Origin: Phyllobates terribilis
Lineage: Eukaryota
NCBI RefSeq assembly: GCF_046119375.1
Contig: NW_027362764.1
Coordinates: forward strand, 57,412,001-57,476,000
Direction: 5' to 3'
Length of the DNA stretch: 64,000 nucleotides
The translations under genes were made by a program, and so were the position numbers. The notes beneath the pieces are model-generated. The model searched no databases and was not told the origin of the DNA. It saw only the letters and a program-made list of their open reading frames with translations. The stretch's first letter is position 1. The number at the start of each line of letters is the position of its first letter. Below are positions 1 through 64,000 of the stretch, one piece after another.

Positions 1-780
1 ATTTCACAGACTAGTCTAAATGGTGTTGAGCAAACTTTAAACATGCTTGAACATGCTTTTTGTTCAGCAGTGGAGTCTTGCGTGGCGAGCGTGCATACAG
101 GCCATGTAGGTTGAGTCCATTACTTATAGTTTCCTTTAAAACAATTGTACCTGCTGATTTGAGGTCTTTCTGTAGATCTCCACCTTGGCTCTTGGACAGC
201 TCTTCTGATAATTCTTTTCACTCTGTCCGAAATCTTTTGGGGAGCACCTGCTCGTGGCCGGTTTATGGTGAAATGATGTTCTTTCCACTTCCAGATTATG
301 GCCCCAACAGTGCTCACTGGAACCTTCAATAGTTTAGAAATTCTTCTGTAACCAATGCCATCAGTATGTTTTGCATTAATAAGGTTGTGAAGGTCTTGAG
401 ACAGCTCACTGGTTTTACCCATCATGAGATGTTTCTTGTGTGGCACCTTGGTAATGAGACACCTTTTTATAGGCCATCAGTTGAACCAGCTGATATTTTT
501 CACTAGGTGGCAGGATTGCTTTCTAATTACTGATAGATTTCAGCTGGTGACAGGACTTTCCATGGCTTTTTGCATCACTCTTTCGTCATGTGTTCAATAC
601 TTTTTCCCTGTATCATTTCTCATTACACAATTTATGGACACCTATGGTTTGATTTCTTTGCCTTTGTGGATTGGATGGATTGTTACCGACATCTGGTGAG
701 AATTTCATGTCAACAGCACCTTTAGAAATATATTTATTTAGAAATTTGGTGACGTGTTCAATACTTACTTTCACCTGCTG
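1..780 (-). mobile_element. Tc1/mariner DNA transposon remnant (left part outside window)
   Basis: ORF 120-446 encodes a Tc1 paired-like HTH N-terminus (MGKTSELSQDL...GYRRISKLLKVPVSTVGAII...RPRAGAP), then breaks frame. The terminal sequence ...gtgttcaatacttactttcacctgctg is followed by TA at 781-782, and an inner repeat tgtgttcaatac lies near 590. Confidence 0.85.
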
Positions 781-1118
781 TATTAGGGAGTTGTACTACA
801 TGTAGTTTCCTGGCTTCTGTTACTAGCCTGTAAGGGATTGGAACATGGAAGCCTTGAGTCATTATTTGTGTTTTTCTTTTTTGTCTTGTGGTATTCACTG
901 ATCTTTACTGCGCCAAATTCATCAAAATGGCTCACGTGGTTCATGAATTTGGCATAGAGTAAAAAAACGGGCTTCTTTCCTGTCGCTCCTGTTCACCATT
1001 GCTTCTGCTTCCACACGGGACAGACGGATATCCTTGAGGTTTCATTGACTTGGGGTTTTACTGTGATCTCACACTGTGGCCGATCACAGAAGGAACCATG
1101 ATGACCAGACGGTCAAGA

Positions 1119-1258
1119 TTTCTTTATCGCTTCAGTGGGGGACACAGGACCATGGGGTGTATGCTGCTGTCGCTAGGAGGTTGACACTAGGCAAAAAAAA
1201 GGAAAATAGCTCCTCCTCCGCAGTATACACCCGCCTTCAGGCACCAAGCTCACCAGTT
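1119..1258 (+). repeat. DIRS1 left inverted terminal repeat
   Basis: tttctttatcgcttcagtgggggacacaggaccatgggg...caagctcaccagtt is the imperfect reverse complement of about 6968-7094. Confidence 0.9.
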
Positions 1259-2077
1259 TAAGCTTAGTGTCTGTAGGAGGTAGACCTGGCTCCTAACAGA
1301 TCCAACCCTGTTGTGTTTTATTAATCCTTGTTATTTTTCAGATACAGCTCTTCAGGGTTAACAGGGAACACTGCGTCCCGTTATCCCCGTTCTCAAGCGA
1401 CCGAGAGCAGTGTGGCATCCCCCACATCGCCCACTCTCAGACCCGCTGGGCAGGACCTGTCACCTCACGGTGTCTCAGGGTGATTCTCGGTGGCCAGTCC
1501 TTGCCTATTCCCCACCCCAGCCTCCTCCTCGGAGCGTCCTGGAAGGGAGACGGTGGTCCCTGTGGGTGACCTTCCCCCAGATTCTGGGGTCGACACAGTC
1601 TCCTGCACTGTCCAGTACCGGTCAGTGCGGGAAGGAGGAAGAGCCAGGATCCCCCCTATCACGGAGGACCTCCTGTGACCATCCTCAGAAGGGGAGAGGA
1701 AGAAGAGGCATCGGGACCTCAAACAAAGGTACAATCCCTCCCACTCCCCCTCCCCCCCCAAGCCCCTCAGAACATTGGATATGGACACAGCGCTGTCTGC
1801 CAGCGGGTCCTGTAAATCCCATGGATGATATATGGGGGCGTCGCATCGCATGCCCTCCACCGACGCTTACTTACAGCAGCGCTTCCCTGGCCACGCCCCC
1901 TCCCCTCGCATCTTCATGGCGTCTCCCACAGCATGGCATCTCGGCCGATCCCCACAGCCCCCCCCCCTTCTCCTTTATGCGTGGCAAATCTGCCCGTGCT
2001 TTCTCCGTCGGGGGGCGTTCCTCTTACCGGTGAGTATACCCCCCCTCTGACAATCAGCCAATCAGGGCCGAGGAGCA

Positions 2078-3753
2078 ATGGGACGCTTCCTCCACGCCCA
2101 CAGTTCTCCCGGGGACCTATCAGCGGCTGGGTTCTTAAGCCCGCCCCCATTTCTTCCGCCTATCAGAGCCTCGGCTTCCATAAGTCACTCAGGACAGCAC
2201 GCTCTGCTCCTGCCCCTCCCCTCTACGCTGTTTTCTGTTCCTGGCTCCGGCAGCACCTCTCTGCCTGGCTGCTTCAGCACCTCACCTCCTACAGCGGCTC
2301 GCTTCAGCCACAGCTTCGGAGTTTCTGACGGGGGATACGGGACCGTGGATATTCCAGACCGGGTAGGTCCTGCCCTGGCACAGACACACTCCCTTTCCTG
2401 CTCACAGGCTCCCTCCTCTGCAGTATTCCTGGTTAGGCACATACAGTATATGCTCAAACCCAGGGAGCTTTCTGTCCGTTCCGCTCACACAGTTACATAC
2501 TACGCCTGTGCTCTTTGCAGTACAAAGTGGCCCGCGGGTCTGACAACGGCTTTCTGCTCAACCAACAAGCCTCCCACCATGTTGGCACCCCAAGATCCCC
2601 CTGCTGCCCAGGACGAGGTAATTCTCCCTCCTCCGGAATGGGCTGTTGCTATGTCCCAGTCTGTCTCTGACCTCACCAAGGTATCTCAATCTCTGGTGCA
2701 GGTCCTAGAACGCTTGCCCATGCTATCCACGGCCACCAGTGCTCCGAACGTTCCCACGGACAATTCGCAGGAACCCCTGCCCCCTCCTCCTAAGGGCAGA
2801 CCGAGGGCACGTTCTCAGAAACGGACTCACACAAGTTCATCTTCCAGCTCTCCAGACTCCAAAATGCTCCCTGCATCTCACACCTCTTCCCCAGACATAG
2901 CCCCTGGATCTGACACGGCATCAGATTCTGACTCTGGATCCGACGCGGACCAATATTCTAAGATCCAGGACATGGTTGACAGCCTTATATCGGCCGTCAA
3001 TCAGACCCTGCATGTTAAAGAGGACGAAAGCCCTTGTCAGGACTACTCCGTTTCCTTCAAGAGAATTAAGCGCCCGGCACGCACCTTTTCTAACCATACA
3101 GAATTTGACGGTGTCTTTCAGAAACAGTGGGAGCATCCAGAAAAGCGCTTCACTGGAAAGAAACAGTTAGACATGCTATACTCGTCTAACCACGACCTTG
3201 TCAGCAAATGGACGGAGTCTCCATCTGTGGATCCTCCTGTCTCTCGGCCAAGACGGTGCTGTCTCTTCCAGATGGTTCCTCCCTCAAGGACACTACGGAC
3301 AGACAGGTTGAGGCCTTGGCTAAGTCAGCCTTCGAGGCAGCTGGCACCTCCCTGTGTCCTTCTTTCGCCTCAACCTGGGTATCAAAAGCAGTCTCCGCAT
3401 GGGCCAAACAGCTTCGGCAGTTCATCCTAACGGGGGCTTCCCCGGACGATCTGGCTGACCTAGTGGATCAGATCGCCCACGCAGGGAAATATCTGCTCAC
3501 GGCGTCCCTTGACGCCGCTGCCTGTTTAGCCCCCGTCACTAGCAATATCATTGCTATACGTAGAATTCTTTGGCTGAAGGCTTGGAACGCCGACCCGGCC
3601 TCCAAAAAATCACTAACAAATCTCCCTTTTCAGGGCTCCAGGCTGTTTGGGTCTAAGTTAGACCTGATCATTTCTGATGCCACTTGGGGCAAGAGCACCT
3701 CCCTTCCCCAACCGAGACCTAAACGCCCCTTCCCTAGGAGACGTTCCCTTTAG
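2078..3753 (+). pseudogene. DIRS1 ORF1 (gag-like, LAP2alpha-like domain), frameshifted near 3245
   Basis: ORF 2078-3430 has a Cys motif (YACALC...FCS), a Ser/Pro-rich linker and WEHPEKRF...KWTESPSVDPPVSR. It continues in the frame of 3208-3753 (LKDTTDRQVEALAK...RRILWLKAWNADPASK...LPFQGSRLFG). The 5' start is uncertain. Confidence 0.75.
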
Positions 3754-3899
3754 TTCCGGTCCTTTTGTCGGTTCGCTCAACCGGGCCCCTCCTCTCAACA
3801 GCACTGTACCCCAGCACAGCAAGAGAGACGTAAGCCTACCCTTAGGCCCACTCCCAACTGGCGCGCAAAGGGTCGCTCTTCCAAGCCCTCTGGATCCCG

Positions 3900-5676
3900 A
3901 TCACGATCCAACAGATTTTCCTCAGCATGACGGGTCACTCCCACCTGGGACTTCTCCCAGGGTGGGCGGCCGTCTACTTCTGTTCCGAGACTCTTGGGTC
4001 TCGGCAATAGAAGATGCCTGGGTCAAGGAGACTGTGACCTCCGGCTACAAGATCGAATTCAGCGCCATGCCAGGAACTCAATTTCTCAGGTCCCGCCACC
4101 CACATCCATTTCTGCTTCCCGGTTTCCTTCAGGCCATTGCCTCCCTTCTGCACTCAGGAGTCATAGTTCCAGTGCCCCTTCAGGAAAGGTTTTCCGTTTT
4201 TTACTCCAATCTTTTCATTGTTCCCAAAAAGGATGGCTCACTACGTCCGATCCTGGACCTCAAACAACTAAACTGACAGGTACGCATCTGGCACTTCAGA
4301 ATGGAGTCCCTCAGGTCGGTAATCGCCTCGATGGAAGCCGAGGAGTATCTATGTTCAGTGGACATTCAGGATGCGTATCTTCATATTCCAATCTGCGCAG
4401 CACATCAGAAGTTCCTTCGATTTGCCTTCCAGAACACACATTACCAGTTCACTTCCCTCCCCTTCGGGCTTGCCTCCGCCCCGAGGGTTTTCACAAAGGT
4501 AATGGCGCCTGTCATGGCCATTCTATGAGCCAGGGGGATTGTAATTATCCCTTACCTCGACGGCCTATTGATTAAGGGTACCACGTTCAGGGACTGTCTC
4601 CATAGTCTCCAGATCACCTTGAACACGCTCTCTCAGGCTGGTTGATCAACACAGACAAATCCTCCCTGGTCCCATCTCAATGCGTAACCTTTCTAGGGAT
4701 GCAGTTCGACACGACCCATGCCTGGGTCCTTGTCTCGAGGGAAAAGATAACCTCTCTCCATCGGGGGATCCACCTTCTCTCCGACCCAAGTCCACACTCT
4801 CTTCGCCTATGCATGATGAGTGTCCTGGAAAAATGGTGGCAGCTATGGAAACAGTACAGTTTGCCCAGTTCCATACCCGGCCTCTTCAACTGGCCCTTCT
4901 GTCGGCTTGGGACAAGAGCCCGTCGTCTCTAGATCGACGCATCAGGTTACCTCTTCAAGTGAGAAGGTCTCTAACCTTGTGGACCCGCCACTCTTCCTTC
5001 AGACCTGGGAGGTCATTCCTACCGCTTCGCTGGCAGGTGGTCACGACCAATGCCAGCCTCATCGGTTGGGGGGCAGTCTTCCTTCACCACACGGTGCAGG
5101 GCCGGTGGAGTCCCCACGAAGTCTCCCTACTGATCAACATCTTGGAGATAAGGGCAATTTACCTGCCGTTGCGTCACTGGCAGGACATTCTTGCAGGGTT
5201 CCCAGTCCGCGTACAATCGGACAATGCCACGGCTGTGGCGTACATAAACCATCAGGGAGGAACGCGCAGCAAGTCCGTCTTGAAAGAGGTGGCAAGAGTG
5301 CTAGTTTGGGCCGAGAACACAGTTCCGGCCATCTCGGCAGTCCAAACATCCTTTGTAGCCCGGGCCCGCGATCCCCTTGCGATCGCTCAAGACGCTCTAG
5401 TCATATCATGGCCTCAGTTCCAGCTGCCCTATCTTTTTTTCCCCTCTACCATTGATCCCTCGAGTCGTCAAAAAGATCAAGACAGAAGGAGTACCGGTAA
5501 TTCTGGTAGCCCCGGATTGGCCCAGACGCGTCTGGTACGCAGATCTAGTAAACCTGCTCGTCGACTCCCCCTGGAGACTACCGGACCATCCGGACTTCCT
5601 CTCTCAGGGGCCTATTCTTCATCATAGTTCTTGTTCTCTGAATTTAATGGCATGGCTGTTGAGGCCGCAGTGTTGA
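3900..5676 (+). pseudogene. DIRS1 pol: reverse transcriptase, RNase H and DNA adenine methyltransferase-like domain, disrupted
   Basis: RT motifs: FYSNLFIVPKKDGSLRPILDLK, DIQDAYLHIP, YQFTSLPFGLASAPRVFTK, PYLDG (YLDD mutated). RNase H motifs: TTNASLIGWGA, INILEIRAI, QSDNATAVAYINHQGGTRS. MT-like tail: LPYLFFP/LIPRVVKKIK...VILVAPDWPRRVWY. In-frame TGA stops at 4274 and 4526 plus frameshifts. Confidence 0.9.
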
Positions 5677-6693
5677 GGAAGGTGGGTTTTGCGGACAAAA
5701 TCATCCAGACCTTAATTAGTGCCAAAAAACCCGCAACCTCGCGCATATACCACAGAACGTGGAGAGACTTTTTTCGTCACTGCGAGAAAGATCAGCTAGC
5801 TCCCATGTCCTTTTCGTTACCGGTCATTTTGGCCTTTCTTCAGTCTGGCCTGGAAGTGGGACTCTCTCTAAACACTCTCAAAGGCCAACTTTCGGCCTTG
5901 TCCATTCTATTCCAAAGTAACTTGGCTTCCCGTCCTCAGGTCAAGACGTTTCTACAAGGGGTGGCTCACCTGGCGCCGCCTTATCGCCCCCCGGTGGATC
6001 CATGGGACCTTAATATGGTCCTAAGTGTCCTCCAACAGCCCCCGTTTGAACCCATTCAGGACATCTCAGCCTCTCTTCTCTCCTGGAAGGAGGCCTTTCT
6101 GGTGGCTGTTACCTCTATTAGGAGGGTTGCAGAGCTCGCAGCCCTCTCATGTCGGTCGCCCTTTCTGGTCTTCCATCAAGACAAGGTAGTGCTCAGGCCG
6201 GTGCCTTCTTTTTTGCCGAAGGTAGTCTCCTCTTTCCACATCAATTAGGACATTGTTTTGCCTTCCTTCTGCCCGGCCTCCGTGCACTCATGGGAGAAAT
6301 GACTGCACAAACTGGATCTGGTCAGAGCTTTACGTGTGTACCTTTCTAGAACGGCCTCCCTTCGGCGTTTGGGCACCCTGTTTGTCATCCCTAAAGGGCG
6401 TCGCAAAGGTTCTTGCTGCTTCCAAGTCAACCATCGCCCGTTGGATACGTTCGACCATTTTGGAGGCATATGCATCTCGGACAAACCTCCTCCGGGGGGC
6501 TCACTCCACCCGGGCGGTGGGGGCCTCTTGGGCTGTTCGCCATCAGGCTTCGGCTTCTCAGATCTGTAAGGCCGCAAACTGGTCTTCACTCCACACCTTT
6601 TCAAGGTTTTACAAGGTCCACACTTATTCCTCGGCTGATGCCAGTCTTGGACGGAAGGTTCTGCAGGCGGCGGTTGCCTGCAGTCAGACCTAG
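5631..6693 (+). pseudogene. DIRS1 tyrosine recombinase, with a premature TAG at 6246 and later frameshift
   Basis: Catalytic motifs SIRRVAELAAL (R), AHSTRAVGASW (HxxR) and WSSLHTFSRFY (W...Y) are split across ORFs 5631-6248 and 6253-6693. Confidence 0.9.
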
Positions 6694-6742
6694 TCTGTGG
6701 CTATCTTTTGTTCTTCCACCCTAGGGACTGCTTTTGGACGTC

Positions 6743-6840
6743 CCATAGTCCTGTGTCCCCCAATGAAGCGATAAAGAAAGAGGGATTTTTGGTACTCACG
6801 GTAAAATCTCTTTCTTGGGAGCCTTCATTGGGGGACACAG
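6743..6840 (+). repeat. DIRS1 internal complementary region (ICR)
   Basis: First half is complementary to the start of the left ITR. Second half is complementary to the end of the right ITR (7079-7138). Confidence 0.9.
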
Positions 6841-6967
6841 CACCCTCCCTGATTTTGGGCATATGTCCAGTTGGCCCTGTTGGGCATTTAATTTTGTTTT
6901 CACGATTGTGCCCCGATGGGCATTGCATAGTTAATTATTTTATGTTCCTCCTACTGCTTTAGCCACT

Positions 6968-7139
6968 AACTGGTGAGCTTGATGCCTTTAGGCGCGTGTA
7001 TACTGCAGTGGAGGAGATATTTCTTTTTTTTTGCCTAGTGTCAACCTCCTAGCGACAACAGTATACACCCATGGTCCTTCTGTCCCCCAATGAAGGCTCC
7101 AAGAAAGATTTTACGGTGAGTACCAAAAATCCCTCTTTT
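6968..7139 (+). repeat. DIRS1 right inverted terminal repeat with 3' extension
   Basis: Reverse complement of the left ITR up to about 7094, followed by the extension gctccaagaaagattttacggtgagtaccaaaaatccctcttt. Confidence 0.9.
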
Positions 7140-7276
7140 CCTACCAAATACTTCCAACATCCTAGCATTGAAATCCCCCTTTATACACAGTATTACTCTG
7201 TCCTTTAACACTGCAATGAAGCGGACAGCAGCCGTTCCCTTCCCGAATTAACCGTTCAATTGTTAAAATGATGAAA

Positions 7277-7282
7277 TTTATT
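7277..7282 (-). terminator. Candidate AKAP9 polyadenylation signal (AATAAA)
   Basis: tttatt on the + strand, about 1.1 kb downstream of the AKAP9 stop, after an AT-rich UTR-like stretch. No transcript evidence. Confidence 0.45.
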
Positions 7283-8202
7283 TCAGTACTTTTGACAAAA
7301 TACCCAGAAAATTCAAAACTTCTACCATTACAAAAATAGGATCTCTACATATGATATGTTCAATCTGCGATGCCGGTAACAGCAAATGTCCTCAGACGTG
7401 ACAGTCGTTTCCGCCTCCCGTTCCGTAATACATAAAAAGTTCCTCTCACCCCCGCCCTGTGATAAATACATATAAGTTAATCATTTAAATTAGAAATCCA
7501 CATAATGTACAAGTCATCGAACAACTGATTACAAAAAAAAAAAAAATACACAAAAAAAAAAAAAGCGGATATACAGAGATTCACACTGCCGGCTCTGGCG
7601 TCCGATTGTTCTATGGGCGGATGTTGGTCCCACGAGAAGCACGATGCGGGGGAAACGGAAGCAGCGCACTGGTACAAAAGGCAATTCAAGTATTGCAAAA
7701 AAAAGGGCATTATCTTCTTATACTGTAGTGTGTTGTGTTGTTTGTACTCGGCCCTGCGGAGGGGAGAAGGCAGTGTTAGGAAATGCAGAATATTGACTGA
7801 CGTAATAATATTGATGCAGAATATTTACTGCCATAATATTACAGTACTACCAGTACTGCAGAATATTTACTGCCATAATAATATTACAGTACTACCAGTA
7901 CTGGTACTATCAATTATAATTGAGAGTACTGGTGCTGGTAGTACTGTAATAATCCTATAATCCAGGACCCTTGTCAGACATTATTGAACACTGGATGTAG
8001 GTTACCTCGGTATTGACGCCCCCATCTCCCAGCCCCACTAATATTAATGTCAGACGACAAAAGTATTACTTAAAGTAAATTACAAATGAAATGTGTAATT
8101 TATCCATCGCTGACTAGGAGGCATTTTCCTAATATTCTGGCATGGGGCTAAAAACGCTCCTCCAAAAGGAAAGAAAACTTTTATATATCGGAGGTAGATC
8201 CC

Positions 8203-8228
8203 TTATAAACCAATGTCCGACCCTTTAC
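8203..8228 (-). CDS. AKAP9: Possible short alternative terminal coding exon of AKAP9 (GKGSDIGL*)
   Basis: Acceptor ctattttgcaag is phase-compatible with the donor after 8373. No sequence similarity support. Confidence 0.25.
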
Positions 8229-8361
8229 CTTGCAAAATAGGTAAGAATATTAACTGTGCCAGACGTATGAGAATTTTACCAAGATCTGTATTTCTAGACG
8301 ATCTCAGCAAATTCCTCTCCTGCCCGGGAGAGAGGAGTAGAGCCACCACTCGTGTGTCTCT

Positions 8362-8494
8362 CTATACCGTACCTGACGGCATACTTCCTAGTCGTTTCTG
8401 TAAGGCCTCGAGCCGCGCTATATAATCTGTGAGCGCTCGGTCAGGGTCGTAGTTCTGGAGATGGGAGCAGGGACTCAGATCAGAAGACGCGTAC
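8362..8494 (-). CDS. AKAP9: AKAP9 exon w26 (last recognisable coding exon)
   Basis: YASSDLSPCSHLQNYDPDRALTDYIARLEALQKRLGSMPSG. Acceptor ttctcag. Either reads through to TAG at 8362 or uses the donor after 8373. Confidence 0.9.
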
Positions 8495-11400
8495 CTGAGA
8501 AATAAGGGGTGAAGAAATGTCACATCGACTGAGAAAATCCAAAATGATGGAGCGCATGCACACAGGGCCGTATACACACAAGGAGACTTGCACAAAACCA
8601 CAACTCTCACTTGTCATATTGACAGCGCTGCAGCCAATCAGTGAGCTCAGCCACTCAAAGCCACCAAGCTCTGTTATTGTCTGCAGAGCTGTCGACGTGA
8701 CGTCTGCACTGAATGTAAGGTTGGTTACCAACAGTGTTATACATGTGCAACGTGACATTGAGCGTTGTGAAATGCGTGTGCCATCTCCTACAGCTCTGGG
8801 ATAAGGCGCTGACTGCCACTTATCTCTCCGGATATAAATTATCCACCGCAGGCCGCCACCGTACACTTTTATCGCTGTAAATGCAGCAGTAGTTAAAGGA
8901 TGGCCACAATACCTGTGCTGGGAATTCACAGTGGACTGTGGGGAATCAAAGCCAGATCGGGAGCGACAGGACGAAAGCCTCTGGTCCCCGTACATGTCCA
9001 TACTGCCGGCCGGATGATACGGGGAATCCGTCCTCACCTCATTCCCTGCGTGGGATGTAATCGTCAATGTTACTGGCAATTTATAAAAAGACAAAGTGAT
9101 ATAATGCGAAAACGCAATGTACCACTATAAACACCAGACCGCCCAAATGTTCTGTTACTATCGTATGTGAATTACCAAACATGGCTGTATATAGAGGCGC
9201 AGGCTCCTCGCCAGGAGGAGGATTATGTTACCCAGTACAAGTGAATTGATCTCTTTCTACTGCATGTTTTATAGGGTCCCTTTCTACCACATAAAGGGAA
9301 GGAGATGGGATCTGACCTGAGCCCTCCTTCCCCACTGACCTCTTTTATGCTAGTACCACATAAAGGGAAAGCGATGGGATCTGACCTGAGCCCTCCTTCC
9401 GCACTGACCTTTCTTATGCTACTACCACATAAAGGGAAAGCGATGGGATCTGACCTGAGCTCTCCTTCCCCACTGACCTCTTTTATGCTAGTACCACATA
9501 AAGGGAAAGCGATGGGATCTGACCTGAGCCCTCCTTCCGCACTGACCTTTCTTATGCTACTACCACATAAAGGGAAAGTGATGGGATCTGACCTGAGCCC
9601 TCCTTCCCCACTGACCTCTTTTATGCTAGTACCACATAAAGGGAAAGCGATGGGATCTGACCTGAGCTCTCCTTCCCCACTGACCTCTTTTATGCTAGTA
9701 CCACATAAAGGGAAAGCGATGGGATCTGACCTGAGCCCTCCTTCCGCACTGACCTTTCTTATGCTACTACCACATAAAGGGAAAGCGATGGGATCTGACC
9801 TGAGCCCTCCTTCCCCACTGACCTCTTTTTATGCTACTACCACATAAAGGGAAAGCGATGGGATCTGACCTGAGCCCTCCTTCCCCACTGACCTCTTTTT
9901 ATGCTACTACCACATAAAGGGAAAGCGATGGGATCTGACCTGAGCCCTCCTTCCCCAATGACCTCTTTTATGCTACTACCACATAAAGGAAAAGCGATGG
10001 GATCTGACCTGAGCCCTCCTTCCCCACTGACCTCTTATGCTACTACCACATAAAGGGAAGGCGATAGCCGACCTGAGCCCTCCTTCCCCACAGACCTCTT
10101 TTATGCTACTACCACATGTAGGGAATGCGATAGGATCTGACCTGAGCCCTCCTTCCCCACTGACCATTTTTATACTAGTACCACATAAAGGGAAGGCGAT
10201 GGGATCTGACCTGAGCCCTCCTTCCCCACTGACCTCTTTTATGCTACTACCACATAAAGGGAAAGTGATGGGATCTGACCTGAGCCCTCCTTCCCCACTG
10301 ACTTCTTATGCTACTACCACATAAAGGGAAGGCGAAAGGATCTGACCTGAGCCCCCCTTCCCCACTGACCTCTTTTATGCTACTACCACATAAAGGGAAA
10401 GTGATGGGATCTGACCTGAGCCCTCCTTCCCCACTGACCTCTTTTATGCTACTACCACATAAAGGGAAGGCGATAGCTGACCTGAGCCCTCCTTCCCCAC
10501 TGACCTCTTATGCTACTACCACATAAAGGGAAAGTGATGGGATCTGACCTGAGCCCTCCTTCCCCACTGACCTCTTTTATGCTACTACCACATAAAGGGA
10601 AGGCGATAGCTGACCTGAGCCCTCCTTCCCCACTGACCTCTTATGCTACTACCACATAAAGGGAAAGTGATGGGATCTGACCTGAGCCCTCCTTCCCCAC
10701 TGACCTCTTTTATGCTACTACCACATAAAGGGAAGGCGATAGCTGACCTGAGCCCTCCTTCCCCACTGACCTCTTATGCTACTACCACATAAAGGGAAAG
10801 TGATGGGATCTGACCTGAGCCCTCCTTCCTCATTGACCTCTTTTATGCTACTTTTCCCTCCCGTGCAGCTATATTTTGCAGAGCTACCAGACCTAGTCTT
10901 ACCTAGGATTTGGCCAAATCCATTGCGGTTTGCGGTTCCTGCAGCAGGACTTATCGCTCGCTGCCAGCGTCTCACAAGAAACTTCATCCTGAATGAGGGA
11001 TATTAACATAAGAAATAAGTAGCAGAGTTCTGGAAGTACAAATAGGAGTTTCCTTGCCAATGTTATCATGCAGCTCAATGCATTACCTGGATATCGCTAT
11101 TGCTACACGAGCAGCAGAACGGAAGCGAGTAAAGGCCCTGGAGTGCTTAGTAATGACCTCCAGGTCAGTGTAGGACGGCTGCCCACCCATCCTGGCGATC
11201 AGCACCAGCGTGGCCTCCTCACACTCCTGGAACCCTCCCAGCAGAAGGAGGAGATACTTCTTCTGGTACACCAAGGCTTTCCTAAAGCTCTCCGACCGCA
11301 GGTACTTTCCATACACTCTCTGCAAGAAGGATATGGAGCTGGTATGAGCTAAGCGATACCCATATTGTACGCACATACCCCGTATGTATAATGATCTGTA

Positions 11401-14400
11401 ATGGTGAGGGGTCTCTGGATCTATGCCCTCTTCTCCAGAAGGAAGAAAACAGTCTACGAAGTGCCACTTATACACTCTACGGATGGCACTAAAACCCTGG
11501 CTACAATGAAATTAGCACTTCAGAATCATGTTAATGTGGGAGGAGGGAAGGATTATAGGCTTTGTAAGAGATGCCTCCCATCATTTCCAACTTCTTAAAT
11601 ACCACTCACATTTCTCAGTGGCATTTAAGAGGTTTAAGGGACTCTGTTAGCACAGAGGCGTTCGGTGCACCGTTGGTGTGGCCAAACAGTTCAGTGCACC
11701 TTCCAACTTGTTTTCCATCTTTCTCCGCCCTTTTCTGGCTCCATAAAGTCAGCGCTGTCAATCAAAGTATACGGGGACAAAGATAGAGGGAAAACAAGTA
11801 GGTGGGAAGGTGCACTGAACTGTTTGGTCATACCAAGGGTGCACCAAGCGTCTGTGCTTGGTTTGAACAGTCATTCTGTGTTGATAGAGTCCCTTTAAAC
11901 TGCTGCGATCAGAGCTAGCTCCGACTGCAGCAGATTCAGGTTCTGGCTGTATGGAGCGGGCTCGTGTATGGTGGAGGCTGCCAAATGAAACATGGACAGA
12001 GTGGGTACTTAAGTGCTGGCACCAGCCGTGGATGGTGCTAGGAAGACAGTTTCATGGAAAGGAGGATTTTAGCACTGTTTTTCACCTTTCAGTCCCCTGC
12101 ACCCTCACACAGATTGGCCTCAGTTTGCCACATCTACCTTCAGAGCAGCATTGTCCGTGTCGCGCCCGATGTCTCTCTGCATGGTTTCATTTCTCAACTC
12201 AGCCTTCACTTTGGAAAGTTCGGCCTCCATCTGTTTTAGAGACTTGTGCAGGTTCAGTTTCTCTTTATTCCAGGCCTCTTTTTCTTCTGTAAACGAATCG
12301 ACGTTCATGCTCTGATCCCAGCCGGCCGGATAGGGCTGTGGGAGAGAAAGTGGAGCCGTCAACCATCGCTTCCAAAACTTACATCGTGTGAGCGTTTCTA
12401 CAGTATGGACGTCATTCACGCAAAACATATTCTCACGCAAAACATATTCTCACACAAATGGATTTTTTTCGGGACTTTTAGGAAGCTACAAAAATAGTTT
12501 CCTTAAAATAAAGCCAAGGATATCAACTCTTATTATGATTAAAAAAAGATGAGCAGCTTTCCTGAAAGCAGAAATTCAGGTCAGAGGTAAATGATAGCAA
12601 CGTCAGTAATCTAGAGTAGGAAAAATGGAAAAAAACAAAAACAAAACAAGATCCCTGGTGGCCAAGAGGGTAGAGAAGGAGTTGTTTAAAAAACAAAACA
12701 CCCACATTTCTAATGCTATAGGTTAAAATAAGTTGTCAAAGTGAACATTGCTGGTGTCCTAGCTTAACGAAAGGGTTATTGCCGGCTTTTTTGGTGGTCT
12801 AGGGTAATGGAGGAGTTGACTATTGTTTCACTGGTGGTCTAGGGATAATGAAGAAATGTATTCTTTTTGCTAATGGTGGTCTAAATTAATTAAGATGTTA
12901 ATACCTGGTATCTTGAGGTTTAGTTCTCTAGGTTCTGGTTGCTCTGACAGGAAGCTGATGTGGTGATGATGCCTGTGAGGCTGTGCCCTTAATGATGGGG
13001 CAGAGTGAGCACGATCACAATGCCTGATCATTAAGGGGAGCTTGGGGACTTGTGGCTGCACCCCTCGCCTGACCCCAGATTTAGCAAAGTCATAGTATGA
13101 ACATTAACTAGCATTATAGAGATTAGCAGGATGGTCTGGCTTATAGGGCAATGTATCAGCAGGATGCGGGCTACCCTCTGCGACAGCCTGTATTCTGCCT
13201 ACAAACAGTAATACTTCTTTCCTAACACTTACATGGTCTCCTGAGCCGTCTCGTGCCCTGTGATGGGCGATCTCTCCCTCCAGTCTGAGCAAGGCGTTCT
13301 GCAGGTCGTTCTTCTCGTTGGTTAATCTGCTCACATAGCCGGTCAGCTCCGCGTTCTGCGTCAGCAGCTTCTCAGTCAGGGAGTTACCTGACATGCCTGG
13401 CGGTAACACTAAATTCTGGACAGAAAAGACGCAAATCACTATGTAGTGAAATATCAGGATAATGAAAATATACAAAATAAAATATTTAAAATCTGTAGTC
13501 TCTTTTCAAAACTTCTGTTTGCCGTCAGCCTTGCTTCCATTTGGACAGGTCAAGCCTTGCAAAGTGACAAGAGGTCATAAAAAATATTCATAGGACCCTG
13601 GTTCAGGACCACGTTGGTAGTCTGTGACCACCAAAGCAGAGCTCTGCGAACGCCTCCTACCCTCAGCACCTCTTCTGATCAGTAAGCTCTTGTGGCGTCA
13701 TGTCTGGGTTGTAATGAAATTACGTCGTGGAGCCTCGTGATCGGAGGAGGCGCAGGGGATTATGGCAGCTGGCACTGTGCTAGGCTGAATCAGCTGAAAA
13801 GAAAATTAAGTAATTTCCTATATGTCTTAATGCAGCTACTATAAATGTATTTATCATCTCACCTGTCCCTGGAGTGACAATATGGACACTTGCTCCAGCT
13901 GAGACATCACCTCTTTGATTGCATTTTGTGACCAAGCAAAGTCGTTATCATCCGAAGCGTCAAATGTCGCCCTTCAATAGAAAAAACTAATTTAGATATG
14001 TGACCACAATTACATACAATACACTATGTGGACTGTAATAAGAACCTAATGCTGCCATATTAATAATAGGAACATAGTAAAGTGGTACATCTAATGCGTG
14101 ACTGGTCATCGGAGGATCTGCTACAAAAACATAAGGTAGGTCCAGAACTTACACCCCCATGAATGCTTTGATCTTCACAGCCTTGCACTTGTCATCATCA
14201 ATAAAAAATATAATATTTAAGTGTTACTCCAATTTAATAAAAAAAAAAAATCAGGTAAAATGTATATAAGTACAGAATATTTTATTGAAATACACAACTA
14301 CACAATACAAATAAAATGTCAAAGTTAATAGTAAAAACAATGAACAATGAAAGCAAGGGGAGGTTGATAGAGACACAAAATAATGAACATTAAGATCACA

Positions 14401-17400
14401 ATACCAAGGGTAGCCACCAGATGGCAGAATACTACCAAGGAATAATGATAACCGGTATGTGTAGGCACATACATACACACATTATATATACAGTACAGAC
14501 CAAAAGTTTGGACACACCTTCTCATTTAAAGATTTTTCTGTATTTTCATGACTATGAAAATTGTACATTCACACTGAAGGCATCAAAACTATGAATTAAC
14601 ACATGTGGAATTATATACTTAACAAAAAAGTGTGAAACAACTGAAAATATGTCTTATATTCTAGGTTCTTCAAAGTAGCCACCTTTTGCTTTGATGACTG
14701 CTTTGCACACTCTTGGCATTCTCTTGATGAGCTTCAAGAGGTAGTCACCGGAAATGGTCTTCCAACAATCTTGAAGGAGTTCCCAGAGATGCTTTGCACT
14801 TGTTGGCCCTTTTGCCTTGGGTTCAGGTCTGGTGACTGTGGAGGCCAGGTCATCTGGCGTAGCACCCCATCACTCTCCATCTTGGTCAAATAGCCCGTAC
14901 ACAGCCTGGAGGTGTGTTTGGGGTCATTGTCCTGTTGAAAAATAAATGATGGTCCAACTAAACGCAAACCGGATGGAATAGCATGCCGCTGCAAGATGCT
15001 GTGGTAGCCATGCTGGTTCAGTATGCCTTCAATTTTGAATAAATCCCCAACAGTGTCACCAGCAAAGCACCCCCACACCATCACACCTCCTCCTCCATGC
15101 TTCACGGTGGGAACCAGGCATGTAGAGTCCATCCGTTCACCTTTTCTGCGTCGCACAAAGACACGGTGGTTGAAACCAAAGATCTCAAATTTGGACTCAT
15201 CAGACCAAAGCACAGGTTTCCACTGGTCTAATGTCCATTCCTTGTGTTCTTTAGCCCAAACAAGTCTCTTCTGCTTGTTGCCTGTCCTTAGCAGAACTTA
15301 GAACTCTGTGTGGCATTGACCTGGTCTCTAATCTGAGCTGCTGTTAACCTGCGATTTCTGAGGATGGTGACTCGGATAAACTTATCCTCAGAAGCAGAGG
15401 TGACTCTTGGTCTTCCTTTCCTGGGGCGGTCCTCATGTGAGCCAGTTTCTTTGTAGCGCTTGATGGTTTTTGCAACTGCACTTGGGGACACTTTCAAAGT
15501 TTGCCCAATTTTTCGGACTGACTGACCTTCATTTCTTAAAGTAATGATGGCCACTCGTTTTTCTTTACTTAGCTGCTTTTTTTCTTGCCATAATACAAAT
15601 TCTAACAGTCTATTCAGTAGGACTATCAGCTGTGTATCCACCAGACTTCTACACAACACAACTGATGGTCCCAACCCCATTTATAAGGCAAGAAATCCCA
15701 CTTATTAAACCTGACAGGGCACACCTGTGAAGTGAAGACCATTTCCGGTGACTACCTCTTGAAGCTCATCAAGAGAATGCCAAGAGGGTGCAAAGCAGTC
15801 ATCAAAGCAAAAGGTGGCTACTTTGAAGAACCTAGAATATAAGACATATTTTCAGTTGTTTCACACTTTTTTGTTAAGTATATAATTCCACATGTGTTAA
15901 TTCATAGTTTTGATGCCTTCAGTGTGAATGTACAATTTTCATAGTCATGAAAATACAGAAAAATCTTTAAATGAGAAGGTGTGTCCAAAGTTTTGGTCTG
16001 TACTGTATATATANNNNNNNNNNNNNNNNNNNNNNNNNNNNNNNNNNNNNNNNNNNNNNNNNNNNNNNNNNNNNNNNNNNNNNNNNNNNNNNNNNNNNNN
16101 NNNNNNNNNNNNNNNNNNNNNNNNNNNNNNNNNNNNNNNNNNNNNNNNNNCAATTCTGCAAGTTACATATATAAAGATGTGGTGCAATGTAATGCACAAA
16201 AAGTAAAATCAATACTGAAAAAAATATAAATACATTATAATCGGACATACTTCAAAAAATAATAATAGACCGTGTTACCACATCAGCCTCCACCTCAGAC
16301 CCCAATGTGCGTTTTGACCCTACTTATATATATCCACAAAGTTAATTACAATGCAATTCTGCAAGTTAGATGTGGTGACACAGTCTATTATTTTTTGGGG
16401 TATGTCTGATTATAATGTACTTATATTTTTTCACTGCTGCTTTTACTTTTTGTGTATTACACTGCACCAAATCTTTATAAATCTAACTTGCAGAATTGCA
16501 CTATAATTAACTTTGTAGATATATATATATACCTGTACATACCGGTTATCATTTCTTGCTAGTAGTATTCTGCCAATTGGTGGCTACCCTTGGAATTGTA
16601 ATCTTATTTTCATTATTTTGTGTCTCTCATTGGCCTCTCCTGCTCCTCCTTCATTGTTTCTTAATTTTGCTATCAACTTTTAGATTTATATTGTGCAGTT
16701 GAGTATTTCAATAAAACATTTATTATGTATATATAGATTTGTCTGATTCTTTTAATTAAATTGGAGTAACACTTATATAATATTAGGCTTTTTCTGTGTG
16801 CTCTTATCTATATTGGAATTACTTTTTGGATTATAGGCTTATATCAATAGAATATAAACTGATGTATCTGTAAGAAGAATCATGATAGGTCGTAATCTGA
16901 TTATGGTCCTGATTATGGTCCAGAAACTCAATACCCAATGGTTGTAAAGGGATAAGCTGGCAAAGGCCACTTCATGACTGGCGCAGGTCGTGCACTATCC
17001 AACCTTATGGCCCAATATGGCTGTCAAGTGAAAAAGAAACCCCGCAGGGGGCGATCTTGAGTGCCAGAAGTGCTAAATATGGGAATAAGACATTAAAATG
17101 TGAGATGAGCAGAAGAATATTTCCCATATCTATATCAAATGGATGGCCGGAGGTCTATGGTTGTCCCCTAAAAATGCAGTTTAATTGAAAGTCAGCACAG
17201 TTTACGGAGGGTAAAGCCCCCGTCTCACATAGCGAGATCGCTGCTGTGTCACGGTTTTGGTGGCGCAACAGCGACCTCACCAGCGATGTCGCTATGTGTG
17301 ACACTTTGCAGCGATCAGGCCCCTGCTGTGAGGTCGCTGATCGCTGCAGAATGTCCTGGACCTTTTTTTGGTCGTTGCTCTCCCGCTGGTCAGTATACAT

Positions 17401-20400
17401 CGCTGTGTGTGACCAGCAGGAGCAGCGATCAGGCTGGTAACTATGGTAAACATCGGGTTACTAGGGGCACACGCGCACTTAGTAACCCGCTGTTTATCAT
17501 GGTTACGAGCCTGCTAAAGTGAGCGGTAACCTCCCGCTCACCGTAGCAGAGTGGTAACCATGATAAACAGCGGGCTACTAGGAGCGCGTGTGCCCCTAGT
17601 AACCCGCTGTTTATCATGGTTACCAGCCTGCTCCTGCTTCAGCAGGCTGGTAACCAGGAGCAGGACATCGTGGAAAGATTCTTTCCACGATGTCGCTGCT
17701 CCCCTGATCGTTGGTGAGCCTGCCTGTTTGACAGCTCACCAGCGACCACATAGCGACGCGGCAACTATCCCTGACAGGTCGTATCGTTGTCGGGATCGTT
17801 GCAGCGTCGCTAAGTGTGACGGGGCCTTTAGTCTTGTTTTTCTTTGTTCCACCACCCCAGGGGGTTTTCACTTCATGCCATTATTAGAGAACTGATGTCT
17901 ACTGCACCCTCTTACCTTCGAGTGGCTTTGGCTGCCAGATGTCTCAGTTTCGAGGAGACCTGTTGGAGCTTCCGTCTGATGGTGTCCATGTTGAATTCAG
18001 CTCCGTCTGCACCGGGATCCCCGTTCATTGCACTCAGAGGGTCGGGGCACAAAAGATTTGGGACGCTTCCTGCTGGCTGGTGGAGTTCACTTCTTGCAGA
18101 TACATTAATTGCATCCTGAAAAACAGATTAGGTAACCTGTCACTTTCTATAGGAGCCATGGACATCGGCTACCTAAATCTGTATCCAGAGAGCGCCCCCC
18201 GCAGGCAGAATTTTATCATAACAGATATGTAAATATATTATAACCCACATTGCACATAAATATTGGAGCATCTTCTCCACTATATTGAATAATATGTCCT
18301 TTATAGTTATATTAAAGTATCATAGCGACATTATTATTATTATTTTTTTTTTTACACACTCCTTACGCTGGCAACAAATATAAAAAGAGAGTGATTTTTT
18401 TTTTTTAAAAATTAGTGTTAGAATTCTGAAAAAAAAAAAAAAAGTTGCAAATTTTAGTGAATATCTGTGCTGTGCAAAAATGGACACCTTTTTTCAGTAA
18501 AAACTGGGCAGAGCTTGGTTATAGAAGTAGGACAAACCGACAAATTTACTAGAGATTTACGCCAGAAATTGACAAAGTTTTAGAAATTGTGGTGCAAAGA
18601 TGCACCAAAGTCATTAAAAGGCAGGAGCACCTCTTTAAAAAATTGGCACATCTTACACCTTTCAAGACTGGCATATGAAATTGCAGCCTTAATAATTCCC
18701 CCTGCTAAATCTTCCATTTTTAAAATGCACAATGTTAGAGGAGTAAATACTAAAGATAAGCCATTAGATTTGTGTGGCCCTGGTCCGGTGTCCTGCGTGG
18801 TAGGCCGTCTTCACTTCTGCGGCTGGCATCCTCCGCCAGGCATCCTAGGTCTCTGGTCACTTACTAGCCCCCCACGTTATGATGTGAAGATGGCATATTG
18901 AGGATGCCGGGCACAGAAATGAAATATGGCTTCCAAGGAAAACCGGACAGGACGCTGGACCAAGGGCAGCACAAATCTCCAGTATATACCCCTCTAGTTA
19001 TCACGTCCCTTCCCCTACAAACAGTAGTAATGAATGGACTACGCCTAGACCAGATAGATGACCACCCATGTCATTTATCTGGTGTCAGATATCATGGTCC
19101 CATGATTCATTAAAAAATGATAGTTATAAAAGACAACTTACAGAGGATTCGGGGAGCTCAGTCCTTTCTGAGCCATTTTCTTTGGTTCTCTCGCTGTTCT
19201 GGAGACTTCTCTCGCTGTTCTGGAGACTCTGAATTGTGTCTTTCAAGTGTCTCTCCTCTGCTTGAAGCCTCCTGATGTCCGTAACTTTGTCCTGTACCTG
19301 CCGTTGAAGCTCCTCCATCTCAGTCTTCAGTTCCTCTGTCCTTTTCGTGCTGAGTTTTGCAGCTTCTCTCTCTACCTCTTTTAGGAATCGTTGTCTCTCC
19401 TCATCCAGATTCTGCCTCAGTTGGACACTTTCCAGCTTGTATCCCTCAGACTCCATCACTAACTCTATGATACGATGATGTTTGGCATCTAGCTGGGCCT
19501 GGAGGTCTCTCAGCAGCTCCTCGGTTGGGCTGTGACCTTCTGATTCCCCGGTTCCTTCGATGCTCCGCACTCGAGCCTCTAGACCTTGCTTACATTCGAG
19601 ACCAATGGCCAGCTCGCCAGATCGCGTCCTTTCTGCAGCCAGGAAAGCCTGGAGTTCTGACACTTTGCTTCTCTCCTGTGAAAGTGTGGCATCATATAGA
19701 CTTTCCTTGGTGGTGAGCTGCTCCTGGAGGCTTTTTACAAGCAGCTGCTCCTCTTCCAACTGATGTCTGAAGTCACGAGTCTTGGTCTTCTGCTCTTCTA
19801 AGAGTATTTGGAAGTCCTAAAAACAAAAACATAATTTTGGTTGGTTCCATTACCTTTGCTATGTTTATCTCAGGCCAAGGCTGAGATAAACAATGCTCAT
19901 TGCGCAACACTGCCACAGTCCGTAGGACCCAGTGATCACCGGGTGCCCCTGGCATGGTGGGTCTGCTGAGTCCTAGAAAAGCCAAGACAGAGATATTCTC
20001 CATTGATGAACACTATGGAGGCCCCAGCTACTGTTACAGTGGAAGACTGAAAAATATATATAAAAAAACAAAACAACAAACTTGTACATTATACTCCAGA
20101 GCTGCACTCACTATTCTGCTGGTGCAGTCACTGTGTACATACATTACATTACTGATCCTGAGTTACATCCTGTATTATACTCCAGAGCTGCACTCACTAT
20201 TCTGCTGGTGCAGTCACTGTGTACATACATTACATTATTGATCCTGTACTGATCCTGAGTTACATCCTGTATTATACTCCAGAGCTGCACTCACTATTCT
20301 GCTGGTGGAGTCACTGTGTACATACATTACATTACTGATCCTGTACTGATCCTGAGTTACATCCTGTATTACGCTCCAGAGCTGCACTCACTATTCTGCT

Positions 20401-23400
20401 GTTGCAGTCACTGTGTACATACATTACATTACTGATCATGTACTGATCCTGAGTTACATCCTGTATTCAACTCCAGAGCTGCACTCACTATTCTGCTGGT
20501 GCAGTCACTGTGTACATACATTACATTACTGATCCGGAGTTACATCCTGTATTATACTCCAGAGCTGCACTCACTATTCTGCTGGTGGAGTCACTGTGTA
20601 CATACATTACATTACTGATCCTGTACTGATCCTGAGTTACATCCTGTATTACACTCCAGAGCTGCACTCACTATTCTGCTGGTGCAGGCACTGTGTACAT
20701 ACATTACATTACTGATCCTGTACTGATCCTGAGTTACATCCTGTATTACACTCCAGAGCTGCACTCACTATTCTGCTGGTGCAGTCACAGTGTACATACA
20801 TTACATTACTAATCCTAAGTTACATCTTGTATTACACTCCAGAGCTGCACTCACTATTCTGCTGGTGCAGTCACTGTGTACATACATTACATTACTGATC
20901 CGGAGTTACATCCTGTATTATACTCCAGAGCTGCACTCACTATTCTGCTGGTGCAGTCACTGTGTACATACATTACATTATTGATCCTGTACTGATCCTG
21001 AGTTACATCCTGTATTATACTCCAGAGCTGCACTCACTATTCTGCTGGTGGAGTCACTGTGTACATACATTACATTACTGATCCTGAGTTACATCCTGTA
21101 TTACACTCCAGAGCTGCACTCACTATTCTGCTGGTGCAGGCACTGTGTACATACATTACATTACTGATCCTGTACTGATCCTGAGTTACATCCTGTATTA
21201 CACTCCAGAGCTGCACTCACTATTCTGCTGGTGCAGTCACAGTGTACATACATTACATTACTAATCCTAAGTTACATCTTGTATTACACTCCAGAGCTGC
21301 ACTCACTATTCTGCTGGTGCAGTCACTGTGTACATACATTACATTACTGATCCTGAGTTACCTCCTGTATTATACTCCAGAGCTGCACTCACTATTCTGC
21401 TGGTGCAGTCACTGTGTACATACATTACATTACTGATCCTGAGTTACATCCTGTATTATACTCCAGAGCTGCACTCACTATTCTGCTGGTGCAGTCACTG
21501 TGTACATACATTACATTACTGATCCGGAGTTACATCCTGTATTATACTCCAGAGCTGCACTCACTATTCTGCTGGTGCAGTCACTGTGTACATACATTAC
21601 ATTACTGATCCTGTACTGATCCTGAGTTACATCCTGTATTATACTCCAGAGCTGCACTCACTATTCTGCTGGTGCAGTCACTGTGTACATACATTACATT
21701 ACTGATCCTGAGTTACATCCTGTATTATACTCCAGAGCTGCACTCACTATTCTGCTGGTGCCGTCACTGTGTACATACATTACATTACTGATCCTGAGTT
21801 ATATCTTGTATTATACTCCAGAGCTGCACTCACTATTCTGCTGGTGCAGTCACTGTGTACATACATTACATTACTGATCCTGTACTGATCCTGAGTTACC
21901 TCCTGTATTATACTCCAGAGCTGCACTCACTATTCTGCTGGTGCAGTCACTGTGTACATACATTATATTACTGATCCTGTACTGATCCTGAGTTACCTCC
22001 TGTATTATACTCCAGAGCTGCACTCACTATTCTGCTGGTGGAGTCAGTGTGTAAATACATTACTTATTAGGTATTATAAAGCTGCATTCACAGATCTGCT
22101 GGTTGTTATTGGAAATGGTCAGTAAGCTTCTTGTCAGACACTCCTTTAAACAGATTCTTTTAACTCCCATAATGCAACGAGGCAGTTACTTTTTCCTACA
22201 TCAGATGACTGTGCAGAGCTGCGCTCACAATTCTGCCAGTTCACATGTCACTAAGCTCATACCCTAACAGATGTCAGCTATTCCTGGTGTAAACATTACA
22301 TTTTGCAGCAAGAACTACAACTTTGTGCAAACTCTGCACCAGTGTTGAGAGATTTCAGCTCCCTGAAGAATAGTGAGTGCAGCTTTGGATTCAGGTTATA
22401 ACCCAGGATCAGTACAAGATAAGTAATGCAATCTGATTACAAAGTTACATCGCTGCTTATGAAGATGAATAATAGAAGTAACTGATCTTTCATGGACATT
22501 AGTTACAGCGGGTGTTAGGCTCTGTACGGTGTCCTCGCCAGGTATGGGTCTTCTGTCCTGGCGTCTCACCTCCAGCTCTTCCTTCTCTTGCTGCTCACTA
22601 CGCTCGCTCTTCGTCTTCTCTTTCTCCAGAGCCCACTGCAGCTCTCTGCTCTTCTTCTGCTCGTTTACCAAGGCGTTGTTAATGCTGTCCAGCTCCTCAC
22701 GTCTCTTCTTCAGCTCCATCCTGATTATAGATGGGATATTTAGTGCAATAAAAGCCTTCAATTCAGATCATTAAAATCCTACAATCTGCTTTCATTCTGG
22801 GTAATGATGGGACTGCTGTGTAACTTGCTCTTTGGCCTCCTGTGCACAATTTTTATCAGGTCTCCACCACCTGCCATTTATAACATTGGTGCCAGATGGG
22901 CCTTGGGACCCCCATAGTCCCAAGGGCCCAGGTGTCATAGTTGTGTCCTCTAGCGTAAAGCCAGCCCAGGCCTCCATGACAGGTCCACATGAGGCATGCT
23001 GCAAGAAAGGAGCGTTACCTCCCGGTCTTGTTTGCTCGACACAACTGTCAATCATTACAGAGTCCAAGAGCAAAGATCCAGCGCATCGAAAAAATATTCG
23101 CTTTATTTTCCAATGATTAAAAAAAATGGCAATGGAAGTATGGCATGCCAAAAACTTGTAAAAAAAAGTCCCTTATTAGACCATAATAGTTGACGCATTT
23201 CAAGGCAAACCTGGTTATGAGTAGATTGCGTTAGATTGCCTCGAAATGAGTCAACTATTATGGTTGATGCAAGTCGTCTCCTTCAGCCACAAGACTCTTT
23301 CCAGATTAATTACAAGTTTCATTGACAGCTCTCCCCCTAAAATAATAATTCTGGAGGTCTTTTTTTTTTAGGCATTTTCTTTGTCCCTTTCTTAAAGGGG

Positions 23401-26400
23401 TATTCCCATCTCTAAGATCCTATCCCAATACGTAGTAGGTGTAATATTAATAATATTAGCAATTACCTTCAAATAGAAACGTAGTATAGTTCTTCAGATT
23501 AGCTATGTTGCTTACCCTATGTGCAGGGCATTACAGTAACTTGGGTATCCATAGTTACAACTACTCATATAGTGACAGTTAGTTAGTTGTTAGTGGACAT
23601 AAACATGGATATCTAAGCTACTGCAATGCCCTGAACATGGGGTAAGCGGTATAGCGAATCAGAAGAACTATACTACATTTCTAATTGGAGGTATTTGCTA
23701 TTATTATTATTACTATTCCTACTACATATTGGGATAGGATCTTGGAGATTTGAAAACCTTTTAATTTATTCCTCCTGGAACGGTATGTATTTTTTTTTTT
23801 TTTGACATTTGCATTGTTCCTTTCTCAAATAAATATCTTTCGAGGAGGAATAACTTAAGAAAGAAAGGGACAACACAAATGTCTAAAAATAAATAAATAA
23901 ATAAATGTCATTCGAGGAGGAATAATTTTTTATTTTTTTTTTAGACATTTGCATTGTTCTTTTCCTAAGTTATTCTTCCTGGAAAGGTACTAATAACTAG
24001 ACAACTGGATGCTACTATTGTGCTTGCTAATAGATGGAGTCGTTACATAGTTAGCGCTGTTTGGACAGTGTCAATGTGTAAAGACTGGCCCCCAACGACA
24101 AGGGGAACAGGTAACACCCAGCTGACAATTTATACATTCCCAGATGTAATAGTAGAGGAGCGGCACAATACAAATATTATCCAGCATTGTTATGTGCAGG
24201 ATAATACAAGTATTTTCTAACTCAGGAGAGCTGTTAAAGTTTAGGATGAGGACACTGAAAGAAACTGTGTATAGTGAAGGTGTACAGATTACGCTTTTGA
24301 CATATCAGTATTTAAAGGGATTGTCCAGGATTAGAAATACAGGTCTGTTTTTTTTTTCAGAAACAGCACCACACCTGTCCATAGATGGTATAATTCCAAT
24401 TTGCGTCAATGGTGCCAAACTGCAATACCTGGAGCAACTAATGGACAGGAGTGGAGCAGTTTCTTGAAGAAAGCAGCCACGCTTTCTTAATCTAGGTCAG
24501 ATATTTATGGCCACCTACGATGGCTAGATTACCTGAGAGACTCAAGTTCTTTAAAGTGCTTGTGCTGCAGCTTGAGGGTTGATTCAAGTTCCATCTTGGT
24601 TAGTGCAAGTTCATTCTTGATTTCGGCTGACAGGAGCCTCTCCGAGCCCAGCTGCTCCTGCAGCTCGCCGGCTTTGGCGTTCATGCTGTGGAGTTGCAGG
24701 TGCATTTCTTGGGGGAGCGAGGACTGATCTTGCGGCAGATAGAGAGCAGCCCCTGTCCAGAGAGGAGAACAATATAAGGTGGGGGGCTCTGAAACTCTGT
24801 GCAAGCGCTGCTTTTTTTTGGGGGTCCAAAACAGTAAAAGAAGCAATGAAAGATTTCCACTTTCTTGTGATCTTGTCTTACGTTTTTGATTTTCGCTTGT
24901 TTGTACAAATTGTTACATTTTAGGAAAGCTAGGTGACAACCAACATGGCCAGCAGAATATTTGACATCACCCAATTCTCCCATATTTGTTAATTCACCAA
25001 GTGTCAAATTACTCTGCTCCACAGATTTTGTCTGCACCTGTGCTCCTTGACCACCAGCCTTGTAGGAAACAGCAGCCGGTCCCATTTAGGTTTCCTGCAA
25101 AGTTGGGTGAACTGATGCGAGTGGAATAGAATTCTACTCGAAGTTTACAAAAATCTGTATTCTGGCCACATGTGGTGCTCCACTCTCTCCTGTATGGTCC
25201 TTGCGCCTCTTTTTACTACCACTGTGTGCCGAAACCCAGCGCCTCTACATGCTAGGCTGGGACTTCTGCCGTGACTACGCCGGGAAGGTCCCTAGACGCA
25301 GATGGACGTCCTAGCCTAATGTGAAGATGCCCTCGGTCTCAGCGCACTGTGGAGGTAAGGTGAGGCGGTGCGGACCGTATTAGGGAGAGTGAGCAGCGGA
25401 ATTGAGCATTCATTGATTCCTTATGTTTATTATGCCCTGGGGTTTCTCGAATCTCTCCAGACGCCAGTAGTATAATAAGGGACATTCAATTAGCAGAGAA
25501 TAAATTTGCTGCAAATTGAATTTTCTGGTAAAATTAAGCAGATTTGGAGAATGTATAGAAGAGGATGCCAAGATGTAGGAAAAAGTAGATTTTCATCCTC
25601 AGCACTGGTGAGGGGGTCTGACATCTTCTGATCATATAGTGATGGCATATCCTGGCGATATGTGATCACTTTACATAATGTGAATAACTCTGTAAGATTT
25701 GTTATTTTACCTTCAGTGCGATGCAAGGATTCAATACCAGGATTAACTTGCAGATTGGTCAACTTAGCGCGAAGATCCTGGATCTCGAGGAGCAAACTCC
25801 GCCGTTCAGCGTTCTGTATACAGTCCATGGCGTTAATCTGCTCCATACCCTGAAAAATAGAGTAACATTTGTAATACAATCAGTAGACATTAGGGGATTA
25901 CAAAAATAGTAGATAACACTGTACAGCAAGGTAAGCTATGCCAGTCTACATTCATATACAGATGCAGCAGAGCTGACCCCGATAGCTATACTTTATATTT
26001 CAATTCACCATCATTTTCCATATCTCTGTTTCAGTCAGTAAGTGGAATTAATGTTATATATTTTTAGAAACCTGTACAAAACTTGCCCACAACCGAGGGT
26101 TTGCTACATTTCTGTACACTCAAAGCATCCCTCTTGGAGATACAGCGTTGTTCCTCTCTCCCGTCACCCCCATCCTAAGTTTGCTGTAAAATATCAGCAA
26201 ATATCTTTGTTTTTTTTAAATGTATGATGACATTGTAGCAGCCCCTCATCTGTGACAGTAAGAAGAGATCAGGAAGCCAAAAAATCTGAAAGAATCTAAA
26301 CTTGCAAAACTTTTAATTCCAAAAAGATTCTTTTTTTTTTCAAAATTGAAAAAAGTCATTCCCTATCCATATGATAAGGGGGTAAGTTACTGATTGCTGG

Positions 26401-29400
26401 GGGACCGACAGATGTATGAGTGGAGGTCGAGCATGAAAACCTCAACTTCATTCGCTGCCAATGGTACAGATGAGAAAAGCCAAGAGCTGTTCTCAGGTAT
26501 ATCTGGAAGGCCTTAGAGGATGAATGGAGCGCAGGCATCAATGCTCAAAGTCTGCTCCATCTCTGAAAAGTGATCGGACTCCAAGTGATTAGTAAGGTAT
26601 CCCCCCTATCAGGAGGATAGGCGATGACCTTTAATTTTGGGAAAACCCCTTTTAAGATTTACTTATATCTGAAAAACCCCTTTAAAAACTCTGCACTGGG
26701 AGATCCGTAGAGCCCATCTGGTGCAGACAGCCGCATCCAGCGCCGGAGGAATCACCTGTTCTTGCAGTTGGTGATGCATTTTATTGACTAAGGCAGAGGC
26801 ATCACAATGGCCCAGCGAGGACAACTGGGTGTGGAAAGCAGAGAGAAGAGCATCCTGCTCTCTACAGAAGACCTCCTGTATGGCGTGCAGCAGTTCTCCT
26901 CTCCAGTCTGGGCAGCGGTCATGAAAATCCAACCTTGTCTGAACCTAAAATACAAAGGAAGCACAATTAAGAAAACTTCCAGATGCATGTGGCGTTCCTT
27001 TTCCCTTCCAACCAACAACACTACTCCACGGGAGAACCCGAGACAAATCCTACTATAGATCAATGGGGTCCAGGAGCCGCTGGGGCTCATCATGCGACAT
27101 ATGCATTGTGGCCAAATGGAGGCCACAGGGAAAAACTGAACGGCCCCTCAATTGTATTCAGTGTGTGCTTCTCTGTACATTGTAACGTGTAATCTGCCTC
27201 TAGCAGAAGACATCAAGGTAGATTATGGGAAGACGGACTCTGCTCGGCCCGCCTCGACACCGGACGACGGACTCGGCCCGCCTCGACACCGGAAGGCGGA
27301 CTCGGCCCGCCTCGACACCGGAAGGCGGACTCGGCCCGCCTCGACACCGGAAGGCGGACTCGGCCCGCCTCGACACCGGAAGGCGGACTCGGCCCGCCTC
27401 GACACCGGAAGGCGGACTCGGCCCGCCTCGACACCGGAAGGCGGACTCGGCCCGCCTCGACACCGGAAGGCGGACTCGGCCCGCCTCGACACCGGAAGGC
27501 GGACTCGGCCCGCCTCGACACCGGAAGGCGGACTCGGCCCGCCTCGACACCGGAAGGCGGACTCGGCCCGCCTCGACACAGGAAGGCGGACTCGGCCCGC
27601 CTCGACACAGGAAGGCGGACTCGGCCCGCCTCGACACAGGAAGGCGGACTCGGCCCGCCTCGACACAGGAAGGCGGACTCGGCCCGCCTCGACACAGGAA
27701 GGCGGACTCGGCCCGCCTCGACACAGGAAGGCGGACTCGGCCCGCCTCGACACAGGAAGGCGGACTCGGCCCGCCTCGACACAGGAAGGCGGACTCGGCC
27801 CGCCTCGACACAGGAAGGCGGACTCGGCCCGCCTCGACACAGGAAGGCGGACTCGGCCCGCCTCGACACAGGAAGGCGGACTCGGCCCGCCTCGACACAG
27901 GAAGGCGGACTCGGCCCGCCTCGACACAGGAAGGCGGACTCGGCCCGCCTCGACACAGGAAGGCGGACTCGGCCCGCCTCGACACAGGAAGGCGGACTCG
28001 GCCCGCCTCGACACAGGAAGGCGGACTCGGCCCGCCTCGACACAGGAAGGCGGACTCGGCCCGCCTCGACACAGGAAGACGGACTCGGCCCGCCTCGACA
28101 CAGGAAGACGGACTCGGCCCGCCTCGACACAGGAAGACGGACTCGGCCCGCCTCGACACAGGAAGACGGACTCGGCCCGCCTCGACACAGGAAGACGGAC
28201 TCGGCCCGCCTCGACACAGGAAGACGGACTCGGCCCGCCTCGACACAGGAAGACGGACTCGGCCCGCCTCGACACAGGAAGACGGACTCGGCCCGCGGGG
28301 CTTTGTCTCACTACAGGAAGCGGGGGCGGGGTTTTGTCTCACTACAGGAAGCGGGGGCGGGGTTTTGTCTCACTACAGGAAGCGGGGGCGGGGCTTTGTC
28401 TCACTACAGGAAGCGGGGGCGGGGTTTTGTCTCACTACAGGAAGCGGGGGCGGGGCTTTGTCTCACTACAGGAAGCAGGAGCAGGTCTACTCCTGCTTGT
28501 CTATCAAACTGCATGCAAATATAACAGAGGTGGTGTTTCATTTCAGTATAAGCCATTGAACAAAAGGTGGGTGCAATGCATTCTGGGAAGGGAAAGCAAG
28601 TTCCAGAGCATATAGTGAAATCGCCAAATAAAAAAGATTGTCAATTTACAAAGCATGAAAATCGAAGAAGTTCTTGGACGTTTTAGATGAGTATGTTAAC
28701 CTAAAGCAGTTTTATCTTATGGGTGATGTGTGTAGCAAGAGCATGCCGTTCTACAGGTTTTGGGTGAGATGACAGGTATGCTTTATAGGGAGTGTGTCAG
28801 CACAGAACGACCGTTCAAACAAAGCACAGGTGCTCGGTGCACTCTTTGAAGAAGCTCAGCTCATGGCTTTCAGCAATATTTTGTGGATTTTTTAAAGAGT
28901 TTTCTTAGGTACTGTATATTTGTACACTACATGGTGGGCTGTAAATGGCGGTATTATCAGTACTATATTGGCTAGAATTACTAAAATTTCCCCAGGATCC
29001 CATTCTCTATAAAACTCTTCCTGATTCAACACCACAACAGGGTTTTATATATAACGGAAAGTACTTTTACATGGCCGTGCACATCTGGGTTTGCTAAGAA
29101 AAATATAAAAATACCCAAACCTGTAAAGTATCACCCACAAACCTCAGGATCCTTGTAAAACTGCATTTTAGCAATCAAGTCTTTCAATGACGCGATGGTC
29201 TCTATTAAGGTTTTTCTTTCCTCGCGCCAGGACTGGGTGTTGATAGTAAAAGATTTCTCCTTCTCGGGGCTGGTGGCTTCGGTCAGCGACAAGACCTGCA
29301 TCCCCTCCTGATGGACGGCACGTAACAAGTCCTATAGGCATGACACTGATTGTTAGTACAGGTATAAATATCGGGAAGGGGGTCATCTTCTATCATTGTA

Positions 29401-32400
29401 GTTGGTACCTTGATCTTGCTTGGAAGTAACTCTTCTGGGACCTCGTCTCCCACTCTCAGTCCTTCAGGAAGGTGGTCGGGACTCTGAGCATCGTATGTTC
29501 CCTGGCTCCAATCACATTCTGTATCCATATGCCACAAAAGAATAAAATAATAAGTGACACGTGGGACTTCACTTTCTATGTAATAAAATAAGTATTTCAG
29601 TGATGGATTATATTATGAGCAGTTTAGAAGCCCGGGGCTCAGAGAAAAGTAACTAGTCCCATAAAGTCCTCATCACTGCACTTGACTTGTTCTCTACAGC
29701 TATGGTGGTGTTTTATAGATGGCATCAATACTGAATTCGGTGGACCATAGACCCTGGGAATGAAGACGGTTAAGTGTATGAGTTTGGGCTGGGGACTGAA
29801 TATTTCATTGTTTCTAGGATGTGAAATTAGGGGGCCGATTACATTGAGGGGCCCACTCTGGCCTTTGTATTAGTTTAGAAGTCTTGAGTCTGGTTGGGGT
29901 TTTGAATTAATTTAGAGGTCTGGTCTGGGATCTGAATCAATTTCAGAGTCTGATCTGGGTCTGAATTAATTGAGGAGCTTTAGTCTCTGGTCAAAACAAA
30001 GTAAGCGGTTTAGGGGTCAGGTCTAGGGTCAAAATGAACCGATAATTTTGACCCCAGATCAAACCAAATTAAAAAATCGGAGCTGGAGTCAAAGAGCAGA
30101 GGCAGGAGTCAATCTGGTATGGGGTCACAATAAACTGAGGGGTCTAGTCTGGGGTCAAAATTTCTTTAGCGGTCCTTACTTAGTGATCTGGGGACTGAAT
30201 TTTTGTAGGGGGTCAAGGATAAGTTTCTTCAAGTAAAGAGAATACAATGGATAACAAGCAGTCCTACGTAAAGACACCTTAAATGCACATTGATAACGTG
30301 AACAGTTATTTCAAACAACGCAAACAGCTCTTCTACATCTATCCACATATGCATCTATGTACTAGATATAGAGTTGAGCAAAAAGATTTACTTGATCCTA
30401 ATGGGCATGTCATTAAAGGGGTTGTCCACTACTTTTACACTGATGACCTATCCGTAGGATAGGGCATCAATGTATGATCGGTCGGGGTCCCACACGCGGC
30501 ACATCCCGACGATCAGCTGTTATAGTTGCTGGTGGCCGCGGTCGCCGGCCGGAAGTGCTCACCTGCGGGGCTCCGCCGTCAAGTGATAGTGGCCGCCAGG
30601 GTGTACTGCACATCCTCTCCCTATTCAATTGAATGGGAGACGGATGTGCAGTACACCTCGGTGACCACTACCACTTGACGGCGGAGCTCCGCAATTGAGC
30701 ACTTCCGGTCGTCGTCGGCCGCCGATGACAGCTGATCAGTGGAGGTGCCGCGTGCGGGACCCCAGCAAATCATACTTGGATGCCCTATCCTATGGATAGG
30801 GCATCAGTGTAAAAGTAGTGGACAACTTCTTTAATAGGGGCTGCAGGACCAGAGCCCTGCAAACCTCCTCCTATTTACTGACACTTCTGACTACAAGGCC
30901 CAGTGCGTTGCAGAACGATGTCATTCAGGCCCTATTAATCCGCAGTGGCGCAAGGATGCTGCAGGTTCACAGGGCTCAGCTCCAGGAGCCATGGACTACT
31001 GATGTTGCCGCTGGACCATGCCAAACCATATAAACATTCCTAACTACAAATTATAAAACCACATGAATATATTTAGATGTTAGGTTAAAAGGGAAGATGA
31101 TCTCACCACTAGAGGCAGCGTCTGTGAGGTGATACTGTGTAGAAAGAGCAGAATCTGCAACGACTCCACCCTAGGGAAACACAAAAATCTAATTAGATTA
31201 TAAAAATGGAAAGAATCTGAAAAAAAAACAACCCAAAAACTCATCCATTAATTATCAGTTTATCCTTTTTGTACCCCAGCCTCTCCTTTTTGTACAAAAG
31301 CCCCTCCTTTTTGACCCCAGCCCCTCCATGTAATTTATGAAAAAAAAAAAAAAAAATGATCCAATACGTCTGCACTTTACATGTTGTGTCGGCACGTTTT
31401 TCCATATAGTAGTGGTATGATGTAGGCATTTGTCTAACAAAGAGAATATCTTTTTTCTAGTAGAGATCCAATGAACCAGTCATAAATAATCAGAAAAAAA
31501 GAAGCTACATGCAAATCAGACTTAAAGTGCACTGGGGGCGTCATTATCCTTGAAAGTGCATTAACACGCCCCAGTGCACTTCCAACCTGATCGGCATAGG
31601 ATTTCTATATTAAGATTCTCATGTCTGGCATAACGGATGTCTATAAAAAAAAAAAAGTATCATTTTCATTTGGAGACAATTCCCTATACAGCTATACCAT
31701 TTATTCATTATGGAAAAAGATGCGGACGGGTTCCCTTTGAAAGGTTTCAGAGCAATAAGACTGAAGAATGTTCTGTGCTTTGAACATGGAATTAGGGCCC
31801 AGAATATAAACTTTTCAGTACCCGTATTACATGATGCCTAATACAGAGGTACTTACAGAAGATTTCAAGGCCTCGATAACGGCTTTTAGAGCCTCACATT
31901 CATTAGTAAGCGCCTGTGCGACAGCATATTGATCCCTCCTCAGAGTGTCCGCCTCGCTGATGTGCCGGGCTTCCATGTCGAGGATCTCAGCTGCGTGGAG
32001 CTCTTGCATCTGGCTGATCTTATCAGTGTAGAGCTCCATTAATTCGGCCACTTCCTCCGAGGTGTTGTTAAGGTGAGCGGACTCCAGCTCCTTCTGGACT
32101 CCTATGTGTTTGTGGTGGACCCGTGACGTCTGGTTGCTGTTGTTAACACTTGAGACTTTGTCGGTCTGGCATGATGATGATGTTGAGCTCTCCTTGGTGG
32201 CCCACTCTGGGCTTCTGACCCCATCTGTGAAATCTACACCAGGCATGGTCTTCTGCTCCTCTTCCTCAAGTTCTTTCTTCATGTAAAACGCCAACTTCTC
32301 CTCGGCGTGGGCGAGACATTTCTTCACGTCTCGAAGGTCTTCTTCGAGATGTGCCAAGTTGGATTCTTTGAGCTGTAGGATGTTTATGAAGAAAGCATTA

Positions 32401-35400
32401 AAAGTGAACTTCTACAAGACATGGAGGCCACCATATTGCTGGCCGACCTCACAATTCTATAAAGTACACACAGTGACTGTCTACCATGTCTACAAATGGA
32501 TGGGATTTTCCAGTCTTGCCTGAGCCACAGGATAGGTGAAAACTTACTGAGAGGTTTGACTCCTGGGTCCTCTATAGACTCAGAAATGCCCCATTCATGT
32601 CAACAGGATTGCCGGAGATGCCAAGTATACAGCTCGCCTTTCTCGGACATTTCCATAAAAAATGAATGGGTTTGGACAACGCTCCATTCTAACGGGATAT
32701 TTTAATTCCTTGTTCTTGGGAATAGTCGGGATAATTGAGGATAAACACCCAGCTTTCAGCAAGTTATAACCTATGCCGAAATTTGACTGCACTTGTAAAT
32801 AGACCCTTACAATCAGTTTGAGACCGTCAGAGCGGCAGCAATGATTCTGGGAGTAAGTATGGGTTATTTTTGTCTTTTATAAACATCCCAACACAATGGT
32901 AACTGAAATCCACTTTAATGGTAAGCAGGGGCAAAACTAAAGAAAATGCAAAGGCAGCAGCTGCAACCCAGTCCCTGGTGCCCAACGAGGCCCCTCTGCA
33001 ACATATGAAGACACCAGTGGCACAAAACATACATTTTGCATTGGGGACGAATATTTTCAAGTATCGGTTCTAGAACCTGGCATCGTACATCAGCAAATAG
33101 GACCCCACTTCCAATTTATAATACTTCACCGGTCATTAGTGCATGCTATATTCAGTGCCAGCATTTTTACTATAAAGGTAAAGCAGCGATCATCCCCCAC
33201 CATTAGCTCCTCCTTCAGTTTCTCCGCCATCTCTCTGTAATGGCACAGCTCTTCTTTGGCAGCCGTTGCTTCTGCTTTAGTAATGTGCAGCGCATTTTCC
33301 AGATCAGTCACAGTGTTGTCCTCAGACTTTAGAATAATTCCCTGTGGATAGGTAGAAGCCTCAAATCGTATAAACTGTATACTTTATGCGATGACAATTT
33401 AAAGGGCGTGCAATCATTTAAATAAAAACCAAATACTGAAGAATTTTGAAAATATTCACTAAAAATCTCTTACTTTTAGGTTTCTACAATTTGCATGCAC
33501 AACTATATGTCTCCATGGCTACAGACTACAAACAAACCTTTTGTAGTCGGATTTTGCAGTCAATGCTATTGAAAAGACCATTCTTGCAGAAATATATCTG
33601 TATAGGTACAGTACAGACCAAAAGTTTGGACACACCTTCTCATTTAAAGATTTTTCTGTATTCTCATGACTATAAAAATTGTACATTCACACTGAAGGCA
33701 TCAAAACTATGAATTAACACATGTGGAATTATATACTTAACAAAAAAGTGTGAAACACCTGAAAATATGTCTTATATTCTAGGTTCTTCAAAGTAGCCAC
33801 CTTTTGCTTTGATGACTGCTTTGCACACACTTGGCATTCTCTTGATGAGCTTCAAGAGGTAGTCACCGGAAATGGTTTTCACTTCACAGGTGTGCCCTGT
33901 CAGGTTTAATAAGTGGGATTTCTTGCCTTATAAATGGGGTTGGGACCATCAGTTGTGTTGTGCAGAAGTCAGGTGGATACACAGCTGATAGTCCTACTGA
34001 ATAGACTGTTAGCTGCTTTTTTCTTGCCATAATACAAATTCTAAGTAAAGAAAAACGAGTGGCCATCATTACTTTAAGAAATGAAGGTCAGTCAGTGCAA
34101 AAAATTGGGAAAACTTTGAAAGTGTCCCCAAGTGCCGTTGCAAAAACCATCATGCGCTACAAAGAAACTGGCTCACATGAGGACCGCCCCAGGAAAGGAA
34201 GACCAAGAGTCACCTCTGCTTCTGAGGATAAGTTTATCCGAGTCACCAGCCTCAGAAATCGCAGGTTAACAGCAGCTCAGATTAGAGACCAGGTCAATGC
34301 CACACAGACTTCTAGCAGCAGACACATCTCTTCAACAACTGTTAAGAGGAGACTTTGTGCAGCAGGCCTTCATGGTAAAATAGCTGCTAGGAAACCACTG
34401 CTAAGGACAGGCAACAAGCAGAAGAGACTTGTTTGGGCTAAAGAACCATTTCCGGTGACTACCTCTTGAAGCTCTTCAAGAGAATGCCAAGAGTGTGCAA
34501 AGCAGTCATCAAAGCAAAAGGTGGCTACTTTGAAGAACCTAGAATATAAGACATATTTTCAGTTGTTTCACACTTTTTTGTTAAGTATATAATTTCACAT
34601 GTGTTAATTCATAGTTTTGATGCCTTCAGTGTGAATGTACAATTTTCATAGTCATGAAAATACAGAAAAATATTTAAATGAGAAGGTGTGTCCAAACTTT
34701 TGGTCTGTACTGTATATAAAAATATTCTGATTTTGCAGTCAACATTATTCCCTTCCTTCTACTGTCACATAACTGCAGGTCTTTATTATATAGTTATGTG
34801 ACAGTAGAAAGAAGGGAACAACATTGACTGCAAAATCCGACTATTTAAATATATAATATATGTATATGTACACACACACATAAATATACATACACATATA
34901 TATATATATATATATTTCTTTTCACTAGCCTGTAATCAGAAAAAGCGAACATTTACCTGGGATAGTGCAGAGTCCATCACTCTTGATTCGCTTTCTGTCT
35001 GGTTCATGTCCGTTTTCCTTGTATAATTTTCCAAGACTTGCCGCAGGTCATGGAGTTGTCTCTCCTTCTCGTCCGCCTGTTGATTTGCGATATTAACCTG
35101 TTCACGTTCTACCTGTAGCTGCTCATGGAGGTCGGATAGCTGCTTCTCCAACTCTAAAAGTCTCATAGAGAGCGCTGATAACTTTGACTCGGTTTCCTCC
35201 TCCAAGGAAGGCTTAGCAAAAAGAGGCTGCATTTTTCTGTCTTCCTCATCCAGTCTGACAGGGCCATCATCTTCATGCAATTGTTTAGTGTGCACCTGAA
35301 TGGCTTTAAGCTGGGCGTCACTCACAAGAGCTGCAGCCACTTTTTCCCTGAGTGTGTCCTCCATGGCCACCACTATTTGACCATGTTGGTCGCTTTCAGC

Positions 35401-38400
35401 TTTCACCTGCTCTTTCAGCGTTTCAATCTCTTCTAAATACAGCAAAATTTCCAAGTCTCTCTCTTTAATAACGTTTTGCACTTCCTGTAACTGATCCTCC
35501 ATGGTGTCTATTGTGATCTGCATGGTCTCCTGTACGGAGGTGAGCAAAACTTGGTTGGCCAAGTGCTGTGCGGTCTGGTCTCTCACAGCTTCCTCCACAT
35601 CACCATGGTCATACGTTTCATCTCCACTGGACTTGTCTTGCAAAGACTCTTGTCCGTCTACACTGTCCTCAGCCATTGGCAATTGTCGTGAGTCTTGCTT
35701 TACACTTAGTGAATTGGTCACAGTGGTATCACCATTCATCAGCAGTCTTGATGCCTTCTCCTCATCTCTAAAATGCTGTGCGTTACTGTCTGACTTTGCT
35801 TTAGAGGACATCTTTAGTTCAGCTTCAGCTAATTTTTGGTTGAGCGTTTCAATCACATCGTGTAGCTGCTCAATCTCCATTTTTTGCTTGTTTAACTGTT
35901 CCGACTCTGAATCCTTCTGTTCTATAACTTTCTGAAGTTCTTGCAACCGTGACTCTATGTCATGGGTACTAGTTTGTGTGGTCTCCTCTGTGGATGTCAC
36001 CATCACTTGCTTTTGCATCTGTATTTGTTCTTTATCCCTTTCGTGAAGCTCAACTTTAGAGGCTTTTTCAATCTTCCTTTCTGTATGTTCTTTATGCTCT
36101 TTTAGCCTTTCTAGTTCTTCCTTTAAAGCAGCCATTTCCATACGCTTCTCTTCAAGCTCTCCTCTTAAGTCACTTTTACCATCACACTCTTCCTGCAAGT
36201 GTTTGTGCTCTGTGATTTTTGGTTTATGGCTCATTTGACTTTCCGCATCCTTCCTTGTAGCACCATAATCCTTCTCTTCTTTTGATAAGTCTTTGATCAC
36301 CTTCTTCAGCTGTGCGATCTCTTGTGCTTGCAGGTTAAGCAGGTCTTCCTGATTCTCACATTGTAACAATTCTATATCCTTCAGATTTATGATGTTTTGA
36401 AGTTCTTCTATGTGCAACTCCATATCCTTTGTAGTGGTCTCCTCCATGGAGGGCGACACTTCCAGACGAGGTGCCTCCCTTTTGCTTAATTTTGGTTTTA
36501 GACCCATAACTTCACGTCCTTCAGAATTTCTAGACTCGGCCCGTTCGTTTTCATCCTCAGATCTTTGAAACAGTTTTAGTTTTGCCAATTCTTCTTCCAA
36601 CAATGCCATCTCTATTCTCGTTGTCTCCAGCTCAGCCTTTAATTGAATGACCTTAGCATCATCTTCACCAACTTTTTGCAGAGCAACTTCATTTTCTATA
36701 AGATCTTGGTGGTATGTCTGACTTAACCCATCTTTTGTTTTGATGTTTCTTATCTTTTTTAGCTCCTCTTTTAACAAAGCTATTTCCACTTTTGTCCTCT
36801 CAAATTCTTCCTTAAAGGCATTTCCACCATCTGAATTTTTCTCGTTGTCCTCACTTTCGGTGCTTCTTTTACTTTCTCTATCCTTTGTGGCGACTTCCGA
36901 ATCAATTAAAATCTTCTTTTCTTTCGAGAAGTCCTCCTGCACCTTCTTCAACCGCTCAATCTCGTTCTTCTGTTGGTCCAACAAGTCTTCCAGATTCGTA
37001 TACCGCAACAATTCTACATCTTTCTGATCTATAAGACTTTGAAGTTCTTGTATCTGTAACTCCATATTCTTCATTGCAGTGGTGGTCTCCTCTTTGGGTG
37101 TAAACATATCTGGAGAAGCTACAGAGGGATCTCTTGCCTTTTGGGACAAAGTTTGTTCTGGTTCAGCCAAGGTAGGACCTTCTATGCTTGTTTCAGATTC
37201 CTCGTTGTTCTCGATAGGCATTTGCAACAATTTGTGCTTGTCCAGCTCTTTTTCCAGTTGGGTCATCTCGATTCTAGTCTTCTCTAGCTCTGCTTTTATT
37301 CTAACCAGCTCACCCTCATCTTGGTCTACCCTCTGCAGAAGAACTTCAGAGTTTTCTATTAAAGTTTCACTTTGACCTTCCTTGATCTTCTTCTCTCCAT
37401 CTGCCAATCTCTGCTGTAAATCTCTGACCACATCATTTAGACGTTCAATTTCCTGATTTTCAAGCAGGGCTGAAGGGTGATTTGTGAATTGCAGGAGCTT
37501 TGTATCTTTCTCCTGGATGCTTGTCTGCAGATCTTGCACATGAATCTCAAGTCGATGTATTGCATCCTTGGAAGCCTCTTGCACAGATACAAGCAAGGCT
37601 TCGACTGCCAAATACTGAGCTGTTTTTGCTCGTAATTCCTCAGTTAATCTATCGATGTTGACTGTGGCATTTCTGTCCTGCCTCAGGAGATTTTCTGACG
37701 GCTCTTTGGTTCTAACCATGTCCTTGTTTGTAGGTGCCTCATCTGTATCACTTTCTTCAGTGTTTGGAGATAGAATGAGATTTTCAGGACAAAGCTGATG
37801 TCTAAAAGTTTCCATTTCTTTATATTCAAGTTCAAGCTGAAGCCTTTTGACTTCTTCTTTCAGGTCTTTCATTGCTAGGGTTTGTTCTTCCAGCATTATA
37901 ATTTGCTCATCCTTCATTTTAATAATGCCCATCAGTTCTTCCAACTTGGACTCCATATTCCGAAGAGTAACCTGAGCCTCCTCCGATAGAGTCTCAGATA
38001 ATTTATTCAACGGTATTGTGGACATCTCGTTCCTCTGTCCATTATTATTAGTGCTCTCATGCCTCTCCGCCATATTGTTCTCTGATGGTTTGCTTGCACT
38101 CACGTTCACATCTTCCATGACAGCAAACGGTGCATCTCCTTGACCAAATAATGGCTGTAACATTTCCTTCCCGGCAGCAGTGTCTTCAAATTGGTGTTTA
38201 TCAGCAAAGTCCATTGCAACTTTTTGCTCTATACGAGTCAACTCCTCTTGTAGTTTTTCTATCACTTCATTGAGCTTTTCTATCTCCTCTTCGTTGCTCT
38301 TCTTCAGTCGCTCCTGGTCACTTTTTAGGCATTTTATCTGACTTTTGTAAGCCTTCATTTTTTCATTATTCTCTTCAATCACCTGAAAGAGTAAAGATAA

Positions 38401-41400
38401 AAAAAATATACCAATGATTTTGTTTTTATTTCCAACACAAAAAAATATAACAACCGCTATAAGCAGGTCATGCCTACAAGACGGTGAGATGACTAAGCCT
38501 ATGAGCCCTGAAGTGCTTCAGAAAAAACATAGCTCTAAAGGATAATCTTAGAAATTAATCAAATAAACTATAGATATTATTGCTCTCAAATTCCTCTCAG
38601 TCTTCAGTATATTTTAAATTTTCCTGAAACAAAACAGTCTTGTATTAAACTTGCGGGGAATATAGGGGTTAAGTTCCTACTGTTCTACTGTTAGAGAGGG
38701 GCATGGCCAATAGGTGATTTTTTTCTACAGCAGACAGGGCAGAGGAGGGGAGACTTGCTGGAGCTAATTTTCTTACAACCAGATACAAGAAAGTGAGGAT
38801 GAGAGGGGTGGAGACAGCAAACAAAGGAGACTCCTGTTGAAGCTATTTTTCTTACAACCAGACACAAGAAGTGAGGAAGAGAGGGATGAAAGTGGCAGAC
38901 CGCTGTCTTACTATCAGATACTAGACAGTGTTGTCTCAATCCCTCTCCTCCTCAGACAGATGAGGCTCCAGCTGCATCCAGTAGACTTAGAGCAGGATAG
39001 ACAGTCAAGAGCAGAGGGTTGGGTGTGGAGGCTTCTGTTGCAGCCAGTTGTCTTACAGTCGGACACAAGACAGTGAGGTGCAGTGGGGTGGAGATATCAG
39101 ACAGAAAAGGCTCCAAGTAACTTACAGTCAGGTACAAGACACTGAGAAAGAGAGGTGTGGAGGTAGCAAAAAGAAGTGGCACCTACTGCAGCCAGTTGTC
39201 TAACAGTCAGACACAGAACAGTGAGATAAAGAGGTGCAGAGACAGCAGAGGCTCCTGCCTGCATCCAGTAGACTTACAGCCAGATACAAGACAGTGAAGA
39301 GCAGAGGGTTGGGTGTGGAGTGGCAGCTTCTGCTGCAGCCAGTTGTCTTACAGTCGTACACAACACAGGGAGGAGCAGTGGGGTGGAGATATCAGACAGA
39401 AGAGGCTCTGACTGCATCCAAGTGACTTACAATCAGACACAAGACATTGAGGAAGAGAGGTGTGGAGGTGGCAGATAGAGATGGCACCTGCTGTAGCCAG
39501 TTGTCTAACAGTCAGACACAGGACAGTGAGGAAAAGAGGTGCGGAGACAGCAGAAGCTACTGCTGCATCCAGCTAACTTAAAGCCGGATAAAAGGTATTG
39601 AGGAGCAGAGAAAGGTGTAGGTGGCAGATAAAGGGGACACCTGTTGCTGCCAGTTGTCTTAAAACCAGACAAAAGAGAGAGAAGTCTGGAAAGCTGATTT
39701 TCTGGGAAATCCATATAGACAATTCTTGTATATATTTCTCAGTTTAACATATTTTGCAGCATGAGGCAAAAAAGGGTAAAAAATGAGACTGCAAGATATA
39801 GAATAAATTCTATACTTTCTATGTTCAGTCTTCCTTTAGCATTTGCCCCCTACCAGTGTTATCTGTCTGACCTGGAAAGAAGTGTCAGCTGAGCAGCCCT
39901 CCCCACAACGATCAACAGATCTCATTTGTTAGCTGGGAGAGACCTGTCACTCATAGATTAGCAAACTGGAGAGCAGCCAAGCTGACACATCTCTACAAAA
40001 ATTATATAGCAGATAAGATTACTTCATATGTGTTTTCTAGGACATAGACATATTGAAGGACTGTCCTTAGATAGGCCATCGATATCAAGTCGGTGTGGGT
40101 CCGTAAAGACGTGTTGAATGACAACTAGTATATGATGGAATTGCAAAGAGCTGCATGGCCAATAGAAATTGGTAAACTAGAGTCTCGAGGACCCTTCAAT
40201 TAGCGGATTGGTGCAGATGCCAGGAGTCAAACCCCCATTGATCTGATAATGATAGTTTATCCAAGTATAGCTCTGCAATATTGTACTCCAGGAAAGCCCC
40301 TTTAAGGGCTCAACAACTAATCAGAAAAACCCAGCCTGTAAGCAGACAGCATGCTTTATTGGCATCAGGGACCCCCACACATGGGATGGGCGATGCTTTT
40401 TTTGCAGCAGTCTACAGATGATTACAAATATGGGAGATGGCACTAGCGGGACAATACCTTGTTATCTGTCGCAGCCTCCAGTTGTGCCTGCAGTTTTCCT
40501 ATCTGTTCGTTGAGCAGGTCGATTTCCTGGTCTTTCAATAGTAATAATTCCTCTGATTTTCCAGGTTTGGGAAGAAGAGGTTTAGAAGAGAAGGTTCCTG
40601 GATGTTCTTGCTGTGTGTTTTCAACTTCATCCTAAACACATAAAGTAGATGTTTAGACTTCAAACCCATACCCATCAAATGAAAGGGTCATTCACACAAT
40701 TAAAAATTGCAATTCGACCACTGGGACCTTCACTTGAAATGTGCTCTGAGAAAGACCGATGAGTAGCCACCACTCCAATCATCTCCTATGGAACTGCTGG
40801 ACACACCAGAGTACAGTGCTCAGCTTTTTCCAGCAGTCCCATAGACAATAAATTCAATGACATTCACCATGATTGACCTCCGCTCCATTAACTGGGTCTC
40901 TAACAGAGGTCCGTTCTCGGGATCACTGAGGTTCCCAGTGATCAGACCTTCACGATCTGAGAATTATCATCTATTCTGTACTTTTAATGATGGGAATAAC
41001 CCTTTAATAATGACTTTTACCTGCAAAATAATAAGAAACCCGTACACAATGCAGAATTATCTCACCTTTAGCACTTTATTCTCTTGCTCCAGTTCCTGCA
41101 GACGGGTTTCAGCCTCCTTCCTCTGGATCTCCAGCTGCATGTGGAGCTGCTGAACCTCCTCATTCTTATTCTCCAGCTCTTCCCTGAACTGTTCCAGCTG
41201 CTCCACCAGGTTTGTGATCTGCCGGACAAAAATGAAGGAATGTAAAGCTGTGATACAGGATTTCTGACAGTTAAGCCGACAGATCTTCAGGCCCGAAATA
41301 TCCTTATAACTGTGATTATCTAATGTGTATGGCTGAATACTGGTGGAGGTTGGAGCATCCTAATGTGCAAAGTGGCTTAATTCGGACGCGTCTGTTTCAA

Positions 41401-44400
41401 GTATACAAGTATTCCCAATAACTATTTTTGCCCTCATTCACTTGAATGGGAATAAGCTGCAATACCCAACACAACCAGCAGGCAAGAGTGGTGCAGTTTT
41501 GGAAATCTCAGACAACCTCTAAGGCTATGTTCACACATCATGAACAGAGTTCATTTTCTGCAGCAAAACCTGATCCCTTGCTGGAGGTTGTTAAGGATTT
41601 TTGTTGCTGTTTTCTTGCTTTTTTTTGGTGCGTTTTTTCAGCGTTTTTTCACTGTTCTTTTGTCTCTGTTGTGCATGTAAATAAAGTTCAGTGAAAAAAA
41701 AAATCTCATTCTGGTTTAGGCACAAAAAACGCTGAAAACTTGACACCTTCCAATGGGTGAAAAAACGCTGAAAAAAGTGACATGCTCTATTTTGCAAAAA
41801 AACCATGCAAAGCACAAAATCCCGAATAAAAAAAAACATGATGGGTGCATGAGATTTCTGGAATCTCAGACTTTGCTGGTACTGTTAAAACACAGCTGAA
41901 AATCTGCATAAAAAAACAAGCATCAAAAAATGCTGAAAAAAACACGATGTGTGAACATAGCCTAAGACTGCAATGCATCACAATATTATATGTGGATGTT
42001 ACATAAAAGACAATTAAAAGTGCTATTCAAGATTCGTCTCCTTTCTTACGGTCTATGGTTTGTGTCTGGTATTGCAGCTCAGCTGCACTTAAGTTAATGG
42101 AGCTTAATTTGCAGCACCAAACACAGCCTAAAATCCAAATGACTGCAGGGACAGGGGAAGCCGGGGAACATGTAACGTATTCATTTCACCTCCTTCTCCT
42201 TTCGGTCGGTTGCTTCTCTCTCCACCTGCAGCTGCGCTTCCAGCGGCATTTCTCCCTTTAGTCCGACGACAATGGAAGGTCTTCTTTCCACCTTAGAAAT
42301 AAAATCAGAAAGATGCTTTATGAATGGTTCAGAAGGTAATAAGAGGATACATGCTTCATCACAGACACTGTACCTGCCACTTCTGCCTATACAGCTACTT
42401 TAATATATTATTCAATTGGGGATAAACTATTTGGAGGAAAGTATTGAGACACGTGTCTAAATCAGTGAATTCAGGTTTGTCATTTAGTCCCATTGCCCCG
42501 GGTGTATAACATCTACCCCCATTGCCCCCGGTGTATAACATCTGCCCCCATTTCCCCCGGTGTATAACATCTGCCCCCATTGCCCCCGGTGTATAACATC
42601 TGCCCCCATTGCCCCCGGAGTATAACATTTGCCCCCATTGCCCTAGGAGTATAAAAACTGCCCCCATTGCCCCCGGTGTATAAAATCTGCCCCTATTGCC
42701 CCCGGTGTATAACATCTGCCCCCATTGCCCCCGGTGTATAAAATCTGCCCCTATTGCCCCCGGTGTATAACATCTGCTGCCATTGCCCCCGATGTATAAC
42801 ATCTGCCCCCATTGCCCCCGGTGTATAACATCTGCCCCCATTGCCCCCGGTGTATAACATCTGCCCCCATTGCCCCCGGTGTATAGCATCTGCCACCATT
42901 GCCCCCGGTGTATAGCATCTGCCACCATTGCCCCCGGTGTATAGCATCTGCCGCCATTGCCCCCGGTGTATAACATCTGCCGCCATTGCCCCCGGTGTAT
43001 AACATCTGCCGCCATTGCCCCCGGTGTATAACATCTGCCGCCATTGTCCACGGTCTATAATATCTGGCCCCTTGTATATAACCACCGGCCCCCCACATGC
43101 CGTCTGCCTTTTCTAACATGTGAGAGAACGGCCGGTGGTCCAGAGTTCACGGATACCCGAGTGGTCCTGTAATAGGAGCCACCGGGGTAACAAGTCTGTT
43201 CAGCCTAAATCTTCCCCATCACCTGTGAGTGATATTACTGAGAAGTGGAAGGAACTCAGCCACGAAGTGGAGACCCCGTAACGTTACAGAGCAGGGGGGC
43301 GAGTGCTGAGGAGCTTAGAGCAGAAAAGTCACCACCGCTCTCCTGACTCCATAACAGCAGAGTCCAGACCTCCTCTCGTATCAGCACAAACACTGCGCCC
43401 CCGCCGGGAGCTTCATGGCTGAGCAGCCGCATTGCAGCCTTACATCATCAAGCACAATGCCGAGCGTCAGATGGAGCAGTGTAAGGCCGCCACCATTGAA
43501 CTCTGGAGGAGACGTGTTCTGTGCAGAGACGGTTCGCACTTCTCTATCTGCGTCTGATGGAGGAGTCTGGGTTTGGTGATTCCAGAAGGACGTTACCTCC
43601 TGACTGCATTGTGCACGCTGTACAGATGGTGGAGGAGGATAATGCTGTGGGCTGTTATCAGGGAGCGGCCTCGGCCCCTTAGTTCCAGTGGTGGGAAATC
43701 TTAAAACTTCAGCACAAGACATTGTGGACAATTGTAGCTTCAGCTTTGTGGGAACAGTTTGGGGTTCGCCCTTTTCTGTTCCCCATGACTGTGCCCAGTG
43801 CACAAAGTCCATACAGACATGGGGGGAGAACATGAGCGGCCGCACAGAGCCCGGACCTCAGTACCATCCAACACCTATAAAGGAGATTGTGAGCCCGACC
43901 TCTTCCCAACATCAGGGTCTGACCCCACAAATGATCTTCTGGATGAAGGGGCAAAAATTCCCATAAACACTTCCAAAATCTTGTAGAAAGTCTTTCGAGA
44001 AGCTGTAGCTTTTGCCCTTGTAGTGTATATTGCACGTGGCGCATATGGGACAGAATCACGCAGTAGCGGGCTGCATGCTGCGGGCAGTATTACATGAAGT
44101 CTTACCTTCTGTAAGCCGTCAGTGCTGATTATCAGAGCCTGCTCCAGCTCCCGAATCCTGCACTCCAGCTTCTCGATCTCATCGTTCCTCTCTTGTACGT
44201 CTCGCTGCAGCTGCTCCTTGCACAGCAGAAGTTCGCTGCACTTGTCAGTCTTTTCTTTGAGGTTGCTTTCTAATTTTTCAACCTATCAATAACCCATATC
44301 AAGGAAAATATTAATTAAAAAAATAGTAATATAATAAAGCGCACTTTTTATTGCATTTCATCAATGCTTTCTTTATTTTGTGTATACAGTTTCTCTGTAG

Positions 44401-47400
44401 ATCTACGTATCTCTGTGGTTACAGACTACACACGTCCTTGTGTAGTCTGGTTCATCTGTCCCTTTTCTTTCTCATTTTGTTTCTTTTTGTAACATTATAA
44501 TACATTTTAGAATTGCAAAGTCAAAATAATATATAACGGTATATTAATGGGATATGTCACTGTTCTCTAAATTAGTGAGCTTCCAAAACCAGAGCGAGCG
44601 CTCATGTGTTTGAGAGAGTCGGGCGAAATATATCATCAATATATGATTGATGAACCAGCGTTCACCCATCCGATGTCTATGGTGTATGCGGCCCCTTAGC
44701 TCCAGTTCCCACGCAGCAGGTGTATTGTGAAGGCAGAACTGCAGTCTCTTCACTGTCAGAATCAGAGGGGGCTCCAGATGTCAGACCCTATTGATAACAA
44801 AGTGTAGCAGTATGTTATCACTTTAGAAGTTGAGGATACCCTTTTAAAAGAAATCTCAACAGAAAATTAACTAATAGAAAAAAAGGAAAACTCTACTCCT
44901 CCTCTCCTCTCAATGCTCAGGGACCTCTGCACAGGTCACTGAACATGCTCACGACACTTTCCCTTAGAAGACATAAGGATATCTTCAGCTGTTCACAGTT
45001 TAGAGTAAGACGGCTGCTCCCGTAATAAGGTATCATAGAAAGTAAAAACAGATAAGAAAAAAAAAGTTTTTTTTTTTTTTTTTTTTTTATCTCTGAAGAT
45101 AAGACTGGTAACCTTGAGATTGTTGATATTGTTCAATAATTTTGGTTCTCAAGTCCTCAGACAGTTCTCTTCTCCTCTTTCTGTTCTCCATGCTTAGTGT
45201 GGCACACGCAGACACACAATGCAAAGATTGAGGCAACTTCTCTTTTTATCTGGTTTCAGGTGTGATATTCATATTGTCCACACCTGTTACTTGCCACAGG
45301 TGAGTTTGAACGAACATCACATTCTTGAAACAAAGGTGTTTACCCACAATTTTGGAAAGGTGCCAACAATTTTGTCCAGCCCATTTTGGGAGTTTTGTGT
45401 GAAATTGTGTTCAATTTGTTGCCCTTTTTTTCCTCTCTGTTTGTTTGTGCTGTTCCAATACACACAGAGGAAATAAACATGTGTAATAGCAATAATTTTC
45501 TGGAACAATTTCAAGGGTGTCGTCACTTTTGGCCTTGACTGTATATCTTTCAATCTTTAAAATAAGGGGAGTCATTCCGGGTTGACAGGGTTTGGGGGAA
45601 AAAAAAAAAAAAAGTCTTGTTTTTCCAGGAACACCATCAAGCCTGTTTATGGGCAGCATTTTGCAATATACTTTGGATCGTGTATACAATTAACAATCGT
45701 CTTTCACCTTACAAGAGTGCCTAGTTCTTCTACACTGGTATAAGGATTTGGACCCTATTAGAGCACCTTTTGCTGGAGAGACGTATTTTACAGCAATTTG
45801 TCTATGGGCCTAGTCTGGTGTTGCAGGTTATACCTGGTTAAGACAATACTTCAAATCCATACATAGCACATCGATGTTAGATACATTTTCTAAATCCTGG
45901 ACAAACCCTTTAAAAAAAGCAGCCAATTACTGAGAATATAGTGGCGTGCCGCAGATAATTAACAATGTGACTTTTATGCCGGAAGTGTCAATCCTAGGCA
46001 AATTAGGCCAATTTCCAGTGACTCCTTTAGACTTTTTATAGCCACATGAGATGCAGTGAGCAACTAGTCCAGGATGATTATATACATAATTGCCTAAATT
46101 GGAATGTACCCATCATTGTATGTCCTAAGTAGTTTGGAACTTAAAGAGTTACTCCCATCTTAATAAAATTGAATTATCGGATAGAGCCTTTTAATACAAG
46201 CATTTTTACAATTTATGGCTTGTTAAAATTCTCCATCATTCTTGAGATATTAACACTTTTCATTTACAGTTTTGTTGCCTTGGAGACCGACCACCTTTCC
46301 TAAACAGCAGGACATGCGCAGTGCTTACTAGCCCTTTTTTATTCAGCTTGTAAGGACTGTTTTGAACCTGGCCGGGAACGCTAGAGCGTGCCGTGACCTC
46401 CTAATCCCGTCCAGCTTTAGTACAGTGCTTAAAAAGCTAGACGCCAGTGGCGGTCGGTCTCCTAGGCAACGAGCTGTAAACAAAAGAAAAGCGTTAATAT
46501 CTCAAGGACGACTGAAAATTGAAATAAGCAGCAAATTGCAAAAGTGCTTTATCTGACAATATCCACATCTATGAAAATGGGAATATCCCTTTAAAGGGTC
46601 AAGTAGAAATCTATCTACTTCTACGTTGCGTTTTTGTCGCGTTTTTTTGTGCGCAGTTTTGTCACAAAACCTGAAGGATTTCCTAGTACCAGCAAAGTGA
46701 AGTCTCATGCACACGTTGCTTATTTTTTTCCTTGCAGATTTGCAGCAGTTTTTTTGCTACACATTTCACCTAAACTAATAAGTGTGTGAAAATCAGCAAC
46801 AAAAACGCAAGTAAAAAATGTGACAAAAAAAGTTAAATATATTTTACGCAGTGTTTTTCCTGCCAACACATCAGGATTTGCAGCAGAATTTTCTGCATGT
46901 ATGGACACGGCCTTAGTTTTATCTATGGGCGGACGGGGGCTATAGTAACATTTCCTAGTGCAATGTCGGCGGGCCGGGGGGCTGACGCCTCCTACCTCGT
47001 TGCTCTGATTGTCAGTAATGGGTTGGTGTCTTTGTGGCATTTTCAGCTGCTGCTCTAGTTTCTGGATTTCTTGCTGAAATACATCTCTCTCGTGTTCCCG
47101 ATCGATCGCCTGTTCCTGCATCACAAAAAAAGAAGAAAAAACATGTATGAAGGTATATAAAGTCTCATGGAGCACATATAATAAATGAGGAGACATGATA
47201 AGCCATCACTTAATGATCGCTGGATGTTTGACCCCTGAGACACCCTTTTTACCTGCACAGCGCCACTGTGACTACCAGGCTGTAAAGGGAACTGCAGCTG
47301 GCCTCATTTACGTCTCTACGCAGAGGAAAAACTGTGAAGTGGACTCAATGCTGCGGTGGTCCCCGGGGCAGAGCTGACAGGAGGAGCGTAGCTTCTAATA

Positions 47401-50400
47401 TTATACTCATAAATGTGATGCTTGTCTATCTCCACCGCTCTCGTCCTTCCTATATGTGTCTCCCATATATTCCCCCCTATGCGCCCTCACCTGGCTCTTG
47501 GTTACCCATAGCAACCAATCACAGCACAGTTTCCATTTTACCAGAGCTGTTTAAAAAATGAAAGCAGAACTGTGACTGGTTGCTATGGGCAACAGAGACA
47601 GTTTCTATTTCTATACGGTTGTATACATAGGCAGGTGGCGGCCATTATTCTATCATATTAAATATGGACAGATATATTCATGCTTTTAATGATAAAAACC
47701 ATCGCTGTGTTAGTGGCTGGTGCTCCTTCGCTCGCTCTGCCCTGTCTGTCACGCAGTCGGTGAGGAGGATTGCTTTTCCTCTTTGGTAGGAGCGGGCGCA
47801 CAGTGTCCATATCCACCGTGTGCGGTGAGGACAGTACAATCACACATGCGCTGCGTCATGGTGGGATAAGAGGAAGAAACCAGCTACAGAACTTGAAGTC
47901 TTGAGCGCGAGCAGATTGGCTGCAGCGTTGTCGACATGACGTCAACGCTGCAGCCTAACAGACACCGGGGCAGCGGTGGAAATTCAGCGCTGGACCAGGG
48001 GAGGGGGGAGTATAGCTCCATTTATTTATTTGTTACTAGTAATGGAGCTTATAGTAAAAAAAAAAAATTCTGAAAGGGACTGGTCAATCCCATATACTGA
48101 AGCCATGAAGAACAGGGGCTCAGGAGCCCTTTCTACTAATTGGTGCTGGCCCGAACAACCGATTAATGTCGTTTGTGGAAAAATCCCTTTAACTAACCTA
48201 ACACTCTCAGGACCAAAATCTACCCCCATCACTGACACCACTTCCGATGGAAAAAGGTTCAAATAATCATCACATACAATCTCCAACGCGCCTCGCCTCC
48301 TCACTACTGCTTTACTGGGAGATCTGTCCACTTCCAAAATGGTTTAGGAGGATTAGNNNNNNNNNNNNNNNNNNNNNNNNNNNNNNNNNNNNNNNNNNNN
48401 NNNNNNNNNNNNNNNNNNNNNNNNNNNNNNNNNNNNNNNNNNNNNNNNNNNNNNNNNNNNNNNNNNNNNNNNNNNNNNNNNNNNNNNNNNNNNNNNNNNN
48501 NNNNNNNNNNNNNNNNNNNNNNNNNNNNNNNNNNNNNNNNNNNNNNNNNNNNNNNNNNNNNNNNNNNNGTCAGATATACCAAACTGGGACATCAATAGTG
48601 AATTTAGTCGAATAATCTAGATCGGAGTATGAGGTTAGTAGTCGGTAAGTTGTTCACTTACATCTAGGAAGCGACGCGTCTTCTCCAGTTGTTTTTCCAG
48701 AGCAAGGTTCTTCTGTCGGAGATCTTCAAGGTCAGCATTCTTCTCCTGCTCCAAATCTGTATACCGGTTCACCTGCTCCTCCAGCTCCACCTCCAGAACC
48801 TTAACGTGTTTGTGGAGGTCTCCGGAGTCCTTCTCCGCCTGACGCTGAACCTCGATCTTCTCCATCAGCAGCTTCTCTGTCTCTTCCAGCAGCTCTGTTC
48901 AGGGAGGTGACATACAACCCCATCAATCCCTATTCAAAAAGGTGACGTCCTTCAAATCAGTAGAATCTCCATAGCCCCAATGGCAGGAAAAACATTGGAT
49001 GGAGTTGAAGTGTTGGAGGTTTTTGATTTTTTCAAGCAAGTGACGCCCAAATCTGTATGAACTGGGGCGTGTGTCTAGGTATATATATGGCAAGCGTAGC
49101 CGAGAACTTGTTTTTGGTAATAAAAAAAAATGCAACATAAATTATATATTAAGAGGTTTTACCCAATATAATATAATTTGTAGCACTGACAAATGTATGT
49201 TATATATGGCAGGAGTTATATAATTAAGTCTAAATGCAGATGAACCATGCTCATGGCATTCACTTTACTGCTGACCTGGCCTACTTCTATTCTCTATAGC
49301 TGTATTCGAGCAGGCCACCCTAATAACTACTAACGTGGTGCCCTCAAATGACAATACAAGACTTAAAGGGGTTGTCCAAGATTGATAAAACAGGGCTTTC
49401 TTTCCGAAATAGCGAAAACTATTTTTCACAACTGTTGGGACGTTCATTAAGAAGCACGGTATATAAGTCGATGGCTGCAGCATATAAAGGAAAACCTGCT
49501 GACTGGTTCCCTTTAAAGCTGAAGTAACAAATTCACAAATTTTTTTCTTTTCTTCTTTTTTTTTTTTTTTAATTTATACATTTTTTTTTTATTACTTTTG
49601 ATTGTGTAAAATTTTTCCTAAACACTCTCCAAAGATCCAATGTTTTTCCGCTTCATGATGAAAGCCGGGACGTGAGCGTCCAGTGCACCGGGTGCGGTTA
49701 GCCATACAAGTATATAATATATCAATACTTTTTTTCACGCTTTGGAGTTTGGAACAAACTGCAAAACTTTCACCGGGTGCTGTTATATCAGGGAGAGAGA
49801 AACCGTCACAAAGGTGATTTAGACGTATGAAAAGAAAAAAAATCACCGAAAAAAAACAAACAAATGCAATTTTCTTAAAAATCGCTGCCTGCCTATTACC
49901 ATCATCTTAAGTGAGCGATCATCTGCGATGCAATACAATATAGTGCCAAAATGAGGCGATCAATCAAATCTGGAAGTTTGGAAAGAGGGAGGTGGGGTAA
50001 GGTAGTGGGGTAGATAGATTTCCGAATCAAGGAATAAAGGGGGGATAAGTCACTAGGGGAGCTGTGATTGGATGATGGATAAGATGATGGTTGAGATGCG
50101 TGTTAATGAGAGGTAGAGAGTTTAACCCCTTGCTAGCAAAAGGGGGGGTTTGGAGGACCACGAGAGGAGTGGTTAGGCACAGGAGTTGGCAATTAAGCAA
50201 GCGAGGATTAGTGCAAGGTATCAAGGAGCCCAAAAAGCCAGAGGATTAGTTCAATCCCAAATCGTAGCCATTAAAAACACCAGATTAGAGGTTGGCCATG
50301 CGGGAGGTACAAACAAACCTTCTTTGGGAGCTGCAACGACTGCAGCGTCTACTAAGCCTGGGAGAATAGAGAACAAAACAAATGCAGTGTAATTCACATG

Positions 50401-53291
50401 CCGTGTACAGTTCTTCTGTCAATGCTGGAGAGAAGAGAGAGCGGCAAAGGGAAGAACGGGGGGTGAATAGTAACAGGAGAATGTGGTGCAAGTAGTACAT
50501 GTAAAGGCCAAGTTATACCCAATGCACAGGCCCCGAGAAAACATCTGCTCACGGGTGACATCATCATGACATCACAGCAGCAGAAAGCAGAGCTGACGGA
50601 TGACGTCATCATGACGTCACGGCAGGAGAAAGCAGAGCTGATGGATGACATCATCATTATATCACAGCTGCAGAGCCGACAGATGACATCATCAAGACAT
50701 CACAGCAGCAGAATGTAGAGCCGACGGATGACATCATCATCATGACATCACGGCAGCAGAGCCGATAGGCTGCTGCGTGTAACGCTTGCTTGCTTTACCG
50801 GGACCTGTCACATTGAGGGCTTACCTGATGAGAAAGCAGAGCGATGGGGCTCTGGACACAACACAGAACACGTTATACTTCCGGTTGGTGGAAATAAAAC
50901 TTTTGTTAAAATTAAAATAAAAACAGGAAAGACTTATGCTTCTGAATATAACAAGTGCTCCTGACATGTCTAAAAATCCAAAATAATAAACTAAAAAAAA
51001 AATAAAATAATTTAATTCAGGCAAAATAATTTTTCCTATATTACGCTGATCCGTTAATATTCCTCCAGGAAAACTAGGAATAAATTGTCAACTGGGCGCT
51101 TCCATTTCACTTTTCTACGTCCAATCAGAGTTGACCGATGAGGGACACCCACTACTGGCAAGTGGATGATGAATCACAATATGTTAAATTCTTCACATAT
51201 TTCCAAGAGGAGCAATGGAGGAACAGCACAATGTAGAGTTGTAAAAAAAACAGATGCTGCTGAATTGTTATTTCTTTAGGAGCAAGTATTTACTAAAACA
51301 GACATGTCAGGAGAGCGGATCTAATCTAAAAAAGTACCTGAAAAGGAAAACAAAGTTGCTTTACATTATACAACAGGATAAATTACCGCTTAAAGGGAAT
51401 CTGTCAGCAGGCGTTTGATATGTAATCTGAGAGCAGCATGATGTAGGGGCAGAGACCCATAATGTAGCAATGTCTCACTTACTGGGCTACAAGCTACAGT
51501 TTTCATAAAATCCCAGTTTTCTCTGCTGCAGATCTAGCAGTTTTCTGAATACCGAGTCCTGTACAACTCCGCCCACAGCACTGATAGGCTGCTTCCTGAG
51601 TATAGTGGCAGAAAGCTGCCAATCAGTGATGGGGGCGGGGTTATACAGAGCACAAGGACTACATGGCAGGAGACCAACTAGTCCTCTAGTGAATTTCCTG
51701 CTGATAAAACACTGATTTTACTGAAACTATAATAAGCAGCCCAGTAAGTAACACATCGCTGGAATCAGACTCTCAACCCCTATATTATGCTGCTCTCAAA
51801 TTACATAGCAAAAACTTGCTGATGGATTCCCTTTAAAGGTGATTTCCAGGACTTGGATCCTCTGAAAAGAACAAAATCTGCCCTATTCATTTGATGTTAT
51901 CCCTAAGTATCCAGTGTGCGCCAGCACGGGAAGTGATGACATTACAGTTCACCTGTCCCAGGACCACTGATGCCTGTGATTGGCTGCAGTGGTCAGGTGA
52001 TGAACAGTGCACCAGAGAGACATCCAATGATGTAATTTTCAAAGTCACCTGATCGCTGTAGCCAATCACAGACGGCTGCGATCCTGTAACAGGTGAATGG
52101 TTGAACGGTGCCATCGCAGGACACGGGGAGTCCTACGCAGGATCCATACGTGTGTCAGCAGGTGGATTGGGCAGTTTTTGTTATTTTTAGAGAATAGAAA
52201 TGCCCGGTCAACATTGTATTTAAAAACACAAACAACCCCTTTTAGCAGAATTGCATACAGATAATCCGCTGAGTATTACAATACCAATATTATGGAAAAG
52301 ACACCCTATTTTCTTGCTGATGACTGCAGTTCTGCAATTTCTCAGAAATCACATAGCAATGAACACTTAAAGTGAATTTCTGTCTTTTATCATCGTGTTG
52401 TTTGTAGGTCTGCAGAATTTTGTGGTTAAATGTTGACACAGCACTCCAAATCCTCTACAGACATAGATGTAGAGCACAATGTTCTGTCCGCCTGCAGCCA
52501 CCACTAGAGGGAGCTAAGGAGCTTGCCGCATACTGGTGTACATTAAACTCAGAATTCAACTAGAGGGGGTGGCACAGAATTTAAAGGGAACCAGTTAGGA
52601 CAATTTTACTAACAATATTTCCTACTACGGTTTGAAAGAACAATATGAATGATACCTGGCTCATAGCAATCCGGTGTGCCAGAAATGAGAAATAGAGATT
52701 TGAAGCTATATGCAAATTAGCCTAGAAGTGCATGGGGGCGGGGGTATCAACATACATTGAGTGTAGACACACCCTCAAGGCACTTCCTGGCTAATCTGCA
52801 TGTGGCTACAAAGCTCAGTTTTTCAGCGCTGGCACAAGACACATTTTTATGGTTGTACTAGGACCTATACACTAGTTTGGTTACTAAAATCATTGTGACT
52901 GGTTCCCTTTAAGAGAAGAAATAAATAGAGCTATACTTTGTGCTGTTGTGATAGGAAAAACAACTTTTTGGAGCAATTGGCTTGATCACTATACAAACAG
53001 CTGCTGTGGTGTAATAATGTGGTCTGACACCAGACATATAATGACAGGTACAATAAACCTTCCTGGCAGGATACTTACGTTGCTCAGCAGGCGCTGCATC
53101 GGCTTTCAGAGCCAGTTTCTGTCGGGACAGCAGCTCCTTCTCCTCCTGTATCAGCTGCCGCTCCTGCTCCAGCTCCTGCAACCTGTTACCTGTACTCTGC
53201 AGCTCCTGTTCAAGATGCCGGATCAGGTCGCTCTTTTCCTGCATTTGCTTTTCAAGAAAGACTCTTTCGTCTGTGTAGCCATCGAGGAGGC
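8362..53291 (-). CDS. AKAP9: A-kinase anchor protein 9 (AKAP450/CG-NAP), 3' portion, 26 coding exons, about 2,750 aa
   Basis: Peptides match recalled vertebrate AKAP9: EQAIDREHERDVFQQEIQKLEQQLK, EKVAAALVS, MQELHAAEILDMEARH, EQKKSRELQWALEKEK, PACT domain, LQNYDPDRALTDYIARLEALQKRLG. All junctions are GT-AG with matching phases. The 5' exons lie outside the window. Confidence 0.95.
8913..9045 (-). CDS. AKAP9: AKAP9 exon w25
   Basis: GNEVRTDSPYHPAGSMDMYGDQRLSSCRSRSGFDSPQSTVNSQHR; 133 bp, phase 1 to 2. Confidence 0.85.
9284..10852 (+). repeat. 69-bp minisatellite, about 23 copies
   Basis: Unit ctaccacataaagggaaagcgatgggatctgacctgagccctccttccccactgacctcttttatgcta, with 66-70 bp variants. Confidence 0.95.
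10903..10988 (-). CDS. AKAP9: AKAP9 exon w24 (end of PACT domain)
   Basis: MKFLVRRWQRAISPAAGTANRNGFGQILG; 86 bp, phase 2 to 1. Confidence 0.92.
11087..11319 (-). CDS. AKAP9: AKAP9 exon w23 (PACT centrosome-targeting domain)
   Basis: RVYGKYLRSESFRKALVYQKKYLLLLLGGFQECEEATL...FTRFRSAARVAIAISR; 233 bp. Confidence 0.97.
11634..11898. mobile_element. TTAA-flanked MITE (T2/Kolobok-like)
   Basis: ttaa-gggactctgtt...gatagagtccct-ttaa, with long internal inverted arms (ggccaaacagttcagtgcaccttcc / ggaaggtgcactgaactgtttggtc). Confidence 0.75.
12138..12335 (-). CDS. AKAP9: AKAP9 exon w22
   Basis: PYPAGWDQ...EEKEAWNKEKLNLHKSLKQMEAELSKVKAELRNE...AALK; 198 bp. Confidence 0.92.
13233..13415 (-). CDS. AKAP9: AKAP9 exon w21
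   Basis: NLVLPPGMSGNSLTEKLLTQNAELTGYVSRLTNEKNDLQNALLRLE...GDH; 183 bp. Confidence 0.93.
13863..13971 (-). CDS. AKAP9: AKAP9 exon w20
   Basis: Hand translation: ATFDASDDNDFAWSQNAIKEVMSQLEQVSILSLQGQ; 109 bp, phase 2 to 0. Not in the ORF track. Confidence 0.88.
14491..16005 (-). mobile_element. Tc1 transposon with about 268-bp TIRs, internally deleted
   Basis: TA-cagtacagaccaaaagtttggacacacc...ggtctgtactg-TA. Transposase pieces: HTH at 15288-15680 and DDE at 14734-15213 (WSDESKF, QQDNDPKH, WPPQSPDLNP with the catalytic E region deleted). Confidence 0.95.
16014..16150. other. Assembly gap
   Basis: Run of N. Confidence 1.
17212..17830. mobile_element. PIF/Harbinger-like MITE
   Basis: TAA/TTA flanks, TIR agccccgtctcacatagcga / tcgctaagtgtgacggggcct, and two internal palindromic ggtaac-catg(g/a)taaaca subrepeats. 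Confidence 0.75.
17916..18115 (-). CDS. AKAP9: AKAP9 exon w19
   Basis: Hand translation: DAINVSARSE...MNGDPGADGAEFNMDTIRRKLQQVSSKLRHLAAKATR; 200 bp, phase 0 to 2. Confidence 0.85.
19142..19816 (-). CDS. AKAP9: AKAP9 exon w18
   Basis: DFQILLEEQK...LYDATLSQE...EELLRDLQAQLDAKHHRIIELVMESEGYKLES...; 675 bp, donor GTAAGT. Confidence 0.92.
20088..22075 (+). repeat. 86/98-bp satellite array, about 22 units
   Basis: Unit gtacatacattacattactgatcctgagttacatcctgtattatactccagagctgcactcactattctgctggtgcagtcactgt. The 98-bp variant adds a 12-bp internal duplication. Confidence 0.95.
22570..22720 (-). CDS. AKAP9: AKAP9 exon w17
   Basis: MELKKRREELDSINNALVNEQKKSRELQWALEKEKTKSERSEQQEKEELE; 151 bp. Confidence 0.95.
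23392..23764. mobile_element. TTAA-flanked MITE (T2/Kolobok-like)
   Basis: ttaa-aggggtattcccatctctaagatcctatcccaata...tattgggataggatcttggagatttgaaaacctt-ttaa; almost fully palindromic. Confidence 0.85.
24533..24752 (-). CDS. AKAP9: AKAP9 exon w16
   Basis: GAALYLPQDQ...AGELQEQLGSERLLSAEIKNELALTKMELESTLKLQHKHFKELESLR; 220 bp. Confidence 0.93.
25711..25849 (-). CDS. AKAP9: AKAP9 exon w15
   Basis: GMEQINAMDCIQNAERRSLLLEIQDLRAKLTNLQ...TEG; 139 bp. Confidence 0.92.
26756..26944 (-). CDS. AKAP9: AKAP9 exon w14
   Basis: VQTRLDFHDRCPDWRGELLHAIQEVF...HHQLQEQ; 189 bp. Confidence 0.92.
27232..28296 (+). repeat. 29-bp CpG-rich minisatellite, about 36 copies
   Basis: Unit ggaaggcggactcggcccgcctcgacac(c/a). 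Confidence 0.97.
28296..28476 (+). repeat. 31-bp minisatellite, about 5-6 copies
   Basis: Unit ctacaggaagcgggggcgggg(c/t)tttgtctca. Confidence 0.9.
29143..29331 (-). CDS. AKAP9: AKAP9 exon w13
   Basis: DLLRAVHQEGMQVLSLTE...WREERKTLIETIASLKDLIAKMQFYKDPE; 189 bp. Confidence 0.95.
29409..29518 (-). CDS. AKAP9: AKAP9 exon w12
   Basis: ECDWSQGTYDAQSPDHLPEG...LLPSKIK; 110 bp, phase 1 to 0. Confidence 0.82.
30413..30834. mobile_element. TTAA-flanked MITE (T2/Kolobok-like)
   Basis: ttaa-aggggttgtccactacttttacactgatg...catcagtgtaaaagtagtggacaacttct-ttaa; palindromic throughout. Confidence 0.88.
31107..31170 (-). CDS. AKAP9: AKAP9 exon w11 (64 bp)
   Basis: Acceptor tgtgtttccctag, peptide GGVVADSALSTQYHLTDAASS, donor GTGAGA. 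Phase 0 to 1 bridges w10 and w12 exactly. Similarity to human is weak. Confidence 0.75.
31857..32372 (-). CDS. AKAP9: AKAP9 exon w10
   Basis: LKESNLAHLEEDL...DKISQMQELHAAEILDMEARHISEADTLRRDQY...LKAVIEALKSS; 516 bp. Confidence 0.95.
33201..33341 (-). CDS. AKAP9: AKAP9 exon w9
   Basis: GIILKSEDNTVTDLENALHITKAEATAAKEELCHYREMAEKLKEELM; 141 bp. The donor GTGGGG is weak. Confidence 0.85.
33609..34712 (+). mobile_element. Tc1 deletion derivative, same family as 14491-16005, opposite orientation
   Basis: Same TIRs with TA flanks. ORF 34059-34469 covers the HTH region and jumps from KRLVWAKE into the TIR; no DDE domain. Confidence 0.95.
34957..38382 (-). CDS. AKAP9: AKAP9 giant exon w8 (3,426 bp, 1,142 codons, coiled coil)
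   Basis: Uninterrupted ORF. Acceptor tctttcag, donor CAG|GTAAAT. Ends match AKAP9 (EEEIEKLNEVIEKLQEEL; EKVAAALVS; LSALSMRLLELEKQ). Confidence 0.93.
35293..35364 (-). other. AKAP9: Putative PKA-RII docking amphipathic helix of AKAP9
   Basis: MEDTLREKVAAALVSDAQLKAIQV matches the recalled mammalian RII-binding segment IVEEKVAAALVSQIQLEAVQE. Confidence 0.7.
38765..39685 (+). repeat. Degenerate about 75-bp tandem repeat with about 300-bp higher-order period
   Basis: The anchor ttacagtcagacacaagacagtgag recurs about 13 times. Every fourth unit is most alike. Confidence 0.75.
40458..40631 (-). CDS. AKAP9: AKAP9 exon w7
   Basis: DEVENTQQ...LLLKDQEIDLLNEQIGKLQAQLEAATDNK; 174 bp. Confidence 0.88.
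41066..41218 (-). CDS. AKAP9: AKAP9 exon w6
   Basis: ITNLVEQLEQFREELENKNEEVQQLHMQLEIQRKEAETRLQELEQENKVLK; 153 bp. Confidence 0.96.
41520..41965. mobile_element. PIF/Harbinger-like MITE
   Basis: TAA target duplication and 17-bp TIR ggctatgttcacacatc / gatgtgtgaacatagcc. Confidence 0.85.
42190..42291 (-). CDS. AKAP9: AKAP9 exon w5
   Basis: VERRPSIVVGLKGEMPLEAQLQVEREATDRKEKE; 102 bp. Confidence 0.9.
42490..43047 (+). repeat. 30-bp minisatellite, about 18 copies
   Basis: Unit cattgcccccggtgtataacatctgccccc. Confidence 0.95.
43265..44030 (+). mobile_element. Old, heavily degraded Tc1 transposase fossil
   Basis: Frameshifted remnants read by eye (cattgaactctggag, gtctgggtttgg, gactgcattgtg, GGGIMLW-like, GNLKTSA-QDIVDN, ccaacacctata, QNLVESL-like). 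No clear TIRs. Confidence 0.7.
44106..44282 (-). CDS. AKAP9: AKAP9 exon w4
   Basis: VEKLESNLKEKTDKCSELLLCKEQLQRDVQERNDEIEKLECRIRELEQALIISTDGLQK; 177 bp. Confidence 0.96.
45240..45543. mobile_element. Solo end of a Tc1-like element
   Basis: Ends caagggtgtcgtcacttttggccttgactg-TA, with inner repeat aaggtgccaacaattttgtcc about 170 bp upstream. Confidence 0.55.
46141..46594. mobile_element. TTAA-flanked MITE (degenerate)
   Basis: ttaa-agagttactcccat...atgggaatatccct-ttaa, with internal inverted arms ttgccttggagaccgacc / ggtcggtctcctaggcaa. Confidence 0.65.
46996..47115 (-). CDS. AKAP9: AKAP9 exon w3
   Basis: EQAIDREHERDVFQQEIQKLEQQLKMPQRHQPITDNQSNE; 120 bp. Confidence 0.97.
48357..48568. other. 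Assembly gap
   Basis: Run of N. Confidence 1.
48662..48894 (-). CDS. AKAP9: AKAP9 exon w2
   Basis: QLLEETEKLLMEKIEVQRQAEKD...EEQVNRYTDLEQEKN...LEKQLEKTRRFLD; 233 bp. Confidence 0.96.
50550..50764 (+). repeat. About 45-bp tandem repeat x5 carrying TGAC(A/G)TCA motifs
   Basis: Unit acggatgac(a/g)tcatcatgac(a/g)tcacagcagcagaaagcagagctg. Confidence 0.85.
51390..51836. mobile_element. TTAA-flanked MITE (T2/Kolobok-like)
   Basis: ttaa-agggaatctgtcagcagg...ttgctgatggattccct-ttaa. Confidence 0.85.
52581..52912. mobile_element. TTAA-flanked MITE (T2/Kolobok-like)
   Basis: ttaa-agggaaccagt...actggttccct-ttaa. Confidence 0.8.
53079..53291 (-). CDS. AKAP9: AKAP9 exon w1 (most 5' exon found)
   Basis: GLLDGYTDERVFLEKQMQEKSDLIRHLEQEL...EEKELLSRQKLALKADAAPAEQ; 213 bp, phase 1 to 1. 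Confidence 0.95.
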
Positions 53292-53506
53292 CTGGAAATA
53301 GCAATGAGGGGACAGAACTGTGAGTGGAATCTAAGGAGCAAGAAAGTCTATGCAGCAAATATAAAAAATTACATTCACAGATAAACAGAAATCTGTTTAT
53401 ATCAAGTAAATCCAAAAATTGCAAATTACCCACAAGAGTTAATTTAGTTTATACTTCAGGAATTTTGCTAAAATGTGAATGAATGTATCTGAACACCATC
53501 AGGTGT

Positions 53507-54661
53507 CACATTACTGATCCTGAGTTACATCCTGTATACTCCAGAGCTGCACTCACTATTCTGCTGATGCAGTCACTGTGTACATACATCACATTACTGA
53601 TCCTGTACTGATCCTGAGTTACATCCTGTGTTATACCCCAGAGCTGCACTCACTATTCTGCTGGAGCAGTCACTGTGTACATACATTACATTACTGATCC
53701 TGTGCTGGTCCTGAGTTACATCCTGTATTATACCCCAGAGCTGCACTCACTATTCTGCTGGTGCAGTCACTGTGTACATACATTACATTACTGATCCTGA
53801 GTTACATCCTGTATTAGGCTCCAGAGCTGCACTCACTATTCTGCTGGTGCAGTCACTGTGTACATACATTACATTACTGATCCTGAGTTACATCCTGTAT
53901 TATACTCCAGAGCTGCACTCACTATTCTGCTGGTGCAGTCACTGTGTACATACATTACATTACTGATCCTGAGTTACATCCTGTATGATACTCCAGAGCT
54001 GCACTCACTATTCTGCTGGAGCAGTCACTGTGTACATACATTACATTACTGATCCTGAGTTACATCCTGTATTATACTCCAGAGCTGCACTCACTATTCT
54101 GCTGGTGCAGTCACTGTGTACATACATTACATTACTGATCCTGAGTTACATCCTGTATGATACTCCAGAGCTGCACTCACTATTCTGCTGGTGCAGTCAC
54201 TGTGTACATACATTACATTACTGATCCTGTACTGATCCTGAGTTACATCCTGTATTATACTCCAGAGCTGCACTCACTATTCTGCTGGTGCAGTAACTGT
54301 GTACATACATTACATTATTTATCCTGTACTGATCCGGGGTTACATCCTGTATTATACTCCAGAGCTGCACTCACTATTCTGCTGGTGCAGTCACTGTGCA
54401 CATACATTACATTATTTATCCTGTACTGATCCTGAGTTACATCCTGTATTATACTCCAGAGCTGCACTCACTATTCAGCTGGTGTGGTCACTGTGTACAT
54501 ACATTACATTATTTATCCTGAGCGGATACAGCGTTACATCCTGTATTATACCCCAGAGCTGCACTCACTACTCTGCTGGTGGAATCACTATGTACATACA
54601 TTACATTATTTATCCTGTACTGATACAGCGTTACATCCTGTATTATACCCCAGAGCTGCAC
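53507..54661 (+). repeat. Second array of the 86/98-bp satellite, about 12-13 units
   Basis: Same unit and orientation as 20088-22075, degenerating toward 54661. Confidence 0.95.
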
Positions 54662-55777
54662 TAACTTTTTTGTCACTTTAAAACGGATCTTCAATCCTCA
54701 GCCGATTTACTATACATGCAAATTGTGAAATAGTGTTTGGAGGGGGATGTGGACCGCAATGAACCCACACTATGGAGGCGATCACTTGTCACTGACTTGT
54801 CACTGGCTCAGCAGTGCACAATGCCTGGTACTATGGTGAACACTTTGCTCACACACAACAGTATCTCTGCCTATAGAAGTAATGGGATTAGCAGGATGAT
54901 CTGCCTCCTGCATCGTACATGCATTGCTAGGAGAACATGGATGATGCACATAACTGTGCTGACACAAGTCATTAACCCTGAGAGCGATGACATAAATCTC
55001 CTATATCTGCCGTTCTCTCCAGGCACATCACTTATTAAGAGCTAAGCCCAGATAAATATTGACAAGTCCGTGCAGGTTTTATGGCATTGTCTCTGAATTC
55101 CAGCTGTCATCGGCTCGCCGTACGTGAAGGATTCTGACACCTGGCGACTATTACTACGTCCTCCATGGAGACACTGTTTCCACAATAAGAAATCCCTCTG
55201 ATCATTTCCCGTCCTTCGGTTTATGAGATGTTCTCTGTTATTGACAAAACATACTAATAATCCATAAAGCCGAGCCTCCCGACCCGCTGAGTTATAGGGT
55301 CACTGCTGCAACATAGTAGCAATCATTCATTCAAGCTCCTAAAGTAAGGAGGATGCAGTAGGTTTAAAGGCATATGGACGTCAAAAGCGGCCCCCCACCT
55401 GAGACCCCACTATGAGCCAGGTCTGGACATGTGAACCCAGCACTAGGTCCCACTGATGTATATTAAGGTACATATTATTAGGTGATTAAAGGGATGTCCC
55501 AGGTAATGTATTCCCTTCCGTCATTGCATAATGAAATGTTCTGCAGTTTTGTAAAATATTTAAAGTTTTAATTCATCACCACTTTCAAGAACTCTTTTTG
55601 CGGAGAGCCGATAACGCTCTTTATAGGAAACATGTCTGACGCCAGATTTTAGAAATCTATCAATGACTACAGCGCTGAAGGGCGAAACAGGGTACATGAA
55701 TAAATCAGCAATGTCTGGACAAGAAGGAAGGAGAGGACGCAATGTTACCTTTTTGCTATGAGATGGATGGAGAGAAA

Positions 55778-56358
55778 NNNNNNNNNNNNNNNNNNNNNNN
55801 NNNNNNNNNNNNNNNNNNNNNNNNNNNNNNNNNNNNNNNNNNNNNNNNNNNNNNNNNNNNNNNNNNNNNNNNNNNNNNNNNNNNNNNNNNNNNNNNNNNN
55901 NNNNNNNNNNNNNNNNNNNNNNNNNNNNNNNNNNNNNNNNNNNNNNNNNNNNNNNNNNNNNNNNNNNNNNNNNNNNNNNNNNNNNNNNNNNNNNNNNNNN
56001 NNNNNNNNNNNNNNNNNNNNNNNNNNNNNNNNNNNNNNNNNNNNNNNNNNNNNNNNNNNNNNNNNNNNNNNNNNNNNNNNNNNNNNNNNNNNNNNNNNNN
56101 NNNNNNNNNNNNNNNNNNNNNNNNNNNNNNNNNNNNNNNNNNNNNNNNNNNNNNNNNNNNNNNNNNNNNNNNNNNNNNNNNNNNNNNNNNNNNNNNNNNN
56201 NNNNNNNNNNNNNNNNNNNNNNNNNNNNNNNNNNNNNNNNNNNNNNNNNNNNNNNNNNNNNNNNNNNNNNNNNNNNNNNNNNNNNNNNNNNNNNNNNNNN
56301 NNNNNNNNNNNNNNNNNNNNNNNNNNNNNNNNNNNNNNNNNNNNNNNNNNNNNNNNNN
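55778..56358. other. Assembly gap
   Basis: Run of N. Confidence 1.
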
Positions 56359-59300
56359 GAGGGGGGGGGAAGAGGGGGGGAAAGAGGGGGGGAAGAGGGG
56401 GGGAAAGAGGGGGGGGAAAGAGGGGGGGAAAGAGGGGGGGAAAGAGGGGGGGAAAGAGGGGGGGGGAAGAGGGGGGGGGAAGAGGGGGGGGAAGAGGGGG
56501 GGAAAGAGGGGGGGAAAGAGGGGGGGAAAGAGGGGGGGAAAGAGGGGGGGAAAGAGGGGGGGAAAGAGGGGGGGAAAGAGGGGGGGAAAGAGGGGGGGAA
56601 AGAGGGGGGGAGAGAGGGGGAGAGAGAGGGGGAGAGAGAGGGGGAGAGAGAGGGGGAGAGAGAGGGGGAGAGAGAGGGGGGGCAGAGAGCGAGCGCGAGG
56701 GGGGCAGAGAGCGAGCGCGAGGGGGGCAGAGAGCGAGCGCGAGGGGGGCAGAGAGCGAGCGCGAGGGGGGCAGAGAGCGAGCGCGAAGGGGGCAGAGAGC
56801 GAGGGGGGCAGAGAGCGAGCGCGAAGGGGGCAGAGAGCGAGAGCGAGGGGGGCAGAGAGCGATCGCGAGGGGGGGGCAGAGAGCGAGCGCGAGGGGGGGC
56901 AGAGAGCGAGCGCGAGGGGGGGCAGAGAGCGAGCGCGAGGGGGGGCAGAGAGCGAGCGCGAGGGGGGGCAGAGAGCGAGCGCGAGGGGGGGCAGAGAGCG
57001 AGCGCGAGGGGGGCAGAGAGCGAGCGCGAGGGGGGGCAGAGAGCGAGGGGGGGCAGAGAGCGAGGGGGGGCAGAGAGCGAGGGGGGGCAGAGAGCGAGGG
57101 GGGGCAGAGAGCGAGGGGGGGCAGAGAGAGAGCGCGAGGGGGGGCAGAGAGAGAGCGCGAGGGGGGGCAGAGAGAGAGCGCGAGGGGGGGCAGAGAGAGA
57201 GCGCGAGGGGGGACAGAGAGAGCGCGAGGGGGGACAGAGAGAGAGCGCGAGGGGGGACAGAGAGAGAGCGCGAGGGGGGACAGAGAGAGAGCGCGAGGGG
57301 GGACAGAGAGAGAGCGCGAGGGGGGGGCAGAGAGAGCGCAAGGGGGGTGCAGAGAGAGCGCGAGGGGGGGCAGAGAGAGCGCGAGGGGGGGCAGAGAGAG
57401 AGAGCGCGCGAGGGGGGCAGAGAGAGAGCGCGCGAGGGGGGCAGAGAGAGAGAGCGCGCGAGGGGGGCAGAGAGAGAGAGCGCGCGAGGGGGGCAGAGAG
57501 AGAGAGCGCGCGAGGGGGGCAGAGAGAGAGAGCGCGCGAGGGGGGCAGAGAGAGAGAGCGCGCGAGGGGGGCAGAGAGAGAGAGCGCGCGAGGGGGGCAG
57601 AGAGAGAGAGCGCGCGAGGGGGGCAGAGAGAGAGAGCGCGCGAGGGGGGCAGAGAGAGAGAGCGCGCGAGGGGGGCAGAGAGAGAGAGCGCGCGAGGGGG
57701 GCAGAGAGAGAGAGCGCGCGAGGGGGGCAGAGAGAGAGAGCGCGCGAGGGGGGCAGAGAGAGAGAGCGCGCGAGGGGGGCAGAGAGAGAGAGCGCGCGAG
57801 GGGGGCAGAGAGAGAGAGCGCGCGAGGGGGGCAGAGAGAGCGCGCGAGGGGGGCAGAGAGAGAGAGCGCGCGAGGGGGGCAGAGAGAGAGAGCGCGCGAG
57901 GGGGGCAGAGAGAGAGAGCGCGCGAGGGGGGCAGAGAGAGAGAGCGCGCGAGGGGGGCAGAGAGAGAGAGCGCGCGAGGGGGGCAGAGAGAGAGAGCGCG
58001 CGAGGGGGGCAGAGAGAGAGAGCGCGCGAGGGGGGCAGAGAGAGAGAGAGCGCGCGAGGGGGGCAGAGAGAGAGAGCGCGCGAGGGGGGCAGAGAGAGAG
58101 AGCGCGCGAGGGGGGCAGAGAGAGAGAGCGCGCGAGGGGGGCAGAGAGAGAGAGCGCGCGAGGGGGGCAGAGAGAGAGAGCGCGCGAGGGGGGCAGAGAG
58201 AGAGAGCGCGCGAGGGGGGCAGAGAGAGAGAGCGCGCGAGGGGGGCAGAGAGAGAGAGCGCGCGAGGGGGGCAGAGAGAGAGAGCGCGCGAGGGGGGGCA
58301 GAGAGAGAGAGCGCGCGAGGGGGGGCAGAGAGAGAGAGCGCGCGAGGGGGGGCAGAGAGAGAGAGCGCGCGAGGGGGGCAGAGAGAGAGAGCGCGCGAGG
58401 GGGGCAGAGAGAGAGAGCGCGCGAGGGGGGCAGAGAGAGAGAGCGCGCGAGGGGGGCAGAGAGAGAGAGCGCGCGAGGGGGGCAGAGAGAGAGAGCGTGC
58501 GAGGGGGGCAGAGAGAGAGAGCGCGCGAGGGGGGCAGAGAGAGAGAGCGCGCGAGGGGGGCAGAGAGAGAGCGCGCGAGGGGGGCAGAGAGAGAGAGCGC
58601 GCGAGGGGGGCAGAGAGAGAGAGCGCGCGAGGGGGGCAGAGAGAGAGAGCGCGCGAGGGGGGCAGAGAGAGAGAGCGCGCGAGGGGGGCAGAGAGAGAGA
58701 GCGCGCGAGGGGGGCAGAGAGAGAGCGCGCGAGGGGGGCAGAGAGAGAGAGCGCGCGAGGGGGGCAGAGAGAGAGAGCGCGCGAGGGGGGCAGAGAGAGA
58801 GAGCGCGCGAGGGGGGCAGAGAGAGAGAGCGCGCGAGGGGGGCAGAGAGAGAGAGCGCGCGAGGGGGGCAGAGAGAGAGAGCGCGCGAGGGGGGCAGAGA
58901 GAGAGAGCGCGCGAGGGGGGCAGAGAGAGAGAGCGCGCGAGGGGGGCAGAGAGAGAGAGCGCGCGAGGGAGGCAGAGAGAGAGAGCGCGCGAGGGGGGCA
59001 GAGAGAGAGAGCGCGCGAGGGGGGCAGAGAGAGAGAGCGCGCGAGGGGGGCAGAGAGAGAGCGCGCGAGGGGGGCAGAGAGAGAGAGCGCGCGAGGGGGG
59101 CAGAGAGAGAGAGCGCGCGAGGGGGGCAGAGAGAGAGAGCGCGCGAGGGGGGCAGAGAGAGAGAGCGCGCGAGGGGGGCAGAGAGAGAGAGCGCGCGAGG
59201 GGGGCAGAGAGAGAGAGCGCGCGAGGGGGGCAGAGAGAGAGAGCGCGCGAGGGGGGCAGAGAGAGAGAGCGCGCGAGGGGGGCAGAGAGAGAGCGCGCGC

Positions 59301-59522
59301 GAGGGGGGCAGAGAGAGAGAGCGCGCGAGGGGGGCAGAGAGAGAGAGCGCGCGAGGGGGGCAGAGAGAGAGAGCGCGCGAGGGGGGCAGAGAGAGAGAGC
59401 GCGCGAGGGGGGCAGAGAGAGAGAGCGCGCGAGGGGGGCAGAGAGAGAGAGCGCGCGAGGGGGGCAGAGAGAGAGAGCGCGCGAGGGGGGCAGAGAGAGA
59501 GCGCGCGCGAGGGGGGCAGAGA
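56359..59522 (+). repeat. G/A-rich simple-sequence array, about 3.2 kb
   Basis: Units progress from GGGGGGGAAAGA to GGGGAGAGAGAG to GAGGGGGGCAGAGAGCGAGCGC to GAGGGGGGCAGAGAGAGAGAGCGCGC. T is almost absent. Confidence 0.97.
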
Positions 59523-60539
59523 TGGAAAGGATTTAAGATGCTAAAAAAACAAACAAAACAAACCTGCCAGAAGCCAAAAATGTCACAAACAGTGGTCAGG
59601 AAAAAAACTACAGGCAAATAAGACACTTCAGGGAAGGGGGAACACTGGAGTTTCCTAAAGCATCTTATTCTTGAAAAACCACAGCGGGCTCACCTGTGTG
59701 AAAAAGACATGGGCACATACTCTAAGACTTACAGAGCGGGTTCCTGACAGGTTAAAGCTGGTCAGGGGGATCTCCGTGATCAACTCAACCCCTTAAAGGG
59801 TTATTCCCAAAATATTAAGTGCTTCACTATTTCCAGCATTCCCATTATGGATGAATGGAGCGGAGGACAAGCACGCACATCTCAACCCCAGTAAAGATGG
59901 GGCTTAGGTTCTGTTATTCCAGAGCTCCAATGTCGGAATTGCTGGGGGTCCCAGTGGTCACACTTCCCCAGTGATCAGTAATTTATATGCTATCCCAAGG
60001 ATAGAAGATAACTTGAAGGGGTTGTCTGGACTAAGAATAAAAGTATGCCGTCACTCTATATGACTGAAGACAAACAAATAGTGATAGTGTGCGATCTGTC
60101 ACAATTCTCCTGTATGCCGTGTACGGGTGGACGGTCCCATGCAGACTAGACGCTCATCTGCTAGAAAATTAAGAAGAACAGCAGAGACTAGGCAGCATGT
60201 GACTGCAAGTAATTCTAAAAATTTTTTGTTGCCTAATTTGATTGCCACTTTAGGGGCATTGGAGCAAGGTACTTTGAGCAAGTTGGAATGTGTCACATTG
60301 GCAGGTTCCCTTTAAAATTCATTTGGAGCTTTCTGCATAGAGTTAATGATTGACACACTCAGAATTTCTCAGTCCAATCCACCACAAGCTACATGGAGCG
60401 GAGAACAGTCCTGAGGGCAGGCAGTCCAAGGTAATATAATTTCGGCTGCATTCCTTTTGCATGGAAAAAGGGCATTTAAAGAACTGCAGCCAAAAAGAAC
60501 TATAAAAAAAAATGGCGTCCACTGCCCAGCTGTCCGGCA

Positions 60540-60770
60540 TGGAACAACCTCCATGCCCAGTTCATCCAAAAACCGTGTATAAGTGCCTAGAAGAAGTAAT
60601 GAAGGCAAAGGGCGGCCATCAAATATTGATGGGATTTACATTTCTCTTTTGTTCATTCACTTTCCATTTTGTTATTTCATAAAAATAAACTATTGTGACT
60701 TCTATTTTTTTTAAACTTTCTTACCTTGCAGCATTTTTTTCACACCTACCTAAAACTTTTGCACAATTTC
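60540..60770 (+). mobile_element. Degraded 3' end of a Tc1 element
   Basis: agaagaagtaatgaaggcaaagggcggccatc (EEVMKAKGGH-like transposase end), followed by TIR-like acacctacctaaaacttttgcaca. Confidence 0.55.
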
Positions 60771-61455
60771 AATCAATGTTTTCAATTTACTTTTTTTTTT
60801 TAATATTTATTGTATAAAAGAATGAAATGAATGATAATTATCAGCATTAAAATGGCTTTAATTTAGTATCAGGTGGGGTGCTCAGACTGGCAGTCATCTG
60901 GCCGGAGTACAAGACTCTACAACCAGCAATTAAAACAATAAAGTACGTATATCATTAGCTAAAACAATGAAACTACAGGTTAAGTAGAGACCGCCTGGCT
61001 CTAATAATAGTTTACGAGTGAACGGCATTGTGTACGTATTATGGATGTAGCAGAGTGGAATTTGTCATTTACCTCTTTGGCGCGGCATTGTTTATCTATT
61101 CCAATAACTCCCTTCCCTATGGTAACCCCCCAAAAAATACAAGGCCAGAATGTAATGAAATATATTACATAACTCAGCTCTGCTATGTATGTGTGTAGGA
61201 AAAATATGCAGATCCATCAGAAACTTTTTTTCACAATTTTGAGGTTGGATTCCATATAAGACCATAAAGTCCCATGTGCTGCACCTGCCCAGCAGGACAA
61301 TCCCCTCTGGGAGGACGCCACGTCTGAGCAGCCGGGCCGTGCACTGCAAGATCCTGACGGACCCCGCGGACTAAAAACGAGTCATATTACATCTAAAGAT
61401 AGATATAAGAAATACTAATAAAGAAAAATATTTTTATAAAAAATAAAATCAATTA

Positions 61456-63012
61456 CTGCTATATGAAAAAGTTTGGGCACCCCTATTAATCTTAAGCTTA
61501 TTGTTTTATAAAAATTGGTGTTTTTGCAACAGCTATTTCAGTTTGATATATGTAATAACTGTTGGACACAGTAATGTTTCTGCCTTGAAATGAGGTTTAT
61601 TGTACTAACAGAAAATGTGCAATCTGCATTCAAACAAAATTTGACAGGTGCATAAGTATGGGCACCCCACCAGAAAAGTGACATTAATATTTTGTAGATC
61701 CTCCTTTTGCAAAAATAACAGCCTCTAGTCGCTTCCTGTAGCTTTTAATGATATCCTGGATCCTGGATGAAGGTATTTTTGACCATTCCTCTTTACAAAA
61801 CAATTCCAGTTCAGTTAAGTTTGATGGTCGCCGAGCATGGACAGCCCTCTTCAAATGATCCCACAGATGTTCAATGATATTCAGGTCTGGGGACTGGGAC
61901 GGCCATTCCAGAACATTGTAATTGTTCCTCTGCATGAATGCCTGAGTAGATTTGGAGCGGTGTTTTGGATCATTGTCTTGCTGAAAGATCCATCCCCTGC
62001 GTAACTTCAACTTTGTCACTGATTCTTGAACATTATTGTCAAGAATCTGCTGATACTGAGTGGAATCCATGCGTCCTTCAACTTTAACAAGCTTCCCGGT
62101 GCCGGCATTGGCCATACTGCCCCAAAGCATGATGGAACCTCCACCAAATTTTACTGTGGGTGGCAAGTGTTTTTCTTGGAATGCTGTGTTTTTTGGCCGC
62201 CATGCATAACGCCTTTTTGTATGACCAAACAACTCAATCGTGGTTTCACCAGTCCACAGGACCTTCTTCCAAAAAGAAATTGGCTTCTCCAAATGAGCTT
62301 TTGCATACCTCAGCCGACTCTGTTTGTGGCGTGCTTGCAGAAATGGCTTCTTTCGCATCACTCTCCTATACAGCTTCTCCTTGTGCAAAGTGCGTTGTAT
62401 AGTTGACCGATGCACAGTGACACCATCTGCAGCAAGTTGATGCTGCAGCTCTCTGGAGGTGGTCTGAGGATTGTCCTTGACTGATCTCACCATTCTTCTT
62501 CTCTGCCTTTCTGATGTTTTTCTTGGCCTGCCACTTCTGGCCTTAACAAGAACTGTCCCTGTGTTCTTCCATTTCCTTACTATGTTCCTCACAGTGGAAA
62601 CTGACAGGTTAAATCTCTGAGACAGCTTTTTGTATCCTTCCCCTGAACAACTATGTTGAATAATCTTTGTTTTCAGATCATTTGACAGTTGTTTTGAGGA
62701 GCCCATGATGCCACTCTTCAGAGGAGATTCAAACAGGAGAACAACTTGCAAGTGGCCACTTTAAGTAGCTTTTCTCATGATTGCATACACCTGGCTATGA
62801 AGTTCAAAGCTCAATGAGGTTACAAAACCAAAAAAAGTGCTTTAGTACGTCAGTAAAAAGGAGGTAGGAGTATTTAAAACAAGAAAATGATAAGGGTGCC
62901 CATACTTATGCACCTGTCTAATTTTGTTTGAATGCAGATTGCACATTTTCTGTTAGTACAATAAACCTCATTTCAAGGCAGAAACATTACTGTGTCCAAC
63001 AGTTATTACATA
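61456..63012 (-). mobile_element. Tc1 (DD34E) transposon, right-hand TIR interrupted by a second copy
   Basis: TA-ctgctatatgaaaaagtttgggcacccc at the left. 62891-63010 is the reverse complement of the inner part of the TIR and stops at a TA. Confidence 0.95.
61684..62706 (-). CDS. Tc1 transposase, open 340-aa ORF with the first catalytic Asp changed to Gly
   Basis: MGSSKQLSNDLK...WTGETTIELF...FQQDNDPKH-(34 aa spacing)-SPDLNIIEHLW...AKGGSTKY. Confidence 0.9.
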   Translation of the reverse strand: MGSSKQLSNDLKTKIIQHSCSGEGYKKLSQRFNLSVSTVRNIVRKWKNTGTVLVKARSGRPRKTSERQRRRMVRSVKDNPQTTSRELQHQLAADGVTVHRSTIQRTLHKEKLYRRVMRKKPFLQARHKQSRLRYAKAHLEKPISFWKKVLWTGETTIELFGHTKRRYAWRPKNTAFQEKHLPPTVKFGGGSIMLWGSMANAGTGKLVKVEGRMDSTQYQQILDNNVQESVTKLKLRRGWIFQQDNDPKHRSKSTQAFMQRNNYNVLEWPSQSPDLNIIEHLWDHLKRAVHARRPSNLTELELFCKEEWSKIPSSRIQDIIKSYRKRLEAVIFAKGGSTKY

Positions 63013-64000
63013 CAGTCATATGAAAAAGTTTGGGCACCCCTATTAATCTTAAGCTTAATGTTTTATAAAAATTGGTGTTTTTGCAACAGCTATTTCAGTT
63101 TGATATATGTAATAACTGTTGGACACAGTAATGTTTCTGCCTTGAAATGAGGTTTATTGTGCTAACAGAAAATGTGCAATCTGCATTCAAACAAAATTTG
63201 ACCGGTGCATAAGTATGGGCACCCTTATCATTTTCTTGTTTTAAATACTCCTGCCTACTTTTTACTGACTTACTAAAGCACTTTTTTTGGTTTTGTAACC
63301 TCATTGAGCTTTGAACTTTATAGCCAGGTGTATGCAATCATGAGAAAAGCTACTTAAAGTGGCCACTTGCAAGTTGTTCTCCTGTTTGAATCTCCTCTGT
63401 AGAGTGGCATCATGGGCTCCTCAAAACAACTGTCAAATGATCTGAAAACAAAGATTATTCAACATAGTTGTTCAGGGGAAGGATACAAAAAGCTGTCTCA
63501 GAGATTTAACCTGTCAGTTTCCACTGTGAGGAACATAGTAAGGAAATGGAAGAACATAGGGACAGTTCTTGTTAAGGCCAGAAGTGGCAGGACAAGAAAA
63601 ACATCAGAAAGGCAGAGAAGAAGAATGGTGAGATCAGTCAAGGACAATCCTCAGACCACCTCCAGAGAGCTGCAGCATCAACTTGCTGCAGATGGTGTCA
63701 CTGTGCATCGGTCAACTATACAACGCACTTTGCACAAGGAGAAGCTGTATGGGAGAGTGATGCGAAAGAAGCCGTTTCTGCAAGTACGCACAAACAGAGT
63801 CGGCTGAGGTATGCAAAAGCACATTTGAAGAAGCCTATTTCTTTTTGGAAGAAGGTCCTGTGGACTGATGAAACCAAGATTGAGTTGTTTGGTCATACAA
63901 AAAGGCGTTATGCATGGAGGCAAAAAAACACAGCATTCCAAGAAAAACACTTGCTACCCACAGTAAAATTTGGTGGAGGTTCCATCATGCTTTGGGGCTG
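63013..64000 (+). mobile_element. Second copy of the same Tc1 family, nested, truncated by window end
   Basis: TA-cagtcatatgaaaaagtttgggcacccc. The ORF from 63412 is frameshifted near 63790 and retains WTDETKIEL. Confidence 0.95.

Follow-up and report, generated by a model that had tools for sequence, protein, structure and literature searches.

The stretch of DNA analysed here (the window: 64,000 nucleotides of Phyllobates terribilis, NCBI RefSeq assembly GCF_046119375.1, contig NW_027362764.1, positions 57,412,001 to 57,476,000) carries exons of the gene for AKAP9 on its minus strand. This protein, also named AKAP350, AKAP450 or CG-NAP, is a scaffold of the centrosome and Golgi, where it organises PKA, phosphodiesterase and microtubule-nucleating complexes. 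With exons located individually by tblastn, i.e. as separate segments rather than as a joined spliced model, we see 26 minus-strand segments that lead from window position 53292 down to 8368 in the same order as amino acids 2034–4954 of Hyperolius AKAP9. All named matches in protein searches are AKAP9 (the others being unnamed or hypothetical) and none is named pericentrin. The four exons that concern us are as follows.

40452..40631 (ends approximate), minus strand: preceding AKAP9 exon, located by tblastn
34957..38382, minus strand: the whole AKAP9 exon under study, defined by its open reading frame, splice sites and orthology (3,426 nt, 1,142 codons, phase 0 at both ends)
33198..33326 (ends approximate), minus strand: following AKAP9 exon, located by tblastn
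11086..11352, minus strand: AKAP9 exon for the PACT centrosome-targeting domain (Pfam PF10495, E 2.6e-23, 82.6 bits against a cut-off of 25), downstream of the 1,142-codon exon

The closest relatives of the exon are dendrobatid AKAP9 sequences, from Dendrobates and Ranitomeya, at 83–85% identity over its length; this identity, the collinearity of the flanking exons with frog AKAP9 and the PACT domain downstream together confirm the gene as AKAP9, as the initial annotation had named it. The same annotation had described a stop-free exon of 1,142 codons, which is what remains when the minus-strand open reading frame (the sole one to reach 150 aa in the 33–40 kb part of the window) is trimmed to its splice sites at 38382 and 34957. 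These sites are canonical, with a polypyrimidine tract and CAG acceptor at one end and a donor reading CAG then GTAAAT across the border at the other. The frame holds no stops where its base composition predicts ~76 (P ~1e-34), the other five frames holding 27–97, and there are no N letters inside the exon. Its position in the protein, ~aa 2,330–3,500, rules out an identification as the large 5' exon of AKAP9. A Pfam search of the exon finds no family, returning a chance match only (E 0.11).

Two types of module recur along the exon, and are listed here from its N-terminal end together with the conserved elements that frame them.

38194..38382, minus strand: N-terminal helix or ‘N-anchor’ (aa 1–63), conserved; AlphaFold2 helix with pLDDT 68–88
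37795..37983, minus strand: module A1 helix (aa 134–196), from motif, alignment and AlphaFold2
37381..37671, minus strand: hydrophobic pre-A2 helix and module A2 (aa 238–334), from alignment and AlphaFold2
37225..37362, minus strand: module B1 helix (aa 341–386), from motif, HMM and AlphaFold2
36904..37092, minus strand: module A3 helix (aa 431–493), from motif and AlphaFold2; its pre-helix is decayed and contains prolines
36742..36822, minus strand: module B2 helix (aa 521–547), from motif, HMM and AlphaFold2
36529..36666, minus strand: module B3 helix (aa 573–618), from motif, HMM and AlphaFold2
36277..36438, minus strand: module A4 helix (aa 649–702), from motif, tree and AlphaFold2
36040..36177, minus strand: module B4 helix (aa 736–781), from motif, HMM and AlphaFold2
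35743..36021, minus strand: module A5 helix (aa 788–880), from motif, tree and AlphaFold2
35383..35601, minus strand: pre-A6 helix and module A6 (aa 928–1000), the ancestral copy, from tree and alignment
35290..35361, minus strand: second predicted PKA-RII docking site of AKAP9 (aa 1008–1031, core KVAAALVS), from conservation
34960..35205, minus strand: C-terminal conserved helix of the exon (aa 1060–1141), from conservation and AlphaFold2

A pattern search allowing up to 4 mismatches to the motifs originally proposed finds motif A six times (exon aa 143, 278, 440, 654, 809 and 961) and motif B four times (aa 363, 524, 582 and 740), in agreement with the copy numbers and positions first put forward; regular expressions, MAFFT and HMM all recover these six A and four B units, in frame and within one uninterrupted exon. 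At the DNA level the A cores form a single direct-repeat family (53 nt, 60–75% identity) reaching from 35450–35502 to 37904–37956, which matches the interval 35440–37960 given earlier for the repeats, and A4 and A3 share 159 nt at 72% identity. Self-comparison, suggested at the outset as a check for internal duplication, is positive: the best off-diagonal Smith-Waterman alignment scores 590, as against 225 ± 22 for 30 shuffles. A blastp search of the exon against itself returns the identity match only, and a tandem repeat finder, run from trinucleotide to 500 nt, calls nothing of module scale, an outcome to be expected of copies so diverged in DNA. The module-A HMM also matches exon position 1, i.e. 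the N-anchor, in all species; this helix is 58–93% identical across vertebrates.

AlphaFold2 places long helices on the modules (block-mean pLDDT ~70–88) and gives values below 50 for the spacers between them, which both prediction and composition indicate to be disordered, acidic and rich in Ser, Thr and Pro. Ser and Thr make up 17% of these low-confidence spacers versus 8% of the helical parts, and Pro 4.8% versus 0; the net charge of the spacers is -46. The acidic Ser/Thr spacers of the initial annotation are thus seen in the composition, and the structure prediction that it advised returns helical modules separated by disordered linkers.

Beyond the last module, conservation of the RII core extends from shark to frogs; all 43 sequences carry it exactly once, at 19 aa into the C-anchor, and the site is 93–99% identical among hyloids. 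RII-binding domains of human AKAP350A/AKAP9 have been reported at 1440–1457 and 2551–2564, and the site in the window corresponds in position to the second of these (preprint 10.1101/2024.07.02.601773). Among internal elements only the RII site is more conserved than the pre-A2 helix, which is 83% identical across other hyloids. The hydrophobic pre-A pattern (TAQxLA...LLxSxQE) is present in 1–3 copies in every frog except a doubtful Leptobrachium model, with none found in non-frogs at ≤3 mismatches, and AlphaFold2 predicts helix for both pre-A2 and pre-A6. Scanned with a consensus pattern for AKAP helices, the exon matches only at pre-A2 and pre-A6; shuffled exons average 1.5 matches (P 0.42), and the pattern misses the accepted RII site. 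Hydrophobic moments over 18 aa are 0.25–0.28 for pre-A2 and pre-A6 and 0.27 for the RII site, the exon's top helices being far higher, and searches of PDB sequences with these elements return chance matches only. We doubt that the frog-only pre-A2/pre-A6 helix is a working docking site for the PKA regulatory subunit, or for another protein with a dimerisation/docking domain; were it to dock, frog AKAP9 would be multivalent as well as longer, its valency and reach tuned by the copy number of each lineage.

Comparison with other vertebrates used AKAP9 relatives gathered by a representative search and two region searches with full-length frog proteins, a sample made up of frogs, caecilian, amniotes, shark and Astyanax. 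The distance from the start of the exon to the RII-site region is 207–218 aa in caecilian, two turtles, alligator, bird, mammal, tuatara and shark, versus 484–1,567 aa in 32 of 33 sampled frog species (995 aa in the window). Profile HMMs likewise count 3–11 A modules in 32 of the 33 frogs, the upper end being approximate, with six A and four B in the window and three A in Xenopus; non-frog tetrapods have one of each, whilst shark and Astyanax escape the B profile. The repeats are absent from two Ensembl models of Leptobrachium, both doubtful, and no other frog is in the single-unit state. Between the same splice borders, an amniote contig has an exon of 345 aa, the window one of 1,142 aa and a contig from a dicroglossid frog one of 1,303 aa. 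In the window the exon is lengthened 3.3-fold, and the stretch between its start and the RII site 4.6-fold. Total AKAP9 length (about 4,100–5,560 aa in frogs, about 3,800–4,050 aa in other vertebrates) tracks this interval with r = 0.975 and a slope of 1.04, frog and non-frog proteins being equally long on either side of it; essentially all of the extra length of frog AKAP9 is explained by the RII-site exon.

The human segment had been given as ~350 aa with one motif A, a description that fits every non-frog tetrapod tested (human itself lying outside the sample) as well as the 345-aa amniote exon. The proposed lineage-specific and roughly threefold lengthening holds in its magnitude, but its lineage must be corrected to the whole order Anura, with 3 to ~11 copies; among the vertebrates sampled, exons of similar length and repeat number are found elsewhere only in other frogs. 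Judged from the sequences compared, the expansion is frog-wide and old rather than specific to a species or family, although ‘frog-specific’ could mean frog plus salamander. An unnamed 355-aa Logan ORF, considered as a salamander sequence, groups with amniotes and was ruled out.

A tree of the modules sets out their history. The last, A6, falls in one group (100 SH-aLRT) with the lone module of caecilian and amniotes and the final module of each frog, and is thus identified as the ancestral copy. A1, A2 and A5 form cross-frog orthologue clades: orthologues of A1 occur in every frog but Ascaphus (97 SH-aLRT), and A5 groups with A5 of Bufo and Rhinoderma (98 SH-aLRT). A3 and A4 together make up a duplication clade confined to hyloids (98 SH-aLRT), and the window's six A modules match those of other hyloids one to one. 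Going by this tree, some of the non-ancestral modules arose before crown frogs and more were added in Neobatrachia. Conservation among other hyloids is 0.60–0.80 for A cores, 0.44–0.63 for B, 0.83 for pre-A2 and 0.93 for the RII site, compared with 0.24–0.61 (mostly ≤0.54) for spacers. Between paralogous cores inside the window, dN/dS is 0.2–0.8 where dS is estimable (22–54 codons each, dS from 0.5 to saturation), with 0.22 for A3 versus A4, the longest pair. Tree, hyloid conservation and these ratios all agree with the earlier description of the copies as old and diverged yet kept open.

We consider it highly probable that the exon records a frog-order, in-frame tandem expansion of a B–spacer–A unit within the AKAP9 RII exon, its copies under purifying selection and its RII site single. 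Other vertebrates show, from N-terminal helix to RII site, a single unit in which a disordered spacer links a B helix to a pre-A plus A helix. In frogs this unit of ~150–180 aa would have undergone tandem in-frame duplication within the exon, most likely through unequal recombination or replication slippage between copies; the first copies would predate the last common ancestor of living frogs, with internal copies added again, independently, in hyloid and ranoid frogs. Purifying selection would have kept the helices open whilst the spacers drifted. The duplicated unit leaves out the RII site, which remains single. The protein would thereby have gained ~780 residues in which long helices alternate with flexible acidic linkers, placed between the N-terminal two thirds of AKAP9 on one side and the RII site and C-terminal Golgi/centrosome targeting part on the other. 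Such an insertion is likely to act as a longer, segmented spacer arm, changing the distance and flexibility between parts of AKAP9, and the added helices may perhaps bind partners.

A possible, if rather unlikely, account of the same data is near-neutral growth of a tolerant linker, in which the added copies would be functionless and the frame open only since a stop would truncate an essential protein. The wide variation in A-module number among frogs, the fast-evolving spacers, the decayed pre-helices of A1, A3, A4 and A5 (some with prolines) and the uneven retention of B modules would all suit it; against this, helices are clearly more conserved than spacers (pre-A2 above all), the paralogue dN/dS values lie below 1, all six modules are one-to-one orthologous across hyloid families and, barring the two doubtful Ensembl models, no frog has returned to a single unit.

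We find it quite improbable that much of the exon's interior is missing from mature mRNA, either as an exitron or through alternative internal splicing that takes out whole units, to give a shorter protein. GenBank submitter isoforms of Ascaphus do lack one or two units (differing by 181 and 343 aa), but the RefSeq Ascaphus models retain the full interval, and Ascaphus units A2 and A3 are near-identical and could collapse in transcript assembly; the Ensembl models of Leptobrachium and one of Staurois also skip the interior, but homology-based gene builders can make a false intron from a lineage-specific insert. In addition, a frame of this length, so improbable by chance, is kept in 32 frog species, the modules are conserved with dN/dS below 1, and 20 of 20 annotated models from Dendrobates, two Ranitomeya species and Anomaloglossus retain the whole exon. 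That its length is an assembly artefact, or the exon a decaying pseudo-exon, is scarcely credible: repeats are prone to mis-assembly and other parts of the window do contain N gaps, but the exon itself is free of them, its copies are too diverged in DNA to mislead an assembler, it is collinear (within 8 aa) with three other dendrobatid assemblies and Anomaloglossus, and eight sequencing runs from two studies, which we guess to be RNA, contain 96–98% of its sampled words.

The frog-order tandem expansion is real, old and order-wide, yet an ordinary mode of gene growth. Since before living frogs diverged, one exon has set the difference in AKAP9 length, with 3 to ~11 modules by lineage, thus providing a natural series of graded scaffold-arm lengths within a single order, to which the laboratory model Xenopus belongs; swapping or deleting modules could probe the role of spacer length, or of the extra helices, at the centrosome and Golgi. 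It also carries a warning for annotation, as homology-guided models may excise the frog-specific interior as a false intron, which could be what lies behind the Leptobrachium Ensembl and Staurois models.

Orthologues with the expanded exon are already in the RefSeq annotation of relatives, and a literature search found no paper on the lengthening of this exon in frogs. AKAP9 of Dendrobates tinctorius (XP_073438077) and Ranitomeya imitator (XP_069585526) has the same exon, collinear over 1,142 aa, and its six A and four B modules lie where those of the window do; the window sequence is placed outside the group of Dendrobates and Ranitomeya but, relative to Anomaloglossus, within Dendrobatidae. 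Amniote and caecilian AKAP9 share the exon borders (seen in the amniote contig), N-terminal helix, last A module, RII core and C-terminal helix, but have one A and one B module, in a 345-aa exon, where the window has six and four in 1,142 aa. Proteins lengthened by tandem duplication within a coding exon include involucrin, through its repeats in primates, and titin, through its PEVK units. Frog AKAP9 resembles these in its serial in-frame duplication within one exon, its lineage-variable copy number and the greater divergence of its older copies; it differs in that the unit is a long helix-spacer-helix of a centrosome/Golgi scaffold, and in that its copies predate crown frogs and are individually orthologous across families.

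Between 33 and 40 kb of the window, the only long open frame lies on the minus strand and corresponds to a single exon of AKAP9 (AKAP350/AKAP450/CG-NAP), a scaffold of the centrosome and Golgi.

Features of the window (window coordinates)
38382..34957, minus strand: AKAP9 exon; 1,142 codons (3,426 nt), both ends in phase 0, N-free
35450-35502 and 37904-37956: outermost DNA repeats of the motif A core, bracketing the span of the initial annotation
37552-37662 (aa 241-277) and 35503-35616 (aa 923-960): hydrophobic helices preceding the second and sixth A modules (pre-A2, pre-A6)
11086-11352: PACT domain exon, E 2.6e-23
56362-59522: G-rich minisatellite, 3.2 kb, within an AKAP9 intron and immediately past the N gap at 55778-56358
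16014-16150, 48357-48568 and 55778-56358: N runs

Base composition predicts ~76 stops in the exon's frame and 0 are present (P ~1e-34), the remaining five frames carrying 27–97; the exon is bordered by a pyrimidine tract and CAG upstream, and by CAG/GTAAAT downstream. Two kinds of helix module recur along it: motif A at exon residues 143, 278, 440, 654, 809 and 961 (A1–A6), and motif B at residues 363, 524, 582 and 740 (B1–B4). At the DNA level the six A cores form a 53-nt direct-repeat family with 60–75% identity, and comparison of the exon protein with itself gives a top off-diagonal alignment of 590, against 225 ± 22 for shuffles. The stop-free exon of the initial annotation, with its six A and four B motifs, is thus recovered at the same positions; the DNA repeats and the self-comparison both agree with it.

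A Pfam search of the exon itself found no family. Its assignment to AKAP9 comes instead from the surrounding exons, the PACT domain and its dendrobatid matches: 26 tblastn segments (53292 to 8368) lie on one strand with it and are ordered as in frog AKAP9 proteins—exons being compared singly with reference proteins, with no joined protein model—and the exon is 83–85% identical, and collinear over its full length, to AKAP9 of Dendrobates tinctorius and two Ranitomeya species. In a tree built from the conserved parts, the window falls within Dendrobatidae but outside Dendrobates plus Ranitomeya, Anomaloglossus being more distant. In the frog protein, the exon occupies approximately residues 2,330–3,500. 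In the intronic minisatellite, 27 copies of a 12-nt unit come first and 112 copies of a 26-nt unit follow, the latter with runs of 6–7 G on the plus strand; the GC content is 0.60–0.66, with a GC skew of up to 0.66.

Using 15 hyloid and myobatrachid orthologues, AlphaFold2 models the exon at a low mean pLDDT of 57, as expected for such a protein. Long helices are predicted (block-mean pLDDT ~70–88) for an N-terminal helix, every A and B module, the RII site (the PKA-RII docking helix near the exon end) and a C-terminal helix; the segments between them fall below 50, contain all of the prolines, have twice the Ser+Thr of the helices and carry a net charge of −46, in keeping with the acidic Ser/Thr spacers and helical modules anticipated from sequence. 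Working along the exon, the order is N helix, A1, pre-A2 with A2, B1, A3, B2, B3, A4, B4, A5, pre-A6 with A6, RII site and C helix; the repeat unit itself runs from a B helix through a spacer to a pre-A helix, which continues into the A helix, and then a second conserved stretch. The N helix (38194-38382, exon aa 1-63) scores with the module A profile in every vertebrate tested, and an older, diverged half-copy of the unit may thus have been part of the ancestral exon already.

The helix near the exon end, with core KVAAALVS, is strictly conserved and aligns from shark to frogs. Human AKAP350A is reported to have two RII-binding domains, at 1440–1457 and 2551–2564 (preprint 10.1101/2024.07.02.601773); because the helix lies at ~residue 2,550 in one panel mammal, the exon is, on homology, the carrier of the second PKA-RII docking site of AKAP9. 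Its core occurs exactly once in 43/43 sequences, so the canonical PKA site has not been multiplied. Every frog except the Leptobrachium model also has 1–3 copies of a hydrophobic pre-A helix (TAQxLA...LLxSxQE), a pattern absent, at ≤3 mismatches, from the non-frogs of the 43-sequence set; the pre-A2 copy is conserved among hyloids almost as well as the docking site. Scoring the exon for RII-like helices with what we take to be the consensus pattern of the AKAP literature gave matches only at the pre-A2 and pre-A6 places, with shuffled exons averaging 1.5 and the accepted RII site unmatched; PDB sequence searches on the same idea returned chance matches only. We treat pre-A2 and pre-A6 as a lead: extra, putative RII-like helices.

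How far the exon has grown is seen from an AKAP9 panel, assembled by a representative search and two region searches using full-length frog proteins, of 33 frog species together with caecilian, turtles, alligator, birds, mammals, tuatara, a coelacanth fragment, shark and fishes; salamanders, lungfish and the human protein lie outside it.

Length from the exon's first residue to the conserved C-anchor, which begins 18 residues ahead of the RII core
Caecilian, two turtles, alligator, bird, mammal, tuatara, shark: 207–218 aa
Xenopus and Hymenochirus: 484–525 aa
Rhinophrynus: 550 aa
Spea and Pelobates: 627–713 aa
Ascaphus and Discoglossus: 743–924 aa
Myobatrachoids: 699–874 aa
Hyloids: 995–1,387 aa
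Ranoids: 977–1,567 aa
Window: 995 aa
Other dendrobatoids: 996–1,003 aa

Profile HMMs made from the window's own copies find a single A and a single B module in non-frog tetrapods, 3 to ~11 A modules in frogs, and six A and four B in the window; the B profile has no match in shark or Astyanax. In Astyanax mexicanus the same interval is 610 aa, yet with one A module and no B, which suggests an unrelated, independent insertion. Logan genomic contigs give the exon borders directly: an amniote exon starts (AG/GTG ATT) and ends (CAG/GT) as in the window and has 345 codons, and a dicroglossid frog exon with the same borders has 1,303. This makes the window exon 3.3 times as long as the unexpanded one, bearing out the roughly threefold lengthening first proposed and in line with the ~350 aa with one motif A first given for the human segment. 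Total AKAP9 length tracks the interval (r=0.975, slope 1.04; 37 full-length proteins), with near-equal means for frogs and non-frogs ahead of it (2,387 vs 2,371) and after it (1,361 vs 1,365); on these protein lengths, the extra length of frog AKAP9 is explained by one exon.

In a maximum-likelihood tree of 67 A modules (17 species, 94 columns; many forks open), the last module of every frog, window A6 included, groups with the single caecilian/amniote module (100 SH-aLRT), identifying the copy adjoining the RII site, by phylogeny, as ancestral. A1 forms a clade of all frogs minus Ascaphus (97) and A2 a neobatrachian one (97) with Pelobates alongside (89); A5 joins that of Bufo and Rhinoderma (98) and, more loosely, the penultimate modules of ranoids, Mixophyes and Pelobates; A3 and A4 sit in a clade limited to hyloids (98), and ranoids have multiplied their internal modules separately. 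All six window modules pair with the same-numbered Dendrobates modules, and for A1, A2, A5 and A6 the pairing extends to Rhinoderma and Bufo, whose A3/A4 fall in the same hyloid clade with a less clean match of number. As the module count is already four or five in Ascaphus and Discoglossus, several duplications are older than crown Anura, in line with the age first supposed; the later ones are, on this tree, lineage-specific, the window's arrangement dating to early hyloids. The near-identity of units A2 and A3 in Ascaphus points to recent duplication or gene conversion there. The initial description of the expansion as lineage-specific holds in that it is absent from the non-frogs sampled, but it is order-wide and copy-variable across frogs, not a property of this lineage alone.

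On inclusion of the exon in mRNA, the pointers are indirect: it is whole in 20/20 annotated models checked (Dendrobates tinctorius 9, Ranitomeya variabilis 4, R. imitator 5, Anomaloglossus 2), and eight runs from two studies, none recorded as RNA, contain 96–98% of its sampled words. In Ascaphus truei, RefSeq models retain the interval in full and some GenBank submitter models lack exactly one or two units (181 and 343 aa); the shorter models may reflect real internal splicing or collapse between the near-identical A2/A3. Two Ensembl Leptobrachium leishanense models and one Staurois parvus model skip an interior that their relatives have; these gaps could be false introns, a homology-guided builder having treated a lineage-specific insert as an intron.

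The sequence shows that a helix-spacer-helix unit was duplicated in frame, repeatedly, within one exon; the expansion is both old and conserved, and its copies presumably arose through slippage or unequal recombination between repeat units. Some 780 residues have been added upstream of the RII site. They would lengthen a segmented, flexible arm between the region termed microtubule inhibitory in human AKAP350A (1882–2182; preprint 10.1101/2024.07.02.601773) and the RII site together with the microtubule-promoting, Golgi and PACT regions of the C-terminus; such an arm could alter reach, spacing or partner number. The main functional rival is near-neutral growth of a tolerant linker. Identity between the window and eight other hyloids is 0.93 for the RII site, 0.83 for pre-A2, 0.82 for the N helix, 0.60–0.80 for A cores, 0.44–0.63 for B modules and 0.24–0.61 (mostly ≤0.54) for spacers, with invariant columns concentrated in the same better-conserved elements. 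The dN/dS comparison first suggested, computed inside the window only, gives 0.2–0.8 between paralogous cores where dS could be estimated (Nei-Gojobori; small samples), with dS from 0.5 up to saturation and the longest pair, A3/A4 (54 codons), at 0.22.

Neither AKAP9 nor this exon is new, and RefSeq already lists frog orthologues that share the exon; a full-text literature search for AKAP9 with Xenopus, anuran or duplication found no paper on the expansion. Set against that record, the expansion is an order-wide, copy-number-variable lengthening of a PKA-docking exon in a major centrosome/Golgi scaffold, present in tractable form in Xenopus.
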